From: Bacteroidales bacterium
GTDB lineage: Bacteria > Bacteroidota > Bacteroidia > Bacteroidales > Muribaculaceae
Reading direction: 5' to 3'
Assembly (NCBI GenBank): GCA_014800535.1
Contig: JAAVFW010000024.1
Span: 681-64,680, forward strand
DNA: 64,000 nt
In this document: positions 1 through 64,000 of the stretch, in pieces
Numbering within the stretch: the first letter of the stretch is position 1
Layout of the letters: every line of letters begins with the position of its first letter
Notes under the pieces: model-generated
Seen by the model: the letters and a program-made list of their open reading frames with translations, nothing else
Database searches by the model: none
Told to the model about the DNA's origin: nothing
Translations under genes and position numbers: made by a program

Positions 1-161
1 TCAATATCAGATAAATCGTTCAAAAAATCCTCGGGTAGTCCGAATTTGGCTTTCAAATTCGTCAATTCATCCGGCGTCGGAGTCTCTATATTGACCCAAC
101 TCCCCGGAGCCCATTCTTTTGCTATTAAAAAATCTTCGGAATACTTCAGGTAAGTTATCAT
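1..161 (-). CDS. corA: CorA-family Mg2+ transporter, N-terminal part (runs off the left edge)
   Basis: Manual translation from ATG at 161: MITYLKYSEDFLIAKEWAPGSWVNIETPTPDELTNLKAKFGLPEDFLNDLSDI. The WVNIxxP...LPxxFLxDxxD pattern is typical of the Bacteroidales CorA N-terminus. A TAATTTTG promoter box lies at 194-201 (-). Confidence 0.75.
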   Translation of the reverse strand, partial: MITYLKYSEDFLIAKEWAPGSWVNIETPTPDELTNLKAKFGLPEDFLNDLSDI

Positions 162-365
162 AAACTTTGTTTATATACAGGATTATAAGGTTACAAAATT
201 AGGTGTTTTAATTGAAACTGTCAAAACAATCATTGACACTCTCAATATTTGATTTATTTTGCGTTAAAGTCTATTACTTAATGGTGATGCAATCTTAAAA
301 TAAGAGCAGTTTATATAATTGAAAAATATGATTAATTTTGTAAGTAATAAGAGAAGAACAGTGAC

Positions 366-1916
366 GTGAACAGCGCAAAGACAGTTACCGATATTCATGG
401 CATTGCCGGAAACACTCTGATGCTTTATTTCAGAATGTTTATGGTGATGGGCGTCTCACTCTATACCTCGCGTATAGTGCTTGAGCAACTTGGAACTGTT
501 GATTACGGAATTTATAGTGCGGTCGGAAGCATAGTGGTGCTCCTCACCTTTCTTGACGGAGCGATGTCACTTTCCACAGTTAGATTTCTATCGTTCGCAC
601 TTGGAAGGAATGACACTGCCGGTGCATCCCGAATTTTTCGCACTGCTTTTTCGATCCATATAATCCTGTCGTTGATTATACTTCTCTTGGCCGAAACGAT
701 CGGACTGTGGTTTCTGAACCATTACATGAAGATACCTCCTTCTCAACTTTCAGCTGCCAACTGGGTTTATCAATGCACACTGGCATCATTTATTTTCTCC
801 ATCCTCCGTTCACCTGTCAGCTCAGTTGTCATCGCACACGAAAAGATGAAGATATTCGCTGTCCTAAGTGTCCTGGAGGTAGTGATGAAATTGATGGTTG
901 CTCTCTCGTTGACCCTCATTCTCGCTGATAAGCTCAAGGCGTATGCTATTCTCAATTTGGGAGCATCGGTCGTTTTCACTGCAATCAATGTGATTTATTG
1001 CAGTCGTTATTTTCCGGAATGTAGGTCATTCCGCCCGATTTATGATAAAGAACAGTTTCGACCCATGACACACTTTATGTCGTGGAGCATATTCGGCCAC
1101 CTCTCATGGATAGGGAAAAATCAGGGATGCAACATTCTGTTAAATCTCTTCTTTGGGCCGGTTGTCAATGCTGCCTACGCACTTGCCGCACAGGTTAATG
1201 CCGCCCTGAACGGGTTTGTTCAGAATTTCACCACGGCGATCAATCCCCGGATTACAAAGACATATTCCTCCGGAGAGTTCGTGCAGAGTGAAAGACTAAT
1301 CATATATGGAAGTAAAATTTCATTTTACCTGCTTCTTATTTTATCATTCCCCATTCTGATTGCAACAAAACCTATTCTCAGAATCTGGTTGGCAACCCCT
1401 CCCCCTGACACTGCGGTGTTCATTCAACTGGTCATTATCAATTCGCTTATTGAAAGTTTCACATATTGCCTCGGAGCCGGGATAAGAGCTACCGGAGAAG
1501 TGAAGCTTTACGAAATAATCGTGGGTAGTATTCATTTCGCCATTCTTCCGTTGGCCTACGTTGCCCTGTATTACGGATTGAATCCTCAGTCGATATTCAT
1601 TATAATGATTATCCTTTCATGCGTTGCGCTTTATGCCAGATTAGCGATACTCAAAAAGTATCTCAAATCCTTCTCCATTCTCAAAATGTGTCGCATTGTC
1701 TTTCTCCCCGCAGGAGTGATTACGGCAATCCTCACCGGTTTATTTGTGCTTTACAAGATGAATAATCTTGATGAAATAATAAATCCATTTATAACCATTG
1801 CAACAAGTGCTCTGCTTGTAATTGCGCTTGAATTCTTAATTGGATTCAATCCCTCGGAAAGGAAGTTTATCACCAAGGGGTTCGCATCGAAATTTGCGAA
1901 ATATAAACACAATTGA
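366..1916 (+). CDS. Wzx/MOP-superfamily polysaccharide flippase
   Basis: 516 aa, many TM segments; IAxNTxxLYxRM...YTSRIVLxxLGxxDYGIY and NxFFGPxVNAA motifs of Bacteroidales flippases; GTG start. Confidence 0.85.
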   Translation: MNSAKTVTDIHGIAGNTLMLYFRMFMVMGVSLYTSRIVLEQLGTVDYGIYSAVGSIVVLLTFLDGAMSLSTVRFLSFALGRNDTAGASRIFRTAFSIHIILSLIILLLAETIGLWFLNHYMKIPPSQLSAANWVYQCTLASFIFSILRSPVSSVVIAHEKMKIFAVLSVLEVVMKLMVALSLTLILADKLKAYAILNLGASVVFTAINVIYCSRYFPECRSFRPIYDKEQFRPMTHFMSWSIFGHLSWIGKNQGCNILLNLFFGPVVNAAYALAAQVNAALNGFVQNFTTAINPRITKTYSSGEFVQSERLIIYGSKISFYLLLILSFPILIATKPILRIWLATPPPDTAVFIQLVIINSLIESFTYCLGAGIRATGEVKLYEIIVGSIHFAILPLAYVALYYGLNPQSIFIIMIILSCVALYARLAILKKYLKSFSILKMCRIVFLPAGVITAILTGLFVLYKMNNLDEIINPFITIATSALLVIALEFLIGFNPSERKFITKGFASKFAKYKHN

Positions 1917-1945
1917 AAAGTTCCCGAATCACTAACCGCTCGAAA

Positions 1946-2824
1946 ATGCACTCGAAATTCATACATCTCCTTATAATCATCTCCCTTCTTCCGGTCTTAT
2001 TCTCATGCCGAAAGGAACATGCGGTCAATAATGTCAACCAACGGGTTGCAAATCTGAGTATCGACGATGTTGAAGTGTTCAGTGATTTGATTAACTACCA
2101 AAATGATTATGACTCCCTGTTCCAGCACCCCTTCTTCAGCTTCTTAAAGAATCTTCATAAAGACTACGGCTTAGTCGTCACTCTCTACACATACGAATTA
2201 CTCGACAATGACAATGTAACCCTCAAAGAGATGCCCCTTAAATATAAAAACGACTTCAGAAAGGCATCTGACTGGTTAAGGATTGGCTTCCACAGCAAAA
2301 GACATGAATTTGACAGTCTGATCTCTGTCGCTGATTTTCATGATTCGTATAATAATATGAACTCGGCAATTTCTCAATTTGCAGATTCTTCGATGATCGC
2401 AAAGACATTAAGATTCCACTATTTTTTCGCACCCGATTCGTTACTAAACGGATTGCCGGGAGTCAGTACTCTTCTTTGTGCTGACAACAAAAAGTGCATG
2501 TCATATAATCTCACTCTCCACGAAGTCTTGACCGTAGCAAACAATGGAGGAATCGTAAAAAACAACATTACCTACAGAAGAACTGATTTGCGAATTGACG
2601 ACAATTATCGAATTTTATTCGATTTGAAACTTCTCGATTCTTCTGACACATTAGTGATTTTCACTCATCAGTGGAAGCTATATCATATCCGTAAAGGCGA
2701 CAGCAGACAGAGTGCTGTCGGAAAAATCAAGGTTTGGACAAAAGAGTCTTTCAACCGCCTGTTATTTAAGGAAACGGTCAAAAGACTCTTTAATTCAGGT
2801 TATAAATTCTCATTTCTTGAATAA
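1946..2824 (+). CDS. Lipoprotein with NodB/polysaccharide deacetylase-like (CE4) fold
   Basis: Likely start at ATG 1946 (MHSKF...VLFS-C lipobox); SIDD, IGFHS and VIFTH motifs resemble CE4 motifs 1, 2 and 5. Confidence 0.55.
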   Translation: MHSKFIHLLIIISLLPVLFSCRKEHAVNNVNQRVANLSIDDVEVFSDLINYQNDYDSLFQHPFFSFLKNLHKDYGLVVTLYTYELLDNDNVTLKEMPLKYKNDFRKASDWLRIGFHSKRHEFDSLISVADFHDSYNNMNSAISQFADSSMIAKTLRFHYFFAPDSLLNGLPGVSTLLCADNKKCMSYNLTLHEVLTVANNGGIVKNNITYRRTDLRIDDNYRILFDLKLLDSSDTLVIFTHQWKLYHIRKGDSRQSAVGKIKVWTKESFNRLLFKETVKRLFNSGYKFSFLE

Positions 2825-2825
2825 A

Positions 2826-2857
2826 CCGCCGGTTCTCACATCAGCGGGAACCGGTGG
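2826..2857. terminator. Intrinsic terminator-like hairpin between convergent genes
   Basis: CCGCCGGTTCTC...GGGAACCGGTGG inverted repeat. Confidence 0.65.
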
Positions 2858-2865
2858 ATAAATCT

Positions 2866-3501
2866 TTATTCACTCCATTTTTCATGATGGATATGACCAG
2901 GCTCCCATTTATCCTTAGGAGTTACCTCTCCCGACGGATAACCAACACAGATACATGCCATAGGAATAATGTTTTCAGGAAGCTCAAGCATCTCTGAAAA
3001 CACCTTCACACGCTCCGAAAGAGGATAAATGCCACACCAGACTGCACCGAGTCCAATCGAATGTGCTGCCAGCAATAAGTTCTCTGACGCTGCCGACACA
3101 TCCTGCACCCAATATTCTCTCCCCTCTCCCTCAAAAGTTTCTGAAGTATCGCCACACATTACGATTGCCAAAGGTGCCTCCTTTGCCATCGTCATTGACC
3201 CGAAATTATTTCCGATTTTATCAAGTGTCGCTCTACTTTCGATAACCACAAAACGCCATGGCTGCTTATTCCCCGCTGTCGGAGCTGCCATTGCCGCACG
3301 AAGTAATGTGTCGACGGTCTCCTTCCCGATCTTTCGGTCTGAATAAGACCTGACACTCGCTCTTGTCATTATATTCTCTAAAACCGGATTCCCTTCCGGA
3401 TCATTCACCTGCTTGTCGTCATTGCCACTGCTAACCCATTTATAGGAGACGAAGACAAGACCTAAGGCAAGCAATAAAATAAGATATATCGGATTTTTCA
3501 T
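2866..3501 (-). CDS. Nitroreductase family protein with N-terminal membrane anchor
   Basis: RASVRSY, APTAGNKQPWRF, ENLLLAAHSIGLGAVW motifs. Confidence 0.92.
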   Translation of the reverse strand: MKNPIYLILLLALGLVFVSYKWVSSGNDDKQVNDPEGNPVLENIMTRASVRSYSDRKIGKETVDTLLRAAMAAPTAGNKQPWRFVVIESRATLDKIGNNFGSMTMAKEAPLAIVMCGDTSETFEGEGREYWVQDVSAASENLLLAAHSIGLGAVWCGIYPLSERVKVFSEMLELPENIIPMACICVGYPSGEVTPKDKWEPGHIHHEKWSE

Positions 3502-3506
3502 CTTTC

Positions 3507-4559
3507 TTAACCTATATTATCAGAACGTTTGAAAAGTGACCCTGTCGGGCATACAAACCGGCAGTATGGCCGTGTCACAATAGCCGAGAGCACTATAAAA
3601 AGTATAGCAGCTCCTATTATCCACCATGAAGCTGACCGAAATTGAAAGGCCTGAAATAACTCCAGATCCATCCATGAAGTAAATGTATCACACCACAAAA
3701 GGAGCATCAGACAAGCCCACAGAATTTTACGGAACCAGTCAAGACATTTCACAACCTTTGCCGAAATCTTAACCTTAAAACCGCAGATACTTCCCATAAG
3801 CTGCTGCATCGAACCCAAAGGACAGATATGTGTGCAATAATACTGAGGTTTGCCAAAAAGCGGATAAATAAACGCGGCAATCAACATAACCACAATAACC
3901 AACATCCCAGGAAGTGCAACTCCATCTGCAAATGATCTGAGCATTACAGCATAGTCTAAGAATTGACCACTCCAGAATCCGAGTACAACGACGTTGGCAA
4001 TCATCTGAACCGTATGATAAACCTTATTTTTCACAAACAAGGGAAGCACACAAGCTGCAAGCGTCACAACCAGAGCAACCCACAACTTCACAGGAATCGA
4101 AGTGTGTCGGTCAACCGCCGTCTGAGCGTAATATGCTGCACCAATATTGACATTGTTGATAATGGCAGCCGAAGAGAATGTCGCGCCCGACACTGCATCA
4201 ATCTTCATTTCCGCAACCTCTTCAGGAGTCTTACCATCCCACTCACCCAATAGTTTTGAAGCCCGCTTAAAAAAGCCGGGAGTTTCCACATTAGGGAGTG
4301 CCTCGACACCGGTAATAACCCCATCCTTTATCTTAATATCAAGAGGAACTTCACCGGCATACCCTTCGATTGTTCCGGGCAGATATTCAGTGTGCACCAC
4401 CATTGTGCCATCTTCAAGCACTGAAATCGTATCGACCGGCTCTGACAGGCTCTCCTTTGAATTTCCTATTACAGAATATCCCAAAAGCGTCTTATGAACC
4501 GTCAATGAGGCAGCCGCGAGCATGAGCAAAACGAGAAGAAAACTCAAAAATCTGTTCAT
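3507..4559 (-). CDS. FMN-binding domain plus 4Fe-4S-binding membrane protein (NosR/NirI/RnfG-like)
   Basis: DAVSGATFSS flavinylation motif; YCTHICPLG and YCRFVCPTG CxxxCP motifs; TM helices. Confidence 0.88.
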   Translation of the reverse strand: MNRFLSFLLVLLMLAAASLTVHKTLLGYSVIGNSKESLSEPVDTISVLEDGTMVVHTEYLPGTIEGYAGEVPLDIKIKDGVITGVEALPNVETPGFFKRASKLLGEWDGKTPEEVAEMKIDAVSGATFSSAAIINNVNIGAAYYAQTAVDRHTSIPVKLWVALVVTLAACVLPLFVKNKVYHTVQMIANVVVLGFWSGQFLDYAVMLRSFADGVALPGMLVIVVMLIAAFIYPLFGKPQYYCTHICPLGSMQQLMGSICGFKVKISAKVVKCLDWFRKILWACLMLLLWCDTFTSWMDLELFQAFQFRSASWWIIGAAILFIVLSAIVTRPYCRFVCPTGSLFKRSDNIG

Positions 4560-4574
4560 ATTAATAGAAAATAT

Positions 4575-4617
4575 TAGGAGGGCAAGCGAAAATATTTCAT
4601 TTCGGCTTACCCTCCTG
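4575..4617 (-). terminator. Terminator-like hairpin downstream of susD
   Basis: TAGGAGGGCAAGCGAAA...TTTCGGCTTACCCTCCTG imperfect inverted repeat. Confidence 0.6.
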
Positions 4618-4644
4618 ATAAAAGTTCAAGATTTAATCAAATGT

Positions 4645-6345
4645 TTACTCACCGTCGGGAGCCAACTGCTCAAGCTGAGTACTGCTGCAAAGCTTATTGT
4701 AGCGTTCCTCAGAACGAGGAATAGCCCAACGCCAGCCATTCTGAACTTCAGGACCATTCTCGTAAGCAAACTTAGCAGGCATGTTGTTAGAATCTTCATT
4801 TCCTGCAATCCAGGGATTACGAACTGCAGTGATATTCCAACGTTTCATGTTAAACCAAGTGTGACCCTCACCCCAAAGCTCCATACGGCTTGAGATCATA
4901 TACTCCTCGAAGAAAGCTTCGCCGGTCTTAGTGCAATTGTATCCGGGGATACGTTTGCTGTTGACGTCGTTAAGAGCTTTCTGAGCACCTGCGATATCAC
5001 CGAGATTGTAGCATGCTTCAGCTTCGTAGAGAGCGAGCTCGGAAGCACGCATGAAGGGGAAGCTAAGTGTGGTGTACGGACCCATACCCCAGAACTTAAA
5101 TCCGGCACCGAAAGGAACGATGACATCAGAAGCTGCACCTGAGTCAGTTGATGAAGTGTTAGCGGGCAAGAACATCTCAGTGTCGCCATTAGGCATCATA
5201 GTACGACCCATTGCCTGAATTGCAAGACGGAAACCTGCAATCTTGTTCATATTCATTGTTTCGGGGTCAACAGCTGACTCTTCCCAGAAATCAGCCGCAT
5301 GAACAGTGTTCGGCAAACGTTTGTCAGGAGTAAAGAAGTAATCACGACGGCAGTCGTTTTCATCAGTAGCCTTGTAAAGGTCATAGCTGATGCTGGGTGA
5401 GCCATAGCCAAGGAATGAAGCGTAACCACCGTTACAAGCAAACCATGAACCCCAACCAGTATAACCGGTTACGTTCTCATCGGCTGCATTAGCCCACATC
5501 CATTCACCATTGGGAGTGTAGAAACCGCTTGTGTATTCTTCAGCAGTCATGATGGGATAGTTAGCGCGAGCGGCACGAGCCATGTCACGAGCTTTTGCCC
5601 AGTCATGTTTCAACATAGCGGCACGAGCATAAACACCGCGAGCGATGTCGATATTCGGTTCCCAGATCTGAGAACGGCTTTTGCCTGACTGAGTATAAAG
5701 TTCGATTGCCTCGTCAAGGTCATCATAAATAAGTTTCAATACCTTATTCATGCTTGCGAGGGGAGCATCACCTGTGCCGGGTTCTGTGCGGTAAACAAGC
5801 ACATACTTCTTACCTTCAGCACTGTCTTCCCATCTCGGACCATAAATCTTGAGAAGAAACTGATAAGCGTGAGCACGCATTGTCAAAGCCTGAGCCTTGA
5901 TAAATGCGCGGTCAGCTTCAGGACCTTCGGCGTTGTCGATATCAACAAGGATGGTGTTAGCCTGGTTAATCAAGTTGTAACCATACATCCATCCGGGGAA
6001 CGCAGGCATGTATTCTGCTCTGGTGATGAATTCCCACTTCATGAAGTCAACACCTGACAATGCATACCAGTTGTAGAACCAGTCAGGGCTGTTCTGGTCA
6101 CCGTAAAGAGTGTTGATTGATGCCTCACCTGTAACCTGGGGAGCAAGGTCAACGCCGCCATAGGGGCAGTTCATTGAGTAACAGAGACCGTTGATTGCAT
6201 ATTTTGCAGCCTCGGTTGTGCCCATTACGGTTGAGGTCGGATAGTCTACTTCAGGAGCGAGGTCCAGATAATCACTCGAGCAAGAACCGAGAGATCCGGC
6301 AACAAGCACACCGGCAAGCGACTTGAAAATTATATTCTTTTTCAT
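4645..6345 (-). CDS. SusD/RagB family nutrient-uptake lipoprotein
   Basis: Lipobox LGS-C, YNLINQAN, RAHAY, IYDDLDEA, MRASE, RMELWGEG..WF..KRW; directly downstream of susC. Confidence 0.95.
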   Translation of the reverse strand: MKKNIIFKSLAGVLVAGSLGSCSSDYLDLAPEVDYPTSTVMGTTEAAKYAINGLCYSMNCPYGGVDLAPQVTGEASINTLYGDQNSPDWFYNWYALSGVDFMKWEFITRAEYMPAFPGWMYGYNLINQANTILVDIDNAEGPEADRAFIKAQALTMRAHAYQFLLKIYGPRWEDSAEGKKYVLVYRTEPGTGDAPLASMNKVLKLIYDDLDEAIELYTQSGKSRSQIWEPNIDIARGVYARAAMLKHDWAKARDMARAARANYPIMTAEEYTSGFYTPNGEWMWANAADENVTGYTGWGSWFACNGGYASFLGYGSPSISYDLYKATDENDCRRDYFFTPDKRLPNTVHAADFWEESAVDPETMNMNKIAGFRLAIQAMGRTMMPNGDTEMFLPANTSSTDSGAASDVIVPFGAGFKFWGMGPYTTLSFPFMRASELALYEAEACYNLGDIAGAQKALNDVNSKRIPGYNCTKTGEAFFEEYMISSRMELWGEGHTWFNMKRWNITAVRNPWIAGNEDSNNMPAKFAYENGPEVQNGWRWAIPRSEERYNKLCSSTQLEQLAPDGE

Positions 6346-6387
6346 AAATAATCTTTTCTTGATAAGTTAAGTTTTATCTCCCGGATA

Positions 6388-9300
6388 TTAGAAGCGAGCT
6401 GTGAGCTGGAACTGGAATGTTCTTGCAGGCACATAGCTTGCACCCTGACCACCGGCAAAACCATACTGCGGGTTAAGACCCTTGCGTGCAGCAAGTGTAA
6501 AGATATTGTCGATAGAGAAACCGAGGTTAAGACCCTGAAGCTTCATTACGTTTGTCCACTTGCGGGGGAAATCGTAAGAGATATTTAGGTTCTTGAACAC
6601 AAGATAATTCTTGGAAACAAGGAATCTTGAAGACTGTGCGCTTGCATACTGCGCATTGTTGACGTTGTTCTGAGGAACACCGTTGGGATCAATACGGTCT
6701 GCACCGGTGTAATCAGTTGTCATGCCTTCGGGAGCTTCTGTCCATGCCTTTAGCGCGTCAACGTGTACGGCACCTGCAGTGTTGCCGAAATACATCAACT
6801 GAGCATAGTTGCTATCGTAGATCTTACCACCGAGGCTATAAGTGAACAGAAGGTTAAGGTTGATACCCTTCCAGCTGAGGTTTGTTCCGAATGAACCGAA
6901 CACTGTCGGGATTGAAGAGCCACAAAGCTTACGACCTGCGTATGCTGTCTTGGTGGTGTACTCCTTACCGTCGATCACTACATAAGCACCGTCTGCCTTA
7001 GCGTCAGCTACGTTCTTGTTGTAAAGATCTGCATTGAATACTTCATTTCCGTTTTCATCCCACTGGATGTAGTCGTAAGAATCCTTTGCCATTTCGTAAA
7101 GAGACTGACCGGTTGCCTGGTCAACACCTGCCCACTTGTAAGTGTACATTTCAAATTTGCTCTTTCCGATGAACAAGCTCTGGCTCGGTTCTGAGTGGCC
7201 GTTAGGAAGTTTTGTAATCTTATTCTTGATGAATGTTGCGTCAAGAGTGAAATCCCAGTAAAGGTCGCGTGTTTCGATAAGACCAACCTTGAAACCAAGC
7301 TCCCAACCGTAGTTCAACATCGTACCGATGTTTGTAAGAACTGAAGGATATGAACCGCTGTCACCCATTGTACCTGAAGACATAGGTTTCACAACAGAGA
7401 AGATAAGGTCGGCATTGCTCTTGTTGAAGTAGCCGATGCTGAAGTTGAGTCGGTTCCAAAGGTTACCTTCCAAAGCAAGGTCAAGAGTTTTGGTTGACTC
7501 CCAGGTAAGGTCGTCTGAAGGACGCTGAGTCGGGACAAGCACCTTAGTGCCGTCGTAAGAAGTCATGCCGTAAAGTGACCAGTAAGCGTAAGCACCTACA
7601 ATAGAGAGGTCACCCACTGAACCGTATGCAGCACGGAGTTTCAAATAGTCAACCCAGTTTACGTTCTGCATGAATTTCTCAGAAGAGATGATCCAGCTTG
7701 CGCCAACTGACCAGAATGTACCCCAACGATGATCTTTTGCGAAACGTGAAGAACCGTCGCGACGAAGGCTGAACTCACCGAAGTAACGGTTGTCGTAGTT
7801 ATAGCGTGCACGACCGAGGTAAGATTCGGTGCGCTCCGTGCCGATTGACTGAGTAGCAGGCTGAGTTGTCTCGAAGTTAGACAGAGCAACGATGCCGGGC
7901 ATTACCTGACCGATTGCAGCCACATTTGAGATGTCTTCGCTGTATTCGTAGTTCTCGTGGTTAAGGAGGACGTCAACATGGTGGATTCCGTAGTTGTGGT
8001 CCCAGTTCAAAGTCTGATAGAAGTTGTGAGACTTGATGTAATACCAAGTGTCAGAAAGACGACCGATTCCGGCAGCGTCACCAACAACGTTGTTCTGATA
8101 GCTCATTGCATCAGTCTTATCACGGTGCATGCTACCACGAACAGTGAAGTCGAAACCGTAAGGAAGGACAACAGTACCGTAGATGTTACCGTCGCCTACA
8201 AGAGCGCGAGAGTTTCTCTGGTCATGACGAAGTTCGTAGCCGATGTTACGGTTGCTCAGATAAGAAGCAAGGTTCCATACGGGCTGGCCGTCTTCATAAA
8301 GGATCTCACCGTTTTCACCGTGTGCATAGTAAGGATAGATAGGAGCGGTGAACATTGTGAGGAACGGGTTGGTTGCAAGGGTAAGGTCAGAACCTGTCAA
8401 ACCTGTGTTTGAGTTCTGAGACACTGCGTTCAAGTTCAAACCGAATTTCAAGTAGCTTGTGGGGTTGAAGTTTGCATTAACACGAGCGTTGAAACGTTCG
8501 AAGTCGGTCATAAGCATATAACCGTTCTCTTTCATGTAGCCTACAGAAGCGAACACATTGAATTTATCAGTTGCTGCTGCTGCATTGATGTTGTATTCCT
8601 GACGGTAGCCTGTTTTGCGAGATACGATGTCCCACCAGTCAAGGTCAGTGTAGCCGGGCATGACAGAAGTCGGAACGAACTTACCGTTTTCGTCGAAGAG
8701 TTCGTTTGAAGCATAGGGAGTCCAAACGCCATCTTCATTCTGATAACCGAAGACGTTGTTACGAGCGTAACCGGTTGAAGTCTGGAAGTTATTTCTGTAA
8801 TATTTGATAACAGCCGGAAGATCGCCGAGAGAGCCGGTAGTCATCGCACTGTTGACGTTAGCGTCGAAAGTTGTCTGCATCCAGTCAACTGCGTCAAGGC
8901 GGTCATAGAAAGGAAGACCACGCATGTAAGCACCCTGACGAATCTGGAGAGTTACGTCAACCTGTCCTTTATTCTTAGCTTTTTTAGTTGTGATAAGGAC
9001 AACACCGTTAGCACCCTTGTTACCGTAAAGAGCACAAGAAGCGGCATCCTTAAGGACTGACATTGATTCAACGTCAGCGGGGTTAAGGTCAGCGATTGAA
9101 CCGTTGTAAGGAACACCGTCGACAACGTAAAGAGGTGAGCCTGAACCCTGAATTGAGTTGAAGCCACGGATACGGATTGACGGAGCACTACCGGGAGCAC
9201 CGACAGAGTTGTCGACCATGACACCGGGAGCATTACCCTCAAGGGCTGCTGTTACTGAAGTCACAGGACGGTCTTCAATTTCCTTGCTACCTACAACAGC

Positions 9301-9660
9301 GACTGAACCTGTAAGAGATTCCTTTGTTGCGCTACCGTAAGCGACAACGACAACGTCGTCGAGTGACTGAGAAGTTGATGACAATTTAACAACCATATTG
9401 TCGCGAAGGTCAACAGTCTGCTCTGCATATCCGACGTAGGATATCTTTGCTTTCTTAACGCTCGCGGGAACGGTGATTGTAAAATTACCGTCAAGGTCGG
9501 CTGCGGCTCCGTTGCCACCACCAATCGGCATGATTGTCGCACCGATAAGTGGCTCATTGTCTGCCGCGTCCAGGATGGTGCCTGTATAGGTGTGCGTCTG
9601 AGCCTGAATGCTCAGGGTACACGCTATAAGCGTCATCAGGATGAAAAACAGTTTTCTCAT
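6388..9660 (-). CDS. SusC/RagA family TonB-dependent transporter
   Basis: Plug motif NPADVESMSVLKDAASCALYG...GANGVVLITTKK, RRDGSSRF, LKLRAAYG, C-terminal F. Confidence 0.97.
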   Translation of the reverse strand: MRKLFFILMTLIACTLSIQAQTHTYTGTILDAADNEPLIGATIMPIGGGNGAAADLDGNFTITVPASVKKAKISYVGYAEQTVDLRDNMVVKLSSTSQSLDDVVVVAYGSATKESLTGSVAVVGSKEIEDRPVTSVTAALEGNAPGVMVDNSVGAPGSAPSIRIRGFNSIQGSGSPLYVVDGVPYNGSIADLNPADVESMSVLKDAASCALYGNKGANGVVLITTKKAKNKGQVDVTLQIRQGAYMRGLPFYDRLDAVDWMQTTFDANVNSAMTTGSLGDLPAVIKYYRNNFQTSTGYARNNVFGYQNEDGVWTPYASNELFDENGKFVPTSVMPGYTDLDWWDIVSRKTGYRQEYNINAAAATDKFNVFASVGYMKENGYMLMTDFERFNARVNANFNPTSYLKFGLNLNAVSQNSNTGLTGSDLTLATNPFLTMFTAPIYPYYAHGENGEILYEDGQPVWNLASYLSNRNIGYELRHDQRNSRALVGDGNIYGTVVLPYGFDFTVRGSMHRDKTDAMSYQNNVVGDAAGIGRLSDTWYYIKSHNFYQTLNWDHNYGIHHVDVLLNHENYEYSEDISNVAAIGQVMPGIVALSNFETTQPATQSIGTERTESYLGRARYNYDNRYFGEFSLRRDGSSRFAKDHRWGTFWSVGASWIISSEKFMQNVNWVDYLKLRAAYGSVGDLSIVGAYAYWSLYGMTSYDGTKVLVPTQRPSDDLTWESTKTLDLALEGNLWNRLNFSIGYFNKSNADLIFSVVKPMSSGTMGDSGSYPSVLTNIGTMLNYGWELGFKVGLIETRDLYWDFTLDATFIKNKITKLPNGHSEPSQSLFIGKSKFEMYTYKWAGVDQATGQSLYEMAKDSYDYIQWDENGNEVFNADLYNKNVADAKADGAYVVIDGKEYTTKTAYAGRKLCGSSIPTVFGSFGTNLSWKGINLNLLFTYSLGGKIYDSNYAQLMYFGNTAGAVHVDALKAWTEAPEGMTTDYTGADRIDPNGVPQNNVNNAQYASAQSSRFLVSKNYLVFKNLNISYDFPRKWTNVMKLQGLNLGFSIDNIFTLAARKGLNPQYGFAGGQGASYVPARTFQFQLTARF

Positions 9661-9924
9661 ACTTAAAATGGTTAAGATAGTTATTATTGTTGTTGTTGTT
9701 TTTATTTCAGGTAATCAACCGACAAATGGTGGCAGGAAATCCCACCACCTTTCATGATTATCAGGCTTTCTTTTTTGAGTTTTCAATGGTTAATTTTCAA
9801 CGCTTTACGCACATCTCAAGCCATCTTCGATTTTGAAACAGGCGCAAGTTCGCTATTAAATTTATGCGAATTTAATGTTTTTTTTCAAACCCTACAAAAA
9901 ATCCTTTATAATTTATAAAAAATT

Positions 9925-10431
9925 TTAACGGTTTCCGCGTGTCGTCCGATGAAGGATGAAGGGTGCCGTGAGTCCGATATAACTGCTGTCGTTTTTCTTC
10001 TTTTCGTATTCTTCTCCAAACCGACGCGCAGCTTCTTCATCGGCAAACCGACCGGCTCCGACATACCAGTCTTCATCGGCTGACAGTAGTGCTATCCCGT
10101 CATAACCCTCCTTCCGGAGATTCTCGGCATGAGCCTTGGCATTAGTTACCATCTTATATTTTCCGACAATGAAGATGTAAAGCTCCGGAAAGTCTGTCGG
10201 GGTGACACTTATCGTCTCGACTCTATAAGCCTTGACTGAATCTACCTTGACAGGCTCATCCTCCAGCCTGCCGGAATTGAGAATATCTGCATCAACATCA
10301 ACGGCTTCCTTCTTGTGTCGCGCCGCATCGTAGGCCGCTTTATAGTTTTTTTCTGTCGGCTTACATGCTCCTGACACTAAAAGGAGAATGACAGCACAAA
10401 TTGCTGCTATATAAGAATTTCTCATCTTCAT
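9925..10431 (-). CDS. SPOR-domain lipoprotein
   Basis: Lipobox SGA-C, CKPTEKNYKAAY N-terminus, IVGKYK..NA....L...GY SPOR-like core. Confidence 0.7.
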   Translation of the reverse strand: MKMRNSYIAAICAVILLLVSGACKPTEKNYKAAYDAARHKKEAVDVDADILNSGRLEDEPVKVDSVKAYRVETISVTPTDFPELYIFIVGKYKMVTNAKAHAENLRKEGYDGIALLSADEDWYVGAGRFADEEAARRFGEEYEKKKNDSSYIGLTAPFILHRTTRGNR

Positions 10432-12308
10432 TTACTTTCAAGTATCAAAATTTCTCGCGGAGCAAATAATCTCACCGGCTCATTTTCCGATTCGATTGCC
10501 ATGACATCCGCACCTGTCATCACATCTGTGTAAATCACTCCCTGCGGAATTGACTCTTTATATCTTGTCATGTCGACACCAATCTCTTCGTCAGTGCCGT
10601 TCATCATGACAATCACTTGTTTTCCATCTGACTCACGCACATAGACATATAATCCATCTTCGGGAATGAAATGCTTCATAGTGCCCTCCGAAACTGCTTT
10701 ATTCCCTTTCCGCCAGTTGCAGATTCGCGAAATAAAATCGTAAGCCTCATTTTGCAAATCCGTTCTCCCCGAAGCGGTGAACGCATCTGTCGTGTCACCA
10801 GGAAAACCTCCGGGCATATCCTTGCGCACATTGCCGTCACCGATTCTTCTGTCACCGCTCATAAGCAATTCTGTGCCATAATAGAGCTGCGGGATTCCGG
10901 GCATAGTCAGCAGAAGTGTAATAGCCTGTTTCCATCGGTCGAGCGAAGACGGTTCTTCCAGAATAACCCTTTCAGTGTCGTGATTATCAAGGAAACGCAA
11001 CACCTTTTTAGGGTCGGGATATATGAAATCCATTGCCAGATGTGTGTAAATGTCGTTGAGTCCGTTCCATGAGTCGGTTCTCTTTCGGAAAGGAGCAAGG
11101 TCTTTCACCTTGGTCATCAAAGCAAAATCCATAACCACAGGCAGTTTTGTGTCGACTCCCATGGCAGCTGCCACAGGTGAACCTTTCTGCCAATATTGCT
11201 CCATAGCCGGTTCGACAAACCAACATTCGCCGGTGATGGTGAAATCGGGGTATTCCTTTTCGACGGCAGCCACCCATTCCCCCATCTTGTCACGGTCGGC
11301 GTAAGGGTAAGTATCCATACGGATTGCATCAATCTGCGATTCCTCAATCCACCATATTGAGTTCTGAATCAGATATTTCATAAGATGAGGATTTTTCTGA
11401 TTCAAATCGGGCATTTCCGCTACAAACCAACCGTCGACAGTCAGATCCCGATCATAGTCAGATGCGTAAGGGTCCATCACCGTCGACAACCGATGATTCG
11501 TCTGGGTGAATTTTCCACCGCAGTTAATCCAATCGGGAGCAGGAGGGTCTGCCATCCAGATATGTTCGCTGCCGCAATGGTTGAAAATCATATCCATCAC
11601 AGTCTTAATCCCTCTGTCATGCAAGTCGGAAATGAGTGCCACATACTCTTCATTTCCTCCGAATCGCGGGTCGACGTTATAATAATCGGTCGTCGCATAG
11701 CCGTGATAACTTCCTAACGGCATATCATTTTCGAGCACAGGATTAACCCATACCGCCGTCACTCCCAAAGAGTCGATATAATTAAGGTGGCTTCGGATTC
11801 CGGTGAGGTCTCCCCCATGACGTATATTAGGATTCTTTCTGTCAACCTCGGCCGGAAATTTCATATTCTTAATCACGTTGTTGGTGGTATCTCCATCGGC
11901 AAACCGGTCGGGCATCACAAGATAAAGCACATCTGCCGAGGTAAATCCGGCTGCACCGCGTTGTGCAACACGCTTCTTTATCTGATAATCTTTGGATATG
12001 TGTTTCTTCCCTTTTGTCCATTCAAGACGCAAATCGCCCGGTGTCATACCCTCAGGGAGAGTGAGATAGACAAACTGCCAGTTTCCGGACTCAGAGGGTG
12101 AGACAACACTGTCCACCCTCACTTCGGGGTTGTTGACAGCAAAAGAGGCCTCGCCGATATTGCGGCCGTAGACCTGAAGCTGAAGTGTCCGGTCGTTCAT
12201 TCCTGCCCACCAATGGGGAGGGTCTATTCTATCGACACTGAAATTTCCGGCAGCCATAGAACATATTGTTACTGCCGAAAATAATGAAAAAGCAGATAAT
12301 CGTTTCAT
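10428..12308 (-). CDS. GH13 neopullulanase/cyclomaltodextrinase (SusA-like)
   Basis: DRIDPPHWW N-domain, MPDRFADGD, YHGYATTDYY, DMIFNH, IRMDT, GECW, FLDNHD catalytic regions. Confidence 0.93.
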   Translation of the reverse strand: MKRLSAFSLFSAVTICSMAAGNFSVDRIDPPHWWAGMNDRTLQLQVYGRNIGEASFAVNNPEVRVDSVVSPSESGNWQFVYLTLPEGMTPGDLRLEWTKGKKHISKDYQIKKRVAQRGAAGFTSADVLYLVMPDRFADGDTTNNVIKNMKFPAEVDRKNPNIRHGGDLTGIRSHLNYIDSLGVTAVWVNPVLENDMPLGSYHGYATTDYYNVDPRFGGNEEYVALISDLHDRGIKTVMDMIFNHCGSEHIWMADPPAPDWINCGGKFTQTNHRLSTVMDPYASDYDRDLTVDGWFVAEMPDLNQKNPHLMKYLIQNSIWWIEESQIDAIRMDTYPYADRDKMGEWVAAVEKEYPDFTITGECWFVEPAMEQYWQKGSPVAAAMGVDTKLPVVMDFALMTKVKDLAPFRKRTDSWNGLNDIYTHLAMDFIYPDPKKVLRFLDNHDTERVILEEPSSLDRWKQAITLLLTMPGIPQLYYGTELLMSGDRRIGDGNVRKDMPGGFPGDTTDAFTASGRTDLQNEAYDFISRICNWRKGNKAVSEGTMKHFIPEDGLYVYVRESDGKQVIVMMNGTDEEIGVDMTRYKESIPQGVIYTDVMTGADVMAIESENEPVRLFAPREILILESK

Positions 12309-12327
12309 AACCTATGATATAAACAAA

Positions 12328-12384
12328 GTGTGCCGGAAAAATTAGGATGCAATCACACATCTTATTTTCCGACACACAAAGTTA
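12328..12384 (-). promoter_or_regulatory. TAACTTTG promoter box overlapping a terminator-like hairpin upstream of the GH13 gene
   Basis: Minus strand: TAACTTTG (12384-12377) overlaps GTGTGTCGGAAAATAAGATG...CATCCTAATTTTTCCGGCACAC, followed by TTTGTTT. Confidence 0.55.
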
Positions 12385-12438
12385 TAAATTTATTTTAAAT
12401 TCTTCTTAAATTTCAGAAGACCTGTTGTTATTTTCCGA

Positions 12439-13296
12439 TCAATCAATCTGAACAATCAGATAAGGAGTGAGGCTCCAGAATGATGAGGGGTTCAAGATTT
12501 TGATAGTCTTTGTTCCGTTAGCATTATCAACAATTTCATAACTGTTGGCGGGCACATTGCTCCAGATCTTCACCTTCTTAGAATTGGTGTTGATTACGTT
12601 GAGCTTACGCTTGTCGGCCTGAGTGAAATAGCTTGTATTGAAATCACCCTTAAGCACCTTGGTTGTGCCGAGGAATTTCTTCTCAAGGAGACCGTTCTTC
12701 TTAAGTTCCTTGTTAGTGCCGACAGCATAGAAGACCTTGTTAGCTTCGTTTTCGGCAGCAACGGTTTCAGCCATAGCCTGCTCTTTTGCAGCTGTTTCAG
12801 TCTTGAGCTGTTCCTGACCTTCTGCAACCTGAGTGTTCAGGTTTTCAATCTCACCGCGAGCATTATCAAGGTCTGACTGCAGAGAAGCGATTTTCTGATC
12901 CTGAGCCTCAATGCGTTCCTTAAGCTGATTGATGGTCTTCACAAGTACGGCATTCTTTCCGTCGGAAGCGTTCAGCTTTGACTGCATGGTTTCGAGCAAC
13001 TGACGGTTAGCGTTCAGACGAGCCTTGATGTTGGCAAGATTCTGACGGATCTCTTCACGACGGTTTACATTATCGCCTGCACCCATGTTGTAAAGAAGAC
13101 CTTCCTGAACGTTGATTGAGTCAAGACCGGTATAGATGTCACCCATCAACAGAAGAAGCGAATCGTTGAAATTGGTAGCTTCTTCATAATTTTGAGTTAC
13201 AATTGCAAGTGAATCAACTTCGGCTGCTTCTTTATTGCCGCCACATGAAGTCAGGAGAAGTGCTCCCAAGCCTAAAAATAAAAGTGTCTTTTTCAT
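12439..13296 (-). CDS. Coiled-coil lipoprotein (conserved Bacteroidales type found next to rsmI)
   Basis: Lipobox LTS-C, long heptad region, C-terminal YAVGTxKELK...FWS domain. Confidence 0.75.
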   Translation of the reverse strand: MKKTLLFLGLGALLLTSCGGNKEAAEVDSLAIVTQNYEEATNFNDSLLLLMGDIYTGLDSINVQEGLLYNMGAGDNVNRREEIRQNLANIKARLNANRQLLETMQSKLNASDGKNAVLVKTINQLKERIEAQDQKIASLQSDLDNARGEIENLNTQVAEGQEQLKTETAAKEQAMAETVAAENEANKVFYAVGTNKELKKNGLLEKKFLGTTKVLKGDFNTSYFTQADKRKLNVINTNSKKVKIWSNVPANSYEIVDNANGTKTIKILNPSSFWSLTPYLIVQID

Positions 13297-13308
13297 GAAT
13301 AATAAATT

Positions 13309-14013
13309 TTATAGTTCATTTTCAGGCTGATGTTGCTTTGCATCATAACCCTCGATTATTATAACAATCTCTCCCTTTGCTTGGTTCATTTCAAAATGTT
13401 CAGATAATTCTCCAAGTGTACCTTTATGGATAGTTTCATGAAGTTTTGAAATCTCCCGGCATACTGCCCCCTGACGTTCGGCACCGAAAAATTCAGTGAG
13501 CTGACGCAGCGTGCGGGCAAGCCGTTTGGGTGATTCGTAAATGATGGTCGTACGGGAGTCGGAGGCAAGTTCTTTCAGGCGTGTCTGTCTCCCCTTCTTC
13601 ACCGGAAGAAACCCTTCGAAAACGAATCTGTCACATGGAAGACCGCTGCTGACAAGAGCCGGAACGAAAGCTGTGGCTCCCGGCAGACATTCAACGTCGA
13701 TGCCGGCACGGCGACACTCTCGGCTCAACATAAATCCGGGGTCGGAGATTCCCGGAGTTCCGGCATCTGAGATAAGTGCAATGTTATTTCCGGCTTCAAT
13801 CAGATTGACAAGTTCAGCTGAGGTCTGATGCTCATTGAATTTATGATGACTACGCATAGGAGTTGTAATCTCGAAATGCTTCAACAGCACTCCGCTTGTG
13901 CGTGTGTCTTCAGCTAATATCAAATCCGCTTCCTTCAATATGCGAATCGCTCTGAAAGTCATGTCTTCAAGATTCCCGACAGGTGTGGGAACAATATATA
14001 ATTTGCCAGCCAT
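13309..14013 (-). CDS. rsmI: 16S rRNA (cytidine1402-2'-O)-methyltransferase
   Basis: LYIVPTPVGNLEDMTFRA, AEDTR, SDAGTPGISDPG, FEGFLP, YESPxR. Confidence 0.97.
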   Translation of the reverse strand: MAGKLYIVPTPVGNLEDMTFRAIRILKEADLILAEDTRTSGVLLKHFEITTPMRSHHKFNEHQTSAELVNLIEAGNNIALISDAGTPGISDPGFMLSRECRRAGIDVECLPGATAFVPALVSSGLPCDRFVFEGFLPVKKGRQTRLKELASDSRTTIIYESPKRLARTLRQLTEFFGAERQGAVCREISKLHETIHKGTLGELSEHFEMNQAKGEIVIIIEGYDAKQHQPENEL

Positions 14014-14024
14014 GATTATATCTA

Positions 14025-14780
14025 TCAGCTTTTTTCCGTTATGACCTTCTCAATAAATTCCTCCTTCAGTTCTTCGTCGGAATGACTGAGATTCTTTCGC
14101 AAATAATCTTCTGCCTGAGCTGCCGACAGCTTGTCGAGATTATCAAGCATTTCAACAAGTTGTTTTCTTCCTCCGAATAAATATGAGAAGCGGAACATGT
14201 CGTTAAGGCTGAATCTCTTTTTCAACTGCCCCTTTCCTGCTGCGATCTCCTCAACATTTTCAGAAACAGTGTTTTTTTCAGCCTGGGAAAGAGATTCGAG
14301 ATCATCATTTTCCGGCTTTTGATTATTATCAATCACCTCCTCACCTTCTGATTCTATTTCATTCTCTATATAGGTGGCGACATCGTAAGGTTTTTCCATT
14401 TCTGAAGATGTTTCATCGAGTGATTCTTGTTTCTCTTCCACCTCTTCTTCATCTTCTTCGTCTGACAGAGCATAGCTTGAAAATTCATCATCTTCTTCCA
14501 AGTCAGTCTCTTCGTCAATCCGCTCATCATCAACAACCTCTTCATCAACGGTCGCTTCTCCGTCGTCAAAGTGAATCTGTTCGACTTCCGCCACAACCTC
14601 ATCTTTGTCGTCATCCTTCTCCGAAGCGAATGAGGCAACCGCATCAATCTTAGAGTCAATCAGATTAAGCAGTTCCCGATTCTCTGCATCGCGCGACAAA
14701 GCGAGGTGAAGCAATCCTTCGAGCTCAAAAACATTGTCAAGGAGCTTCCTTAACTCTTCTTTATTATTATTCATAGTCAT
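14025..14780 (-). CDS. Hypothetical protein with long acidic linker
   Basis: 251-aa ORF in operon; D/E-rich centre; C-terminal FSLNDMFRF..LFGG domain. Confidence 0.7.
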   Translation of the reverse strand: MTMNNNKEELRKLLDNVFELEGLLHLALSRDAENRELLNLIDSKIDAVASFASEKDDDKDEVVAEVEQIHFDDGEATVDEEVVDDERIDEETDLEEDDEFSSYALSDEEDEEEVEEKQESLDETSSEMEKPYDVATYIENEIESEGEEVIDNNQKPENDDLESLSQAEKNTVSENVEEIAAGKGQLKKRFSLNDMFRFSYLFGGRKQLVEMLDNLDKLSAAQAEDYLRKNLSHSDEELKEEFIEKVITEKS

Positions 14781-14820
14781 TAAATTTTTCCGGTTAAAGG
14801 GTTTCTAACATCTGCCCTAT

Positions 14821-16017
14821 TTATACAAACACTTCAAGAAGCATTTTTTCAACAGCAGCTCGTGCGGCTGTTCTGTCGCCCATATCGTTGATAATGACAA
14901 CAACGGAATGGGTCGGAGCAAAGTCGTCGTCGAGTTTATATCCGGCATAGCATTGAATTCCGTTCATACTTCCGGTCTTCAAAGCAATGTAACTGTCAAG
15001 GGGTGTACCGGCAAGAAATCGTTTAAGCGTACCCTCCTGTCCTGCAAGTGGTAAAAACGATGCGAAGTCAACATTTCCGCTCATGTGAGCGAGCACACTG
15101 TCGAGGAATTGAGCGGTCAGTCGATTGGAGCGAGACAAACCGGAGCCATCGACAATATTCACACCTGCCATCGGAGCTCCTGTCTTTTTCCATCTCTCCA
15201 TCTCGTATGACGTGCCACCGTCGGTTGTGCCGCATTTCCCTTTCAACACAGGTATCGTGCGAAGCAATGACTCGGCAAAAAGATTGTCGCTGCGCATCAT
15301 GCAGGAACGCATTATTTCTGAAATAGGAGCAGATTTATGGTCAACAAGCAATGAGCGATTCCCTTCTCTGATGCTTTCGTTGCCAAAGGTGACACCGTCG
15401 GCAACAAGCACTGCCTTCAGACGATTTTCAAACACTGAGACAGGATTGGAAACAGCACGCTTTCCGGATGCGTTTCTCTCGAAGTTAAGTCCATGACAGC
15501 CGGTGCCGTAAGATTGCGCGAGGTCACCGGATGCCCATGTCGGAGGACAGGCGGGGCCACCGAACACCTGACAGTCGATTATCAATCTGCCGTCGATGTT
15601 TCTCACACTTTTTTTTCTCAATGCATCTCTTATTTCAACCAGAATGTCGGAGCTGCGCGGCTCGCAGGACGCATTGAGCGAAGGGTCGCCGCTTCCGACA
15701 ACAACGAGGTTTCCTTCGAGATGTCCGTCTCTGATATGACCGTCGGTGTATACCTTGGTATGATATATATAGTCAGAACCTGATTCTTCAAGAAGGGAGG
15801 CAATTGTGACGGTCTTCATGATTGAGGCCGGAATCAATGGCTTCGATTCATTGTAAGAGACCACTGTCTCGCCGTTTGAGAGGTCGGTGATAAGCACTGC
15901 CACCGATTGAGGGCGTATTGCCGGGGAAGCAAGAAATTTGTCGACAACTCCATCGGCCAAAGCTAAAGGAAGTGTCAGCAGAAAAAATAACAGTGAAAAC
16001 AAAGTGCGCAATTTCAT
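14821..16017 (-). CDS. dacB: D-alanyl-D-alanine carboxypeptidase/endopeptidase (PBP4, peptidase S13)
   Basis: PASIMK (SxxK), GSGDPSL, SDN (SxN), DGSGLSR, KTG motifs. Confidence 0.93.
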   Translation of the reverse strand: MKLRTLFSLLFFLLTLPLALADGVVDKFLASPAIRPQSVAVLITDLSNGETVVSYNESKPLIPASIMKTVTIASLLEESGSDYIYHTKVYTDGHIRDGHLEGNLVVVGSGDPSLNASCEPRSSDILVEIRDALRKKSVRNIDGRLIIDCQVFGGPACPPTWASGDLAQSYGTGCHGLNFERNASGKRAVSNPVSVFENRLKAVLVADGVTFGNESIREGNRSLLVDHKSAPISEIMRSCMMRSDNLFAESLLRTIPVLKGKCGTTDGGTSYEMERWKKTGAPMAGVNIVDGSGLSRSNRLTAQFLDSVLAHMSGNVDFASFLPLAGQEGTLKRFLAGTPLDSYIALKTGSMNGIQCYAGYKLDDDFAPTHSVVVIINDMGDRTAARAAVEKMLLEVFV

Positions 16018-16072
16018 CTTCTTCTCTATTTTCTAAATTTCAGCAACGATAACTATTTTTTATTCTTCTTCA

Positions 16073-17212
16073 TCATCTTGTCTCCTTCGAATCAGAGTTG
16101 TGTAAATGCTTTTTTGATTCGGGATACCTGACAACGTAAAGATCATAATAAGAGAGGACAAGCGTAGTGAGCGGGAGAGCTATTATCAAACCGAGGAATC
16201 CGAGCAAGGCTCCCCACACCGATAATGAAAGAAGTATGATTGCCGGATTCAGTCCCATCGCGCTACCCATTATCTTGGGAGTGAGAATAAGGTCTTGTGT
16301 GCATTGCACAATGACATAGACAGCCATACATTCGCAAAACAACATCCAGAAGTCAGCTCCTCCGGCTGCTCCGACAAGGCAAAGGATTGCGGCAATCGGC
16401 AGCGAAATGAGCTGGAGATATGGCACGAGATTCAGCACTCCGATAAACATGCCGAACACTATTCCCATCGGAAGTTTAATAATTACGAATCCAATCGAAA
16501 ACAACACTCCAACGAGCATTGCTATCAGAAACTGCCCGCGGAAATAGCGGTTCATGGCGTTTTTAATATCGTTGAAAACATGAAAAACACGATGACGATG
16601 GCGATATGGCACAAGCTGGCGGAAGGAAAGCATCAGACGTTCGTAGTCGAGCATTATGAAAATCACATACAAGATCACAATCAGCCAACTGAAGACGGCC
16701 GCAATGATTGCGACACCGCTGCTCAGGAAGGACCATGATTTGGCAAGTCCTCCTTTAATCAATGAAACCCATTGCTCGCGTGTCAGATATCGTGAGAGCT
16801 CGTTAAAGTCGATGTTGTCGCGAATAAAACGATGTATCTGGTCTGAAAGATATGGAATTTTTATCTGATTCGAGGCGTATTCTGAAATAAGTGTGGTCAT
16901 CTGCTTGGTTTCATCAACCAGATAGGGAATGACAATCACACAAATAAGTGCAAAAATTGCAAGTGTCTCAATAAGAGTCAGAATAACCGGAATAAAACGC
17001 TTTCGGCAGCGTGTCCATTTCATATTCCAGCCGACAATAGGCTCAAGCATATAAGCAATAAGACACGCCACAAGGAAAGGGAGCAAAACTCCTTTCAATG
17101 TGCTGAGCAACCAAATAACTATTGCGGCTACACCTATGGAAAACATTATCCTTACAACCCTGTCGAAGGTGTATGGCCTGCGATCATAGCCGCTTTGATT
17201 TTCTGAATCCAT
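16073..17212 (-). CDS. AI-2E family transporter
   Basis: PFLVAxxIAYxLEP, YFRGQ, PKIMGxxMGLNP, GLIIALP. Confidence 0.92.
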   Translation of the reverse strand: MDSENQSGYDRRPYTFDRVVRIMFSIGVAAIVIWLLSTLKGVLLPFLVACLIAYMLEPIVGWNMKWTRCRKRFIPVILTLIETLAIFALICVIVIPYLVDETKQMTTLISEYASNQIKIPYLSDQIHRFIRDNIDFNELSRYLTREQWVSLIKGGLAKSWSFLSSGVAIIAAVFSWLIVILYVIFIMLDYERLMLSFRQLVPYRHRHRVFHVFNDIKNAMNRYFRGQFLIAMLVGVLFSIGFVIIKLPMGIVFGMFIGVLNLVPYLQLISLPIAAILCLVGAAGGADFWMLFCECMAVYVIVQCTQDLILTPKIMGSAMGLNPAIILLSLSVWGALLGFLGLIIALPLTTLVLSYYDLYVVRYPESKKHLHNSDSKETR

Positions 17213-17238
17213 ACTATGATTTTTTAATTGTCTGGTCG

Positions 17239-19545
17239 TTATTTCATTTTGTCAAACTCTGTGGAGTCTCCCACTAACCACACGATGTCGCCTTCGTGGA
17301 GCACGGTCTGAGGTTCGGGCTGGAGAAACTCTTCGTCTCCTCGCTGAATCTTGACAATCATAGCGAAATAATCCTTATGAATATCCGTATCCGAAAGGGG
17401 CTTATTGATAATGGGCGACTTTGAAGTCAGTTTGATACTCTTGAGTTCAACTTCGGGTCTTCGTTTCGGTGTCGGAACTCTCTTTTCAGCTTCTTCAATG
17501 TCGTCGTTTAGATGCTTGATCTGATCGTCAGTGCCGATTACACCCAATACGTCGCCGGGGAAGATTCTTTGGTTGCTCGACGGCAGTGGGATAAGTCGGT
17601 CACCTCTTCTGATTGATGAAATGCTGACCCCATATTCCGAACGCAGATTGCTGTCGCGAAGACGGTCGCCTACGAAGGGGGTGTTGACGCCCACCTCAAC
17701 GTATGCCTGATGAAGATCGCTGACAAGGTTATTGTTGCGCCCAAGTCGTGTGTTTTCGCGTATGTTAAGGTTATCCATAAACCTCTTTTCCATACGTTTA
17801 TAATTTGACATAATCTGATTGGAGGCAAATGCTATTATTATCAGGAAGCAGGCAAGCCCGACAATCCATCCGACAACAGATGAGTAGACGCTCGAAACAA
17901 AATAAACAATAAACAGAAGGGTGATGAGATAACGGATTACGCGCATCGCCACCAGCGGAACATCATAGAAACTTGCAGTTGCGTGCAGTTTCATTCTTTC
18001 GTCGGGCTTCGTTGAGCTGAACGAGAGGGCAACAAGGAATGGCGACATAAGCGCGATGGTGACTATCGTTGCCATAAGATGTCCGGAGGCCGGGAATATT
18101 CTCTCAAGGAATGGGAATATTATAATCTTGGAGATAAGGATGATAGCCACAAGTATCACTGAATAAAGCAACACTCGCCACACATAGCGTGCTATAATAT
18201 CTTTCCATAGACGTTTTGTTTCATTCGAGTCGCTGACCTGTTTTGAATAGCGGTCAATGAGAAATTCCAATCCTTTCGGCAGCCGGGGTGCTATGAAATT
18301 ATAGACCGGTCCGGAAAGTTTGATAAAGTATGGGGTGGTGAAAATCGTAATGACTGACACTGCCACTATGATAGGGTAAAGGGAATCTTTCAGCACTCCA
18401 AGCGACATGCCGAGTGAGGCTATGATGAATGAGAATTCACCTATCTGTGTCAGAGAAAGTCCGCTCTCTATCGCCACCTTCAACGATTGTCCTGTTACGA
18501 GCATGCCGACTGTGCCGAAAATAAACATGCCGAGGATTACGACAACGGCAAGAATAAGAATCTCCATCCAATATGTCGAAATGACTGTCGGGTCGACCAT
18601 CATGCCGACGGAGATAAAGAAGACCGAGCCGAAGAGGTCTTTCACCGGCTGAACAACTTTCTCCATTCTCTCCGCAACCATAGTGCCGGCAAGGATGCTG
18701 CCCATGACGAATGAACCGAGTTCGAGAGAGAATCCACACATCACCGAGAATGCCGCCATAGTGAAACATAATCCCATAGAGACAACAAGCAGTGTCTCGC
18801 TGTTGAGATAACGCGCAATCTTATGAAGGAGCGATGGGAGAACGTAAACTCCGATTACAAACCATATAATCAGGAAAAATCCAAGTTTAGCCATTGAATA
18901 GATCAAATCCATTCCGGCAAGTTCTCCTTTGGCAACCGATGACAGAATAACCAACATCAGGACGGCGAAAAGGTCTTCGATGATAAGCACGGCAAGCACA
19001 AGAGAGGCAAACTTCTTTTGTCGTAAGCCCAAGTCGTTTAATGCTTTAATAATGATTGTTGTCGACGACATCGAAATCATACCTCCGAGAAAGATGCAGT
19101 TTATCGGGTCAAGGTGAAGAAGACATCCGACACCAAATCCGGCAAACGTCATTCCGGTGATGATTATGAGTGCCGTCACAATCGCGGAACTTCCGGAGTT
19201 CATCAGCTTCTTAAAGCTGAACTCCAGGCCTAATGTGAACATCAGCACGACAATGCCAAGCTCTGCCCAGAACTCGATATTAGTCATGTTGGAAATGGAG
19301 GGGAGATACATAAACTTGGGACTCGCAAGGAAACCTGCAAGTATATATCCGAGCACGACCGGTTGCTTTAATTTTTTGAATAGCAACGTCACGATTGCAG
19401 CTAACAGAAGAATCCATGCCAGGTCAAGTATCAGACCATTGGTGTGAGATTCATTGCTTTGCTGTTGTGAAGATTCAGGATTTATTTCAGTGTAAAACGT
19501 TTCACTGACCTGCTCCACAGTTGGATTAATGGTGAGAGATATCAT
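17239..19545 (-). CDS. CPA2 cation:proton antiporter with two TrkA-C domains
   Basis: KQPVVLGYILAG, GLEFS, SSTTIIIK, EDLFAV, QIGEFSFII; C-terminal RCK-C repeats (GDVLGVIG, GDIVWLVG). Confidence 0.92.
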   Translation of the reverse strand: MISLTINPTVEQVSETFYTEINPESSQQQSNESHTNGLILDLAWILLLAAIVTLLFKKLKQPVVLGYILAGFLASPKFMYLPSISNMTNIEFWAELGIVVLMFTLGLEFSFKKLMNSGSSAIVTALIIITGMTFAGFGVGCLLHLDPINCIFLGGMISMSSTTIIIKALNDLGLRQKKFASLVLAVLIIEDLFAVLMLVILSSVAKGELAGMDLIYSMAKLGFFLIIWFVIGVYVLPSLLHKIARYLNSETLLVVSMGLCFTMAAFSVMCGFSLELGSFVMGSILAGTMVAERMEKVVQPVKDLFGSVFFISVGMMVDPTVISTYWMEILILAVVVILGMFIFGTVGMLVTGQSLKVAIESGLSLTQIGEFSFIIASLGMSLGVLKDSLYPIIVAVSVITIFTTPYFIKLSGPVYNFIAPRLPKGLEFLIDRYSKQVSDSNETKRLWKDIIARYVWRVLLYSVILVAIILISKIIIFPFLERIFPASGHLMATIVTIALMSPFLVALSFSSTKPDERMKLHATASFYDVPLVAMRVIRYLITLLFIVYFVSSVYSSVVGWIVGLACFLIIIAFASNQIMSNYKRMEKRFMDNLNIRENTRLGRNNNLVSDLHQAYVEVGVNTPFVGDRLRDSNLRSEYGVSISSIRRGDRLIPLPSSNQRIFPGDVLGVIGTDDQIKHLNDDIEEAEKRVPTPKRRPEVELKSIKLTSKSPIINKPLSDTDIHKDYFAMIVKIQRGDEEFLQPEPQTVLHEGDIVWLVGDSTEFDKMK

Positions 19546-20285
19546 ATTTCAACTACGTTGGAGATATTAATAGCTTTTGTTTTATTCACTTCCTTAAGTT
19601 TTTCGAGCACCGGGATAAGCTCCTGTCGGGCATGGGCGAGAATAACCATGTTCAATTCGCTCGTATTGTTGTCATAATCATACTGAGCGTAGATGGAACG
19701 GATGTGTATGTCGTTCTGCGCCAACACTTTTTTATAAGCTTTGACATCATAGACAATGCCATAAAGGTAAAGGTTGATGACCTTGCTCACCTGCCCCATG
19801 CCGCGCCATTTTTCGTAACGCTCAAATAGCACAAGCACAACAAGAATCATAATTGTCGCACCAACCGACACTCCATACATTCCGACGCCGACAGCCATCC
19901 CGATAATGGCCGTAACCCATATTCCGGCTGCGGTTGTCAATCCGCGCACCGACCCCTTCATCTGTATCATCGCACCACCACCGAGGAAACCGATACCGGT
20001 GATAACCTGCGCGGCAATTCGACCGGGGTCGCCGTTCTTAAGCCCCATGTATTCCTGCGGAACATAAATGGATAGAAGCATCGCAAGACATGCGCCCATC
20101 GAGATAAGGGCAAAGGTGCGGATGCCGGCAATCTGACCCTTATTCTTGCGTTCCGCTCCTACAACCGCTCCAAGAATCATGCTCAGAAGGAGTCGCCACA
20201 TAGCGTTAAATATATTGACATCCATCGAGACAAGTTGCTCATTCATAGAGACAAACTGCTCATAAAGCCAGTGCATATATGACAT
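19542..20285 (-). CDS. MgtC/SapB family protein
   Basis: AGIRTFAL, DPGRIAAQVITGIGFLGGG, GLTTAAGIW. Confidence 0.93.
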   Translation of the reverse strand: MSYMHWLYEQFVSMNEQLVSMDVNIFNAMWRLLLSMILGAVVGAERKNKGQIAGIRTFALISMGACLAMLLSIYVPQEYMGLKNGDPGRIAAQVITGIGFLGGGAMIQMKGSVRGLTTAAGIWVTAIIGMAVGVGMYGVSVGATIMILVVLVLFERYEKWRGMGQVSKVINLYLYGIVYDVKAYKKVLAQNDIHIRSIYAQYDYDNNTSELNMVILAHARQELIPVLEKLKEVNKTKAINISNVVEI

Positions 20286-20337
20286 AATGTCTGATATATT
20301 AGGGTTCTGTTTGTTATTCTCTTTTTATCTTACATTT

Positions 20338-22374
20338 CTATCGTTTCTGATCGCCAAACTGCTCCGGATATATCACGACAAGATTATTGGGTGCGAAATG
20401 GCGATTCAAAAATCCTGGTAACTCCTGAAGCTCTGCCGAATAGGACACTGAGTCTTTGCGGGCTGCTATTATCAGAAGCAAATCCTCCTCCCCTATCTCT
20501 CCGGATGCAAGAATGAAATCATCCCACGTATCCATGGTGCGATAGACACGTTCAACTCCATATCCGTCTTCTGTCATGACATGCTCGATAATTGCCGCCG
20601 ATTTTGTGCCGGCAAGAAACATTATCTTCGAGCCGAGCTGTATGCCGAGATTACCGACGCGTGCCACCCATGCGTGAAATCCGGTTTCGTATTCAGCATT
20701 TCGCGGAACAACTACTACAAGACGCCTGAGTGTGTCGACCGGTACAAAGCATCTTGAAATGATTATCATCTTATCTGTCGCGTTCTGCAATGACTCGATG
20801 AAGTTGCCATAAAAAGTGTCGACAATATTTGTCTTGCGGTGAAGTCCGATAATAATATCCGTGGCACGATATTCATTGAGTATGTTGATAACTCCGGAAA
20901 CGGCGTTGAAGTCGTAGCGTTCAACTTCATGAACCTTCATGTTCATTGCCACGGCTGCTGAAGATGCCAGACGTATCGCCTCCCGACCCATGGCTATCAC
21001 CCTGCCGTCGTTGGTGTTGCGCACAAACAGCACTGTCATCGGATCCTTATTATCTTTGTTGCGCATGAAGACTGCAAGCTTCATTAACCCTTCGGAGGTC
21101 ATCGGATTTGCAACTGCAATGAGCTGGCGGGCATAACCCGTGCTTTCAACACCTTCCCGCTCCATCTCGCCGGCGGTCAGCCGAATCCTTTGCTTGCGTG
21201 CCGCGCTCAGCGTAACGACCGACGCAACTATGCAACAGACAAGAATCATGACGACTGCACCGCTCATGAGATCTTCATCAAGAAGTCCATACTGATATCC
21301 GATCATGGCGGCGGCAATGGTGGCGGCGGCTTTTCCGCTGCTCAAGCCGAACATCAAACCCATGTCGAGGTTATCCAATGAGTAAATACGTCGGGTGATC
21401 CAGGCTGCAAGGAGCTTGGTTGACAAGGCTGTGACTACCATAACCAGCGCTATCCAGGCAACGCCAAAGTCGCGGAACACAACGTGTATGTTTAGCAACA
21501 TGCCGACACCTATCATGAAGTAAGGGATAAATATGGCATTGCCTACAAACTCTATGCGCCCCATCAATGCTGAACGCGCCGGAATGAATTTATTTAAAAT
21601 CAATCCGGCGTAGAACGCTCCTAAAATAGATTCCAGTCCGATTAGTTTCGCCGACAGTGAGGCAAGACAAACAAGGACAAGGATAAAAATAAATTGAGAA
21701 ACAGTGTCGTCTGTCTTCCGAAAAAACCAACGTGTCAGACGAGGATATGCCCAGCCGATTGCTCCGGCAAGAACCCCCATCATGGCAAACATCAGAAGGA
21801 GTGATTCTATCTCAAAATAACCTCTCACACTCACATCTATGACCTCTGCCAAGACAATCAGAGAGAGAAGAACCGTCACAATCGTGCCGCTTACGGCTAT
21901 TACGACCCCGCGACAGTTAGACAGCCCTAACTTGCTTATTATCGGGTAGGAAACAAGTGTGTGTGATGACAGGGTCGAGGCGAGGAGTACGGCTGTAGTC
22001 CAGCCGGTCGACAGGGCATAGCGGGCTGCAAAGATACCTCCCACAAGGGGGATGATAAATGTTATCAAGCCGAACACCAGGCCTTTACCAATGTTTTTCT
22101 TGAGATGGTACATATCCATCTCTACTGACGCAAGAAACATGAGGTATAAGATACCCATCTGCCCGAAAATCTCGAAACTTGCGTCGCGTGCAAGGATGTT
22201 GAATCCGTATGGACCAACTATGATTCCGGCAACTATTAGTCCGACAAGCGACGGAATTTTTAGTCGCCGGAAAAGAATCGGTGAGCCAAGTATGATGACA
22301 AGCACAAGCATAAAGATGGCAACCGGCTGATTCAGCGGAAGCGTAACAGATGGGAGTGCTAATGTCATCAACAT
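20338..22374 (-). CDS. CPA2 cation:proton antiporter with C-terminal USP-like domains
   Basis: GIIVGPYG, SHTLVSYPI, ILGAFYAGL, FIPYF; soluble C-terminus starting LIAVANP. Confidence 0.88.
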   Translation of the reverse strand: MLMTLALPSVTLPLNQPVAIFMLVLVIILGSPILFRRLKIPSLVGLIVAGIIVGPYGFNILARDASFEIFGQMGILYLMFLASVEMDMYHLKKNIGKGLVFGLITFIIPLVGGIFAARYALSTGWTTAVLLASTLSSHTLVSYPIISKLGLSNCRGVVIAVSGTIVTVLLSLIVLAEVIDVSVRGYFEIESLLLMFAMMGVLAGAIGWAYPRLTRWFFRKTDDTVSQFIFILVLVCLASLSAKLIGLESILGAFYAGLILNKFIPARSALMGRIEFVGNAIFIPYFMIGVGMLLNIHVVFRDFGVAWIALVMVVTALSTKLLAAWITRRIYSLDNLDMGLMFGLSSGKAAATIAAAMIGYQYGLLDEDLMSGAVVMILVCCIVASVVTLSAARKQRIRLTAGEMEREGVESTGYARQLIAVANPMTSEGLMKLAVFMRNKDNKDPMTVLFVRNTNDGRVIAMGREAIRLASSAAVAMNMKVHEVERYDFNAVSGVINILNEYRATDIIIGLHRKTNIVDTFYGNFIESLQNATDKMIIISRCFVPVDTLRRLVVVVPRNAEYETGFHAWVARVGNLGIQLGSKIMFLAGTKSAAIIEHVMTEDGYGVERVYRTMDTWDDFILASGEIGEEDLLLIIAARKDSVSYSAELQELPGFLNRHFAPNNLVVIYPEQFGDQKR

Positions 22375-22388
22375 CTCGTTATTTATTG

Positions 22389-23207
22389 TTATTCAACTAT
22401 TACTCCTCTACGAAAAACGTATGAGGCATTTCTATCGGTAATCTCCTCACATTCATCGACACTCATTCCGAGAATCTCGGCTATCTTGTTGAGAATATAT
22501 GGGAGATAAGCACTTTCATTTCTCCTGCCCCGACGAGGGACCGGAGCAAGATATGGAGAATCCGTCTCAAGCAGGATTCTGTCAATACCGATTCTCCTGA
22601 CCGCGTCGGGAAGTGCACCGGAATTCTTGAATGTCACCACCCCGTTTATGCCGAAATAAGGGTCGCACACCTCCCGAATCTTATCTACATCGTCGGGCGA
22701 GCCGGTGAAGCTGTGAAAAATCAGCGTCGGCATATCGTCTGTTACCCCCGACTCCGCTTTATGCTCTATCCATTTCTTTAGCTTAACGATAACCTCAAGA
22801 GTGTCGTCGAGGGCATCGCGCGAATGTATAATCACAGGAAGTCCAAGCTCCCAAGCAAGCTGCATCTGATAGAGAAATGCTTCTTTCTGCTCCTCCTTAC
22901 GAGAGGCATCCCAATGATAATCAAGACCTATCTCACCGATTGCAACAATCTCCTGACCTTTCAGAATCTCACGCACTTGCGAGAGATGATCTCGCCAGTC
23001 GTCACCAAGTTCTGTGGGATGTATGCCAAGACCGATTCCAATTGCGGAATTGCCACTGAGATTTAAAGATTTCATGGCATTTGCAGAAGGCAAATCAACA
23101 CACGGAAATATCAATCTTCCGACTCCGGCGTCTAACGCTCGCTTAATGGCAGCCTCGGCACCGCCGTCATAATCCTGCATGTAGAGATGCGTATGAGTAT
23201 CAACCAT
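22389..23207 (-). CDS. tatD: TatD family DNase
   Basis: DTHTH, GIHP, AIGEIGLDY, IIHSR, HSF, LLETDSPYLAP. Confidence 0.93.
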   Translation of the reverse strand: MVDTHTHLYMQDYDGGAEAAIKRALDAGVGRLIFPCVDLPSANAMKSLNLSGNSAIGIGLGIHPTELGDDWRDHLSQVREILKGQEIVAIGEIGLDYHWDASRKEEQKEAFLYQMQLAWELGLPVIIHSRDALDDTLEVIVKLKKWIEHKAESGVTDDMPTLIFHSFTGSPDDVDKIREVCDPYFGINGVVTFKNSGALPDAVRRIGIDRILLETDSPYLAPVPRRGRRNESAYLPYILNKIAEILGMSVDECEEITDRNASYVFRRGVIVE

Positions 23208-23233
23208 GATAAATCAAAAATCCTGTAAAACTA

Positions 23234-24202
23234 TTATTTCTTGCGCCCTGTCAACTTCTCGACAACACTGCGGAAGGCTTCTCGTTTTTCTTCGTCAAGA
23301 CCGGCCTTCTTTAAAGCATCAAGAGCCGATGCACTGTAGTGAGAAACAGCTTTGCGACATTCAGCACGCATGTTCATTTTCTCAAAAATAGCTGTGATCG
23401 TCTTAACCTTAGTGTCGCCGGAAGGAAGTTTGGATGCTATTTTGTAGGCCTCGGCATCCTTGTCGCTACGATTCATCGCCGAAACAACAAGAAATGTCTT
23501 CTTGCCGTTCTTTATGTCTCCGCCAATAGGTTTGCCGAAAGTGGTGGCATCGCCAAACGTGTCAAGATAGTCGTCTTCAATCTGAAATGCCAGTCCGAGC
23601 ATCATTCCAAACCGATACATCTCCTCAGACTGTTCTTTCGTCGCGCCCCCAATCAATGCACCAATCTGCGACGCCGCTCCAAGCAATGCACCCGTCTTAA
23701 GTCCAATCATCTTCAGGTAAGCTGTCATCTCGATATTCTCCTCACGCTCGAAACTCATGTCAAGCTGCTGACCTTCATAAACATCAATAGCCATGCGGTT
23801 AAAGACGTCGAGCACAGGGCGAAGCACGGCATCAGGAACTTCCGAAATGAGTTGTGTGGCAAGGGTCAGCATCGTGTCGCCTGAGAGTATTGCTGTGTTC
23901 TCATCCCACTTCACATGAACTGTAGGACGACCACGTCTCACTTCCGATTTGTCCATGACATCATCATGGAGCAGAGTGAAATTGTGGAACATCTCTATTC
24001 CGGAAGCAGCCTTTAAAGCAACCATCGGGTCTCCACAGAAAGCCTCCGCACTCATCAAAGTCAAAACAGGACGAAGGCGTTTTCCTCCGGCACTCATTGC
24101 ATAACTGATAGGCTCATACAAACCGGCTACATCGCCACCTTTATAATCTATTTTTCTAAGCTCCTCCTCAGCAAGAAGAGCATATTCGGATATTCTTTTC
24201 AT
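23234..24202 (-). CDS. Polyprenyl diphosphate synthase (IspA/GGPPS-like)
   Basis: GGKRLRP, LHDDVMD (FARM), RRGRPT, GQQLD, FQIEDDYLD (SARM). Confidence 0.93.
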   Translation of the reverse strand: MKRISEYALLAEEELRKIDYKGGDVAGLYEPISYAMSAGGKRLRPVLTLMSAEAFCGDPMVALKAASGIEMFHNFTLLHDDVMDKSEVRRGRPTVHVKWDENTAILSGDTMLTLATQLISEVPDAVLRPVLDVFNRMAIDVYEGQQLDMSFEREENIEMTAYLKMIGLKTGALLGAASQIGALIGGATKEQSEEMYRFGMMLGLAFQIEDDYLDTFGDATTFGKPIGGDIKNGKKTFLVVSAMNRSDKDAEAYKIASKLPSGDTKVKTITAIFEKMNMRAECRKAVSHYSASALDALKKAGLDEEKREAFRSVVEKLTGRKK

Positions 24203-24217
24203 AACGAAACTTCCTTA

Positions 24218-24832
24218 CTATTCATATTTGATAAATGCCTCGTAAATCTCTGGAGAAAGGTCTTTACCACGATCCACACCAAGCACAGTCTTGAAACCCA
24301 CAAGGAAACGTGTAAAGGTGTCGGAATCATCCGCACATGCCTTTCGCAACGCCTCGATTTCCTGTTTCACCTGATCAACGGTCATCTTCTTCTCGCGGAT
24401 ACGGTCGACATAGTGAAGGCCTAAATCATATCCCAGACCCTGAGGGTCAATCTCTCCAACCAGCTTATAAAGACGCATTTTGTCGGCAAGCGGCAACGAC
24501 GACGAAAAGCTGTCATATTCACTACTGAAAAGAGCCAACGTCGAATCCTTATAATTCTCGTAAGCATAGAGCGTTGCCATCGCAACCGTGTCTATCTTAA
24601 CTCCCGGCACCTTCCCAAGAGCTGCCATACAAATAAATCGAGCCACAGAATCGGGCGACGCATGTTCCATAACATACGCCACTTTCTCCCTGTCACTCCG
24701 AGAGTTAAACCCTTCCGGAAACCCCTCTTTCTCATTCTTTCCTCCCCCACTACAGGCCGGAAGAAGCACAGCGGCAGCCGGCAGCAAAACAACGAGAAGA
24801 GAGGGAAACAAGCGTTTTATAATCTGCTTCAT
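24218..24832 (-). CDS. Hypothetical alpha-helical lipoprotein
   Basis: Lipobox LPA-C; TAGATTTG promoter box 8 nt upstream of the ATG. Confidence 0.7.
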   Translation of the reverse strand: MKQIIKRLFPSLLVVLLPAAAVLLPACSGGGKNEKEGFPEGFNSRSDREKVAYVMEHASPDSVARFICMAALGKVPGVKIDTVAMATLYAYENYKDSTLALFSSEYDSFSSSLPLADKMRLYKLVGEIDPQGLGYDLGLHYVDRIREKKMTVDQVKQEIEALRKACADDSDTFTRFLVGFKTVLGVDRGKDLSPEIYEAFIKYE

Positions 24833-24974
24833 TACTTATGCAAATCTAATATTCTACAAATTTAGACAAAAAAAATTGATTAAAAAAACTTGCCGTTTAA
24901 AATAAAAGCATTAACTTCGCAGAGTAAAAGAAAAGGAAGCAACCCCATCGTTGTGATTTTCTGACAAAACAAAA

Positions 24975-25062
24975 GGAGTGGTGCTCGAGTGGCTGAAGAG
25001 GCACGCCTGGAAAGCGTGTATACGCCAAAAGCGTATCCCGAGTTCGAATCTCGGTCACTCCG
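24975..25062 (+). tRNA. tRNA-Ser (anticodon GGA), CCA not encoded
   Basis: Acceptor GGAGTGG/TCACTCC plus G discriminator, anticodon arm CACGC-CTGGAAA-GCGTG, long variable arm TACGC-CAAAA-GCGTA, T-loop TTCGAAT; promoter-like TAACTTCG at 24912-24919. Confidence 0.97.
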
Positions 25063-25081
25063 CTATAATTGACAAGCAACA

Positions 25082-25116
25082 GAAATCCCGCAAGCAGAAT
25101 TGCCAGCGGGATTTTT
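25082..25116 (+). terminator. Terminator-like hairpin after tRNA-Ser
   Basis: GAAATCCCGC...GCGGGATTTTT. Confidence 0.6.
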
Positions 25117-25124
25117 CATTAAGA

Positions 25125-25316
25125 CCGCAAGCGGCTGAGCTTGTTCGTCAGCGCAAAGGCCGCTTGCGGCTGAGATTGTCCGTCAGCGCATAGCCGCTTG
25201 CGGCTGAGATTGTTCGTCAGCGCAAAGGCCGCTTGCGGCTGAGATTGTCCGTCAGCGCAAAGGCCGCTTGCGGCTGAGCTTATCCGTCAGTCGCACTGCC
25301 GCTTGCGGCTGAGATT
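25125..25316. repeat. Tandem array of about 5.5 x 35-bp palindromic REP-like units
   Basis: Units start at 25125, 25160, 25194, 25229, 25264, 25299; consensus CCGCTTGCGGCTGAGATTGTCCGTCAGCGCAAAGG; hairpins GCCGC-TT-GCGGC and GCTGA-N9-TCAGC. Confidence 0.95.
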
Positions 25317-25347
25317 CTAAATTCAAATTCTTTTAATTTTTCTATCT

Positions 25348-26220
25348 ATGGGCAGAGATCCGAAGCATGACTACAGAGGCCGCTCCATCTATCATATCAC
25401 CATCTGCAAAGCCTCCGCTTGTCCCCCTTTCTCTAAAATTTCCGGCTCTCCCGCAAGTCCCTTGGTCTCCAGAACAATTATCGGAGAAATAATCGAACAG
25501 CAGATTCTCAATTTACCCAAACTTTGTCCCTCCCTGCAGATTCTCCAATATGTCATCATGCCGGATCATATCCACTTCGCCATCTTTGCCCGCAATTATC
25601 TTCCGAGAGCCATCGGAAGTTATATCGGAATGATGAAGGTAAAGACAGGACAATTGATAAGGGCCTCATTCCCCGAAATAACCGACATCTTCACTCCCGA
25701 CTTTCACGACCGCTATCTGCTCCCTTCCCACAAACTTCAGACCATCATCAATTATATTCAGGAAAACCCCAAAAGATTGTTGGAAAGAATCCAAAATCCT
25801 CTCTTCTTCCAGCGTCTGAATAATCTTGAAATCAAAGGGACCCAATGGCAAGCCTACGGCAATCTTCAACTGCTGCAAAATCCATTTAAAGGGCCGGTAG
25901 TAATCCATCGATCCGACTCAGAGGCAATATTAACTGCAAAGCATCGCAGATGGAAACACATCTCTGAAAATGGAGGAGTTTTGGTATCCCCTTTTATTTC
26001 TCCTGCGGAAAAGGAAGTCAGGCGACAATGTGAGAACGCAAACGGTAAAATAATTCTTCTTACAAATAAACCATTTCGAGAAAGAGAGAAACCTGCCGCC
26101 CATGATTTTGAGCGTTGTTCCCAAGGACGCCTTCTGATTCTCGCTCCCCAAACCCCTCTCCCCTCAGGTCGTGAAACATTCCTCTACCTTAACTCCATAG
26201 CCGAATCAATAGCTTTATAG
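25348..26220 (+). mobile_element. REP-associated (IS200/Y1-type) HUH tyrosine transposase with C-terminal DprA/SLOG-like domain
   Basis: HDY...YHITI, YVIMPDHIH (HUH; MPDHIH = aa 71-76), FHDR, NYIQENP (Tyr136); extra ~125-aa C-terminal domain. Confidence 0.85.
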
Positions 26221-26240
26221 TTTTAAATCTTCTCAGTTCT

Positions 26241-26275
26241 TAAGAGGATGCCTAACAAGTTTAGGCAGTCTCTTG
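26241..26275. terminator. Terminator-like hairpin after the transposase
   Basis: TAAGAGGATGCCTAA...TTAGGCAGTCTCTTG. Confidence 0.55.
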
Positions 26276-26297
26276 TATGTATAAACAATGATGAACG

Positions 26298-26477
26298 CTA
26301 CTTACGAGTCCTACAAAATAAAAGCACCGCTGCCATACCAAAGCAACAACAAGCGGTTGTTGTTGAATTTTCTGAATTGCTGAACCACATCCAGTAAATG
26401 CCGGCTAAGACCATTAAAATTCCTACAACAAGACAATACAGTAAAACCGACTTTGCCAATACGGGATTCTTCGCCAT
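26298..26477 (-). pseudogene. Small two-TM ORF or gene remnant (59 aa), possibly chimeric
   Basis: Manual translation MAKNPVLAKSVLLYCLVVGILMVLAGIYWMWF...FGMAAVLLFCRTRK; overlaps the BACON-like remnant. Confidence 0.3.
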
Positions 26478-26762
26478 TGAGTTCAGCTACCTCAATCCTG
26501 AAATGATGGGGTGTCCCTATGATTCGGTCAGCCAGGAGGGTACATCATCGGAGAGAGTATATGAGTCGAAATTACCGACAATGCCAACATCTATCCAACG
26601 GGCATAACCATCTATGGTAATTTCAGCTGAGTGGATGCCCATCGCTAATTCTGCATCGGCTTCGGTGCCTAACGTAAGATGGAATAAATCAAGTTCTGGT
26701 TCATTGCTACTGCAGGCAGTAAGAAGAACCAGAGACAAAAGGATATTAAGCAATTTTTTCAT
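26437..26762 (-). pseudogene. Frameshifted, truncated BACON-like lipoprotein
   Basis: Lipobox LTA-C; ORF stops after DVPSWLTES, and HHFRIEVAELNGEESRIGKVGFTV continues in another frame (BACON-like W...V...N...R.G.V pattern). Confidence 0.5.
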
Positions 26763-26806
26763 ACTGCGAAGTTACGAATAATCCGCGAGTTATCAAAGGA
26801 ATACAT
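26760..26806 (-). promoter_or_regulatory. Leaderless promoter-start module, copy A
   Basis: TAACTTCG-CAGT-ATG; 37/47 ungapped identity to 27395-27441. Confidence 0.65.
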
Positions 26807-26983
26807 GACCGTTTGCTCCCATTGTGTAGTTCTGATTGAACAGCGCGTCTACGAAGGCTTCGCGAGTCTCGAAGCCGGGCATATTTTCAACGGAGTTGAA
26901 ATTAAGGTCGGAAAAAGAGAAGTCCACAACTTGCTGAATTATGCAGTGAAGTTATGGACCTTATGTTGGTTGCGAAAAGACGC

Positions 26984-27397
26984 TCATTTCTTCTTTTTGA
27001 AGAATTTTATACGTTTTATAGTATGCCCGATGGCAAATGCTATCATTAAAAATCCAATTTTTCCATGAACGCCTCCTAATGGACTATGCTCATTTTCTAT
27101 GAGCCAATGGATAAATGTTGCAACACCTGATATGAAAGTAAGAACATACAACCACCAAAGTATGCGCGTCGGTACTTTAAGTTTGCTAAATTTTGTAAGC
27201 CACTTTTTCCATTGAAAATGAAGATAAATATGCCATACAACAAGACACATGAACGGCAGTGCCACGATGATATGGAAAATAACCGGGAAGAAACCACTGC
27301 TTGATGTCGCTTCCAATTGTATGCTTGATGCGAGGACTATCGGCAGAAGGATTGCTAATGTCCAATCGCATATCTTTAATTTTTGTGCCTTTGTCAT
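26984..27397 (-). CDS. DUF4405-like His-containing membrane protein (cytochrome b-like), internally duplicated
   Basis: Four TM helices; H..(13-14)..H pairs (FHII...WHIYLHF; VHGKIG...IGH); SSI/ISG repeat. Confidence 0.7.
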   Translation of the reverse strand: MTKAQKLKICDWTLAILLPIVLASSIQLEATSSSGFFPVIFHIIVALPFMCLVVWHIYLHFQWKKWLTKFSKLKVPTRILWWLYVLTFISGVATFIHWLIENEHSPLGGVHGKIGFLMIAFAIGHTIKRIKFFKKKK

Positions 27398-27441
27398 ACC
27401 GCAAAGTTAAGGATAATTTGCGAGAAATAAAATGAATACAT
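27395..27441 (-). promoter_or_regulatory. Leaderless promoter-start module, copy B
   Basis: TAACTTTG-CGGT-ATG; homologous to 26760-26806. Confidence 0.65.
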
Positions 27442-27514
27442 CAAGGTCATTGACTTTGAAGATGCAACAGTCGCGGATTTTGCGACGGCACTCCCTTATG
27501 TACAAAACATAATG

Positions 27515-27542
27515 AGGGGCGCAACCGTGTGGCTGCGCCCCT
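27515..27542 (-). terminator. Terminator hairpin after the LRR gene
   Basis: AGGGGCGCAACC-GTGT-GGCTGCGCCCCT. Confidence 0.65.
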
Positions 27543-27567
27543 GAATTAGGTTGTCGAGATGTATGGT

Positions 27568-29127
27568 TTACTTAATTGCGATTTTCTTCACAATGTCGCC
27601 CTGACGGATGATGTATATCCCGGCGGGGAGATTCTTGGAGCTATCTGCAACCTTAACACCGTTGATGGTGTACACTTCGATCGGCAGAGCCATGTTGATT
27701 TCGCCCTCTTCCGTAGCAGGAATTGCTTCTATGCCGGTATTAACGTTTATGGCTTGAATATCATAGAAATAACTCCACGGTGCAGTCTTTCCGTAAGCCG
27801 ACACGCTCTCAGAGGGAACATAAAGCGTAGCCGAATCGTAAGCATCAACAGGGAAAAGGTCACGTTCTGCACTTATCGGTTCTGTAACATAGCATGTTAC
27901 GCTCTTTAGAGCATTACATCCATTCCAGACACGTTTACCAAGAGTTGTGACGGTGGTGGGAAGAGTCAACGTAGTGAGACCTTCACAAAAGGCGAAAGCA
28001 TCGTCAGTGATTTCAGTTACCCCCTCAGGAACTACAAAGTCCGGGCCCACAGTCATTGGAACGTAATAAAGCATATCGTTTCTGCGGGAATATACGCAAC
28101 CATTCTCTATTTTTGAATTGTAGGCATCATACCCGATGCTGACCACATCCTCTCCGAAAGGATTAGATATGGCGTCGGGATAACCTCCTTTTTTAAGATT
28201 AGTACCCCAGAACAAGCCCTCACCTACCTCAGTTACCTTAGTGGGTATAAGAACCTCCTGCAGTCCGGTACATCCTCCGAAAGCCTCCTTGTATATAGTT
28301 GTCACTGACTCCGGAATTATTATCTGCTTTAAACCACTACACCCTAAGAAAGCCTGTGCACCGATTACTGTAAATGATTCCGGAAGAACGACTTCTGTAA
28401 TATTTTCACAATCTGACATACAGACCCAGTTTATTCCAGTGACTCCTTGAGGAATCTCTAATTTGCCTGTATATTTACCTGACACCCACGGATATGGGTT
28501 TGAAGAGGAAGGAGCAGCCCATATTATTCCCTTTTCAGCATCTACCGTTTCGTCATCTTGGATAGTCCATCGACCTTTTTCGTTCATGCTGAAGTAACCG
28601 TTGTTCTCATAAGCAGCAACCCTATAAAGGTTTTTAGTATTGGCGAAAGCCCCGGACGCAATTTCACAATTTTTGGAGAGTAGCATCACGTCATGAAGGT
28701 TCGTACAATCTTTGAACGCATTCTCCCCAATTTTTTCAACCGACTCAGGGATGATAAGCCATTTTAGATTTTCATTGGAGTAAAAAGCATCTTCTTCAAT
28801 GGTTGTGACAGTTTCCGGAATAACAATCTCAGACGCACCACTCGTCTTTATGAAACCACATCTACCGATTGTTGTAAGAGTATATTTCTCACCATCCTTT
28901 TCAGGGTGAGACGGAAGAATCACTCTTCCGGATACTTTATTACCGGGTGACCAGAACGGGATATCATAAATATTCACACCATAATAACCTGAAGCAGTAG
29001 CACAAGTCTTGTTCTCTTCATCGAGTACCACATACTCGATGTTCTGACCTTCATACTCGTACAAAAAGGCCCAACCCGGGAGTGCAAAAAGCACGCTCAT
29101 AATGAGAAGTAGATAATTTTTCATCAT
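27568..29127 (-). CDS. BspA-like (TpLRR/LRR_5) leucine-rich-repeat surface protein with T9SS C-terminal domain
   Basis: Likely start ATG 29127 (MMKNYLLLIMSVLFALPGWA signal peptide); repeated IPESVxxIGxxAFxxCxxL; TLYVPxES..Y....W; CTD VYTING...LPAGIYII...KKIAIK. Confidence 0.9.
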   Translation of the reverse strand: MMKNYLLLIMSVLFALPGWAFLYEYEGQNIEYVVLDEENKTCATASGYYGVNIYDIPFWSPGNKVSGRVILPSHPEKDGEKYTLTTIGRCGFIKTSGASEIVIPETVTTIEEDAFYSNENLKWLIIPESVEKIGENAFKDCTNLHDVMLLSKNCEIASGAFANTKNLYRVAAYENNGYFSMNEKGRWTIQDDETVDAEKGIIWAAPSSSNPYPWVSGKYTGKLEIPQGVTGINWVCMSDCENITEVVLPESFTVIGAQAFLGCSGLKQIIIPESVTTIYKEAFGGCTGLQEVLIPTKVTEVGEGLFWGTNLKKGGYPDAISNPFGEDVVSIGYDAYNSKIENGCVYSRRNDMLYYVPMTVGPDFVVPEGVTEITDDAFAFCEGLTTLTLPTTVTTLGKRVWNGCNALKSVTCYVTEPISAERDLFPVDAYDSATLYVPSESVSAYGKTAPWSYFYDIQAINVNTGIEAIPATEEGEINMALPIEVYTINGVKVADSSKNLPAGIYIIRQGDIVKKIAIK

Positions 29128-29507
29128 TTCATAAGTTAAATAAATTGCCAAGGCGACTCCCCTCATTGGCGTTAGGTTAGAAAAAGAAAAGTGTGAGAGC
29201 CGTACTTGTTGCCCGTTCCGCTTTCTGAGGCCCTGGAATTGCCCATCATCGTAGAACGGACAACGCAGAAGCCTCACACCGAATATGTGTAAATACACCG
29301 ACCACAGACGCTCACGCGCCCGCTGCCGGAAATATATACATACCCACAAGGCATCTACCGTTGTCTCATTCTTGACGATGATTGAAATTTTCCAGGTTTC
29401 AGAAAGCCAAGAAAGAGCGTCAAGTAAACGCTTTTCAAAATGTCTGCCGACCCTCCCACATTGCCCTTGACCGGGCTTCCGCGGTGCGATCTGCATTTGC
29501 AAAATTA
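29128..29507 (-). promoter_or_regulatory. Promoter plus ~370-nt structured 5' leader (putative transcription attenuator)
   Basis: TAATTTTG at 29507-29500; terminator stem 29279-29254/29218-29191 followed by TTTTCTTTTTCT; competing long helix with 29407-29350. Confidence 0.7.
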
Positions 29508-29603
29508 CGAATTTTTTTCCGAATAATACTTATCATCTTAAGAAAAAAAATTGCTATCTACGCACATTCCCTTTTTCAGGATATGACCGCATGCAGAAAT
29601 AGG

Positions 29604-29636
29604 CAACGCTCCGTCGGGGAGACCGACGGAGCGTTG
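29604..29636 (-). terminator. Hairpin downstream of the Schlafen-domain gene
   Basis: CAACGCTCCGTCGG-GGAGA-CCGACGGAGCGTTG, perfect 14-bp stem. Confidence 0.75.
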
Positions 29637-29711
29637 GAACTTATTTTACGAGTGGAAGGTTTGTTTCGAGGCAGTCCTATTTCGCGAGGAAAGGTTATTT
29701 CAGGGGAAGGG

Positions 29712-32700
29712 TTATTTCAGGGGAATACCTATCTTTTCGAGGTATTCCTTTTCTTCCTTGCCGTAGGCTGTCGACAACTGGAAACCAAGGCTTGTGCGCC
29801 TGTGGTTACGCATCCTTTTGAGCTCTTCGATATGGTCTGCCGGGATAATCTCACATTCTCCCATTTGGGCAAATTCCACGTCAGAGAGTGTATTGCCTTT
29901 ATCAGTGATTCGTGTCTCCTCAATTTCAGAGAGGTCGTCAAGGCGGAAGAATCTCTTTCCACGATCGTCAATGTAAGTTGTCAGCAATGCGTCATCCTTA
30001 CGCGCAGGCGACACAAACAAGGGGTCAGTGCCGGCAAGCATCTTATGCCGTCCTCCGGCAGACTGTTTGAGAATCTTCGACATCGGCACCTTCAGCACCC
30101 TTCCGTCGGGATAGACCATCATCATGAAGCCATCCTTCTCCTCATCGTGGATTGCAAGGGTAAGTTTCCCCTCATCCCATTCAACATCGTCGAGCTTACT
30201 CCATTCATTATTATCATAAATGCGGAAATAAGCCGCCGTGTCGACACCGTAACCCTCAAGCCAATTCTCAGTGATGTTAGAGCGCAGATGAGAGGTTGGA
30301 ATCTTCTTTTCTTCATCATCAGCGAAAACCCTCGTGCGCTCCTTTTGCTCGCGGTCGGTTGAAGAATCATCAGCCGTTTCCACCTCTGCGTCGGCAATTA
30401 TGGCATCGTTTTCAATGGGGAATCTTTCAAAATCCCTGTTATCCATAATTTCGCGCAGCTGGTTTACGTCGTCGATAGCGTAGGTCGAGCTTCCCTCACG
30501 CAAGAAATACTGACGTGTCGTCCGCAGTTGAACCGGAGTCTTCGACGGAGCCACCTGAATGGCATAAATCCAATATTTCCCTGCTTCAGGATGGTGAATT
30601 TTGATTGAAGCATTCACTGCATCGCCAAGGGCAAAACGTATCTGATTTCTAACATAAAGGTCAAACTTATCACGACTATTGTCGAAGAACGGCAGGTCAT
30701 CATCAAGACCCTTAGCCGTTCCGGTGTCGTAGACACCGAGATAAAGTGTTCCGCCATAGGCATTGACCATACCGCAGATAACCTTCATGATATTGAAAGT
30801 CTGCTCCTCAAGATTGGGCTGCATGCCGTTTTCGGGCGGGAAGACAATCGACGACTTAAACTCTTTTGTCTGGTTCTCCTGTCCGAATGAATAGATTACG
30901 GGAATCTCAATATTGATGTTCTTGAGCTGACGAATTTCCGAGAGGATACTGTTCTGATGTTCAGAAAGGTTAAAGCCGTCCGCCATGTTGTAAGACAGCA
31001 TCAGACGTGCCAATTTACCCACGATATGCCCCGGACCGTAATGAGACACCAAATCCCAGAGATAGGAATTATTTTCCTGTTTACCCATGCTGTTGAGAAT
31101 CTTCACCTCACAGATGCGCTGTTTCAACACGGGGAATTTCTCAACAATATCGGCATTTCTCACGCTCAGTTTATCGAACTCAGCCTCGTCAACCTTACCG
31201 TTTTTACCATAATCCTCAAGCATACAGAGAAGAGAACGCCGCTGGTCAAGGTAACGCTGTGTCGCCTCATCCTCAATCATACCGGCGAGGATGCACGCCA
31301 CCGACAGATAACCGTAAGCCTTCGTATTGTCGTCTTCGACAACCGCCTTATGGTCGAGCAGACATATCATCTGGTTGATATAATCGATGTCAAACTGGTC
31401 TTCGGAAACCGACATAGCCTCTTCTGCAAGCTCGTCTTCACTCTCCTCATAAACTTCACCTCCTGCAAAATCCTGAAGTAAAGACTCAGCAGCTTCGGTG
31501 ACATTAACATCATAATCGGCAGGACCGATCACCTCAGCCTGAATTGTCTGTATTCGCTGATAAGATGTCACCCTGACACGCACAGTGTCGCCGAGACGAT
31601 AATCGAAATCAGGTGTTGAATCGGGCACAAAGACCCCATAGCCGTAGGCAGTGATGCCGAGCATCACATGGTTTGTCTCATCATGATAAACAAGCCGGCA
31701 ATCGCTCTCCTCATCATACTGAATTGTTGAACGAATGTAATCATCCATCAACGAGATGGAATCAAAATAGTAACGTTGCACATCATTGTAAGGACTCCCC
31801 TCGGAATTTACCCTTGTGCGAAACAGCAACGGCTTCCCATCAATACAGAAATTCTCGAATGTAAACCGAGGGTTATAATGGAAAATTCCGTTGGAACCCT
31901 TGTCGACGTAGGTGTCAATCCAACCCTCACCCTGATACATATCATCTTCGATCCGGCAATAGAATCGGTTGGGATGATCCATGTCGGAATCCTGATAAAG
32001 CACTCTGACAGTCACTTCCGTGCCGACGTCAGGACTGATTTTGCGTGGAGCAATCCGCTCCGTCAACGTGCGTTCCTCAAAGAGAGCAAGTTCAACCTTA
32101 CGCCACCAATTTCGCCAGGTTGATATTTTTGACGACGGGCTGATCGGATATTTCGTCGGATTATCAAGAAACAGCTGAATGTTATGCCAGGGAAGGAAGT
32201 CTGAGGGCAAGACATTACGCTCGCGTCCCGAAGAGGTGGCACGCGCAATCGTCATACCGTCGTTGCTGACCGTGAATCTCACCTTTTCAGTCTCGTAAGC
32301 ACGGGTTGTAAAGGTCGACATCCGGCTTTTAAGAAGTGACATCTGATAAGCGAACAACTCCGTCTGACCGAAATTCATGTCCCAATTCACCTCACGGCTT
32401 ATCGACTCCGAACTTACAAGAGCATTAAACGCCTGCTCCAGCAATGAATCGGAGATTGAGATGCCGAGAGCCCGCTGCCCCAGCACATTTTTACTTCTCA
32501 CAAACGAGAGATAGTGAAAAAGCATCGACTTATAGAGAGGGACATCTACATCCCGACCATCTGACATAAGCAGATAATAACATATCGCGCGCACCATGCG
32601 ATGAAGAAGTTGCGTCGTGTGGTCATCTTCTACAAAAGCGAGACGATTGACCTTATCGCGGTTGCTCATTATGTAATATTGAATGAACCCTGCGAATGCC

Positions 32701-33740
32701 TTTTTAAACGAAGGCAACTTCCAGTTTCTCGCCGACTCACCGATAATGTCGAGAATCGTGTCGATTCTCTCCTCAAGAATGTGCGGACGGAGTGAGAAAA
32801 TGGCAATCAGGAGAGCCATCTTCTTCTGCGCATTATAAATATAGCCTGAATTTCTGATTTTCTTCAGAATAGAATCAATCTCCGCTCCATCTTTGTTATT
32901 CTCAATCAGTTCCAGACAATTCTGATAAGTCTCTGCTTTTCTGACAATTTTTGCAATCCACTCCTGAAAATTCTCACGTTCAGACTCAGAGAATTGCTTA
33001 AGAAATTTAGAGTCTTCAAGCACATAGAGACAGACGCGGCTGAATGTGGTGAGCAGTCTGAGATAATTTTTTTCTCTGAAACCGCTCCACTTCTCCACAC
33101 CGGGCACGGCTGTCAGAGCCTTTATGACCCATTCCGGGTCATTTCGTTCAAGATATTCACGCGACTCCTGAAAGAGAGCGGAATTGTCAAACAACCGTTT
33201 CAGCACCTTAGAAGAGACTTCATCTATCTCGCTGTCGGCAAGCAACTGATCCGGTGAGATACATTTCCCCTCGATTGTCGGACGCTTATATTCAAAAATC
33301 AATTCGAGTTTATTTCTCGACGGCCTGCTGATGCGACAATTAATTCTCTGGCGAGGCTGAAGGAAAACCGTGCCCGGAGTTTTCAATCTGAAAGGCACTC
33401 CGTTTTCATCAAAAACATCATAATATTTCTTTCCGTCAGGGAGTGTGGAGACAAGACGGGAAACCGTAAATTGATATGACTCTTCCGGGTCATACTTATT
33501 ACCGAACATTTCGGCAAAATTCTGCACAAAAATAATGTTTTCTCCATGCACATCCTTAACCATACATGGGAGTTCGCGCAATTCATGAATTTTAGGATCA
33601 TCCTTTTGAAATGCGAACATCCTGATTGCATGATGTCTGCCGTTTGCATCAACAATAAAATATGAATTTACATCATCATCGAAAAAATCAACTATTGGAA
33701 GTGTGTAAAATTTACCTTTTTGAAACACTATATTTTCCAT
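29712..33740 (-). CDS. Large multidomain protein with Schlafen/AlbA_2 domain and probable S1/OB folds
   Basis: About aa 950-1100: ENQTKEFKSS, ICGMVNAYGGTLYLGVYDTG..KGL, YFLREGSST; S1-like segments GTEVTVRV and GVFVP...LGDTVRVRV. Confidence 0.8.
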   Translation of the reverse strand: MENIVFQKGKFYTLPIVDFFDDDVNSYFIVDANGRHHAIRMFAFQKDDPKIHELRELPCMVKDVHGENIIFVQNFAEMFGNKYDPEESYQFTVSRLVSTLPDGKKYYDVFDENGVPFRLKTPGTVFLQPRQRINCRISRPSRNKLELIFEYKRPTIEGKCISPDQLLADSEIDEVSSKVLKRLFDNSALFQESREYLERNDPEWVIKALTAVPGVEKWSGFREKNYLRLLTTFSRVCLYVLEDSKFLKQFSESERENFQEWIAKIVRKAETYQNCLELIENNKDGAEIDSILKKIRNSGYIYNAQKKMALLIAIFSLRPHILEERIDTILDIIGESARNWKLPSFKKAFAGFIQYYIMSNRDKVNRLAFVEDDHTTQLLHRMVRAICYYLLMSDGRDVDVPLYKSMLFHYLSFVRSKNVLGQRALGISISDSLLEQAFNALVSSESISREVNWDMNFGQTELFAYQMSLLKSRMSTFTTRAYETEKVRFTVSNDGMTIARATSSGRERNVLPSDFLPWHNIQLFLDNPTKYPISPSSKISTWRNWWRKVELALFEERTLTERIAPRKISPDVGTEVTVRVLYQDSDMDHPNRFYCRIEDDMYQGEGWIDTYVDKGSNGIFHYNPRFTFENFCIDGKPLLFRTRVNSEGSPYNDVQRYYFDSISLMDDYIRSTIQYDEESDCRLVYHDETNHVMLGITAYGYGVFVPDSTPDFDYRLGDTVRVRVTSYQRIQTIQAEVIGPADYDVNVTEAAESLLQDFAGGEVYEESEDELAEEAMSVSEDQFDIDYINQMICLLDHKAVVEDDNTKAYGYLSVACILAGMIEDEATQRYLDQRRSLLCMLEDYGKNGKVDEAEFDKLSVRNADIVEKFPVLKQRICEVKILNSMGKQENNSYLWDLVSHYGPGHIVGKLARLMLSYNMADGFNLSEHQNSILSEIRQLKNINIEIPVIYSFGQENQTKEFKSSIVFPPENGMQPNLEEQTFNIMKVICGMVNAYGGTLYLGVYDTGTAKGLDDDLPFFDNSRDKFDLYVRNQIRFALGDAVNASIKIHHPEAGKYWIYAIQVAPSKTPVQLRTTRQYFLREGSSTYAIDDVNQLREIMDNRDFERFPIENDAIIADAEVETADDSSTDREQKERTRVFADDEEKKIPTSHLRSNITENWLEGYGVDTAAYFRIYDNNEWSKLDDVEWDEGKLTLAIHDEEKDGFMMMVYPDGRVLKVPMSKILKQSAGGRHKMLAGTDPLFVSPARKDDALLTTYIDDRGKRFFRLDDLSEIEETRITDKGNTLSDVEFAQMGECEIIPADHIEELKRMRNHRRTSLGFQLSTAYGKEEKEYLEKIGIPLK

Positions 33741-33804
33741 AATTCATTAAAATCTAATTTGATTTAAATCATAAAAAAAATTAATAACCTGCATAATAAA
33801 AATC

Positions 33805-33838
33805 ATTTAGGCGAGGGTTAATGATTCCTCGCCTAAAT
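33805..33838 (-). terminator. Terminator after the dipeptidase gene
   Basis: ATTTAGGCGAGG...CCTCGCCTAAAT. Confidence 0.7.
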
Positions 33839-33852
33839 ATTCATTCTAAAAA

Positions 33853-35502
33853 CTATTTTTCCAGAAAATGGTCGCCGGTTGCCTTCACAATATTCTCGTA
33901 ATACTCCTTATTGTAGCCGGGGAACTCCGGATAGACAGGGAGACCGTTTTCGTTGTAAATGAAGTTGCCATCGGCATCGACCTTCTTCATGTTTCCATCC
34001 ATGAAACGCACAAGGAGGTATTGCGCAAGATTCCGGTAAGCATCTGTTGCTTCCTTAGCGATTGAGCAACCCTCATTGTTGACCTCAGCAATAAGAGCCT
34101 CCTTATTGCCATCTTTCACAAGCGCCACGAGTTCTGCCTCACGCTCAGGGCGCGAACCGATATATTTGTTCTCAAGGCCCTGCTGCACCTTACGGATGTC
34201 GGGAATCATCAAATCATAGCGGTTGTAGGCCTGATTGGCAACCCAAGTGTTCATCCAGAAATTTGAGTTCATGTCAAACTCATTGATATTTCCCTCTTTA
34301 AGCTGTTCGGGCACAACCGTCATCGAACAATAGAAAGGCATATACACACAAGTGTTGGCATCATCGGTGCCAAACCAGGTCACACCACCCACCTCGTCGG
34401 GAAGCCAGTCACGGCTCTGACTCACGAAGCTCCAGCCGGTTTGCTGAGTGGCAATGGCACGCTCGTTAAGATAAGTCTTTCCATCGACTTCAAAAGTCAT
34501 CGGACGCCAGCGATAAGGCACATGATTCGGGCCGGCACCAATGTCATTATTCATATCGAAGGGAGTGTCCTCGAAATGGTCGCGCATGCTGAACTGCATG
34601 TCGGCAAGCGACACTTTCTTATCAGGAATTATATAGAGCGGCATCGGCTCGTCGCTCTTGCCGGCACACCAGTCATAGTAAGAATCAGCGTCCTTATTGA
34701 ATCGGCGGAAGAACGACCAAACTCTGGCATCGCAGCCGCGGCGTGTGGCAGCGGAATGTTCGCCGAAGGCATCGGCAAAACTGAAATCCTCATCCTTACC
34801 GTTGAAATATCCACGCTTACGCGCAAAGTCAAAAAGGTCTTTTGAATAACGCACATTCTCCTTGTCCTTATAATTCACCTTGCGGATTCGAGGCTCGTTG
34901 GCATGTCCGGAGATTGCATTGTCAGGGATGCGCACGGCAACCCACACAGCTCCCTTTTCAGCACCCTTGCCAATTAATTCCATAACCCAGACCTCATTCT
35001 TATCGGCAATTGAGAATGATTCTCCTGAGCTGGCATAACCATACTTGTCGACAAGGTCTGCCATCACATCAATCGCCTCACGAGCCGTCTTTGAACGTTC
35101 AAGAGCGATCTGAATCAGCGACCCGTAATCGATAATTGAATTATTGGTGGTGTCGACAAGCTCCTCTTTTCCACCCCAGGTTGACTCGCCGATGCAGACC
35201 TGATGCTCATTCATGTTGCCCACAACGTTATATGTCTGTGCAACCTGCGGGATTTCGCCGAGTGGCTTCGAGGTGTCCCATTCAACGACTTTTCTCATAG
35301 CACCCTTGGGATGACGAGCTGCCGGAGTATGGTTTAACATTCCGTAAAGAGAATGAGAGTCAGCGGCATAAGTAACCATTACCGACCCGTCTGCCGACGC
35401 CTTTTTGCCGGCTATGAGATTGGTGCAGGCCTCTGAGGGAATTGTCAGCATAACTGACACACCGGCCATTGCCAGACCTGCTGCAAGTTTTGTTAAATTC
35501 AT
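33853..35502 (-). CDS. Peptidase C69 dipeptidase (Ntn hydrolase)
   Basis: Signal peptide then catalytic CTN; GNMNEHQV.IGEST.GG, ALERSKTAREAI, YASSGESFSIAD. Confidence 0.92.
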   Translation of the reverse strand: MNLTKLAAGLAMAGVSVMLTIPSEACTNLIAGKKASADGSVMVTYAADSHSLYGMLNHTPAARHPKGAMRKVVEWDTSKPLGEIPQVAQTYNVVGNMNEHQVCIGESTWGGKEELVDTTNNSIIDYGSLIQIALERSKTAREAIDVMADLVDKYGYASSGESFSIADKNEVWVMELIGKGAEKGAVWVAVRIPDNAISGHANEPRIRKVNYKDKENVRYSKDLFDFARKRGYFNGKDEDFSFADAFGEHSAATRRGCDARVWSFFRRFNKDADSYYDWCAGKSDEPMPLYIIPDKKVSLADMQFSMRDHFEDTPFDMNNDIGAGPNHVPYRWRPMTFEVDGKTYLNERAIATQQTGWSFVSQSRDWLPDEVGGVTWFGTDDANTCVYMPFYCSMTVVPEQLKEGNINEFDMNSNFWMNTWVANQAYNRYDLMIPDIRKVQQGLENKYIGSRPEREAELVALVKDGNKEALIAEVNNEGCSIAKEATDAYRNLAQYLLVRFMDGNMKKVDADGNFIYNENGLPVYPEFPGYNKEYYENIVKATGDHFLEK

Positions 35503-35773
35503 CGTTTCAAAATAAAGTTTCGTTTCATTGCTACAAATATAGTACTTTTCCGTTAATATTCCAATTATTCTTTACTCCAATTATTCTTTCTATAACCTGC
35601 GGGAGCTTGTAAAGTTATCTGTTTTTTTGTAACTTCGCGTTGCATTTCTCACCTCATGAGTTTGCATCATTAAGCTTATCAACTAAACACTGATATTATT
35701 GTTAAACTAATATAATCTTATTACTTCGACCGGCAGCCCCGGTCTTAACTAAACACGAAATTTCAAAAATACT

Positions 35774-37720
35774 ATGGAAAACATAAATCCTGAAACATCT
35801 TCTGAAGAACTATTACCCGGTGTCGAACCGATTACATTACCCTCAGAAGATGCTTCAAACCGCATTACTTTCTCCGATCTCGGTGTTGAAGACGATCTGC
35901 TCAAGGCAATCAACGAATTAGGTTTTGAAACACCCATGCCCATCCAGGAGATGGTCATCCCCCATCTTCTCACCCGCGATGGCGATGTTGTCGGACTGGC
36001 TCAGACCGGCACAGGGAAAACAGCCGCCTTCGGATTGCCACTCCTGCAACGCATCAACACTGCCGAGAGCACTCCTCAGGCCCTCATCATAGCACCGACC
36101 CGCGAATTGTGTCTTCAGATTGCCGGCGACCTTGCAGACTTCTCGAAATATAAAGATAATCTTCGCATTCTTCCTGTCTACGGTGGTTCAAGCATCGACA
36201 GTCAGATACGTTCGCTCAGAAAAGGGGTTCAGGTGATTGTTGCCACTCCCGGCAGATTGATCGACCTCATAAAGCGCGGTGAAGTAAACCTCGACAATGT
36301 CCACACCGTTGTGCTCGATGAAGCCGACGAGATGCTTAACATGGGATTCATCGACGACATCAACGAAATCCTGACCCATGTGCCGGAAGAACGAAAAATG
36401 CTGATGTTCTCAGCCACAATGCCTAAGGAGATTGCAGCAATCGCAAAACGATTCATGCACAATCCGAAGGAATTCATTGCAGGCAACCGCAACGAAGGCT
36501 CAAAGAATGTCAAGCATATCTACTATATGGTCAAGGCTCACGACAAGTACCTTGCCCTGAAACGTGTGGCCGACAATAATCCCGACATCTACGGAATCGT
36601 CTTCTGCCGCACCAAGAAAGAAACTCAGGAGATTGCCGACAAACTGATTGCCGACGGCTATAATGCCGATTGTCTGCATGGCGACCTGTCGCAGGCGCAG
36701 CGCGACCTGGCAATGAAGAAATTCCGCGACCACGTCACTCAGCTTCTTGTCGCAACCGACGTTGCCGCCCGTGGATTGGATGTCGACGACCTCACCCATG
36801 TAATCAACTTCGGTCTGCCGGACGACGTAGCCGTCTATACTCACCGCTCAGGACGTACGGGACGTGCCAACAAGACCGGTGTTTCAGTTGCCATTATCCA
36901 CTCCAGAGAGAAAAGCAAGCTTCGCCAGATTGAGAAAAAAATCGGCAAGGAGTTTGAATATAAAAAAGTTCCTACCCCGGAGCATATCATTGAGAAACAG
37001 CTCTATAATCTTGCCGACCGCCTTGAGCGGGTTCAGGTCGACGAATCACAGATTGAACGCTATTTGCCGGGTGTACGCAAGAAACTCGAATGGCTTTCGG
37101 AAGAAGACCTTCTGAAGCGCGTCCTGTCGCTTGAGTTCAACCGTCTGCTGGAATATTACAGAGACATGCCCGACATCGACCTCAACGAGAGCAGCCGAAA
37201 CACTCGCGAACGTGGCGACCGCAAAGAGCGTAAACGCCCCTCAGACCGCGAGAAAGACCGCCGTCAGGCTGAACCCGGCTATGAAAGAATGATGGTCAAC
37301 ATCGGTAAGTCCGAAGGGTTCTTCCCCGGAAACCTGATGGAAATGATCAATAAATCCGTGGCGGGCAGAAAACCTGAAATCGGCAGGATTGACCTCTTGC
37401 CTGACTACACTCTCTTCGATGTCAGAAAAGAGGATGCACGCCGAATCCTCGACGCTTTGCGTCACACTGACTTCTACGGCAGAAATGTTCATGCGGAAAT
37501 AGCGACCGACCGTGACTACTCTCTCGAAGGGAAAGACCGGCGCGCAAAGAAAGCCCGCAAGGAACAGAAGAGTTCCAATCCTCGCTATGACCTCTCGGCA
37601 GCCTTAGGCGAAAAACCGAAAAAAAAGCGCGAAAGTAAAAAAGGAAAGAAGGAAAGTCGTAAAGAAAGACCTGATTATAACGGTAATTTCGACCTCTTCA
37701 TTAACAAAAAGAAAAAATGA
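35774..37720 (+). CDS. DEAD-box RNA helicase with DbpA RNA-binding domain (DeaD/CshA-like)
   Basis: Q motif, AQTGTGKT, PTREL, TPGR, DEAD, SAT, ARGLD, HRSGRTGR. Confidence 0.96.
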   Translation: MENINPETSSEELLPGVEPITLPSEDASNRITFSDLGVEDDLLKAINELGFETPMPIQEMVIPHLLTRDGDVVGLAQTGTGKTAAFGLPLLQRINTAESTPQALIIAPTRELCLQIAGDLADFSKYKDNLRILPVYGGSSIDSQIRSLRKGVQVIVATPGRLIDLIKRGEVNLDNVHTVVLDEADEMLNMGFIDDINEILTHVPEERKMLMFSATMPKEIAAIAKRFMHNPKEFIAGNRNEGSKNVKHIYYMVKAHDKYLALKRVADNNPDIYGIVFCRTKKETQEIADKLIADGYNADCLHGDLSQAQRDLAMKKFRDHVTQLLVATDVAARGLDVDDLTHVINFGLPDDVAVYTHRSGRTGRANKTGVSVAIIHSREKSKLRQIEKKIGKEFEYKKVPTPEHIIEKQLYNLADRLERVQVDESQIERYLPGVRKKLEWLSEEDLLKRVLSLEFNRLLEYYRDMPDIDLNESSRNTRERGDRKERKRPSDREKDRRQAEPGYERMMVNIGKSEGFFPGNLMEMINKSVAGRKPEIGRIDLLPDYTLFDVRKEDARRILDALRHTDFYGRNVHAEIATDRDYSLEGKDRRAKKARKEQKSSNPRYDLSAALGEKPKKKRESKKGKKESRKERPDYNGNFDLFINKKKK

Positions 37721-38442
37721 CACGAGCCAATAATATAGACTTATCACGTGCCACAACATCTCTGCTGAGAGGTGCTGTGGCGCTTCTGATGTTGTGGGTG
37801 ATAAACATTCCTGCCCATGCCAAACCTGTTGTGACGGCATCTGATACTCTGACGGCAGGAGAAGTGTTTACGAATCTTCCAATCTCGGTGCTTGACATTC
37901 TGCCGCGCACCTCACGTCTCGATATGCTTGACTATGCCGCTGTCGACAGTCTTCGCCCCACACTCAACAACATGGGAGAAATATCAACTCTTCAACTTGT
38001 GTCTCCCACAGCGCTTGATGTCAAACTAACAAACGTCTCCGACCTTAAAATACGCATCCTGCCTTACGCCGGAAGCGAAGTCACCATGACAATCTACACC
38101 GTCGGACGCAAGGAGTCGTCACCCGACTCTCAGATAAATTTCTTTAATTCGTCAATGCAAAAGCTTCCGACCAACAAATTTATCAGTCTGCCGGAGATAG
38201 AGGATTTCCTGATTGACAAAGTCAAATGGCATGAGGTTGGCAAAAAGATTAGCCGTAAGGAAGTGCTTGACCGGATTCCTTTCATGACAGTCACCTACAC
38301 CATGGAGCCGGACTCCGACCTGCTGAAAGCGCATCTGACAATCGGGAAATATCTCCCGGTGGAAGATGTTGAGTTCGTCACTCCTTTCCTCTGTAAGGAA
38401 CTGACCTATAAATGGAACGGCAAACGATTCGTCAAGCTGTAA
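37717..38442 (+). CDS. DUF3256-like exported protein
   Basis: Signal-like segment; F..LP....L....RLDMLDY, PDSQI.F, Y.WNG..F. Confidence 0.7.
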   Translation: MTRANNIDLSRATTSLLRGAVALLMLWVINIPAHAKPVVTASDTLTAGEVFTNLPISVLDILPRTSRLDMLDYAAVDSLRPTLNNMGEISTLQLVSPTALDVKLTNVSDLKIRILPYAGSEVTMTIYTVGRKESSPDSQINFFNSSMQKLPTNKFISLPEIEDFLIDKVKWHEVGKKISRKEVLDRIPFMTVTYTMEPDSDLLKAHLTIGKYLPVEDVEFVTPFLCKELTYKWNGKRFVKL

Positions 38443-38490
38443 GATGAGCTGACAATCAGTCACAGATTATAATAAAACATATCATAAAAA

Positions 38491-40020
38491 ATGGAACAAG
38501 AAGTAAGAGTACGCTTTGCACCCTCTCCCACCGGACCTCTTCATATCGGGGGAGTGCGCACCGCGCTTTTCAACTATCTCTTCGCACGCCATAATAATGG
38601 CAAGATGATTCTCCGAATTGAAGACACCGATAGCAAACGCTTTGTGCCCGGAGCTGAAGATTACATCAACGAATCTCTCGAATGGCTCGGCATCGGGATT
38701 GACGAGGGTGTGCGTGAAGGTGGCGAATACGGACCTTATAAACAGAGTGAACGCAGGGATATCTATCGTCAATATGTTAAGACCCTTCTCGACAACGGTA
38801 AGGCCTACATTGCGTTTGACACCCCGGAAGAACTTGAAGCAGCTCGTGCTGAGATTCCCAATTTCCAGTATGATGCGTCAACCCGCGGCAAAATGAGAAA
38901 CTCTCTCACAATGTCGGCTGAAGAAGTGAAAAAACTGATTGATGGAGGCGAACAATATGTTGTGCGTTTTCTCATCGAGCCTGACAAGGAAGTAAAAGTC
39001 AAGGACCTTATCCGCGGCGAAGTAGTGGTCAATTCATCTATTCTCGACGACAAGGTGCTCTACAAGAGTGCCGACGACCTTCCGACCTATCATCTGGCTA
39101 ATATCGTCGACGACCATCTGATGAAGGTCTCTCACGTCATTCGCGGTGAAGAATGGCTTCCTTCGGCTCCTCTCCATGTGCTTCTTTATGAGGCCTTCGG
39201 CTGGAGCGACACGATGCCCGCTTTCGTGCATCTACCTCTCCTTCTCAAACCTGTCGGCAACGGCAAGCTGTCAAAGCGCGACGGCGACAAACTCGGCTTC
39301 CCCGTTTTCCCGCTCGAATGGCATGACCCTGCTTCAGGCTCTGTTTCTTCAGGTTATCGTGAGCAAGGTTATCTGCCTGAGGCTGTGGTCAATTTCCTTG
39401 CCCTTCTCGGCTGGAATCCGGGCGACGATTCGGAACTGATGGATATGAACGAGTTGATTGAGAAATTCAGCTTTGCTCATTGCTCTAAGTCCGGTGCGAA
39501 ATTCGACTATCAGAAAGGTGCCTGGTTTAACCACGAATACCTGATGCGCAAAGGCGACGACGAGCTGGCAGAACTCTTCATGCCGATTCTTGACGAAAAA
39601 GTGCCCGGCCATAACTTCTCAAAAGAGTATGTGGCAAAAGCTCTCGGCATGGTGAAGGGTCGTGTCAACTTTGTCGGTGAACTATGGGATCAGGCTGATT
39701 TCTTCTTCAAGGCGCCTGAGGAATATGCACCGAAGGACATTAAGAAACGCTGGAAAGAAGAGACTCCGCGCATCATGGGAGAACTCATTGAGGTTCTTGA
39801 AGGAATCGACGACATGACATCGGCCAATGCCGAAAAAATTGTGCTTGACTGGATTGCCTCAAAAGAGTATCACCTCGGCAATGTCATGAATGCCTTCCGT
39901 CTCGCAGTGGTTGGAGCATGTCGCGGTCCGCACATGTTCGACATCACCGAGCTGATGCCGAAAGATGAAGTAATCGGCAGAATCCGCAAAGCAATCGAAG
40001 TCATCAAGCTCCCCGAATAA
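38491..40020 (+). CDS. gltX: Glutamate--tRNA ligase
   Basis: [32 protein letters not shown]. Confidence 0.98.
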
Positions 40021-40083
40021 CCCCCCGCCGAAACAGCTACGCTGTTTCGACCCAAAGACACCGCAACCGCAACAAAACTAAAA

Positions 40084-40120
40084 AAGAGAGTGTATACCTT
40101 CTTCCGGCATACACTCTCTT
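40084..40120. terminator. Bidirectional terminator between gltX and the propeller genes
   Basis: AAGAGAGTGTAT...ATACACTCTCTT with a flanking A-run. Confidence 0.75.
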
Positions 40121-40138
40121 CATTATAGATATTATTCT

Positions 40139-41380
40139 TTATTTGACAACAATTTTGAAGGCGTCGGAAAGACCTTTCACAATATACATTCCCGAACCGG
40201 GCACCTCTATCTCACCCGACTTGGAATTGTCAATCAACCTTCCGGATATATCCCACACTGAGAAAGGAAGAGATGCGCTGTTTTTTATATTCCTGCCGTT
40301 GACAGAAAAGAAAGCTCTTTCTGCCACTTCCGTAATATCATTCTCATCATCCACAACCGGATTATAACCTCGGAGATTAAACGGAGACGTGCCGACACTG
40401 AGCGCCATGTGCCGATGTCTTGAAAAGTCAATCGCGCTGTAATAAACCATATATCCTCCCCTTACGCGAAGAATCGAAGCTCTGTAGATTGAACGGGAAT
40501 CAAATGCCGATTTATCAGAAGACCTACCGAGAATCTTAACAGGTTTGGAAAACTCTCCCGTCTTAAGATTCTGAGTCACATAATATAAATCAGCTGTATT
40601 GTGCGACCCACCCGGCTCAAACGCACATATAGCAAATTCCAGCAAATCGGGGTCATAATTGATAATATCATGGTGCCAGAGAGATAGATCTCCCTTATCA
40701 ATCGGTAAAATTTCAGGCTCTGACCAAACAGGCTTATCGTCTGTAATGTCAGCTGTAAGCATCACAATATCTGTCTGGTTGGAATAATAGAGATAATATT
40801 TTCCATCACGAATCATAATTACCGGCGACAGGATAGATTTTATGTTATTGTCGGATTCCAGCATCTTCTCAGTTTCAGTCCAGTTGATACCATCCTTGGT
40901 GGTGCGACGGCAAACATAAACCTTATGAGCCACCTGATCATGAGGACGCCACCAACATTCAAGTACACCCGTATCTTCCCTATACAGAAGATGTGTGTCG
41001 GAATTATACCCCACTTCAAACATGTCAAACAAAGGGTTTGACAGACCGGGCACATCCTCCCAATTTATTCCGTCGTTAGAGACTGCAATACACGGATTTT
41101 CAGCCTTTGTCTCTCCCAATGGATAGGGAGTGTAGGCCATCCAGAATTTATATCCATTCCATGGAGTCTTAAAATAAAGCACTTTGGGATGAATATTTTC
41201 ATTATTACCCAGATAGTTATTAAACTGAAGAGGAACAGTTGCATTTGGCCCGTCTGACAGATTTTCAGTCGAAGTGAAATCGAAAGCAGGTGGTTCGGCA
41301 TCAGCAGTGCATCCGGCCACCGAAACAGCGAGCAACCCAACTACAAAAAGCAGCAGTCGGATCTTATTCTTAAGCATCAT
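40139..41380 (-). CDS. Putative five-bladed beta-propeller glycoside hydrolase-like lipoprotein with T9SS CTD
   Basis: HPKV, ENPCIAVSNDGINW, NSDTHL, TKDGINW, WHHD, IYR motifs; lipobox VAG-C; C-terminus WDISGR...GMYIV...KIVVK. Confidence 0.6.
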   Translation of the reverse strand: MMLKNKIRLLLFVVGLLAVSVAGCTADAEPPAFDFTSTENLSDGPNATVPLQFNNYLGNNENIHPKVLYFKTPWNGYKFWMAYTPYPLGETKAENPCIAVSNDGINWEDVPGLSNPLFDMFEVGYNSDTHLLYREDTGVLECWWRPHDQVAHKVYVCRRTTKDGINWTETEKMLESDNNIKSILSPVIMIRDGKYYLYYSNQTDIVMLTADITDDKPVWSEPEILPIDKGDLSLWHHDIINYDPDLLEFAICAFEPGGSHNTADLYYVTQNLKTGEFSKPVKILGRSSDKSAFDSRSIYRASILRVRGGYMVYYSAIDFSRHRHMALSVGTSPFNLRGYNPVVDDENDITEVAERAFFSVNGRNIKNSASLPFSVWDISGRLIDNSKSGEIEVPGSGMYIVKGLSDAFKIVVK

Positions 41381-41411
41381 ATATAATTGCTTTTATATTA
41401 TTATTTAATTA

Positions 41412-42407
41412 TTATGGATGTTTTAGATTAAACGGCGTTTCCCCTATCATTATTGCAAGATGTCTATGCCATTTTTCATCTATCGCACTGTAATATATTA
41501 AATATTTATTATCAACCTTAAGAATTGACCCTCTGTAGATTGACCTATGATCAAAGGCTTTCGGATCTGACGACCGCGATATTATCTTCACAGGCTCCGT
41601 AAAGACTCCCTGACTCATATTCCCTTTTGAATAATATAGATCTGAACTGTTATTAGTCTCTCCCGGAGCTAACCCGTTAATTATAAATTCAAGCTCACCG
41701 TCATCATTCCTGATGACATCATGATGCCAAAACCTCAGATTCTTTTTAGGGATTGGCACTACCTTCGGCTCCGACCACTTAAATTCCTTACTCATGACAC
41801 TGCAATGAGTTTCATAAATAGAGTTGGAATCGGAGAAAAACATCACATAATTTCCATCTTCGACAATGACGGCAGGAGAAAGACGTCTCTCTTGAGTTTT
41901 TCCTGACGGAACAACCACTTCCGTCTCTTCCCAATTAATGCCATCCTTACTGACACGCCGGCAAATTAAATCTTTCTCAGGAACCTCGATAAATGCCCGC
42001 CACCAACATTCAATAATATCCTTATCTTCTCTATAAACCAGATGCGGGTCGGAATTATACCCGCTCTTAAATTCCCTGAACAGCGGATTTATATCCTTTC
42101 CAAGGGAAGTCCAATTTATTCCGTCGTTTGAAACAGCTATACATGGATTCTCACATTCAGTTTTCCCTTTGGGATAAGGGGAATAACTCATCCAATATTT
42201 ATAACCATTCCAAGGTGTTTCAAAATAAAGCACCTTGGGATGTATATTCTCTGAGTTTCCAAGATAATTCTTTACATTCAGAAGAAGTCCGGATTTATTG
42301 CTATCATTATCTGACAACAAATCAGAATCATCCGATGAACAAGATGACAGCATCCAAATGAATGCTGTCATCAGAAAAATCTTACTTATGATGTGTAATC
42401 GTTTCAA
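41412..42407 (-). CDS. Putative five-bladed beta-propeller glycoside hydrolase-like lipoprotein (paralog of the downstream gene)
   Basis: Same motifs; lipobox LSS-C; TTG start; no CTD. Confidence 0.6.
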   Translation of the reverse strand: MKRLHIISKIFLMTAFIWMLSSCSSDDSDLLSDNDSNKSGLLLNVKNYLGNSENIHPKVLYFETPWNGYKYWMSYSPYPKGKTECENPCIAVSNDGINWTSLGKDINPLFREFKSGYNSDPHLVYREDKDIIECWWRAFIEVPEKDLICRRVSKDGINWEETEVVVPSGKTQERRLSPAVIVEDGNYVMFFSDSNSIYETHCSVMSKEFKWSEPKVVPIPKKNLRFWHHDVIRNDDGELEFIINGLAPGETNNSSDLYYSKGNMSQGVFTEPVKIISRSSDPKAFDHRSIYRGSILKVDNKYLIYYSAIDEKWHRHLAIMIGETPFNLKHP

Positions 42408-42428
42408 GGCTTATATCCTCTTGTTGCG

Positions 42429-44405
<1,977 letters not shown>

Positions 44406-44658
44406 CTAAAAAAAGTCTTGCCGGACTTCTGTTTCATCCAATCCTACAAAACCGAATGAAACGACATTCCGGACGTTGCCGGACATCCTCTCTCCGTGTG
44501 TTTACAACTCATTTTTTCACGGGTTTCAAGAATATCCGTATGGACTACAAAATTACAAAATTTTTACGTCTTTTCAAAATCATTCAACCCTCATCGCCTC
44601 CTAAAAAATTTCCATTCCTTTTATTGGTTTTTTCTCTTATTATTTCTTACTTTTGCAG

Positions 44659-46209
44659 ATGTTTTCTAAGATTCTTAACCTATTGAGACTCGCTATTTCT
44701 GCAATAACCATCGTTTTTGCTTCAACGAATGTCTCAGCATACGAAATATCAGGAAAGGCCGCACTCTCGGCAACCGTGGGAAGCAACGACTTCGCTCCCT
44801 ACTATTTCACTGCAAATAACTTCGGCATACTGACCCAGTCGAAAGATATTCTTTTTAATGTTGGTGCTTTTCACCCTGTCGACTCCACTAAACGATTCTC
44901 CCACTCATGGGGCGCGGAGTTCTATGCGGGGGCTTCCTCAGCTGCGCCCTACCAATATTGGGATGCCGCTGCCAATCCCCCTGCCCTGACCGACAGAAAT
45001 GTGCGCCCGGCTTCTTTCTGGATTCAACAGCTTTGGGGAGAGATCAAATACCGACGCATCTTTGTGCAGGCAGGCATGAAACCTCACGCCTCCAAAATTC
45101 TTGACAACAAGCTCACCGGGGGCGACCTGGTGTGGAGCGGCAACGCAAGACCCGTGCCGGAAGTACGCGCCGGATTCATCGATTTTGTCGACATCCCCCT
45201 CACAAAACATTGGGTTCAGATTGAAGGTGTCATAAGTTATGATTGGTTCACCGACAACCGATGGTGTGAGGATCATTATAATTATTACAGCCAGCTGATT
45301 GCAACAGGACTGAAGATGTGTTACAAACGAATCTCTTTCCGCACAAACCCCGAAAAACCGTTTTTTGTGATTGCTTCCGCACAAAATGTCAGCACTTTCG
45401 GAGGCACCACCAAATATTATTATCGCGGCACTCTCTCGCGCGAGGTTCAAAATGGCAATCGGTTTGTTGATTATCTGGAAGCCCTTGTCCCCTTTCCTCA
45501 TGGAGGTGCCAAAGATGACTACTATCCGGGCGACAATAAAGGGTCGTGGGATCTTCGCGCAAACTATCGTTTCAAGAATAACGATGTTCTCTCGGCCTAT
45601 TTCCAATGGCTTTGGGAAGACAGTTCGGGCATGGCAAAGAAAAACGGCTGGGACGGTCTTTGGGGAATACAATATAGCCGTGGAGAAAAGGGATGGTTCA
45701 ATTCCGCTCTTATCGAATATCTTGACCTCACAAACATGAGCGGGCCTTTCATGTGGAACGCTCCCGACACTCCGGGCACAACCCTTGAGGGAAATCTCGC
45801 GGGGGGCGACAATTATTACAACAACACGTTCTACCGCGGTTACACCAACTATGGCATGACAATCGGCACTCCGATGGTCATGGGCACCGTCTTTCAGCTC
45901 AACGGCTCACAATTGCTTTGCCTGAACCGTGTGCGTGGCATCCACATTGCCGCAACCGGCAATATCGGTGCCAATATCGAATGGCTCGTCAAAGTTGGCT
46001 ATCGAAAAGCGTGGGGTGTCCCCGGCACGGTTTATATCCTTCATCCACACCACGCAACATCTTTCATGGCGGAAGCAACCTGGACTCCTGAGAAAAACAG
46101 AGGTTTTTCATTCAAAGCTCAGATCGGATTTGACAAAGGGAATATGCCTCAGAACTCTTTCGGATGTATGCTGAGCGTTGTTTTCGACAGAACATTTTTT
46201 AAACATTGA
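44659..46209 (+). CDS. Capsule assembly Wzi-family outer-membrane beta-barrel
   Basis: Signal peptide; SGNARPVPEVR, EDSSGM...DGLWG, DNYYNN..Y, NRV...H motifs; likely start ATG 44659. Confidence 0.75.
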   Translation: MFSKILNLLRLAISAITIVFASTNVSAYEISGKAALSATVGSNDFAPYYFTANNFGILTQSKDILFNVGAFHPVDSTKRFSHSWGAEFYAGASSAAPYQYWDAAANPPALTDRNVRPASFWIQQLWGEIKYRRIFVQAGMKPHASKILDNKLTGGDLVWSGNARPVPEVRAGFIDFVDIPLTKHWVQIEGVISYDWFTDNRWCEDHYNYYSQLIATGLKMCYKRISFRTNPEKPFFVIASAQNVSTFGGTTKYYYRGTLSREVQNGNRFVDYLEALVPFPHGGAKDDYYPGDNKGSWDLRANYRFKNNDVLSAYFQWLWEDSSGMAKKNGWDGLWGIQYSRGEKGWFNSALIEYLDLTNMSGPFMWNAPDTPGTTLEGNLAGGDNYYNNTFYRGYTNYGMTIGTPMVMGTVFQLNGSQLLCLNRVRGIHIAATGNIGANIEWLVKVGYRKAWGVPGTVYILHPHHATSFMAEATWTPEKNRGFSFKAQIGFDKGNMPQNSFGCMLSVVFDRTFFKH

Positions 46210-46229
46210 CCCCACTCTCCACCTGACCT

Positions 46230-46682
46230 ATGAAGAATTTCCTTTTCAAAATATCCGCTTTTTTCATAATCCTCATTTCCATGTCGATTCCTTCAGGCTG
46301 CACCCATGCCAACGGCGATATCGGGCCTCTCTTCGGCACCTGGGCTTTCGACAAAATAACAGTCGACGACAACCCGATTCCTGACTACACCGAGGGTCTG
46401 ATGATTTCCTTCCAAGGGAGTTTCTTTATCATCGACCGCGTTGAAATGGACCTCATTGAAAACTATCAGCGCATCTACGGGAAATGGGAACGTGAAGGCG
46501 ACACAATGACCTTCGACGGCAAGGAAGAGTATCTTGCCGGAACATTCCCCGAAGAATTAGGGGTTGCACCTAACGGTTCTTTCTCCGTCAGAGTAATTTC
46601 CGAATCAAATAAGGAGATGGTCTGGCAACGAATCGGCGACGACGGAAAAATATGGATCTATACTCTGCGGAAACTTATTTGA
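46230..46682 (+). CDS. Lipocalin-like lipoprotein
   Basis: PSG-C lipobox; NGDIG.L.G.W motif; C-terminal Y.LRK. Confidence 0.7.
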   Translation: MKNFLFKISAFFIILISMSIPSGCTHANGDIGPLFGTWAFDKITVDDNPIPDYTEGLMISFQGSFFIIDRVEMDLIENYQRIYGKWEREGDTMTFDGKEEYLAGTFPEELGVAPNGSFSVRVISESNKEMVWQRIGDDGKIWIYTLRKLI

Positions 46683-46716
46683 TCTACTTTTTGATTACAT
46701 GTTAACCTGATACACC

Positions 46717-48705
46717 ATGAACAATAACCTTCAGAAAAACCTTTCGGGAAACGAGCATAACCCTCGTGTCCTCGAATTGCTTTCACAGACATTCGACGAT
46801 GTGCAGTCGGCTGCCACAGAGATTATAAATCTCGAAGCAATCATGAACCTGCCGAAAGGCACCGAGCATTTTGTAGCTGACATCCACGGCGAACATGAAG
46901 CCTTCAGCCACATCCTCAGAAACGCATCGGGCAATATCAAACAAAAGGTCTACGAACTGTTCGGAAATTCCCTCCGCGAAGAAGACCTCCGTCAACTCTG
47001 CACTCTTATCTACTACCCCAAACGCAAACTGAACCACATTAAAAGCACCGAAAAGAATCTCGAAGACTTCTATCAGGTCACTCTTCATCAGCTTGTAAAA
47101 GTGCTTCAGCGCGTTTCCTCAAAGTACACCCGCTCCAAGGTCAGAAAGGCTCTTCCGAAGTCTTTCGCCTATATCATCGAAGAGCTCCTTCACCGCGAAC
47201 CGACAATCAACAAGCAGCCCTATTATAACCGAATCGTCGAGACCATTATCTCTACCGGTCAGGCTGACCAGTTCATCCACGCAATCTGCGATGTCATTCA
47301 GCGCCTGAGCATCGACCATCTTCACATCCTCGGCGACATTTATGACCGCGGTCCCGGTGCCCACATCATTATGGAGACTCTTCAGAAGTATCGCGATTAC
47401 GACATTCAATGGGGTAATCACGACGCGCTCTGGATGGGAGCTTGCGCAGGCAACGAGAGCTGTATCGCCAACGTGCTGCGAATCTCCTTGCGCTACGACA
47501 ACATGGCAACACTCGAAGACGGCTACGGCATTAACCTCGTGCCACTCGCAACCTTTGCCATGGAAGTCTACGGCGACGACCCTTGCAAGATTTTCGAGCC
47601 CAAGATTCCTTCAGATGACTCCGCACTTTCCCAGAAGAGCCGACAGCTCATTGCCAGAATGCACAAGGCGATCACCGTAATCCAGTTCAAGACTGAAGCC
47701 GCTCTCATCAACCGTCATCCGGAATGGAAAATGGACGACCGCAATCTCCTTCATCTCATCGACTTCGAGAAAGGAACAGTACATATCGACGGCAACGACT
47801 ACGAACTCCTCGACTACAATTTCCCGACAATCGACCCGAAAGACCCTTACAAGCTCACCGAAGAGGAGGAAGATTTGCTGAATAAACTCACCCATTCTTT
47901 CACATCGAGCGAAAATCTGCGTCGTCACATCTCGACCTTCCTCTCTCATGGCAACCTTTATGGAATCTACAATTCCAACCTTCTCTTCCACGCCTCCATC
48001 CCCATGAATGAAGACGGCTCACTGAAGAAAGTGAATATCCTCGGCAAGGAGCTTGCCGGCAAGGAGCTTCTCGACGAGTTAGGACTTGTCATGCGGGCAG
48101 CCTTTAATGAAGACTGTGAGGACGAGAAACGCGACTTTGCACGCGACTACTACTTCTATCTGTGGTGCGGTCCCGATTCACCTCTCTTCGACAAGTCAAA
48201 GATGGCAACCCTCGAACGCTATCTGACAACCGACAAAGGGGTGCAACACGAAGAAAAAGGGTTCTATTATAAGCTACGCAACCAGGAGGAATACTGCGAC
48301 AAGATTCTGGATGCCTTCGGAGTGACCGGCGAGCATCGTCACATCATCAACGGCCATGTCCCCGTCAAGGCAGGGAAAGGGGAAAACCCCATCAAGGCAA
48401 ACGGAAAGCTGATGGTAATCGACGGAGGTTTCTCAAAAGCCTACCACAACACCACAGGCATTGCCGGCTACACGCTCATCTACCGCAGCCGCGGCTTCGA
48501 GCTTGTGCAGCACGAGCCGTTCACAACGACAGAAGATGCGATTCTGAGTGGCACCGACATTCGCTCGACAACGAAGATTGTCGAGATTAACGCCCATCAT
48601 CTCTGTGTACGCGACACCGACAAAGGCACCGAGCTCCAAGAGCAGATCAACGAGCTGATGGAGCTTCTGAGAGCCTATCGCAACGGCACCGTCAAATCCC
48701 GATAA
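46717..48705 (+). CDS. fbp: Fructose-1,6-bisphosphatase class III
   Basis: EIINLEAIMNLPKGTEHF.ADIHGE, GDIYDRGP, QWGNHD, INGHVPVK, IDGGFSKAY. Confidence 0.95.
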   Translation: MNNNLQKNLSGNEHNPRVLELLSQTFDDVQSAATEIINLEAIMNLPKGTEHFVADIHGEHEAFSHILRNASGNIKQKVYELFGNSLREEDLRQLCTLIYYPKRKLNHIKSTEKNLEDFYQVTLHQLVKVLQRVSSKYTRSKVRKALPKSFAYIIEELLHREPTINKQPYYNRIVETIISTGQADQFIHAICDVIQRLSIDHLHILGDIYDRGPGAHIIMETLQKYRDYDIQWGNHDALWMGACAGNESCIANVLRISLRYDNMATLEDGYGINLVPLATFAMEVYGDDPCKIFEPKIPSDDSALSQKSRQLIARMHKAITVIQFKTEAALINRHPEWKMDDRNLLHLIDFEKGTVHIDGNDYELLDYNFPTIDPKDPYKLTEEEEDLLNKLTHSFTSSENLRRHISTFLSHGNLYGIYNSNLLFHASIPMNEDGSLKKVNILGKELAGKELLDELGLVMRAAFNEDCEDEKRDFARDYYFYLWCGPDSPLFDKSKMATLERYLTTDKGVQHEEKGFYYKLRNQEEYCDKILDAFGVTGEHRHIINGHVPVKAGKGENPIKANGKLMVIDGGFSKAYHNTTGIAGYTLIYRSRGFELVQHEPFTTTEDAILSGTDIRSTTKIVEINAHHLCVRDTDKGTELQEQINELMELLRAYRNGTVKSR

Positions 48706-48796
48706 TCCCGCAAGCCGGAGCTTTCGCTCCGGCTCCCACCCAGTCAGAGCTTTCGCTCTGACCCCAAGCCGAAGGCGCAGCAAAGCCGAAAGACCC
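48706..48796. repeat. Cluster of short GC-rich REP-like hairpins
   Basis: AGCCGGAGC-TTTC-GCTCCGGCT (48713-48734), GTCAGAGC-TTTC-GCTCTGAC (48743-48762), GCC-GAA-GGC. Confidence 0.75.
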
Positions 48797-49032
48797 CAAG
48801 CTCAATCAGGATTAATTTGATTAATCTTGATTGAGCTTGTTAAATCATGATTAATCATGAAAATCAAGATTAATCATGAGAAGCCTGAATAATCTTGAAT
48901 AATCATGATTCTCAAGCCTAATCAAGCCAACTCAGGCCAATTCAAGAAAACTCAAGCCAATTCAAGCCAATTCAAGCCAATTCAAGCCTAATCAAGCCAA
49001 TTCAAGAAAAATCAAGCCTAATCAGGCTTGAG
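48797..49032. repeat. 20-bp hairpin followed by a degenerate 10-bp-period tandem array
   Basis: CAAGCTCAATCAGGATTAAT-TTG-ATTAATCTTGATTGAGCTTG; AATCATGATT-type units, then (T/C/A)TCAAGCCAA units. Confidence 0.85.
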
Positions 49033-49075
49033 AAAAAAAGAGAGGGCAGCCCGGATGGGCTGCCCTCTTCTTTTT
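49033..49075. terminator. Bidirectional intrinsic terminator
   Basis: A-run, AGAGGGCAGCCC-GGAT-GGGCTGCCCTCT, T-run. Confidence 0.9.
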
Positions 49076-49096
49076 AGGGATCAGTCGCGTTTCAGA

Positions 49097-52000
49097 TTAA
49101 CGAACCGCGAGCTTAGCTGTCTTGATGTTGCCATTCTCATCAGCTGCGCGAACGATATAGATGCCATTGAGACCTTCGTTTGCCACGCGGCTTCCTGAGA
49201 GTGTGTAAACCTCAACTCCATTTTCGTTGCCGTTAGCAAGAATCTTGCCACCAACCACTGTCAGGATGATTTCAGCATTTGCCAAATCAGAAGAAATTTC
49301 ATTTCTGTCAGAGAGGTCTTCCACGCCGATAGTGTGGATGATATCACCTGTGATAGCAGCACCTGTTGCAGCATCGATGATGATACATGCGATTGATACA
49401 TTCTTGTTATCCTCAGGATCAGCGCTTGCAAGTGTTCTGGGACGGTCAAGACCGATGCACTGTTCGATCACTTCGTCAACCTTAACATTGCGGGGGATAA
49501 GATTACCCTGACCATAGAATGAGTTGCCGGCAATGCCACGAGCAACATGGCTGTAGTTGACTGCTACGTGATCTGAGCCATATTTGCCACCGTTACCCCA
49601 GTCGCCATAGATAGGATCAGTCATGTTAGAGAAGTAGTTGGTCTGGACACCGGGAAGTTCATCTTCAAGAACAAGAGTGAAGACGTTGTAGTTTACGTTC
49701 TCACGGTTGATAGCAAACTCAACATTAAACTTAACCTCTAACTTCTGGTTTTCGCGGCAGAAGTAAGCCTTTTCGATTTCAAGCTTAGCCTCAGCGGGAT
49801 TTTCGAGTTCACGAGATACATAGTCAAACCAAGTCTGATCGCGTTCGGGAGTAGCGAACTGACCGTTATACATCGGAGCCTTGATATGGTCAGCACGGTT
49901 CACCTTACCTGAAGGATAGCCTGAAAGACCGATGAAGCTTTCATATTCGGGATAAGCGTAGGTGTCGTTATTGTGGATAGCGACAGGGATCACCTGACCG
50001 GGGAACATTGATTCAAGATAATCGAATGCAAGAGTACCCTGCGGGCAGTTACCACACCAAGAGCCGGTGATTTCCTCAACAAGCACTTTCTTCTTGAACT
50101 CATATTTGAGGTTCTTAACATTGGCAGGGATTGACTGAGTGTCGCCGTCAACGTCAAGAGTAATCACGTAGGGGTTGTCAGCACCTGATTCAAGTTTCAT
50201 CTTCTTAGCGAAAGTGAACTCGTAAGTAGCTCCGGGAGCGATATTAGCGTCAGCCTCGTAAGAATCAGTTGAGCCTGTAAGCTCGTTCTTGTAAGAAGCC
50301 TTGATTTTCTTAACAGTTTCCTCACCCTGGTTAGTTACAGCAAGACTAACTTCAACGTCGTCTTTCACGAGAACAACCTCAGGAGTTGTCACTTCAGCCA
50401 CAAACTTACCCTGGTATGCTACAAGGATATCGTCAAGGAAGATAGCAGACTGATTTTCATTTTCGTTGACAAAAGCGATGTAGACACTCTGACCGGCATA
50501 CTTGTCAAGCTGGAATTTCTTTTCCTGCCATTCACCTTCGAGACCCTGTTCGGTGCGACCTGAAGAAAGACGTTCGTTGAAGATTACGTCACCTTCTTCA
50601 CGCATGCGATCGATGATCTGTTTGTTGACAGAACCGAAAGTTTCGTCACAAGGCCAAACGATTACCTTGAGGTAGTCAGCCTTAGTCTGACGGTAGCTCT
50701 GAGCTTTGAAAGAAAGATAGATATCCTTGTTGTCGATGAGCAGCTGGTTAGTCACCATCCAGTCGTCACTCTTACCTTTGGGGCTATACATAGAGTGAGA
50801 GCAAGCAGCATAGTTGTAGTTCTGTTCATCTTCACGAATAGAGAAGTTCCAGGGAGTGTTGTCGGCATCGAATCCCCAATCCTGCATTGCAGAAGTCGGA
50901 GTGTTGTGGTCGCCTTCATACTGCATCCAGTTGTTCAGAGATTCATTCGGGCTGTCGAAAGAGTCAGCGAAACGAACACCGGGATTTGTGCTGCCTGCGC
51001 TTGTGTAAAGACCGGTGAATCCGAACTCGAACGGTTCGTTTGCACAGAAACCGATGATATCGGTAACCATACCTGCCGGAACCTTGATTTCATACTCAGT
51101 GTCTTTCTTGAGCTTATAGTCAGTGGGGCTGTAAAGTCTGAGAACCTTACCGTCGACCACACCGTCAAGAGCAGTCACAGGAGCGTCATTACCCTTAATA
51201 TAGAGACCTGCATAAACACCGGTGGTCTTTGCAATATTAGTGTTGAAGTTGATAACGATAGGATTAGTCATATCGATATCTCTTACGAAACTACCGTCGG
51301 CAGGATCGATACCTTCAACCTTAACCGGACCATCTTCACGACCAACGTATGTCACAGTGATTTCAGGGTTCTTGCTGTTTGAATTTTCAAGATAGAAAAG
51401 ACCTTCAGGAACATTCACAGTGTAATATTCACCTGCCTTGAAGATAGTTTCAGGGAACTCAATGGTGAACTGAGAATTAGTCTGGTTTACAGGCTTAATG
51501 TCGATTGACTCAGCAACCACGTTACCCTTGTCATCCTTGATTGAAGCCTTCAGATTAGTGTTGATGTCAGCATGGTTAGAGAGCTGAACAGTGAAATACT
51601 GGAAGTGAGCAAGGTCACTGTTAGCAAACGGAGCATACTGATATGTAGCGAGCACATTCACATCACCGGCCACATCATAAAGTGATTTGGGCAGGATAAG
51701 GGTGTAAGGTTCGTTACGGGGGATTGCATTTGCACCGATAACGAGACCATTGTCGCTGATACCGCTCATGAAGCCGGTAGAGCTCCAGCCTGTCTCACCA
51801 CCGAAGTCGATGCCATACACCTGATTAAGAATCATGTGAAGGTCGACCAAAGTGCCGTTGTGGTCAACACAAAGTGAGCTGACGGGGCTTGATGCGGTTG
51901 CACCGACTGAATAGTAGAAATTACCGTCGTTGTCGATGTGAGTCACATTACCAAGAACTCTGGGGAAAGTGATTTCACCTGTCTCCATGTTCTTAAGGAA

Positions 52001-52870
52001 TGAGCGACCGCCACGGTCGATTTCCTCTTCCTCCATGTCGAAACCATACTGGAAAGCAAGCAGCCACTTACCGTTGTTGCTCATCTTGGCAGAACGTGCG
52101 GGATAGCTCTTTCCGTTTTCTTCGTAAGAGATCCAGCTCCATTCCTGCTTCTCGATGTCATACAAGAAGACAGCATTACCCCAGCTGCGGTTATGGTCAA
52201 GACCACCGATGGCATACTTGCCGTCGGGAGAAATCTGCATCAGGCGGATATTAGCGTATGTGTCCTGTGAACCAAGATATTCTTCCCAGTCACCGCGAAG
52301 CATGAAACCTGCTTTGTAAGCATCTTCACGAGTGGGATAGTTACCGGTTGTCACTTCATATTCCTGAGTCTCATCATTCCAAGTCCAGATTACACTGGTG
52401 AAGACTGACCAAGCCTGGTGCACGATACCGATTACCACCTTACCGTCGGGGGTACAAGCATCTGCCTCACCTGACCATTTGCTGAACTGGCGTGCAAGGG
52501 GAAGATATTCCCAAGTGCCTTTATCAAGGTCATAATATCCGGGAGCATTGTTAAGGCTACCGAACACTCTCTTACCATCGTTGGTAATATCATTCATTCG
52601 AGCGATTGAACCAGGCTCAACATCACCTTCAGGATAATTAATCCACTTACCATTGCGGACATCGATTACCTGAACTTTAGCATTCGTCTCATCATTAGAG
52701 GGACACTGCCAGAGAGCCCAGTCTCCATTGTCAGAAAGAGTCGAAAGCCACCCTTCTGCAGGAAGATCATAGGTGGACAGGGTTACACCATTCTTCTCCA
52801 CTGTGACAGCACCTGCCAGAAGAGCGGAAGGAAGAGCGAGACCCAACATCCAGTTTCTTAAATTCTTCAT
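49097..52870 (-). CDS. T9SS-secreted multidomain protein: beta-propeller, Ig-like, cleaved-adhesin-like and Omp28 (CxxC) domains
   Basis: SDNG/TNDG/TPDG/SPDG propeller repeats; SDDWMVT...VYIAF...LDDI adhesin module; VLVEEITGSWCGNCPQG and HVAR Omp28 motifs; CTD VYTLSG...GIYIV...KLAVR. Confidence 0.82.
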   Translation of the reverse strand: MKNLRNWMLGLALPSALLAGAVTVEKNGVTLSTYDLPAEGWLSTLSDNGDWALWQCPSNDETNAKVQVIDVRNGKWINYPEGDVEPGSIARMNDITNDGKRVFGSLNNAPGYYDLDKGTWEYLPLARQFSKWSGEADACTPDGKVVIGIVHQAWSVFTSVIWTWNDETQEYEVTTGNYPTREDAYKAGFMLRGDWEEYLGSQDTYANIRLMQISPDGKYAIGGLDHNRSWGNAVFLYDIEKQEWSWISYEENGKSYPARSAKMSNNGKWLLAFQYGFDMEEEEIDRGGRSFLKNMETGEITFPRVLGNVTHIDNDGNFYYSVGATASSPVSSLCVDHNGTLVDLHMILNQVYGIDFGGETGWSSTGFMSGISDNGLVIGANAIPRNEPYTLILPKSLYDVAGDVNVLATYQYAPFANSDLAHFQYFTVQLSNHADINTNLKASIKDDKGNVVAESIDIKPVNQTNSQFTIEFPETIFKAGEYYTVNVPEGLFYLENSNSKNPEITVTYVGREDGPVKVEGIDPADGSFVRDIDMTNPIVINFNTNIAKTTGVYAGLYIKGNDAPVTALDGVVDGKVLRLYSPTDYKLKKDTEYEIKVPAGMVTDIIGFCANEPFEFGFTGLYTSAGSTNPGVRFADSFDSPNESLNNWMQYEGDHNTPTSAMQDWGFDADNTPWNFSIREDEQNYNYAACSHSMYSPKGKSDDWMVTNQLLIDNKDIYLSFKAQSYRQTKADYLKVIVWPCDETFGSVNKQIIDRMREEGDVIFNERLSSGRTEQGLEGEWQEKKFQLDKYAGQSVYIAFVNENENQSAIFLDDILVAYQGKFVAEVTTPEVVLVKDDVEVSLAVTNQGEETVKKIKASYKNELTGSTDSYEADANIAPGATYEFTFAKKMKLESGADNPYVITLDVDGDTQSIPANVKNLKYEFKKKVLVEEITGSWCGNCPQGTLAFDYLESMFPGQVIPVAIHNNDTYAYPEYESFIGLSGYPSGKVNRADHIKAPMYNGQFATPERDQTWFDYVSRELENPAEAKLEIEKAYFCRENQKLEVKFNVEFAINRENVNYNVFTLVLEDELPGVQTNYFSNMTDPIYGDWGNGGKYGSDHVAVNYSHVARGIAGNSFYGQGNLIPRNVKVDEVIEQCIGLDRPRTLASADPEDNKNVSIACIIIDAATGAAITGDIIHTIGVEDLSDRNEISSDLANAEIILTVVGGKILANGNENGVEVYTLSGSRVANEGLNGIYIVRAADENGNIKTAKLAVR

Positions 52871-53002
52871 TTGTTAATAGGTTAGTATGATAATATTTAA
52901 TAATTGTTTTTCTTATTTAAAATTTCCAATCCTCATGCAGCCTTTTCACACCTCCATATAAGGAAAAGAAATGAAATGTATTCAGACTAATAAAAGTGAC
53001 TA

Positions 53003-53722
53003 TTACTTCACAATCACTTTGGTTGATTTATCGGCGATACGGACAACATACATCCCGTTAAGATTCATGTTTTCCACCCGACTTCCGGTGAGGTCATAAA
53101 CCTCAACTTCTTCGTCAGCAACAACAGCACCGTCAATAATTTTGAAGTCGACTCCTTCAGAAGCAACGCTTTCAATTCCGGTGTCAATGCCGGGATCCTT
53201 ATATTCCATCTTGAGAGTAAACTCAAGTGTCTCACGACCATAAACCACCTTTATTGCCGATGTCGATCTAAGTTCCATCGGAACAGGATGAGCATAATTT
53301 GACGACACCATGTAAATCTGACCGACTCCGGTCACATTTGCCGGCAAGATCTGGTTATGAGTATACTTCTCTCCGGCATGAAGATATTCACAAGTACCTG
53401 AAGGGAAACCTCCGATTACCTTTATACCACAGAAAGCAACTGTGGGGTCAGTAACGACAACACCATCCCAATATCTTATATAACCATCGCCAAGATTAGT
53501 AACAGTGACTTGAATGTCAGTGCCCTTTTCAGAAATAAAATTTACAACAGGTTTTAGTTCCCAACTGTAGACTTCGCCATTAAGTTCAACAGCAACGTCT
53601 CTTGAAGAAATTACGACCTCGCCATTGCTTACCGGTTTGCCGTCGACAGTTACAGTCAGATCCTGAGCTCGTGATACGATACAAAGAGAGAGGAACAAAA
53701 CAATAGTAAAAAATTTTCTCAC
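53003..53722 (-). CDS. Small T9SS-secreted protein
   Basis: Signal peptide; CTD VYDLTG...GMYVVR...KVIVK; GTG start. Confidence 0.75.
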   Translation of the reverse strand: MRKFFTIVLFLSLCIVSRAQDLTVTVDGKPVSNGEVVISSRDVAVELNGEVYSWELKPVVNFISEKGTDIQVTVTNLGDGYIRYWDGVVVTDPTVAFCGIKVIGGFPSGTCEYLHAGEKYTHNQILPANVTGVGQIYMVSSNYAHPVPMELRSTSAIKVVYGRETLEFTLKMEYKDPGIDTGIESVASEGVDFKIIDGAVVADEEVEVYDLTGSRVENMNLNGMYVVRIADKSTKVIVK

Positions 53723-53757
53723 AACTTTTATTTTATTAATAAAAAGTTTTTGGGAAA

Positions 53758-53781
53758 ACCGGGAGACTTCCGTCCCCCGGT
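53758..53781 (-). terminator. Terminator hairpin
   Basis: ACCGGGAGAC-TTCC-GTCCCCCGGT with T-run on the minus strand. Confidence 0.6.
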
Positions 53782-53864
53782 CAAATATGTAACGTGTTAT
53801 TTATTCCGATAATATATCACGGTAATAAATATCCGTAGGTTTTAACAATTATTAGCAATTACAA

Positions 53865-56800
53865 TCAGTTGTTCTGAATTTTAACAGCCTGAGTCTTGCC
53901 TTCGTAAGTTACAGTGACAACATAGATGCCGGCAGGAACCTTAGCATTAAGGATGTCGTTGCCTGCAGTTGCAGTGTAAGTGCCCATAGCAGCACCGCTA
54001 ACTGTGAAGACATTGACAATCATACCGTCTTTAAGACCGGTTACTACGATTTCGCCACCTTCGCTGTAAACATAGAGGTCGAAGTCAGTAACAGTTTCAA
54101 CCTTGCTACCACCGGTGAGAGTGATACCGTCGAACTCATATTCAGCAACTACTTTAGCGTCAGCAGTAAGTTCAGGAGTAGTGTAGACGTTATTGTTAAC
54201 ATCAGCAGTTACGTCAGCGTCGTTGAAGAGCACCTTAGCAACCTTCCAGCCCTGAGCGGGAGCAAGAGTGATGTTGGCAGCTGAACCCTTAAGCACGTCA
54301 GAAACAGTTGTTGCAAGACCTGCAATTTCCTGAGTGAGGGCTACAGACTCAGCAACAGCTTCAGCAGAAGCACCTGTGATGTTGATGCGAACAGCGGGGA
54401 AGTCGATGTCAGAACCTTCAAGGAAGATTGTGTTGGCATTGATCATGAGAGTATATTCCTGACCGGGTTCAAGCTGAAGAGGTTTGCCATCCTGCATGAA
54501 CTCAGCGATAATCATAGTCACACCGTTGTTGAAAGCAGTGATAAGGTTAGCGTTTGCAACCACACCTTCGTCTGTGCGGAGAGACATACGAGCGTTCTCA
54601 GCGAGAGAAATAGCAGCGTCAGCGTAAACAACTACGTAAGAGAGTTCGTTGACGATTGAACCGTCGGCGATAGAGAAGCTTGAGAATTGAGGCTCGCCGT
54701 CGATTGTGAAGTCGATAAACATCGGACGGTTAGAAGAACCGGTGAACTCAGTACCGAGAGAGAATGCACCGAAGGGAACAACAAGTGTGTACTTGCCGGG
54801 AGCTGTAATCTCCTTATCAAGGTTGAAGGTAACTTTAGTTGAAATAGTGTCGTCGATACCTTCGTTAGTCAGAACATTACCATTTGCGTCATATTTAACC
54901 TCTGAAGACATAACAACCTCTGCTACACGAGCACCGCTTGAAGTAGTGAGGTAAGGTTTGTCAAGAGCTGAACCAAGAGCGATTGCACCATTGTCAGATG
55001 CAGTTGCAGCGAACTCAAAGATGTTTTCAACCACACCGCTTTCGGGAGTGATGTTTACGAGAGGACAACCAAGGTGACAATCCCAAGAGAATCGGAATAC
55101 AGATTTCTCCTCCTCAGAGTTGTTACCCTTAACTACGAGACCGTCGTCATCCTTAGCAGCAACTGCTACAGAAACAGAACTCTTTTCATCCTTAATCATA
55201 GAGGGTTCGAGAGTAAAGGTCCAGATTGTGCGCTCTTCGTTAGCAGGCATCGGAGTGTAAAGAGGAGTTGTCACACCCATACCTACAATATAATTAACCT
55301 TAACGTCTACAGGCTGAGAGAACTCAAGACGGAACACCTGATTAACGTTGAAAAGTTCAGCACCGTCAGCAGGGAATACGCTTACGAGTTCTGCAGGAGA
55401 ATATACGTAGGCAGCTGAACCACCCTTAACAGTAGTTTGAACAATACCCCAATCAGGACGGAGTTCGGGAGCAATGTGAGAGTCTTCGCAGTCGATTGTG
55501 ACTGTATAAACAAAGTCGTCTGTAAGCTTAGTTGAACCATAGAGTTCAGTCTCGAAGTATTCAGCTTTCTTACAGTTGTTATAACCTTCCCACATTTCGA
55601 TGCGCTTGTCATAAACTGTGCCTTCATTACCATATTCGTCGATACCCTGATGAGAAATAGCGACGTTCACCTCAGCTGCGTCATCAAACACATTGGGACG
55701 CACACGGATTGACCAACCTGCACCGACAAAAGGAACAACTGTGTTGGGGTTCATAAGGTCGAGCTGCTCACCTGTTTCATTGTTGATAAGGTAAGCATAT
55801 TCGATTTCGAGCTTGCGGTCATCATCACCTACGGAAGGAGCGGTATATGTCCAGGTCTTGCTGAACGCTTCGCTCTTCACACCATTCTTATCGGTTATAA
55901 AACCTGCGGGAATGTCAAGAGTATAAACACCTGATACATTCACATCGTCGGTACGCAAGATGATGGTCTGCATCATGCTGATCATATCCATCACTTCAAG
56001 AGGGAACTTATTGCCATCCTGGTCAACAAGGAAGAGACTTACAGATTTGTCGTATGTTGCGCCGTTAGCAACCTCGAAGTTGATGTTACCGAAAGTTGCA
56101 CCTTCTACAGTATCACCTTTGGGGTATGTATTTTCAAACTTAGCGCTTGAAGCAGCTTCGCCTACAACTTCAACAAAGACACTCACTACGTCGTTGCCAT
56201 ATTTGTCGTCAGCATTTCCTTTAGGATAGATAGTACCATCTTGAATAAGGAGTTCATAGTTGGCAGCTTCAGACTGAGGCGCATTAAGTGTGAACACTAC
56301 AGTCTTGTCGTCACCAGCCTTCATCGATGCTTTTGCATAGGTTGCAGCATTCCACATGTCTGCACCAAAGACCTCGAAATTAATGTTTGCTATGAACTCG
56401 CTAAGTTCTACTTCCTGGTCGAAAGTAACCTCGATAGTAGAGAGCTCAGCAACGGGAACAGCAGGAAGAGTTGTTACCACCTTGGGTTTAGAGGCAGTCA
56501 CCACACCTGCACCGGCAATGGTGTAAGTCAGCTCAATCTTTGCGTTTGTCACATTTTTATCAGCACCATTACCATAAAGGTCTTCACCGAATGAATTTTC
56601 ATTGATGATAACAGTGTATGTGCCGGGGTCAGTGATTGTGGGTCTACAAACAAGAATAGTCTGATTCCATGCTTGTCCACCTTCAGAGTCAAGAGTAGCA
56701 ACTTTAGTGCCTTCAGCATTTACAACCTCGCCTACGATGTAGCTATTTTCGTCAACATAGGCAATATCAGATGTCCAGTTAACTGTGATTCTGGAAAGCT

Positions 56801-56954
56801 CGGTGACAGTTCCCTGAGCCGGGACCGTATTAATAATTTGCAGGTCGCCGACAGCCTTGGGAGCACGTGCGGCACGCTGAGACACCTGCGCCCATGCTGT
56901 CACACCCAAAATGAGGGTGAGAAGCGAGAGCGTAATAGTCTTAATTCGTCTCAT
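53865..56954 (-). CDS. T9SS-secreted protein with tandem Ig-like domains
   Basis: Repeated P..G.V..L..I.V.F and G.Y.L.IP.G.F modules; CTD VFTVSG...AGIYVV...KIQNN. Confidence 0.78.
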   Translation of the reverse strand: MRRIKTITLSLLTLILGVTAWAQVSQRAARAPKAVGDLQIINTVPAQGTVTELSRITVNWTSDIAYVDENSYIVGEVVNAEGTKVATLDSEGGQAWNQTILVCRPTITDPGTYTVIINENSFGEDLYGNGADKNVTNAKIELTYTIAGAGVVTASKPKVVTTLPAVPVAELSTIEVTFDQEVELSEFIANINFEVFGADMWNAATYAKASMKAGDDKTVVFTLNAPQSEAANYELLIQDGTIYPKGNADDKYGNDVVSVFVEVVGEAASSAKFENTYPKGDTVEGATFGNINFEVANGATYDKSVSLFLVDQDGNKFPLEVMDMISMMQTIILRTDDVNVSGVYTLDIPAGFITDKNGVKSEAFSKTWTYTAPSVGDDDRKLEIEYAYLINNETGEQLDLMNPNTVVPFVGAGWSIRVRPNVFDDAAEVNVAISHQGIDEYGNEGTVYDKRIEMWEGYNNCKKAEYFETELYGSTKLTDDFVYTVTIDCEDSHIAPELRPDWGIVQTTVKGGSAAYVYSPAELVSVFPADGAELFNVNQVFRLEFSQPVDVKVNYIVGMGVTTPLYTPMPANEERTIWTFTLEPSMIKDEKSSVSVAVAAKDDDGLVVKGNNSEEEKSVFRFSWDCHLGCPLVNITPESGVVENIFEFAATASDNGAIALGSALDKPYLTTSSGARVAEVVMSSEVKYDANGNVLTNEGIDDTISTKVTFNLDKEITAPGKYTLVVPFGAFSLGTEFTGSSNRPMFIDFTIDGEPQFSSFSIADGSIVNELSYVVVYADAAISLAENARMSLRTDEGVVANANLITAFNNGVTMIIAEFMQDGKPLQLEPGQEYTLMINANTIFLEGSDIDFPAVRINITGASAEAVAESVALTQEIAGLATTVSDVLKGSAANITLAPAQGWKVAKVLFNDADVTADVNNNVYTTPELTADAKVVAEYEFDGITLTGGSKVETVTDFDLYVYSEGGEIVVTGLKDGMIVNVFTVSGAAMGTYTATAGNDILNAKVPAGIYVVTVTYEGKTQAVKIQNN

Positions 56955-57004
56955 AATAGATTAGTTTTAGTTTATAAAAAAATTATTATTTGGTTTGATA
57001 ATCG

Positions 57005-57035
57005 TGCGGAGCCGGAGAGCAACACCGGCTCCGCA
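57005..57035 (-). terminator. Hairpin between T9SS cargo genes
   Basis: TGCGGAGCCGG...CCGGCTCCGCA. Confidence 0.65.
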
Positions 57036-57059
57036 AAATTTATTCGTCAAAGTTCAGAA

Positions 57060-59384
57060 TCAAAGCACAACCACTTTCTTTCCTGCTGCAACATAAAGAC
57101 CGGCAGGAAGAGTTACGTTGACAGTTTCGCCTGCTCCAACAGCTACTGTTGCCACGCGAATGCCCACAAGGTTGTAGATGTCGAAAGAAGTTTCAGCAAC
57201 CGCAGTGATTTCGAGGCCACCATTCAAACCGATAACACTTACACCTTCAGCAACTGAGGGAACCTCAATGACACCGGTGTTCTGGTCAACCTTAATCTTG
57301 CGGATCATAAGCACGCTCTCACGCTGAGCACATCCGGTGAAAGTGAGCACCTGCTTGCCTGAAAGCACACCGAGAGGAATGCTTTCTTTCTGCCAGCTTG
57401 CAGAGCCATCCCAGTTTGAACCTTCATTGTATTCAACCATCTTGCCGTTATATTCGGTGATGGTCTTCACATCCTTGACGTCGCCAACAGGGCCTACGCC
57501 GATTGTAAGACCGGGAGTAGCACCGGGCACTTCACCGAACCATCCGGGTTCAGCACCCTGCGCGAGCTGCGGACCATCGGGGTTTGAGGGGTCGGCGGGT
57601 TGCCAAGGTTTCTGAGTCTCCATAGCCCATTCGAACTCAAGGACAGCCTCACCGGTGGTGAAGGGGAGTTCGGGAGTTGTGAAGGTCAGGCTGTAAGATG
57701 TGCCATCTTTTTCATTGTTGGGAAGAGTGCCGTTGAAAGTGCGTTCCTTGTCGTAGTCACGACGACGGGGAGTCCAGCCCCACTGGTCGTTTGAAGTCTC
57801 AGTGCCGACGGGAAGCTGTCCGAAAGGCCACAATTCGAGTTCAGGCTCGTAAGGGAGAGTTGCCACAGGCACACTGAAAGTGTTTGCACCTGATGCAGAA
57901 ACAACACCATCCTTAACGTTCCAGATTTTGAACATGCTGGGATAGTTGGCACGAAGGTCGGATGCAGGTATAAACATTTCATCGTCTTCACCAACATAGA
58001 TTACTTTTCCGCCGCCGGGGAGCTCATCGCCAACCTTAACGTCGGCCTCAGGCACACCGTTGAACACACCGTAATAACCCTGGTCAGTGAGAGCAGCTTC
58101 AGCAGAATAAGCAACGATTACGGGGAGTTCCGAATCCCATTTCACAGTTACACCTTCCTCGTCGACTGTTGTATAGAACACATCGGGGGGAAGCTGAGTG
58201 ACTGCCATTGACTCCTTAGCGGGGTTTGTCTTGTTATAGTTGGGATAACCATTGACGCTGAGTGCAGCTACATAAAGAGTTGCATCCGGCTCAATCTCGT
58301 CGACTGTCACTGTGGGGTTTTCGTCGTTGCGATAATAAATAAGAGTGGCATTGCCAATCTTAGTGCCGAAACCGTTCTGTTCGTCGTGAACGCGATAAGA
58401 GATTCCGTCGGTGGGGAAATCAGCATCGGTGAAAGGCTCGTTGCTTACAAGAATCATTGTAGCATCAGCGCCTTCAGCCTTCTTACATGAGATGACTGCG
58501 GAAGTCTCAACCTGCTCAATCTTAAGATCTGTCGGAGCGTTAGCCGGAGCAGGAGTGTTGGCTGCGGGTGTGAATGTCAGCACGAAGCTTTCGTTGTCGT
58601 CAGCCTGATCAGACCATGAGATATATGTTTCAGGCTCAAGCATACTGGCATTAACACCAGTCAGAAGCTGCTTCTTTGCTGTCACCGAACCTGTGACGAT
58701 TGCCTGGTCGCGCTGGTCCCAACCATGAAGACCGGTCATGAAGCCGTTGCTTGAGAAGGGGTAGTCGCCCACGAAAGCCATTTCGATTTTACCATCTGCC
58801 TCATGGAGACGGATCTGAAGAGAGAATTTGCTTCGACGGCTATCGACAGTTGAACCGATGTCGTCAAGCACCATTTTATAGAACTGAACGACAAGGACAC
58901 GATTGCCGGCCTCGCCAACAGTTTTATAAGAAACCTCTCCACTTCTAACACCATACATCATGGGAGCCATACTGATAATAAAGGGGCTCTCATACTGATA
59001 GGAAAGAGGTTTTGAGATGAATGGAATGCCACAGCCACGATAATCAACCTGGTCTTTACCGAGCTGAATCATGCCGTTGGCGCAGACAGTGAACTGATTG
59101 AAAGTGTTACCACCCATGCGGAAGTCGAATCCGATGGGGAAACCGGCTCCACGATAACCGTTGATTGACTGAGTGCCGTCGGCAAAAATAAATGCAGAGG
59201 CAACCTGGCTGGTGCTGTTACCTACGGTTGTGCCGTCGGTAAAGAACTCCCATCCTTCTCCAAGTGCATTTTCCAAACCGGTGGTGTATTGGTTGGAAAG
59301 CGTGTACTGCGGTATATTGCCGGCGAATGCAAGGCCCGGTAGGGTTAGGCCTGCGGCAAGTACCATAGAATGAAGTAGTTTCAT
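57060..59384 (-). CDS. T9SS-secreted protein with FN3-like domains
   Basis: Signal peptide; PIGFDF...F.V..NG.I module; P.DG..Y and GDEL.GG.VIY.G repeats; CTD IYNLVG...LPAGLYV...KKVVVL. Confidence 0.78.
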   Translation of the reverse strand: MKLLHSMVLAAGLTLPGLAFAGNIPQYTLSNQYTTGLENALGEGWEFFTDGTTVGNSTSQVASAFIFADGTQSINGYRGAGFPIGFDFRMGGNTFNQFTVCANGMIQLGKDQVDYRGCGIPFISKPLSYQYESPFIISMAPMMYGVRSGEVSYKTVGEAGNRVLVVQFYKMVLDDIGSTVDSRRSKFSLQIRLHEADGKIEMAFVGDYPFSSNGFMTGLHGWDQRDQAIVTGSVTAKKQLLTGVNASMLEPETYISWSDQADDNESFVLTFTPAANTPAPANAPTDLKIEQVETSAVISCKKAEGADATMILVSNEPFTDADFPTDGISYRVHDEQNGFGTKIGNATLIYYRNDENPTVTVDEIEPDATLYVAALSVNGYPNYNKTNPAKESMAVTQLPPDVFYTTVDEEGVTVKWDSELPVIVAYSAEAALTDQGYYGVFNGVPEADVKVGDELPGGGKVIYVGEDDEMFIPASDLRANYPSMFKIWNVKDGVVSASGANTFSVPVATLPYEPELELWPFGQLPVGTETSNDQWGWTPRRRDYDKERTFNGTLPNNEKDGTSYSLTFTTPELPFTTGEAVLEFEWAMETQKPWQPADPSNPDGPQLAQGAEPGWFGEVPGATPGLTIGVGPVGDVKDVKTITEYNGKMVEYNEGSNWDGSASWQKESIPLGVLSGKQVLTFTGCAQRESVLMIRKIKVDQNTGVIEVPSVAEGVSVIGLNGGLEITAVAETSFDIYNLVGIRVATVAVGAGETVNVTLPAGLYVAAGKKVVVL

Positions 59385-59773
59385 TTATTATAAAATGTTA
59401 AGTATGTAATTATGTTTCAAATATTCTTTGAGTTATATATATAATGCAATAATTATCAAGAGATAATTCAGCAATTAGAACAGGTGTAGTATTAATTCAA
59501 AAGGCGTAAACAAATGGCTACAATTTATTTTGTAATCCATATAAATTTTAGCCTTATAACCATGTCGTAAAGTTATACAAATTTCATATTACTTCCAAAT
59601 ATTCAAGTATTATTTTCCATTTATTTTGTCATTCGGCGTTAAACTTTTTAACGAGTTTATGAATAAATTATTGCAAAGAAAATAAAAAATAATAAATAAA
59701 TAAATCGTATACGCTTTCGGATAATAAAAAGATTCGCAAAATAACAAAATACATTTCGCCCGAAATTTTAACT

Positions 59774-59813
59774 AAAAAAGACTCGAACACCGGATAATCA
59801 GTGTTCGAGTTTT
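59774..59813 (-). terminator. Terminator after prfB
   Basis: A-run, GACTCGAACAC...GTGTTCGAGTT. Confidence 0.8.
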
Positions 59814-59871
59814 CATTTTTAATTAAAAAAACTTAGTTTCCTGAGATTAAGACCCCGTTCCCCAATATTTG

Positions 59872-60997
59872 TTAATGGGCCTGAGCCTCATCGGCTGCAA
59901 ATTCCATCAGATATGCCTTGATGAAATCGTCGATATCGCCGTCCATTACACCACCGACATCGGAGGTCTGATGATTTGTGCGATGGTCTTTCACACGGCG
60001 GTCATCGAAGACGTAGCTTCGGATCTGGCTGCCCCATTCAATTTTCTTCTTGCCTGCCTCGACCTTCGCCTGTTCTTCCATGCGATGCTGCAGCTCTTTG
60101 TCATAAAGTATTGAACGGAGCTGACGCATTGCATTCTCTTTATTCTTGGGCTGGTCGCGGGTTTCGGTGTTTTCAATCAGAATCTCTTCTTCCTCACCGG
60201 TGTAGGGATCCTTATATTGATAACGAAGTCGCACGCCGGATTCCACTTTGTTGACGTTCTGACCACCGGCTCCACCGGAGCGGAAAGTATCCCATGAAAC
60301 GGCTGCGGGATGCACCACCACTTCAATCGTGTCGTCGACGAGAGGTGTGACAAACACCGAGGCGAACGATGTCATTCGTTTTCCCTGTGCGTTATACGGG
60401 CTGACACGCACCAGACGATGCACTCCGTTCTCGCTCTTCAGATAGCCGTAGGCATAGTCGCCTTCAATATTGATGGTTACAGATTTAATTCCGGCATCGT
60501 CGCCTTCAAGCAGATGGACAATTGATGTCTTATAGCCGTGTTTCTCGGCCCAACGCAGATAAAGGCGCATCAGCATCTGTGCCCAGTCCTGACTTTCAGT
60601 GCCGCCGGCTCCGGAGTTGATCTTGAGCACAACGCCAAGTTTATCTTCTTCACGTCGCAACATGTTGCGCAGTTCGAGTCTTTCCAACTCTTCGACAACG
60701 GAGGCATACTGGGCGTCGACCTCATCTTCAGTCACGAGACCTTCTTTGACAAAATCAAATGCAAGCTGAAGTTCCTCAACCTGTTTGTCGAGCGATTCAT
60801 AACTGTCAATCCAAAAATGTAATTCCTTGATTTTCCGCATCTGGGCTTCCGCTTTTTCGCGGTCTTCCCAAAAGTCTGCTACATGAGTGCGGAGCTCTTC
60901 TTCTTCGACTTCTATTTTCTTCGAGTCGATGTCAAAGATACCTCCTCAGCGCCAACTTGCGCTCTAACGTCTCTTTCAGCTGTTCCTGAGTAGTCAT
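59872..60997 (-). CDS. prfB: Peptide chain release factor 2, programmed +1 frameshift (374 aa joined)
   Basis: ATG 60997, 21 codons, then AGGAGG-TAT-CTT-TGA-C; +1 frame joins the 59872-60840 ORF with GGQ and SPY motifs. Confidence 0.97.
60931..60946 (-). promoter_or_regulatory. RF2 autoregulatory frameshift site
   Basis: Internal SD AGGAGG (60946-60941), 3-nt spacer, CTT TGA C (60937-60931). Confidence 0.95.
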
Positions 60998-61020
60998 TAG
61001 TCTTGATTAAGTTAACATCA

Positions 61021-61045
61021 GGCTGCCATAGCGATTATGGCAGCC
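61021..61045 (-). terminator. Hairpin after topA
   Basis: GGCTGCCATA-GCGAT-TATGGCAGCC. Confidence 0.6.
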
Positions 61046-61071
61046 GGGATGGATTATTGATTGATAATTTA

Positions 61072-63390
61072 TTATTTCGTTTTGCGTTTGCGTGTCGTTT
61101 TCGGTGCGGCATCCTGCTTTGTCATCAATTCCCGTGCCTGCTCGGAAGTGAGCTGTTCGGGGTCGGTTCCTTTCGGAATCTTATAGTTGACCGTCTTCTT
61201 TGCTCCTTCCGGTTTATAGGCCATATATGGGCCGTATCTGCCATTGAGCACCTGAAGTCCGGGAATGTCGTCAAATTCCTTGATGAATTTCTTTGATTCC
61301 TCTTCCCGTTTGGCAAGAATCAGCGAGATGGCTTCTTCGGGAGTGATTGTCATGGGTGAATAATCCTTGGGTATAGACACGAACTGTCCGTTATGACGGA
61401 TGTAGGGTCCGAACCGTCCGGCAGAGGCAATCATCTCTTCTCCTTCAAACTCCCCAATTATGCGTGGCAACTCAAACAGCTTCATCGCTTCTTCGAGGGT
61501 TATAGTGCTTACACTCTGATCTTTTTGAAGGCTTGCAAACTGGGGTTTCTCCTCGTCGGTTGCTTCTCCGATCTGAACGATCGGTCCGAAGCGTCCAATC
61601 TTGACAAACACAGGTTTTCCGGTTTTGGGGTCATTGCCGAGAAGTCGCTCTCCCACTTTGTGTTCGAGCTTCATTGAATTAATCTTTTCAATCCCGGGGT
61701 GGAATCCGCCGTAAAACTCTTCCATTTCGGTTTGCCAGGGGAGTTTCCCTTCGGCAATCTCGTCGAATTTCTCTTCAACTTTCGCTGTGAAGTTATAGTC
61801 GAGGATGTCGGGGAAATGCTCGGTGAGAAATTCATTGACAATCATGCCGATGTCGGTCGGAACAAGTTTCCCTTTGTCGCTGCCGGTCAGTTCGCTCTTA
61901 TGCTCAGTGCGGATCCCTTTTGAGTCAAGTATCAACTCTATATAATCACGTCGGGAGCCTTCGCGGTCACCTTTCTTGACATAATCGCGAGCCTGAATGG
62001 TGGAGATTGTGGGAGCGTAGGTAGAGGGACGGCCGATTCCGAGGTCTTCCATTTTCTTAACGAGCGACCCTTCGGAATATCGTGCCGGGGGTTGTGTGAA
62101 TCTCTCGGTGGCTGTAATCTCAATCGCCTTTATATGCTCTCCTACTTCAAGGCGTGGCAACAGACCTGACGCTCCGGCGTCTGAATCGGCGCCGTAGACT
62201 TTGAGGAAGCCGTCAAAGAGGATGGTCTCACCTTCGGCCTTGAACGTTTCAGGACGTCCGGAATGAGAAATCTCGATATTGTTCTTTTCAAGCACGGCGT
62301 CTGCCATCTGTGTCGCCATTGTGCGCCGCCAAATCAAATCATAGAGTTTCTGTTCTCTTGGTCCGAGGGTTATCGAGCGATTGGCAGCATAGGTGGGGCG
62401 GATCGCTTCGTGAGCTTCCTGCGCTCCCTTGGATGATGTGTGGAAGTGACGACGTTTGAGATATTTCTCTCCGTATTGTTCGGCAACAACTTTGTCGATG
62501 TCGCGCAAGGCAAGTTCGGAGAGGTTCATGGAGTCGGTTCGCATGTAGGTGATCATACCGGCTTCATATAGTGTCTGGGCAACACTCATCGTCGTCTGGA
62601 CTGAAAAGCCAAGCTTGCGGGCTGCTTCCTGCTGGAGTGTCGATGTAGTGAAGGGGGGCAACGGGGAGCGTTTCACAGGATGCGTTTCGTTGGAAACAAC
62701 CTTAAACTCTCCATTGGTGCAGCTCTGAAGAAATTCTTCGGCCTGCTCACGGGTTGAGAGGCGGCGGTTCAGTTCCGCCTTCATCGGTGTGCCCTGCGCG
62801 TCGAAGAGAGCGTTGACCCTGAAGAACGATTCCGAGACGAAGTCTCTGACTTCCTTCTCGCGTTCGCATATCAATCTGACAGCCACGCTTTGCACACGTC
62901 CCGCCGATAATCCTAATTTAATCTTTTTCCAGAGCACGGGCGACATTTCAAACCCGACAATACGGTCGAGCACTCTTCGCGCCTGCTGAGCATTGACACG
63001 GTCAATGTCGATGCTGCGAGGGTTTTCGATGGCATGAATAATTGCCGGTTTCGTAATTTCATGAAAAACTATTCGCCGGGTGTTTTCAGGTTTCAGTCCG
63101 AGCACCTCGTAGAGATGCCAGGCGATTGCCTCTCCTTCGCGGTCTTCATCGGATGCAAGCCATACAATCTCTGCTTCCGATGCCGCTTTCTTCAGGGTCT
63201 TGACCAGGTCTTTCTTGTCGGAGGGTATCTCATATTCCGGAGTGAAGTGATTGTCAAAGTCAATTGATATCCCTTTCTTTTTAAGATCCCGGATATGACC
63301 GAATGAGGATAGGACCTTGAAATCCTTCCCTAAAAACTTTTCTATGGTTTTCGCCTTTGCAGGCGACTCGACTATTACTAAGTTCTTCAT
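61072..63390 (-). CDS. topA: DNA topoisomerase I
   Basis: IVESPAKAKTI, DEDREGE, SAGRVQS, ITYMRTD, AHEAIRP, GIGRPSTY; C-terminal Topo_C repeats (GRFGP, GRYGP). Confidence 0.98.
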   Translation of the reverse strand: MKNLVIVESPAKAKTIEKFLGKDFKVLSSFGHIRDLKKKGISIDFDNHFTPEYEIPSDKKDLVKTLKKAASEAEIVWLASDEDREGEAIAWHLYEVLGLKPENTRRIVFHEITKPAIIHAIENPRSIDIDRVNAQQARRVLDRIVGFEMSPVLWKKIKLGLSAGRVQSVAVRLICEREKEVRDFVSESFFRVNALFDAQGTPMKAELNRRLSTREQAEEFLQSCTNGEFKVVSNETHPVKRSPLPPFTTSTLQQEAARKLGFSVQTTMSVAQTLYEAGMITYMRTDSMNLSELALRDIDKVVAEQYGEKYLKRRHFHTSSKGAQEAHEAIRPTYAANRSITLGPREQKLYDLIWRRTMATQMADAVLEKNNIEISHSGRPETFKAEGETILFDGFLKVYGADSDAGASGLLPRLEVGEHIKAIEITATERFTQPPARYSEGSLVKKMEDLGIGRPSTYAPTISTIQARDYVKKGDREGSRRDYIELILDSKGIRTEHKSELTGSDKGKLVPTDIGMIVNEFLTEHFPDILDYNFTAKVEEKFDEIAEGKLPWQTEMEEFYGGFHPGIEKINSMKLEHKVGERLLGNDPKTGKPVFVKIGRFGPIVQIGEATDEEKPQFASLQKDQSVSTITLEEAMKLFELPRIIGEFEGEEMIASAGRFGPYIRHNGQFVSIPKDYSPMTITPEEAISLILAKREEESKKFIKEFDDIPGLQVLNGRYGPYMAYKPEGAKKTVNYKIPKGTDPEQLTSEQARELMTKQDAAPKTTRKRKTK

Positions 63391-63437
63391 TACAAAAAAC
63401 GCTATGTTTCCGCGCTGGCAAAATTAATATATTTTTT

Positions 63438-64000
63438 TTAACGCGCAAAGTGACTTTTTTTGTGCGTTCTTCTCCGATTAGTTCTTCTGTTCCGACTTCG
63501 AGAGCGTCTTCTGCCGGATTTTTCAGATTTTGTGTCGCCGGTTTCGGCTGTGTTGTCATTGCTGAATCCTGACTTCGACTCGGCAACCATCTCGCTTGTG
63601 CGTTGAAGCACCCTGCGGGTCAATGAGCCTGACGCGCCATCATTATTTATAACGTCGTAAAGACGCATCAGGCGGCGAAGGGTGTCGATATTTCCACATT
63701 CAGATTGGAGCTGTCGCAACTTGCGATCGGTCATATCCTCTCCGTCTTTCCCCATGCCGTCGATAAAATGATGAAGCCTGACGAGCTTGAACACTTCATC
63801 GTAGACCATCGGCTCGAATTTTGCGGAGCGCAATGCTTTGCGTATCATGTCGGCACCGACAATCTCATGTCCATTATAGACTGTTTCTCCTCTTTTATTA
63901 ACCGCCCGGCTCCGCAATTTGCCGATGTCGTGAAACAAGGCTGCAAAACGGAGTGGCAAATCTTCTTCGGGGATACGGCTTATCGCTTCGACGGCATCGT
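63438..64000 (-). CDS. HD-domain C-terminal part of a CCA-adding enzyme/poly(A) polymerase (begins beyond the right edge)
   Basis: LRFAALFHDIGK...YNGHEIVGA...VRLH; frame open to the window edge. Confidence 0.7.
   Translation of the reverse strand, partial: DAVEAISRIPEEDLPLRFAALFHDIGKLRSRAVNKRGETVYNGHEIVGADMIRKALRSAKFEPMVYDEVFKLVRLHHFIDGMGKDGEDMTDRKLRQLQSECGNIDTLRRLMRLYDVINNDGASGSLTRRVLQRTSEMVAESKSGFSNDNTAETGDTKSEKSGRRRSRSRNRRTNRRRTHKKSHFAR

Follow-up and report, generated by a model that had tools for sequence, protein, structure and literature searches.

A two-state leader RNA upstream of a BspA-type gene, probable copy of a portable transcription attenuator cassette in Muribaculaceae

The leader of a BspA-type leucine-rich-repeat (LRR) gene in a Muribaculaceae genome can be interpreted with moderate confidence as a cis-acting transcription attenuator, and as one copy of a portable cassette in which a two-state leader is combined with its own promoter and terminator. 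The element forms a new family, widespread and absent from Rfam 15, that belongs to a mechanistic type already known. We describe its folds in the 64,000-nucleotide stretch of DNA analyzed here (hereafter the window), and then its conservation, genomic context, and distribution. All features of the locus lie on the minus strand and are given in the direction of transcription.

The leader begins with a predicted Bacteroidetes-type −7 promoter box, TAATTTTG (consensus TAnnTTTG, 29507–29500), followed by SL1, a 5′-terminal three-helix hairpin (29495–29445, −23.9 kcal/mol, z −3.0) whose foot is the predicted transcript start. A 250-nt domain able to adopt two folds (29436–29186) occupies the interval between SL1 and the U-run, i.e., the U-tract TTTTCTTTTTCT (29190–29179) found directly after the terminator stem. 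Beyond the terminator lies a small hairpin, HP4 (29170–29146), with the loop motif GRGAGY, here GGGAGT, and the domain with its U-run leads, 63 nt further on, to the LRR gene (29127–27568, start codon ATG at 29127 or 29124), which encodes a 519-aa protein with an N-terminal signal peptide and a Pfam LRR_5 match (E = 1.8e-51). A by-eye look at the C-terminus of this protein had suggested a T9SS sorting tail, a candidate we rejected as no NCBIfam match was obtained at E ≤ 0.001. The upstream neighbor, a 1342-aa gene on the same strand (33740–29712), has its own strong terminator at 29636–29604. A reading frame is open from 29502 into the LRR gene in this copy (125 codons); across 73 further copies, the frame that precedes the ATG stays open for a median of 6 codons, and for 58 at most, so that the open frame seen here is attributable to chance and unique to the copy in the window. 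Likewise, alignments inspected by eye revealed no shared leader reading frame, and the ATG in GAATGAGAC leads to ORFs of 2, 5, or more codons depending on the copy.

The 373-nt leader folds at −146.4 kcal/mol (z = −5.6), with none of 100 shuffled sequences folding as well. In its minimum-free-energy (MFE) structure, the two-state domain forms a single rod of 98 pairs, including 16 G-U pairs (29436–29186), which contains near-continuous helices of 23, 7, and 22 pairs. We designate this rod as the antiterminator state, R: besides the central arms, it also pairs the terminator 3′ arm with 29426–29410 and the first U's of the U-tract with an A-run at 29435–29432. The exclusive alternative, state T, consists of three hairpins. 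The first of these, HP1 (29430–29352, −24 kcal/mol, z −2.45), is an anti-antiterminator hairpin made of two helices (29430–29423:29359–29352 and 29412–29406:29376–29370) whose loop is arm E (29407–29375). The second is an apex hairpin (29324–29303) with the GNRA loop GTGA at 29315–29312, recovered by both folding and covariation, and the third is an intrinsic-terminator hairpin of about 30 bp (29279–29191, −41.2 kcal/mol, z −4.5). The latter includes a base (29279–29270:29201–29191), an upper stem (29263–29254:29218–29209), and an inner hairpin (29244–29241:29231–29228), and its loop E′ (29252–29220) is complementary to arm E; in a repeat search, these two 33-nt arms were 73% Watson–Crick complementary, and higher when counting G-U pairs. 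As modeled, the layout is that of a classic 1:2 / 2:3 / 3:4 attenuator, plus a 1:4 pairing that closes the rod. An inverton reading was not upheld: the promoter is located outside of the inverted repeat, the repeat itself is imperfect and dependent on G-U pairs, the sense strand folds better in all copies (see below), and an integrase was the upstream neighbor in only 2 of 87 cases.

Most of these components had been noticed in an initial annotation of the locus, made from the letters of the DNA and a list of its open reading frames. The promoter box, the terminator arms (29279–29254 and 29218–29191), and TTTTCTTTTTCT are all present on the minus strand where it had placed them, as are the 33-nt complementarity between the terminator loop and 29407–29375 and the GNRA hairpin GGGCGC-GTGA-GCGTCT (29321–29306), and the pair list of the fold includes the proposed pairing of GAATGAGACAACGGTAGATGCC with the terminator 5′ arm. 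The antiterminator of about 55 bp that it described turned out to be part of the single 98-pair rod (29436–29186), and HP1, the helices closing the rod, SL1, and HP4 were absent from its account.

We gathered homologous copies and asked which pairings are conserved. The sense strand folds better than the antisense strand in 121 of 121 copies (mean −125.8 vs −97.4 kcal/mol), which indicates a G-U-pairing RNA rather than a DNA palindrome. Covariation was counted on an alignment of 70 homologous copies (A2), in which compensatory changes maintain both folds, in line with the original proposal of a terminator and a mutually exclusive antiterminator. For the rod, 90.6% of the cells were paired, compared to 80.2% for shuffled alignments and about 40% when partners were slid. 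Double changes affected 47 of its 87 pairs, compensatory cells numbered 671 vs 235 in shuffles, and the covariation score was 0.345 vs 0.155, with 0 of 500 shuffles as high, although these shuffle counts overstate significance because kin among the copies are not independent. With the same reservation, the three-hairpin state had 96.9% of its cells paired (93.1% shuffled, about 41% slid), double changes in 19 of 47 pairs, and 144 compensatory cells vs 49 in shuffles, again reached by none of 500.

The strongest covariation was found in the E:E′ helices (for instance at columns 35:264, with 24 AU, 20 CG, 20 UA, and 5 GC), in which all four pair types occur at near-equal frequency. The apex hairpin displayed compensatory changes at all of its 8–9 pairs across the 70 copies, and the pairing of the A-run with the U-tract was itself variable in sequence (columns 5:304, AU in 53 and UA in 10). 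At terminator-arm column 226, which has one partner in each fold, the 16 copies with a C have a G at both the rod partner (column 79) and the terminator partner (column 276), in 16 of 16 cases, while both partners are a mixture of A and G when column 226 is a U. More generally, segments with two alternative partners are nearly invariant, and the single-partner arms E and E′ vary freely and always compensate. This pattern of conservation, seen at the level of aligned sequences, fits a two-state RNA. It also makes it unnecessary to read the hypervariable E and E′ blocks as copy-specific addresses, an option we considered and set aside: these are the only helices with a single pairing partner, and are thus free to drift with compensation. 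The helices of HP1 were paired in 99.5% and 98.8% of the cells across the 70 copies with few changes, and both HP1 and the terminator base are almost devoid of covariation because they are so conserved, so that their pairing is compatible with the model rather than proven by it. The pattern with which copies were retrieved had partly dictated the sequence of the terminator base, yet this base was equally near-invariant in a set of copies collected by BLAST. Across 121 copies, the terminator had a mean folding energy of −40.8 kcal/mol (sd 2.5).

A long, covarying rod could also act after transcription, as a double-stranded 5′-UTR element that is cleaved by RNase III or protects the mRNA, in which case the terminator-like fold would be incidental. 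Correia repeats in Neisseria affect message stability or processing through such double-stranded RNA, and the rod described here is both the MFE structure in essentially all copies and the fold with the strongest covariation, with helices long enough for RNase III. The ability of the HP4 loop to pair with an internal loop of the rod (see below) would in addition suggest a structured read-through mRNA. However, a function of the rod only would need none of three features observed across copies, and these count against it. Pairing in the terminator upper stem is maintained in 99.4% of the cells, and this stem has compensatory changes of its own, with double changes in 6 of its 10 pairs, covarying separately from its rod partner. 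A U-run, defined as at least 7 T within the 10 nt after the terminator stem, is found in 107 of 121 copies. Finally, U-G pairs in the rod sit where the G serves the terminator inner hairpin, with columns 54:244 and 55:243 being U-G in 70 of 70 and 62 of 70 copies, respectively. We thus consider a purely post-transcriptional rod unlikely.

Returning to attenuation, the order in which the leader folds suggests how the two states might be selected. HP1 was 95% present in the MFE structures of transcript prefixes ending before the terminator 5′ arm, and was replaced by the rod once arm E′ had emerged. For full leaders, the rod is the MFE structure and the terminator state is the MFE in about 1%, with a mean energy of −124 kcal/mol for the rod vs −109 kcal/mol for the upstream fold plus terminator, i.e., a difference of about 15 kcal/mol on average. 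A calculation with enforced pairs gave poorer energies than folding without constraints (−91 and −93 kcal/mol), and was discarded as an artefact of forcing isolated pairs. Since HP1 is made first and the rod is favored later, the outcome would depend on the timely opening of HP1, and since the terminator state represents only about 1% at equilibrium, termination would need either kinetics or a factor.

Based on these folds, transcription would begin where SL1 has its foot, a few nucleotides beyond TAATTTTG. In state T, HP1, the apex hairpin, and the terminator with its U-run would form together, and RNA polymerase would stop about 55 nt before the start codon. In state R, the 5′ arm and loop of the terminator would instead be taken up by the left arm, its 3′ arm by the far-left segment, and the first U's by the A-run, which would block the terminator and let transcription proceed through HP4 into the gene. 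Read-through would be the outcome at equilibrium, and termination would require HP1 to last until the terminator 3′ arm emerges. HP1 might persist because of a factor bound to it or to its conserved loop, following a PyrR- or TRAP-like logic; alternatively, the speed and pausing of elongation could set the outcome, with termination when elongation outruns strand exchange. We infer both termination itself and the identity of the default state.

This scheme closely resembles the Escherichia coli trp leader and the Bacillus subtilis pyr leaders controlled by PyrR, which are also promoter-proximal leaders ending in an intrinsic terminator whose 5′ arm has an alternative upstream partner, where that partner can be locked in an earlier hairpin and the decision is made during transcription. 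Unlike in these systems, no leader peptide, known binding protein, or binding-site repeats were found here, the antiterminator is a 98-pair rod that engages the terminator loop, 3′ arm, and first U's, and the unit occurs in multiple copies, with its own promoter, before unrelated genes. To our knowledge, such attenuator leaders have not been catalogued in Bacteroidales. Riboswitch expression platforms, such as those of the pbuE adenine and c-di-GMP riboswitches, similarly display two exclusive, covarying folds and can be present in many copies per genome, with copies preceding functionally related genes. Unlike riboswitches, the leader has no multi-helix junction with conserved unpaired bases, no junction resembling a ligand pocket was seen, its conserved bases are nearly all in helices with two alternative partners, and it has no Rfam match. 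Finally, NusG paralogs (UpxY at Bacteroides capsule loci, LoaP in Firmicutes) also act on long 5′ leaders of surface-structure genes, in the former case within Bacteroidales, and read-through of a leader terminator also decides expression. UpxY acts specifically on the locus that encodes it, and no such gene is found beside these cassettes, which, unlike the UpxY and LoaP targets, have an RNA-intrinsic alternative fold. No recurrent neighboring regulator was detected, with upstream genes spread over 145 Pfam families.

The predicted promoter box and 5′ hairpin are shared features of the family. Across 90 copies, a TAnnTTTG box was found 68–82 nt upstream of the core in 54 and about 101–112 nt upstream in about 25, and the box is also conserved in the alignment of BLAST-collected copies. 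SL1 was folded for 54 copies; it begins about 4 nt after the box, and all but one of these copies (53 of 54) gave a single hairpin, with averages of −22.9 kcal/mol and z −3.0. We examined gene context in the 101 copies whose downstream sequence extended for 700 nt or more, using an ORF threshold of at least 70 aa. A same-strand ORF begins 15–160 nt after the terminator in 69 of them, at a tightly distributed distance (median 59 nt, IQR 53–68), and another 14 have one at 160–500 nt; 9 are followed by a small ORF only, 7 by none, and 2 by a convergent gene. Downstream orientation is hence strongly biased, with a same-strand ORF in 92 of 101 copies vs 2 convergent genes, and upstream neighbors are on the same strand in 50 cases and the opposite strand in 37.

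With a predicted promoter of its own and a strong terminator, the leader could in principle be a stand-alone small RNA gene, i.e., a constitutive, trans-acting transcript of about 315 nt from SL1 to the U-run, with the downstream genes expressed by leak-through or from their own promoters. The 16 of 101 copies with no or only a small same-strand ORF downstream, along with the 2 facing a convergent gene, would fit such an arrangement, and the central parts of E and E′ are common to many copies, so that pairing between copies is possible. The tight spacing to the start codon and the biased orientation both argue against it, as does the conservation of HP4 beyond the terminator, out of reach of a terminated small RNA. 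In the window, no second TAnnTTTG box occurs between the U-run and the ATG, which leaves the LRR gene without another promoter box, and no target-like complement was found elsewhere in this genome: a search suggested by the initial annotation for trans RNAs matching arms D, E, A, B, E′, and C returned only chance matches of 12–18 nt in this 68%-complete assembly, and a BLAST search of the same genome with the entire leader likewise yielded nothing beyond chance. Overall, a small RNA gene seems quite unlikely.

If the leader is instead an attenuator, its distribution points to a type of cargo rather than a specific gene. The initial annotation had linked it to this particular LRR gene, a link that was not supported: the cassette precedes many unrelated genes, and a second, divergent copy in the window's genome, detected with a covariance model built from the copies (R1), lies upstream of a gene for a lipoprotein, not for an LRR protein. 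Within 76 downstream proteins, the most common families were LRR_5 (11) and Big_2 (7), lipoproteins were common, and most had no Pfam family; single cases included a C10 peptidase, DUF6175, and TRL, along with a few cytoplasmic types (FRG, methyltransferase, helicase). Signal-peptide-like N-termini were identified in 67% of the downstream proteins vs 43% of the ORFs of this genome, based on one crude rule applied identically to both sets. About one third of the downstream proteins thus lack a signal peptide, such that a surface-protein regulon is an enrichment and not a rule. Furthermore, the window's genome encodes at least 13 LRR_5 reading frames and only two copies of the leader, and a search of 60 congeneric species at E ≤ 1e-60 yielded no ortholog of the LRR protein. 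Taken together, this ties the leader to accessory, mostly exported cargo, and not to BspA genes as such.

The family is large. Of 36 congeneric species sampled, 35 had BLAST matches to the leader at 70–84% identity, often 5–13 per genome, and up to 13 or more. Contigs of one sequencing run, probably of DNA from a community rich in relatives, covered only the conserved parts of the element (29181–29507). Loci recovered with an exact terminator pattern numbered at least 120 and came from genomes labeled Muribaculaceae, Paramuribaculum, Sangeribacter, and Amulumruptor. Within Muribaculaceae, this pattern was present in 95 of 301 genomes and in 23 of the 35 genera, with zero matches for the reversed control pattern. 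Beyond this family, R1 was run on one genome from each of 120 other Bacteroidales families and identified relatives in 21; 5 of these were strong and the rest were shorter variants of about 175 nt. Rfam 15 returned no match at E ≤ 10 within 27000–31000, and none at the gathering score across the window, leaving intact the novelty that the initial annotation had made conditional on this check. We found no published description of the element in the literature, which does not prove that none exists.

A multi-copy, dispersed element with up to 13 or more matches per genome could also be a selfish or portable repeat, such as a MITE-like palindrome or a mobile promoter cassette, that includes no switch and owes its structure to mobility or descent. 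Mobility would be in line with the four most similar pairs of copies (91–95% identical), which mostly have unrelated flanks and unrelated downstream genes, and with the lack of an ortholog of the LRR gene in the 60 congeners in which the leader is 70–84% identical. However, near-identical bursts are absent: when 89 copies were compared pairwise, median core identity was 0.77 (95th percentile 0.83), and a value of 0.90 was reached in only 4 of 3916 pairs. This narrow range, together with the unrelated flanks of the top pairs, indicates that the cassette is portable but old. No transposase associated with the cassettes was found among their neighbors. A comparison with the Correia elements of Neisseria is instructive, as these are also dispersed hairpin repeats that sit immediately in front of many genes and form part of their transcripts, with possible promoter activity and a double-stranded RNA cleavable by RNase III. 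These elements are MITEs of about 100–155 bp with terminal inverted repeats and target duplications, found in either orientation. Unlike them, the unit described here is about 360 nt long, strictly oriented at a fixed distance from genes, free of recent bursts, and asymmetric, with its promoter and SL1 on one side only, and it has a conserved terminator alternative. The consistently better fold of the sense strand (121 of 121 copies), and the maintenance of two alternative RNA folds by compensatory changes, likewise speak against a repeat with no switch, which we regard as very unlikely.

Control of the attenuator by a trans-acting antisense RNA, the analogy drawn in the initial annotation with phage P4 (CI RNA, seqA/seqC) and P1 (C4), is extremely improbable: premature termination, long complementary arms flanking the terminator, and two exposed loops, E of HP1 and E′ of the terminator, that could in principle kiss between copies are all shared with or suited to such systems, but the P4 and P1 RNAs act in trans, are processed from precursors, and reside in prophages, whereas the arms here pair in cis and have copy-specific variable parts, no other copy or complement of any arm exceeds chance in this 68%-complete genome, neither C4 nor any other Rfam family matches, and Pfam annotation of the neighboring genes revealed no phage genes at this chromosomal locus.

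For a cis-acting attenuator, HP4 provides a possible additional component specific to the read-through form. In 82 of 114 copies, vs 7.3 expected, the motif G[AGT]GAG[CT] follows the terminator stem by about 30 nt (IQR 26–34), and in 62 of these 82 it lies within a hairpin loop. By energy alone the hairpin is weak (−8.3 kcal/mol, z −0.4 in the window). Its loop is complementary to GGCTCTC in the terminator 3′ arm (GGCUCUC in the RNA), which corresponds to the open internal loop of the rod (29202–29195). In divergent relatives, the two segments display paired changes (GTTCCC with GGGAAC, GTCCCC with GGGGAC, and CTCTC with GAGAG), and cognate duplexes have a mean energy of −6.24 kcal/mol vs −5.17 for non-cognate ones, a cognate mean reached in 0 of 5000 permutations, on data consisting of metagenome contigs of which some may be chimeric. 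At the sequence level, this suggests a contact between HP4 and the rod internal loop that would be limited to read-through transcripts.

Muribaculaceae and their relatives are dominant gut bacteria, yet little is known about how they regulate their rapidly evolving surface and secreted proteins. If the attenuator reading is correct, a conserved, multi-copy RNA switch would represent a new regulatory layer for host-facing proteins. The set of cassettes would also provide a large natural collection of covarying two-state RNAs for studies of co-transcriptional folding, as well as an annotation marker for accessory exported-protein genes, and the leader may explain the landing site of a clade of IS110-family elements (see below). 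Tentatively, and with more doubt than for attenuation itself, these components might be joined in an order-wide regulon sensor, in which one signal would flip hundreds of copies at once. The flip between rod and terminator would then set the variable repertoire of exported proteins of gut Bacteroidales, HP4, once paired with the rod internal loop, would hold the read-through form in place, and the IS110 clade would have evolved to insert exactly at the junction between the stem and U-run of the leader. Candidate signals would include a family-specific RNA-binding protein, an envelope or secretion cue, and the speed of RNA polymerase.

Separately, we noted a 1406-bp IS110-family element that interrupts the nearest relative of this leader (84% identical), exactly between the terminator stem and the U-run. 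A junction of this kind was also seen among 80 metagenome relatives of its transposase: the sense flank ends in CGT in 57 of 61 cases, and a T-rich run follows in 56 of 66.

The closest relative of the two-state leader upstream of the BspA-type LRR gene, a locus (L010) whose leader is 84% identical to that of the window, is interrupted by an IS110-family element of 1,406 bp (L010, positions 92–1497). The element is inserted precisely at the boundary between the terminator stem (ending in ...GGCTCTCACGT) and the U-run, and encodes a DEDD-type transposase of 352 aa with the Pfam domains DEDD_Tnp_IS110 and Transposase_20. Across 80 metagenome loci carrying relatives of this transposase (L152–L231), the 5′ flank of the element terminated in CGT in 57 of 61 cases, and a T-rich run followed the element in 56 of 66, with several of the flanks being members of the leader family or resembling them. 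Taken together, these flanking sequences point to a clade of IS110 elements directed at the stem/U-run junction of leader-family terminators.

Within the source genome, the covariance model built here for the leader family (R1) identified a second leader copy on the minus strand of contig C8 (44621–44845, locus L233; 43 bits, E = 3.6e-9). This copy is divergent and shorter than the leader of the window, and was not recovered by a BLAST search of the same genome using the latter as query. It carries a TAAATTTG box of its own, and a lipoprotein-like gene (...IIVLLTSCGKIKNG) lies immediately downstream. Some genomes display leader-plus-gene units in tandem on the same strand, with one or two genes separating successive leaders, including two loci (L045 and L061) spaced 1.65 kb apart on a single contig and three leader copies on contig C105 of genome G007.

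In the window, no stop codon interrupts the frame of the LRR gene over the 125 codons 5′ of the ATG, i.e., across the entire leader (29502–27568, minus strand, gene included). In 73 other leader copies, the corresponding open stretch spans 6 codons at the median and never more than 58, which marks the long frame of the window copy as chance and not as an N-terminal extension of the LRR protein.

Elsewhere in the window, a plus-strand ORF of 290 aa (25348–26220) shows weak similarity (E = 3.4e-5) to Y1 transposases of the IS200-like family and exceeds typical IS200 TnpA in size; no link between this ORF and the leader family was found. Upstream of the leader, a minus-strand gene (29712–33740) encodes a 1,342-aa protein in which Schlafen AlbA_2 is the sole clear domain (E = 2.6e-12) and which matched no NCBIfam family. 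A GC-rich hairpin of 14 bp located 3′ of this gene (29604–29636) resembles a terminator whichever strand is read.
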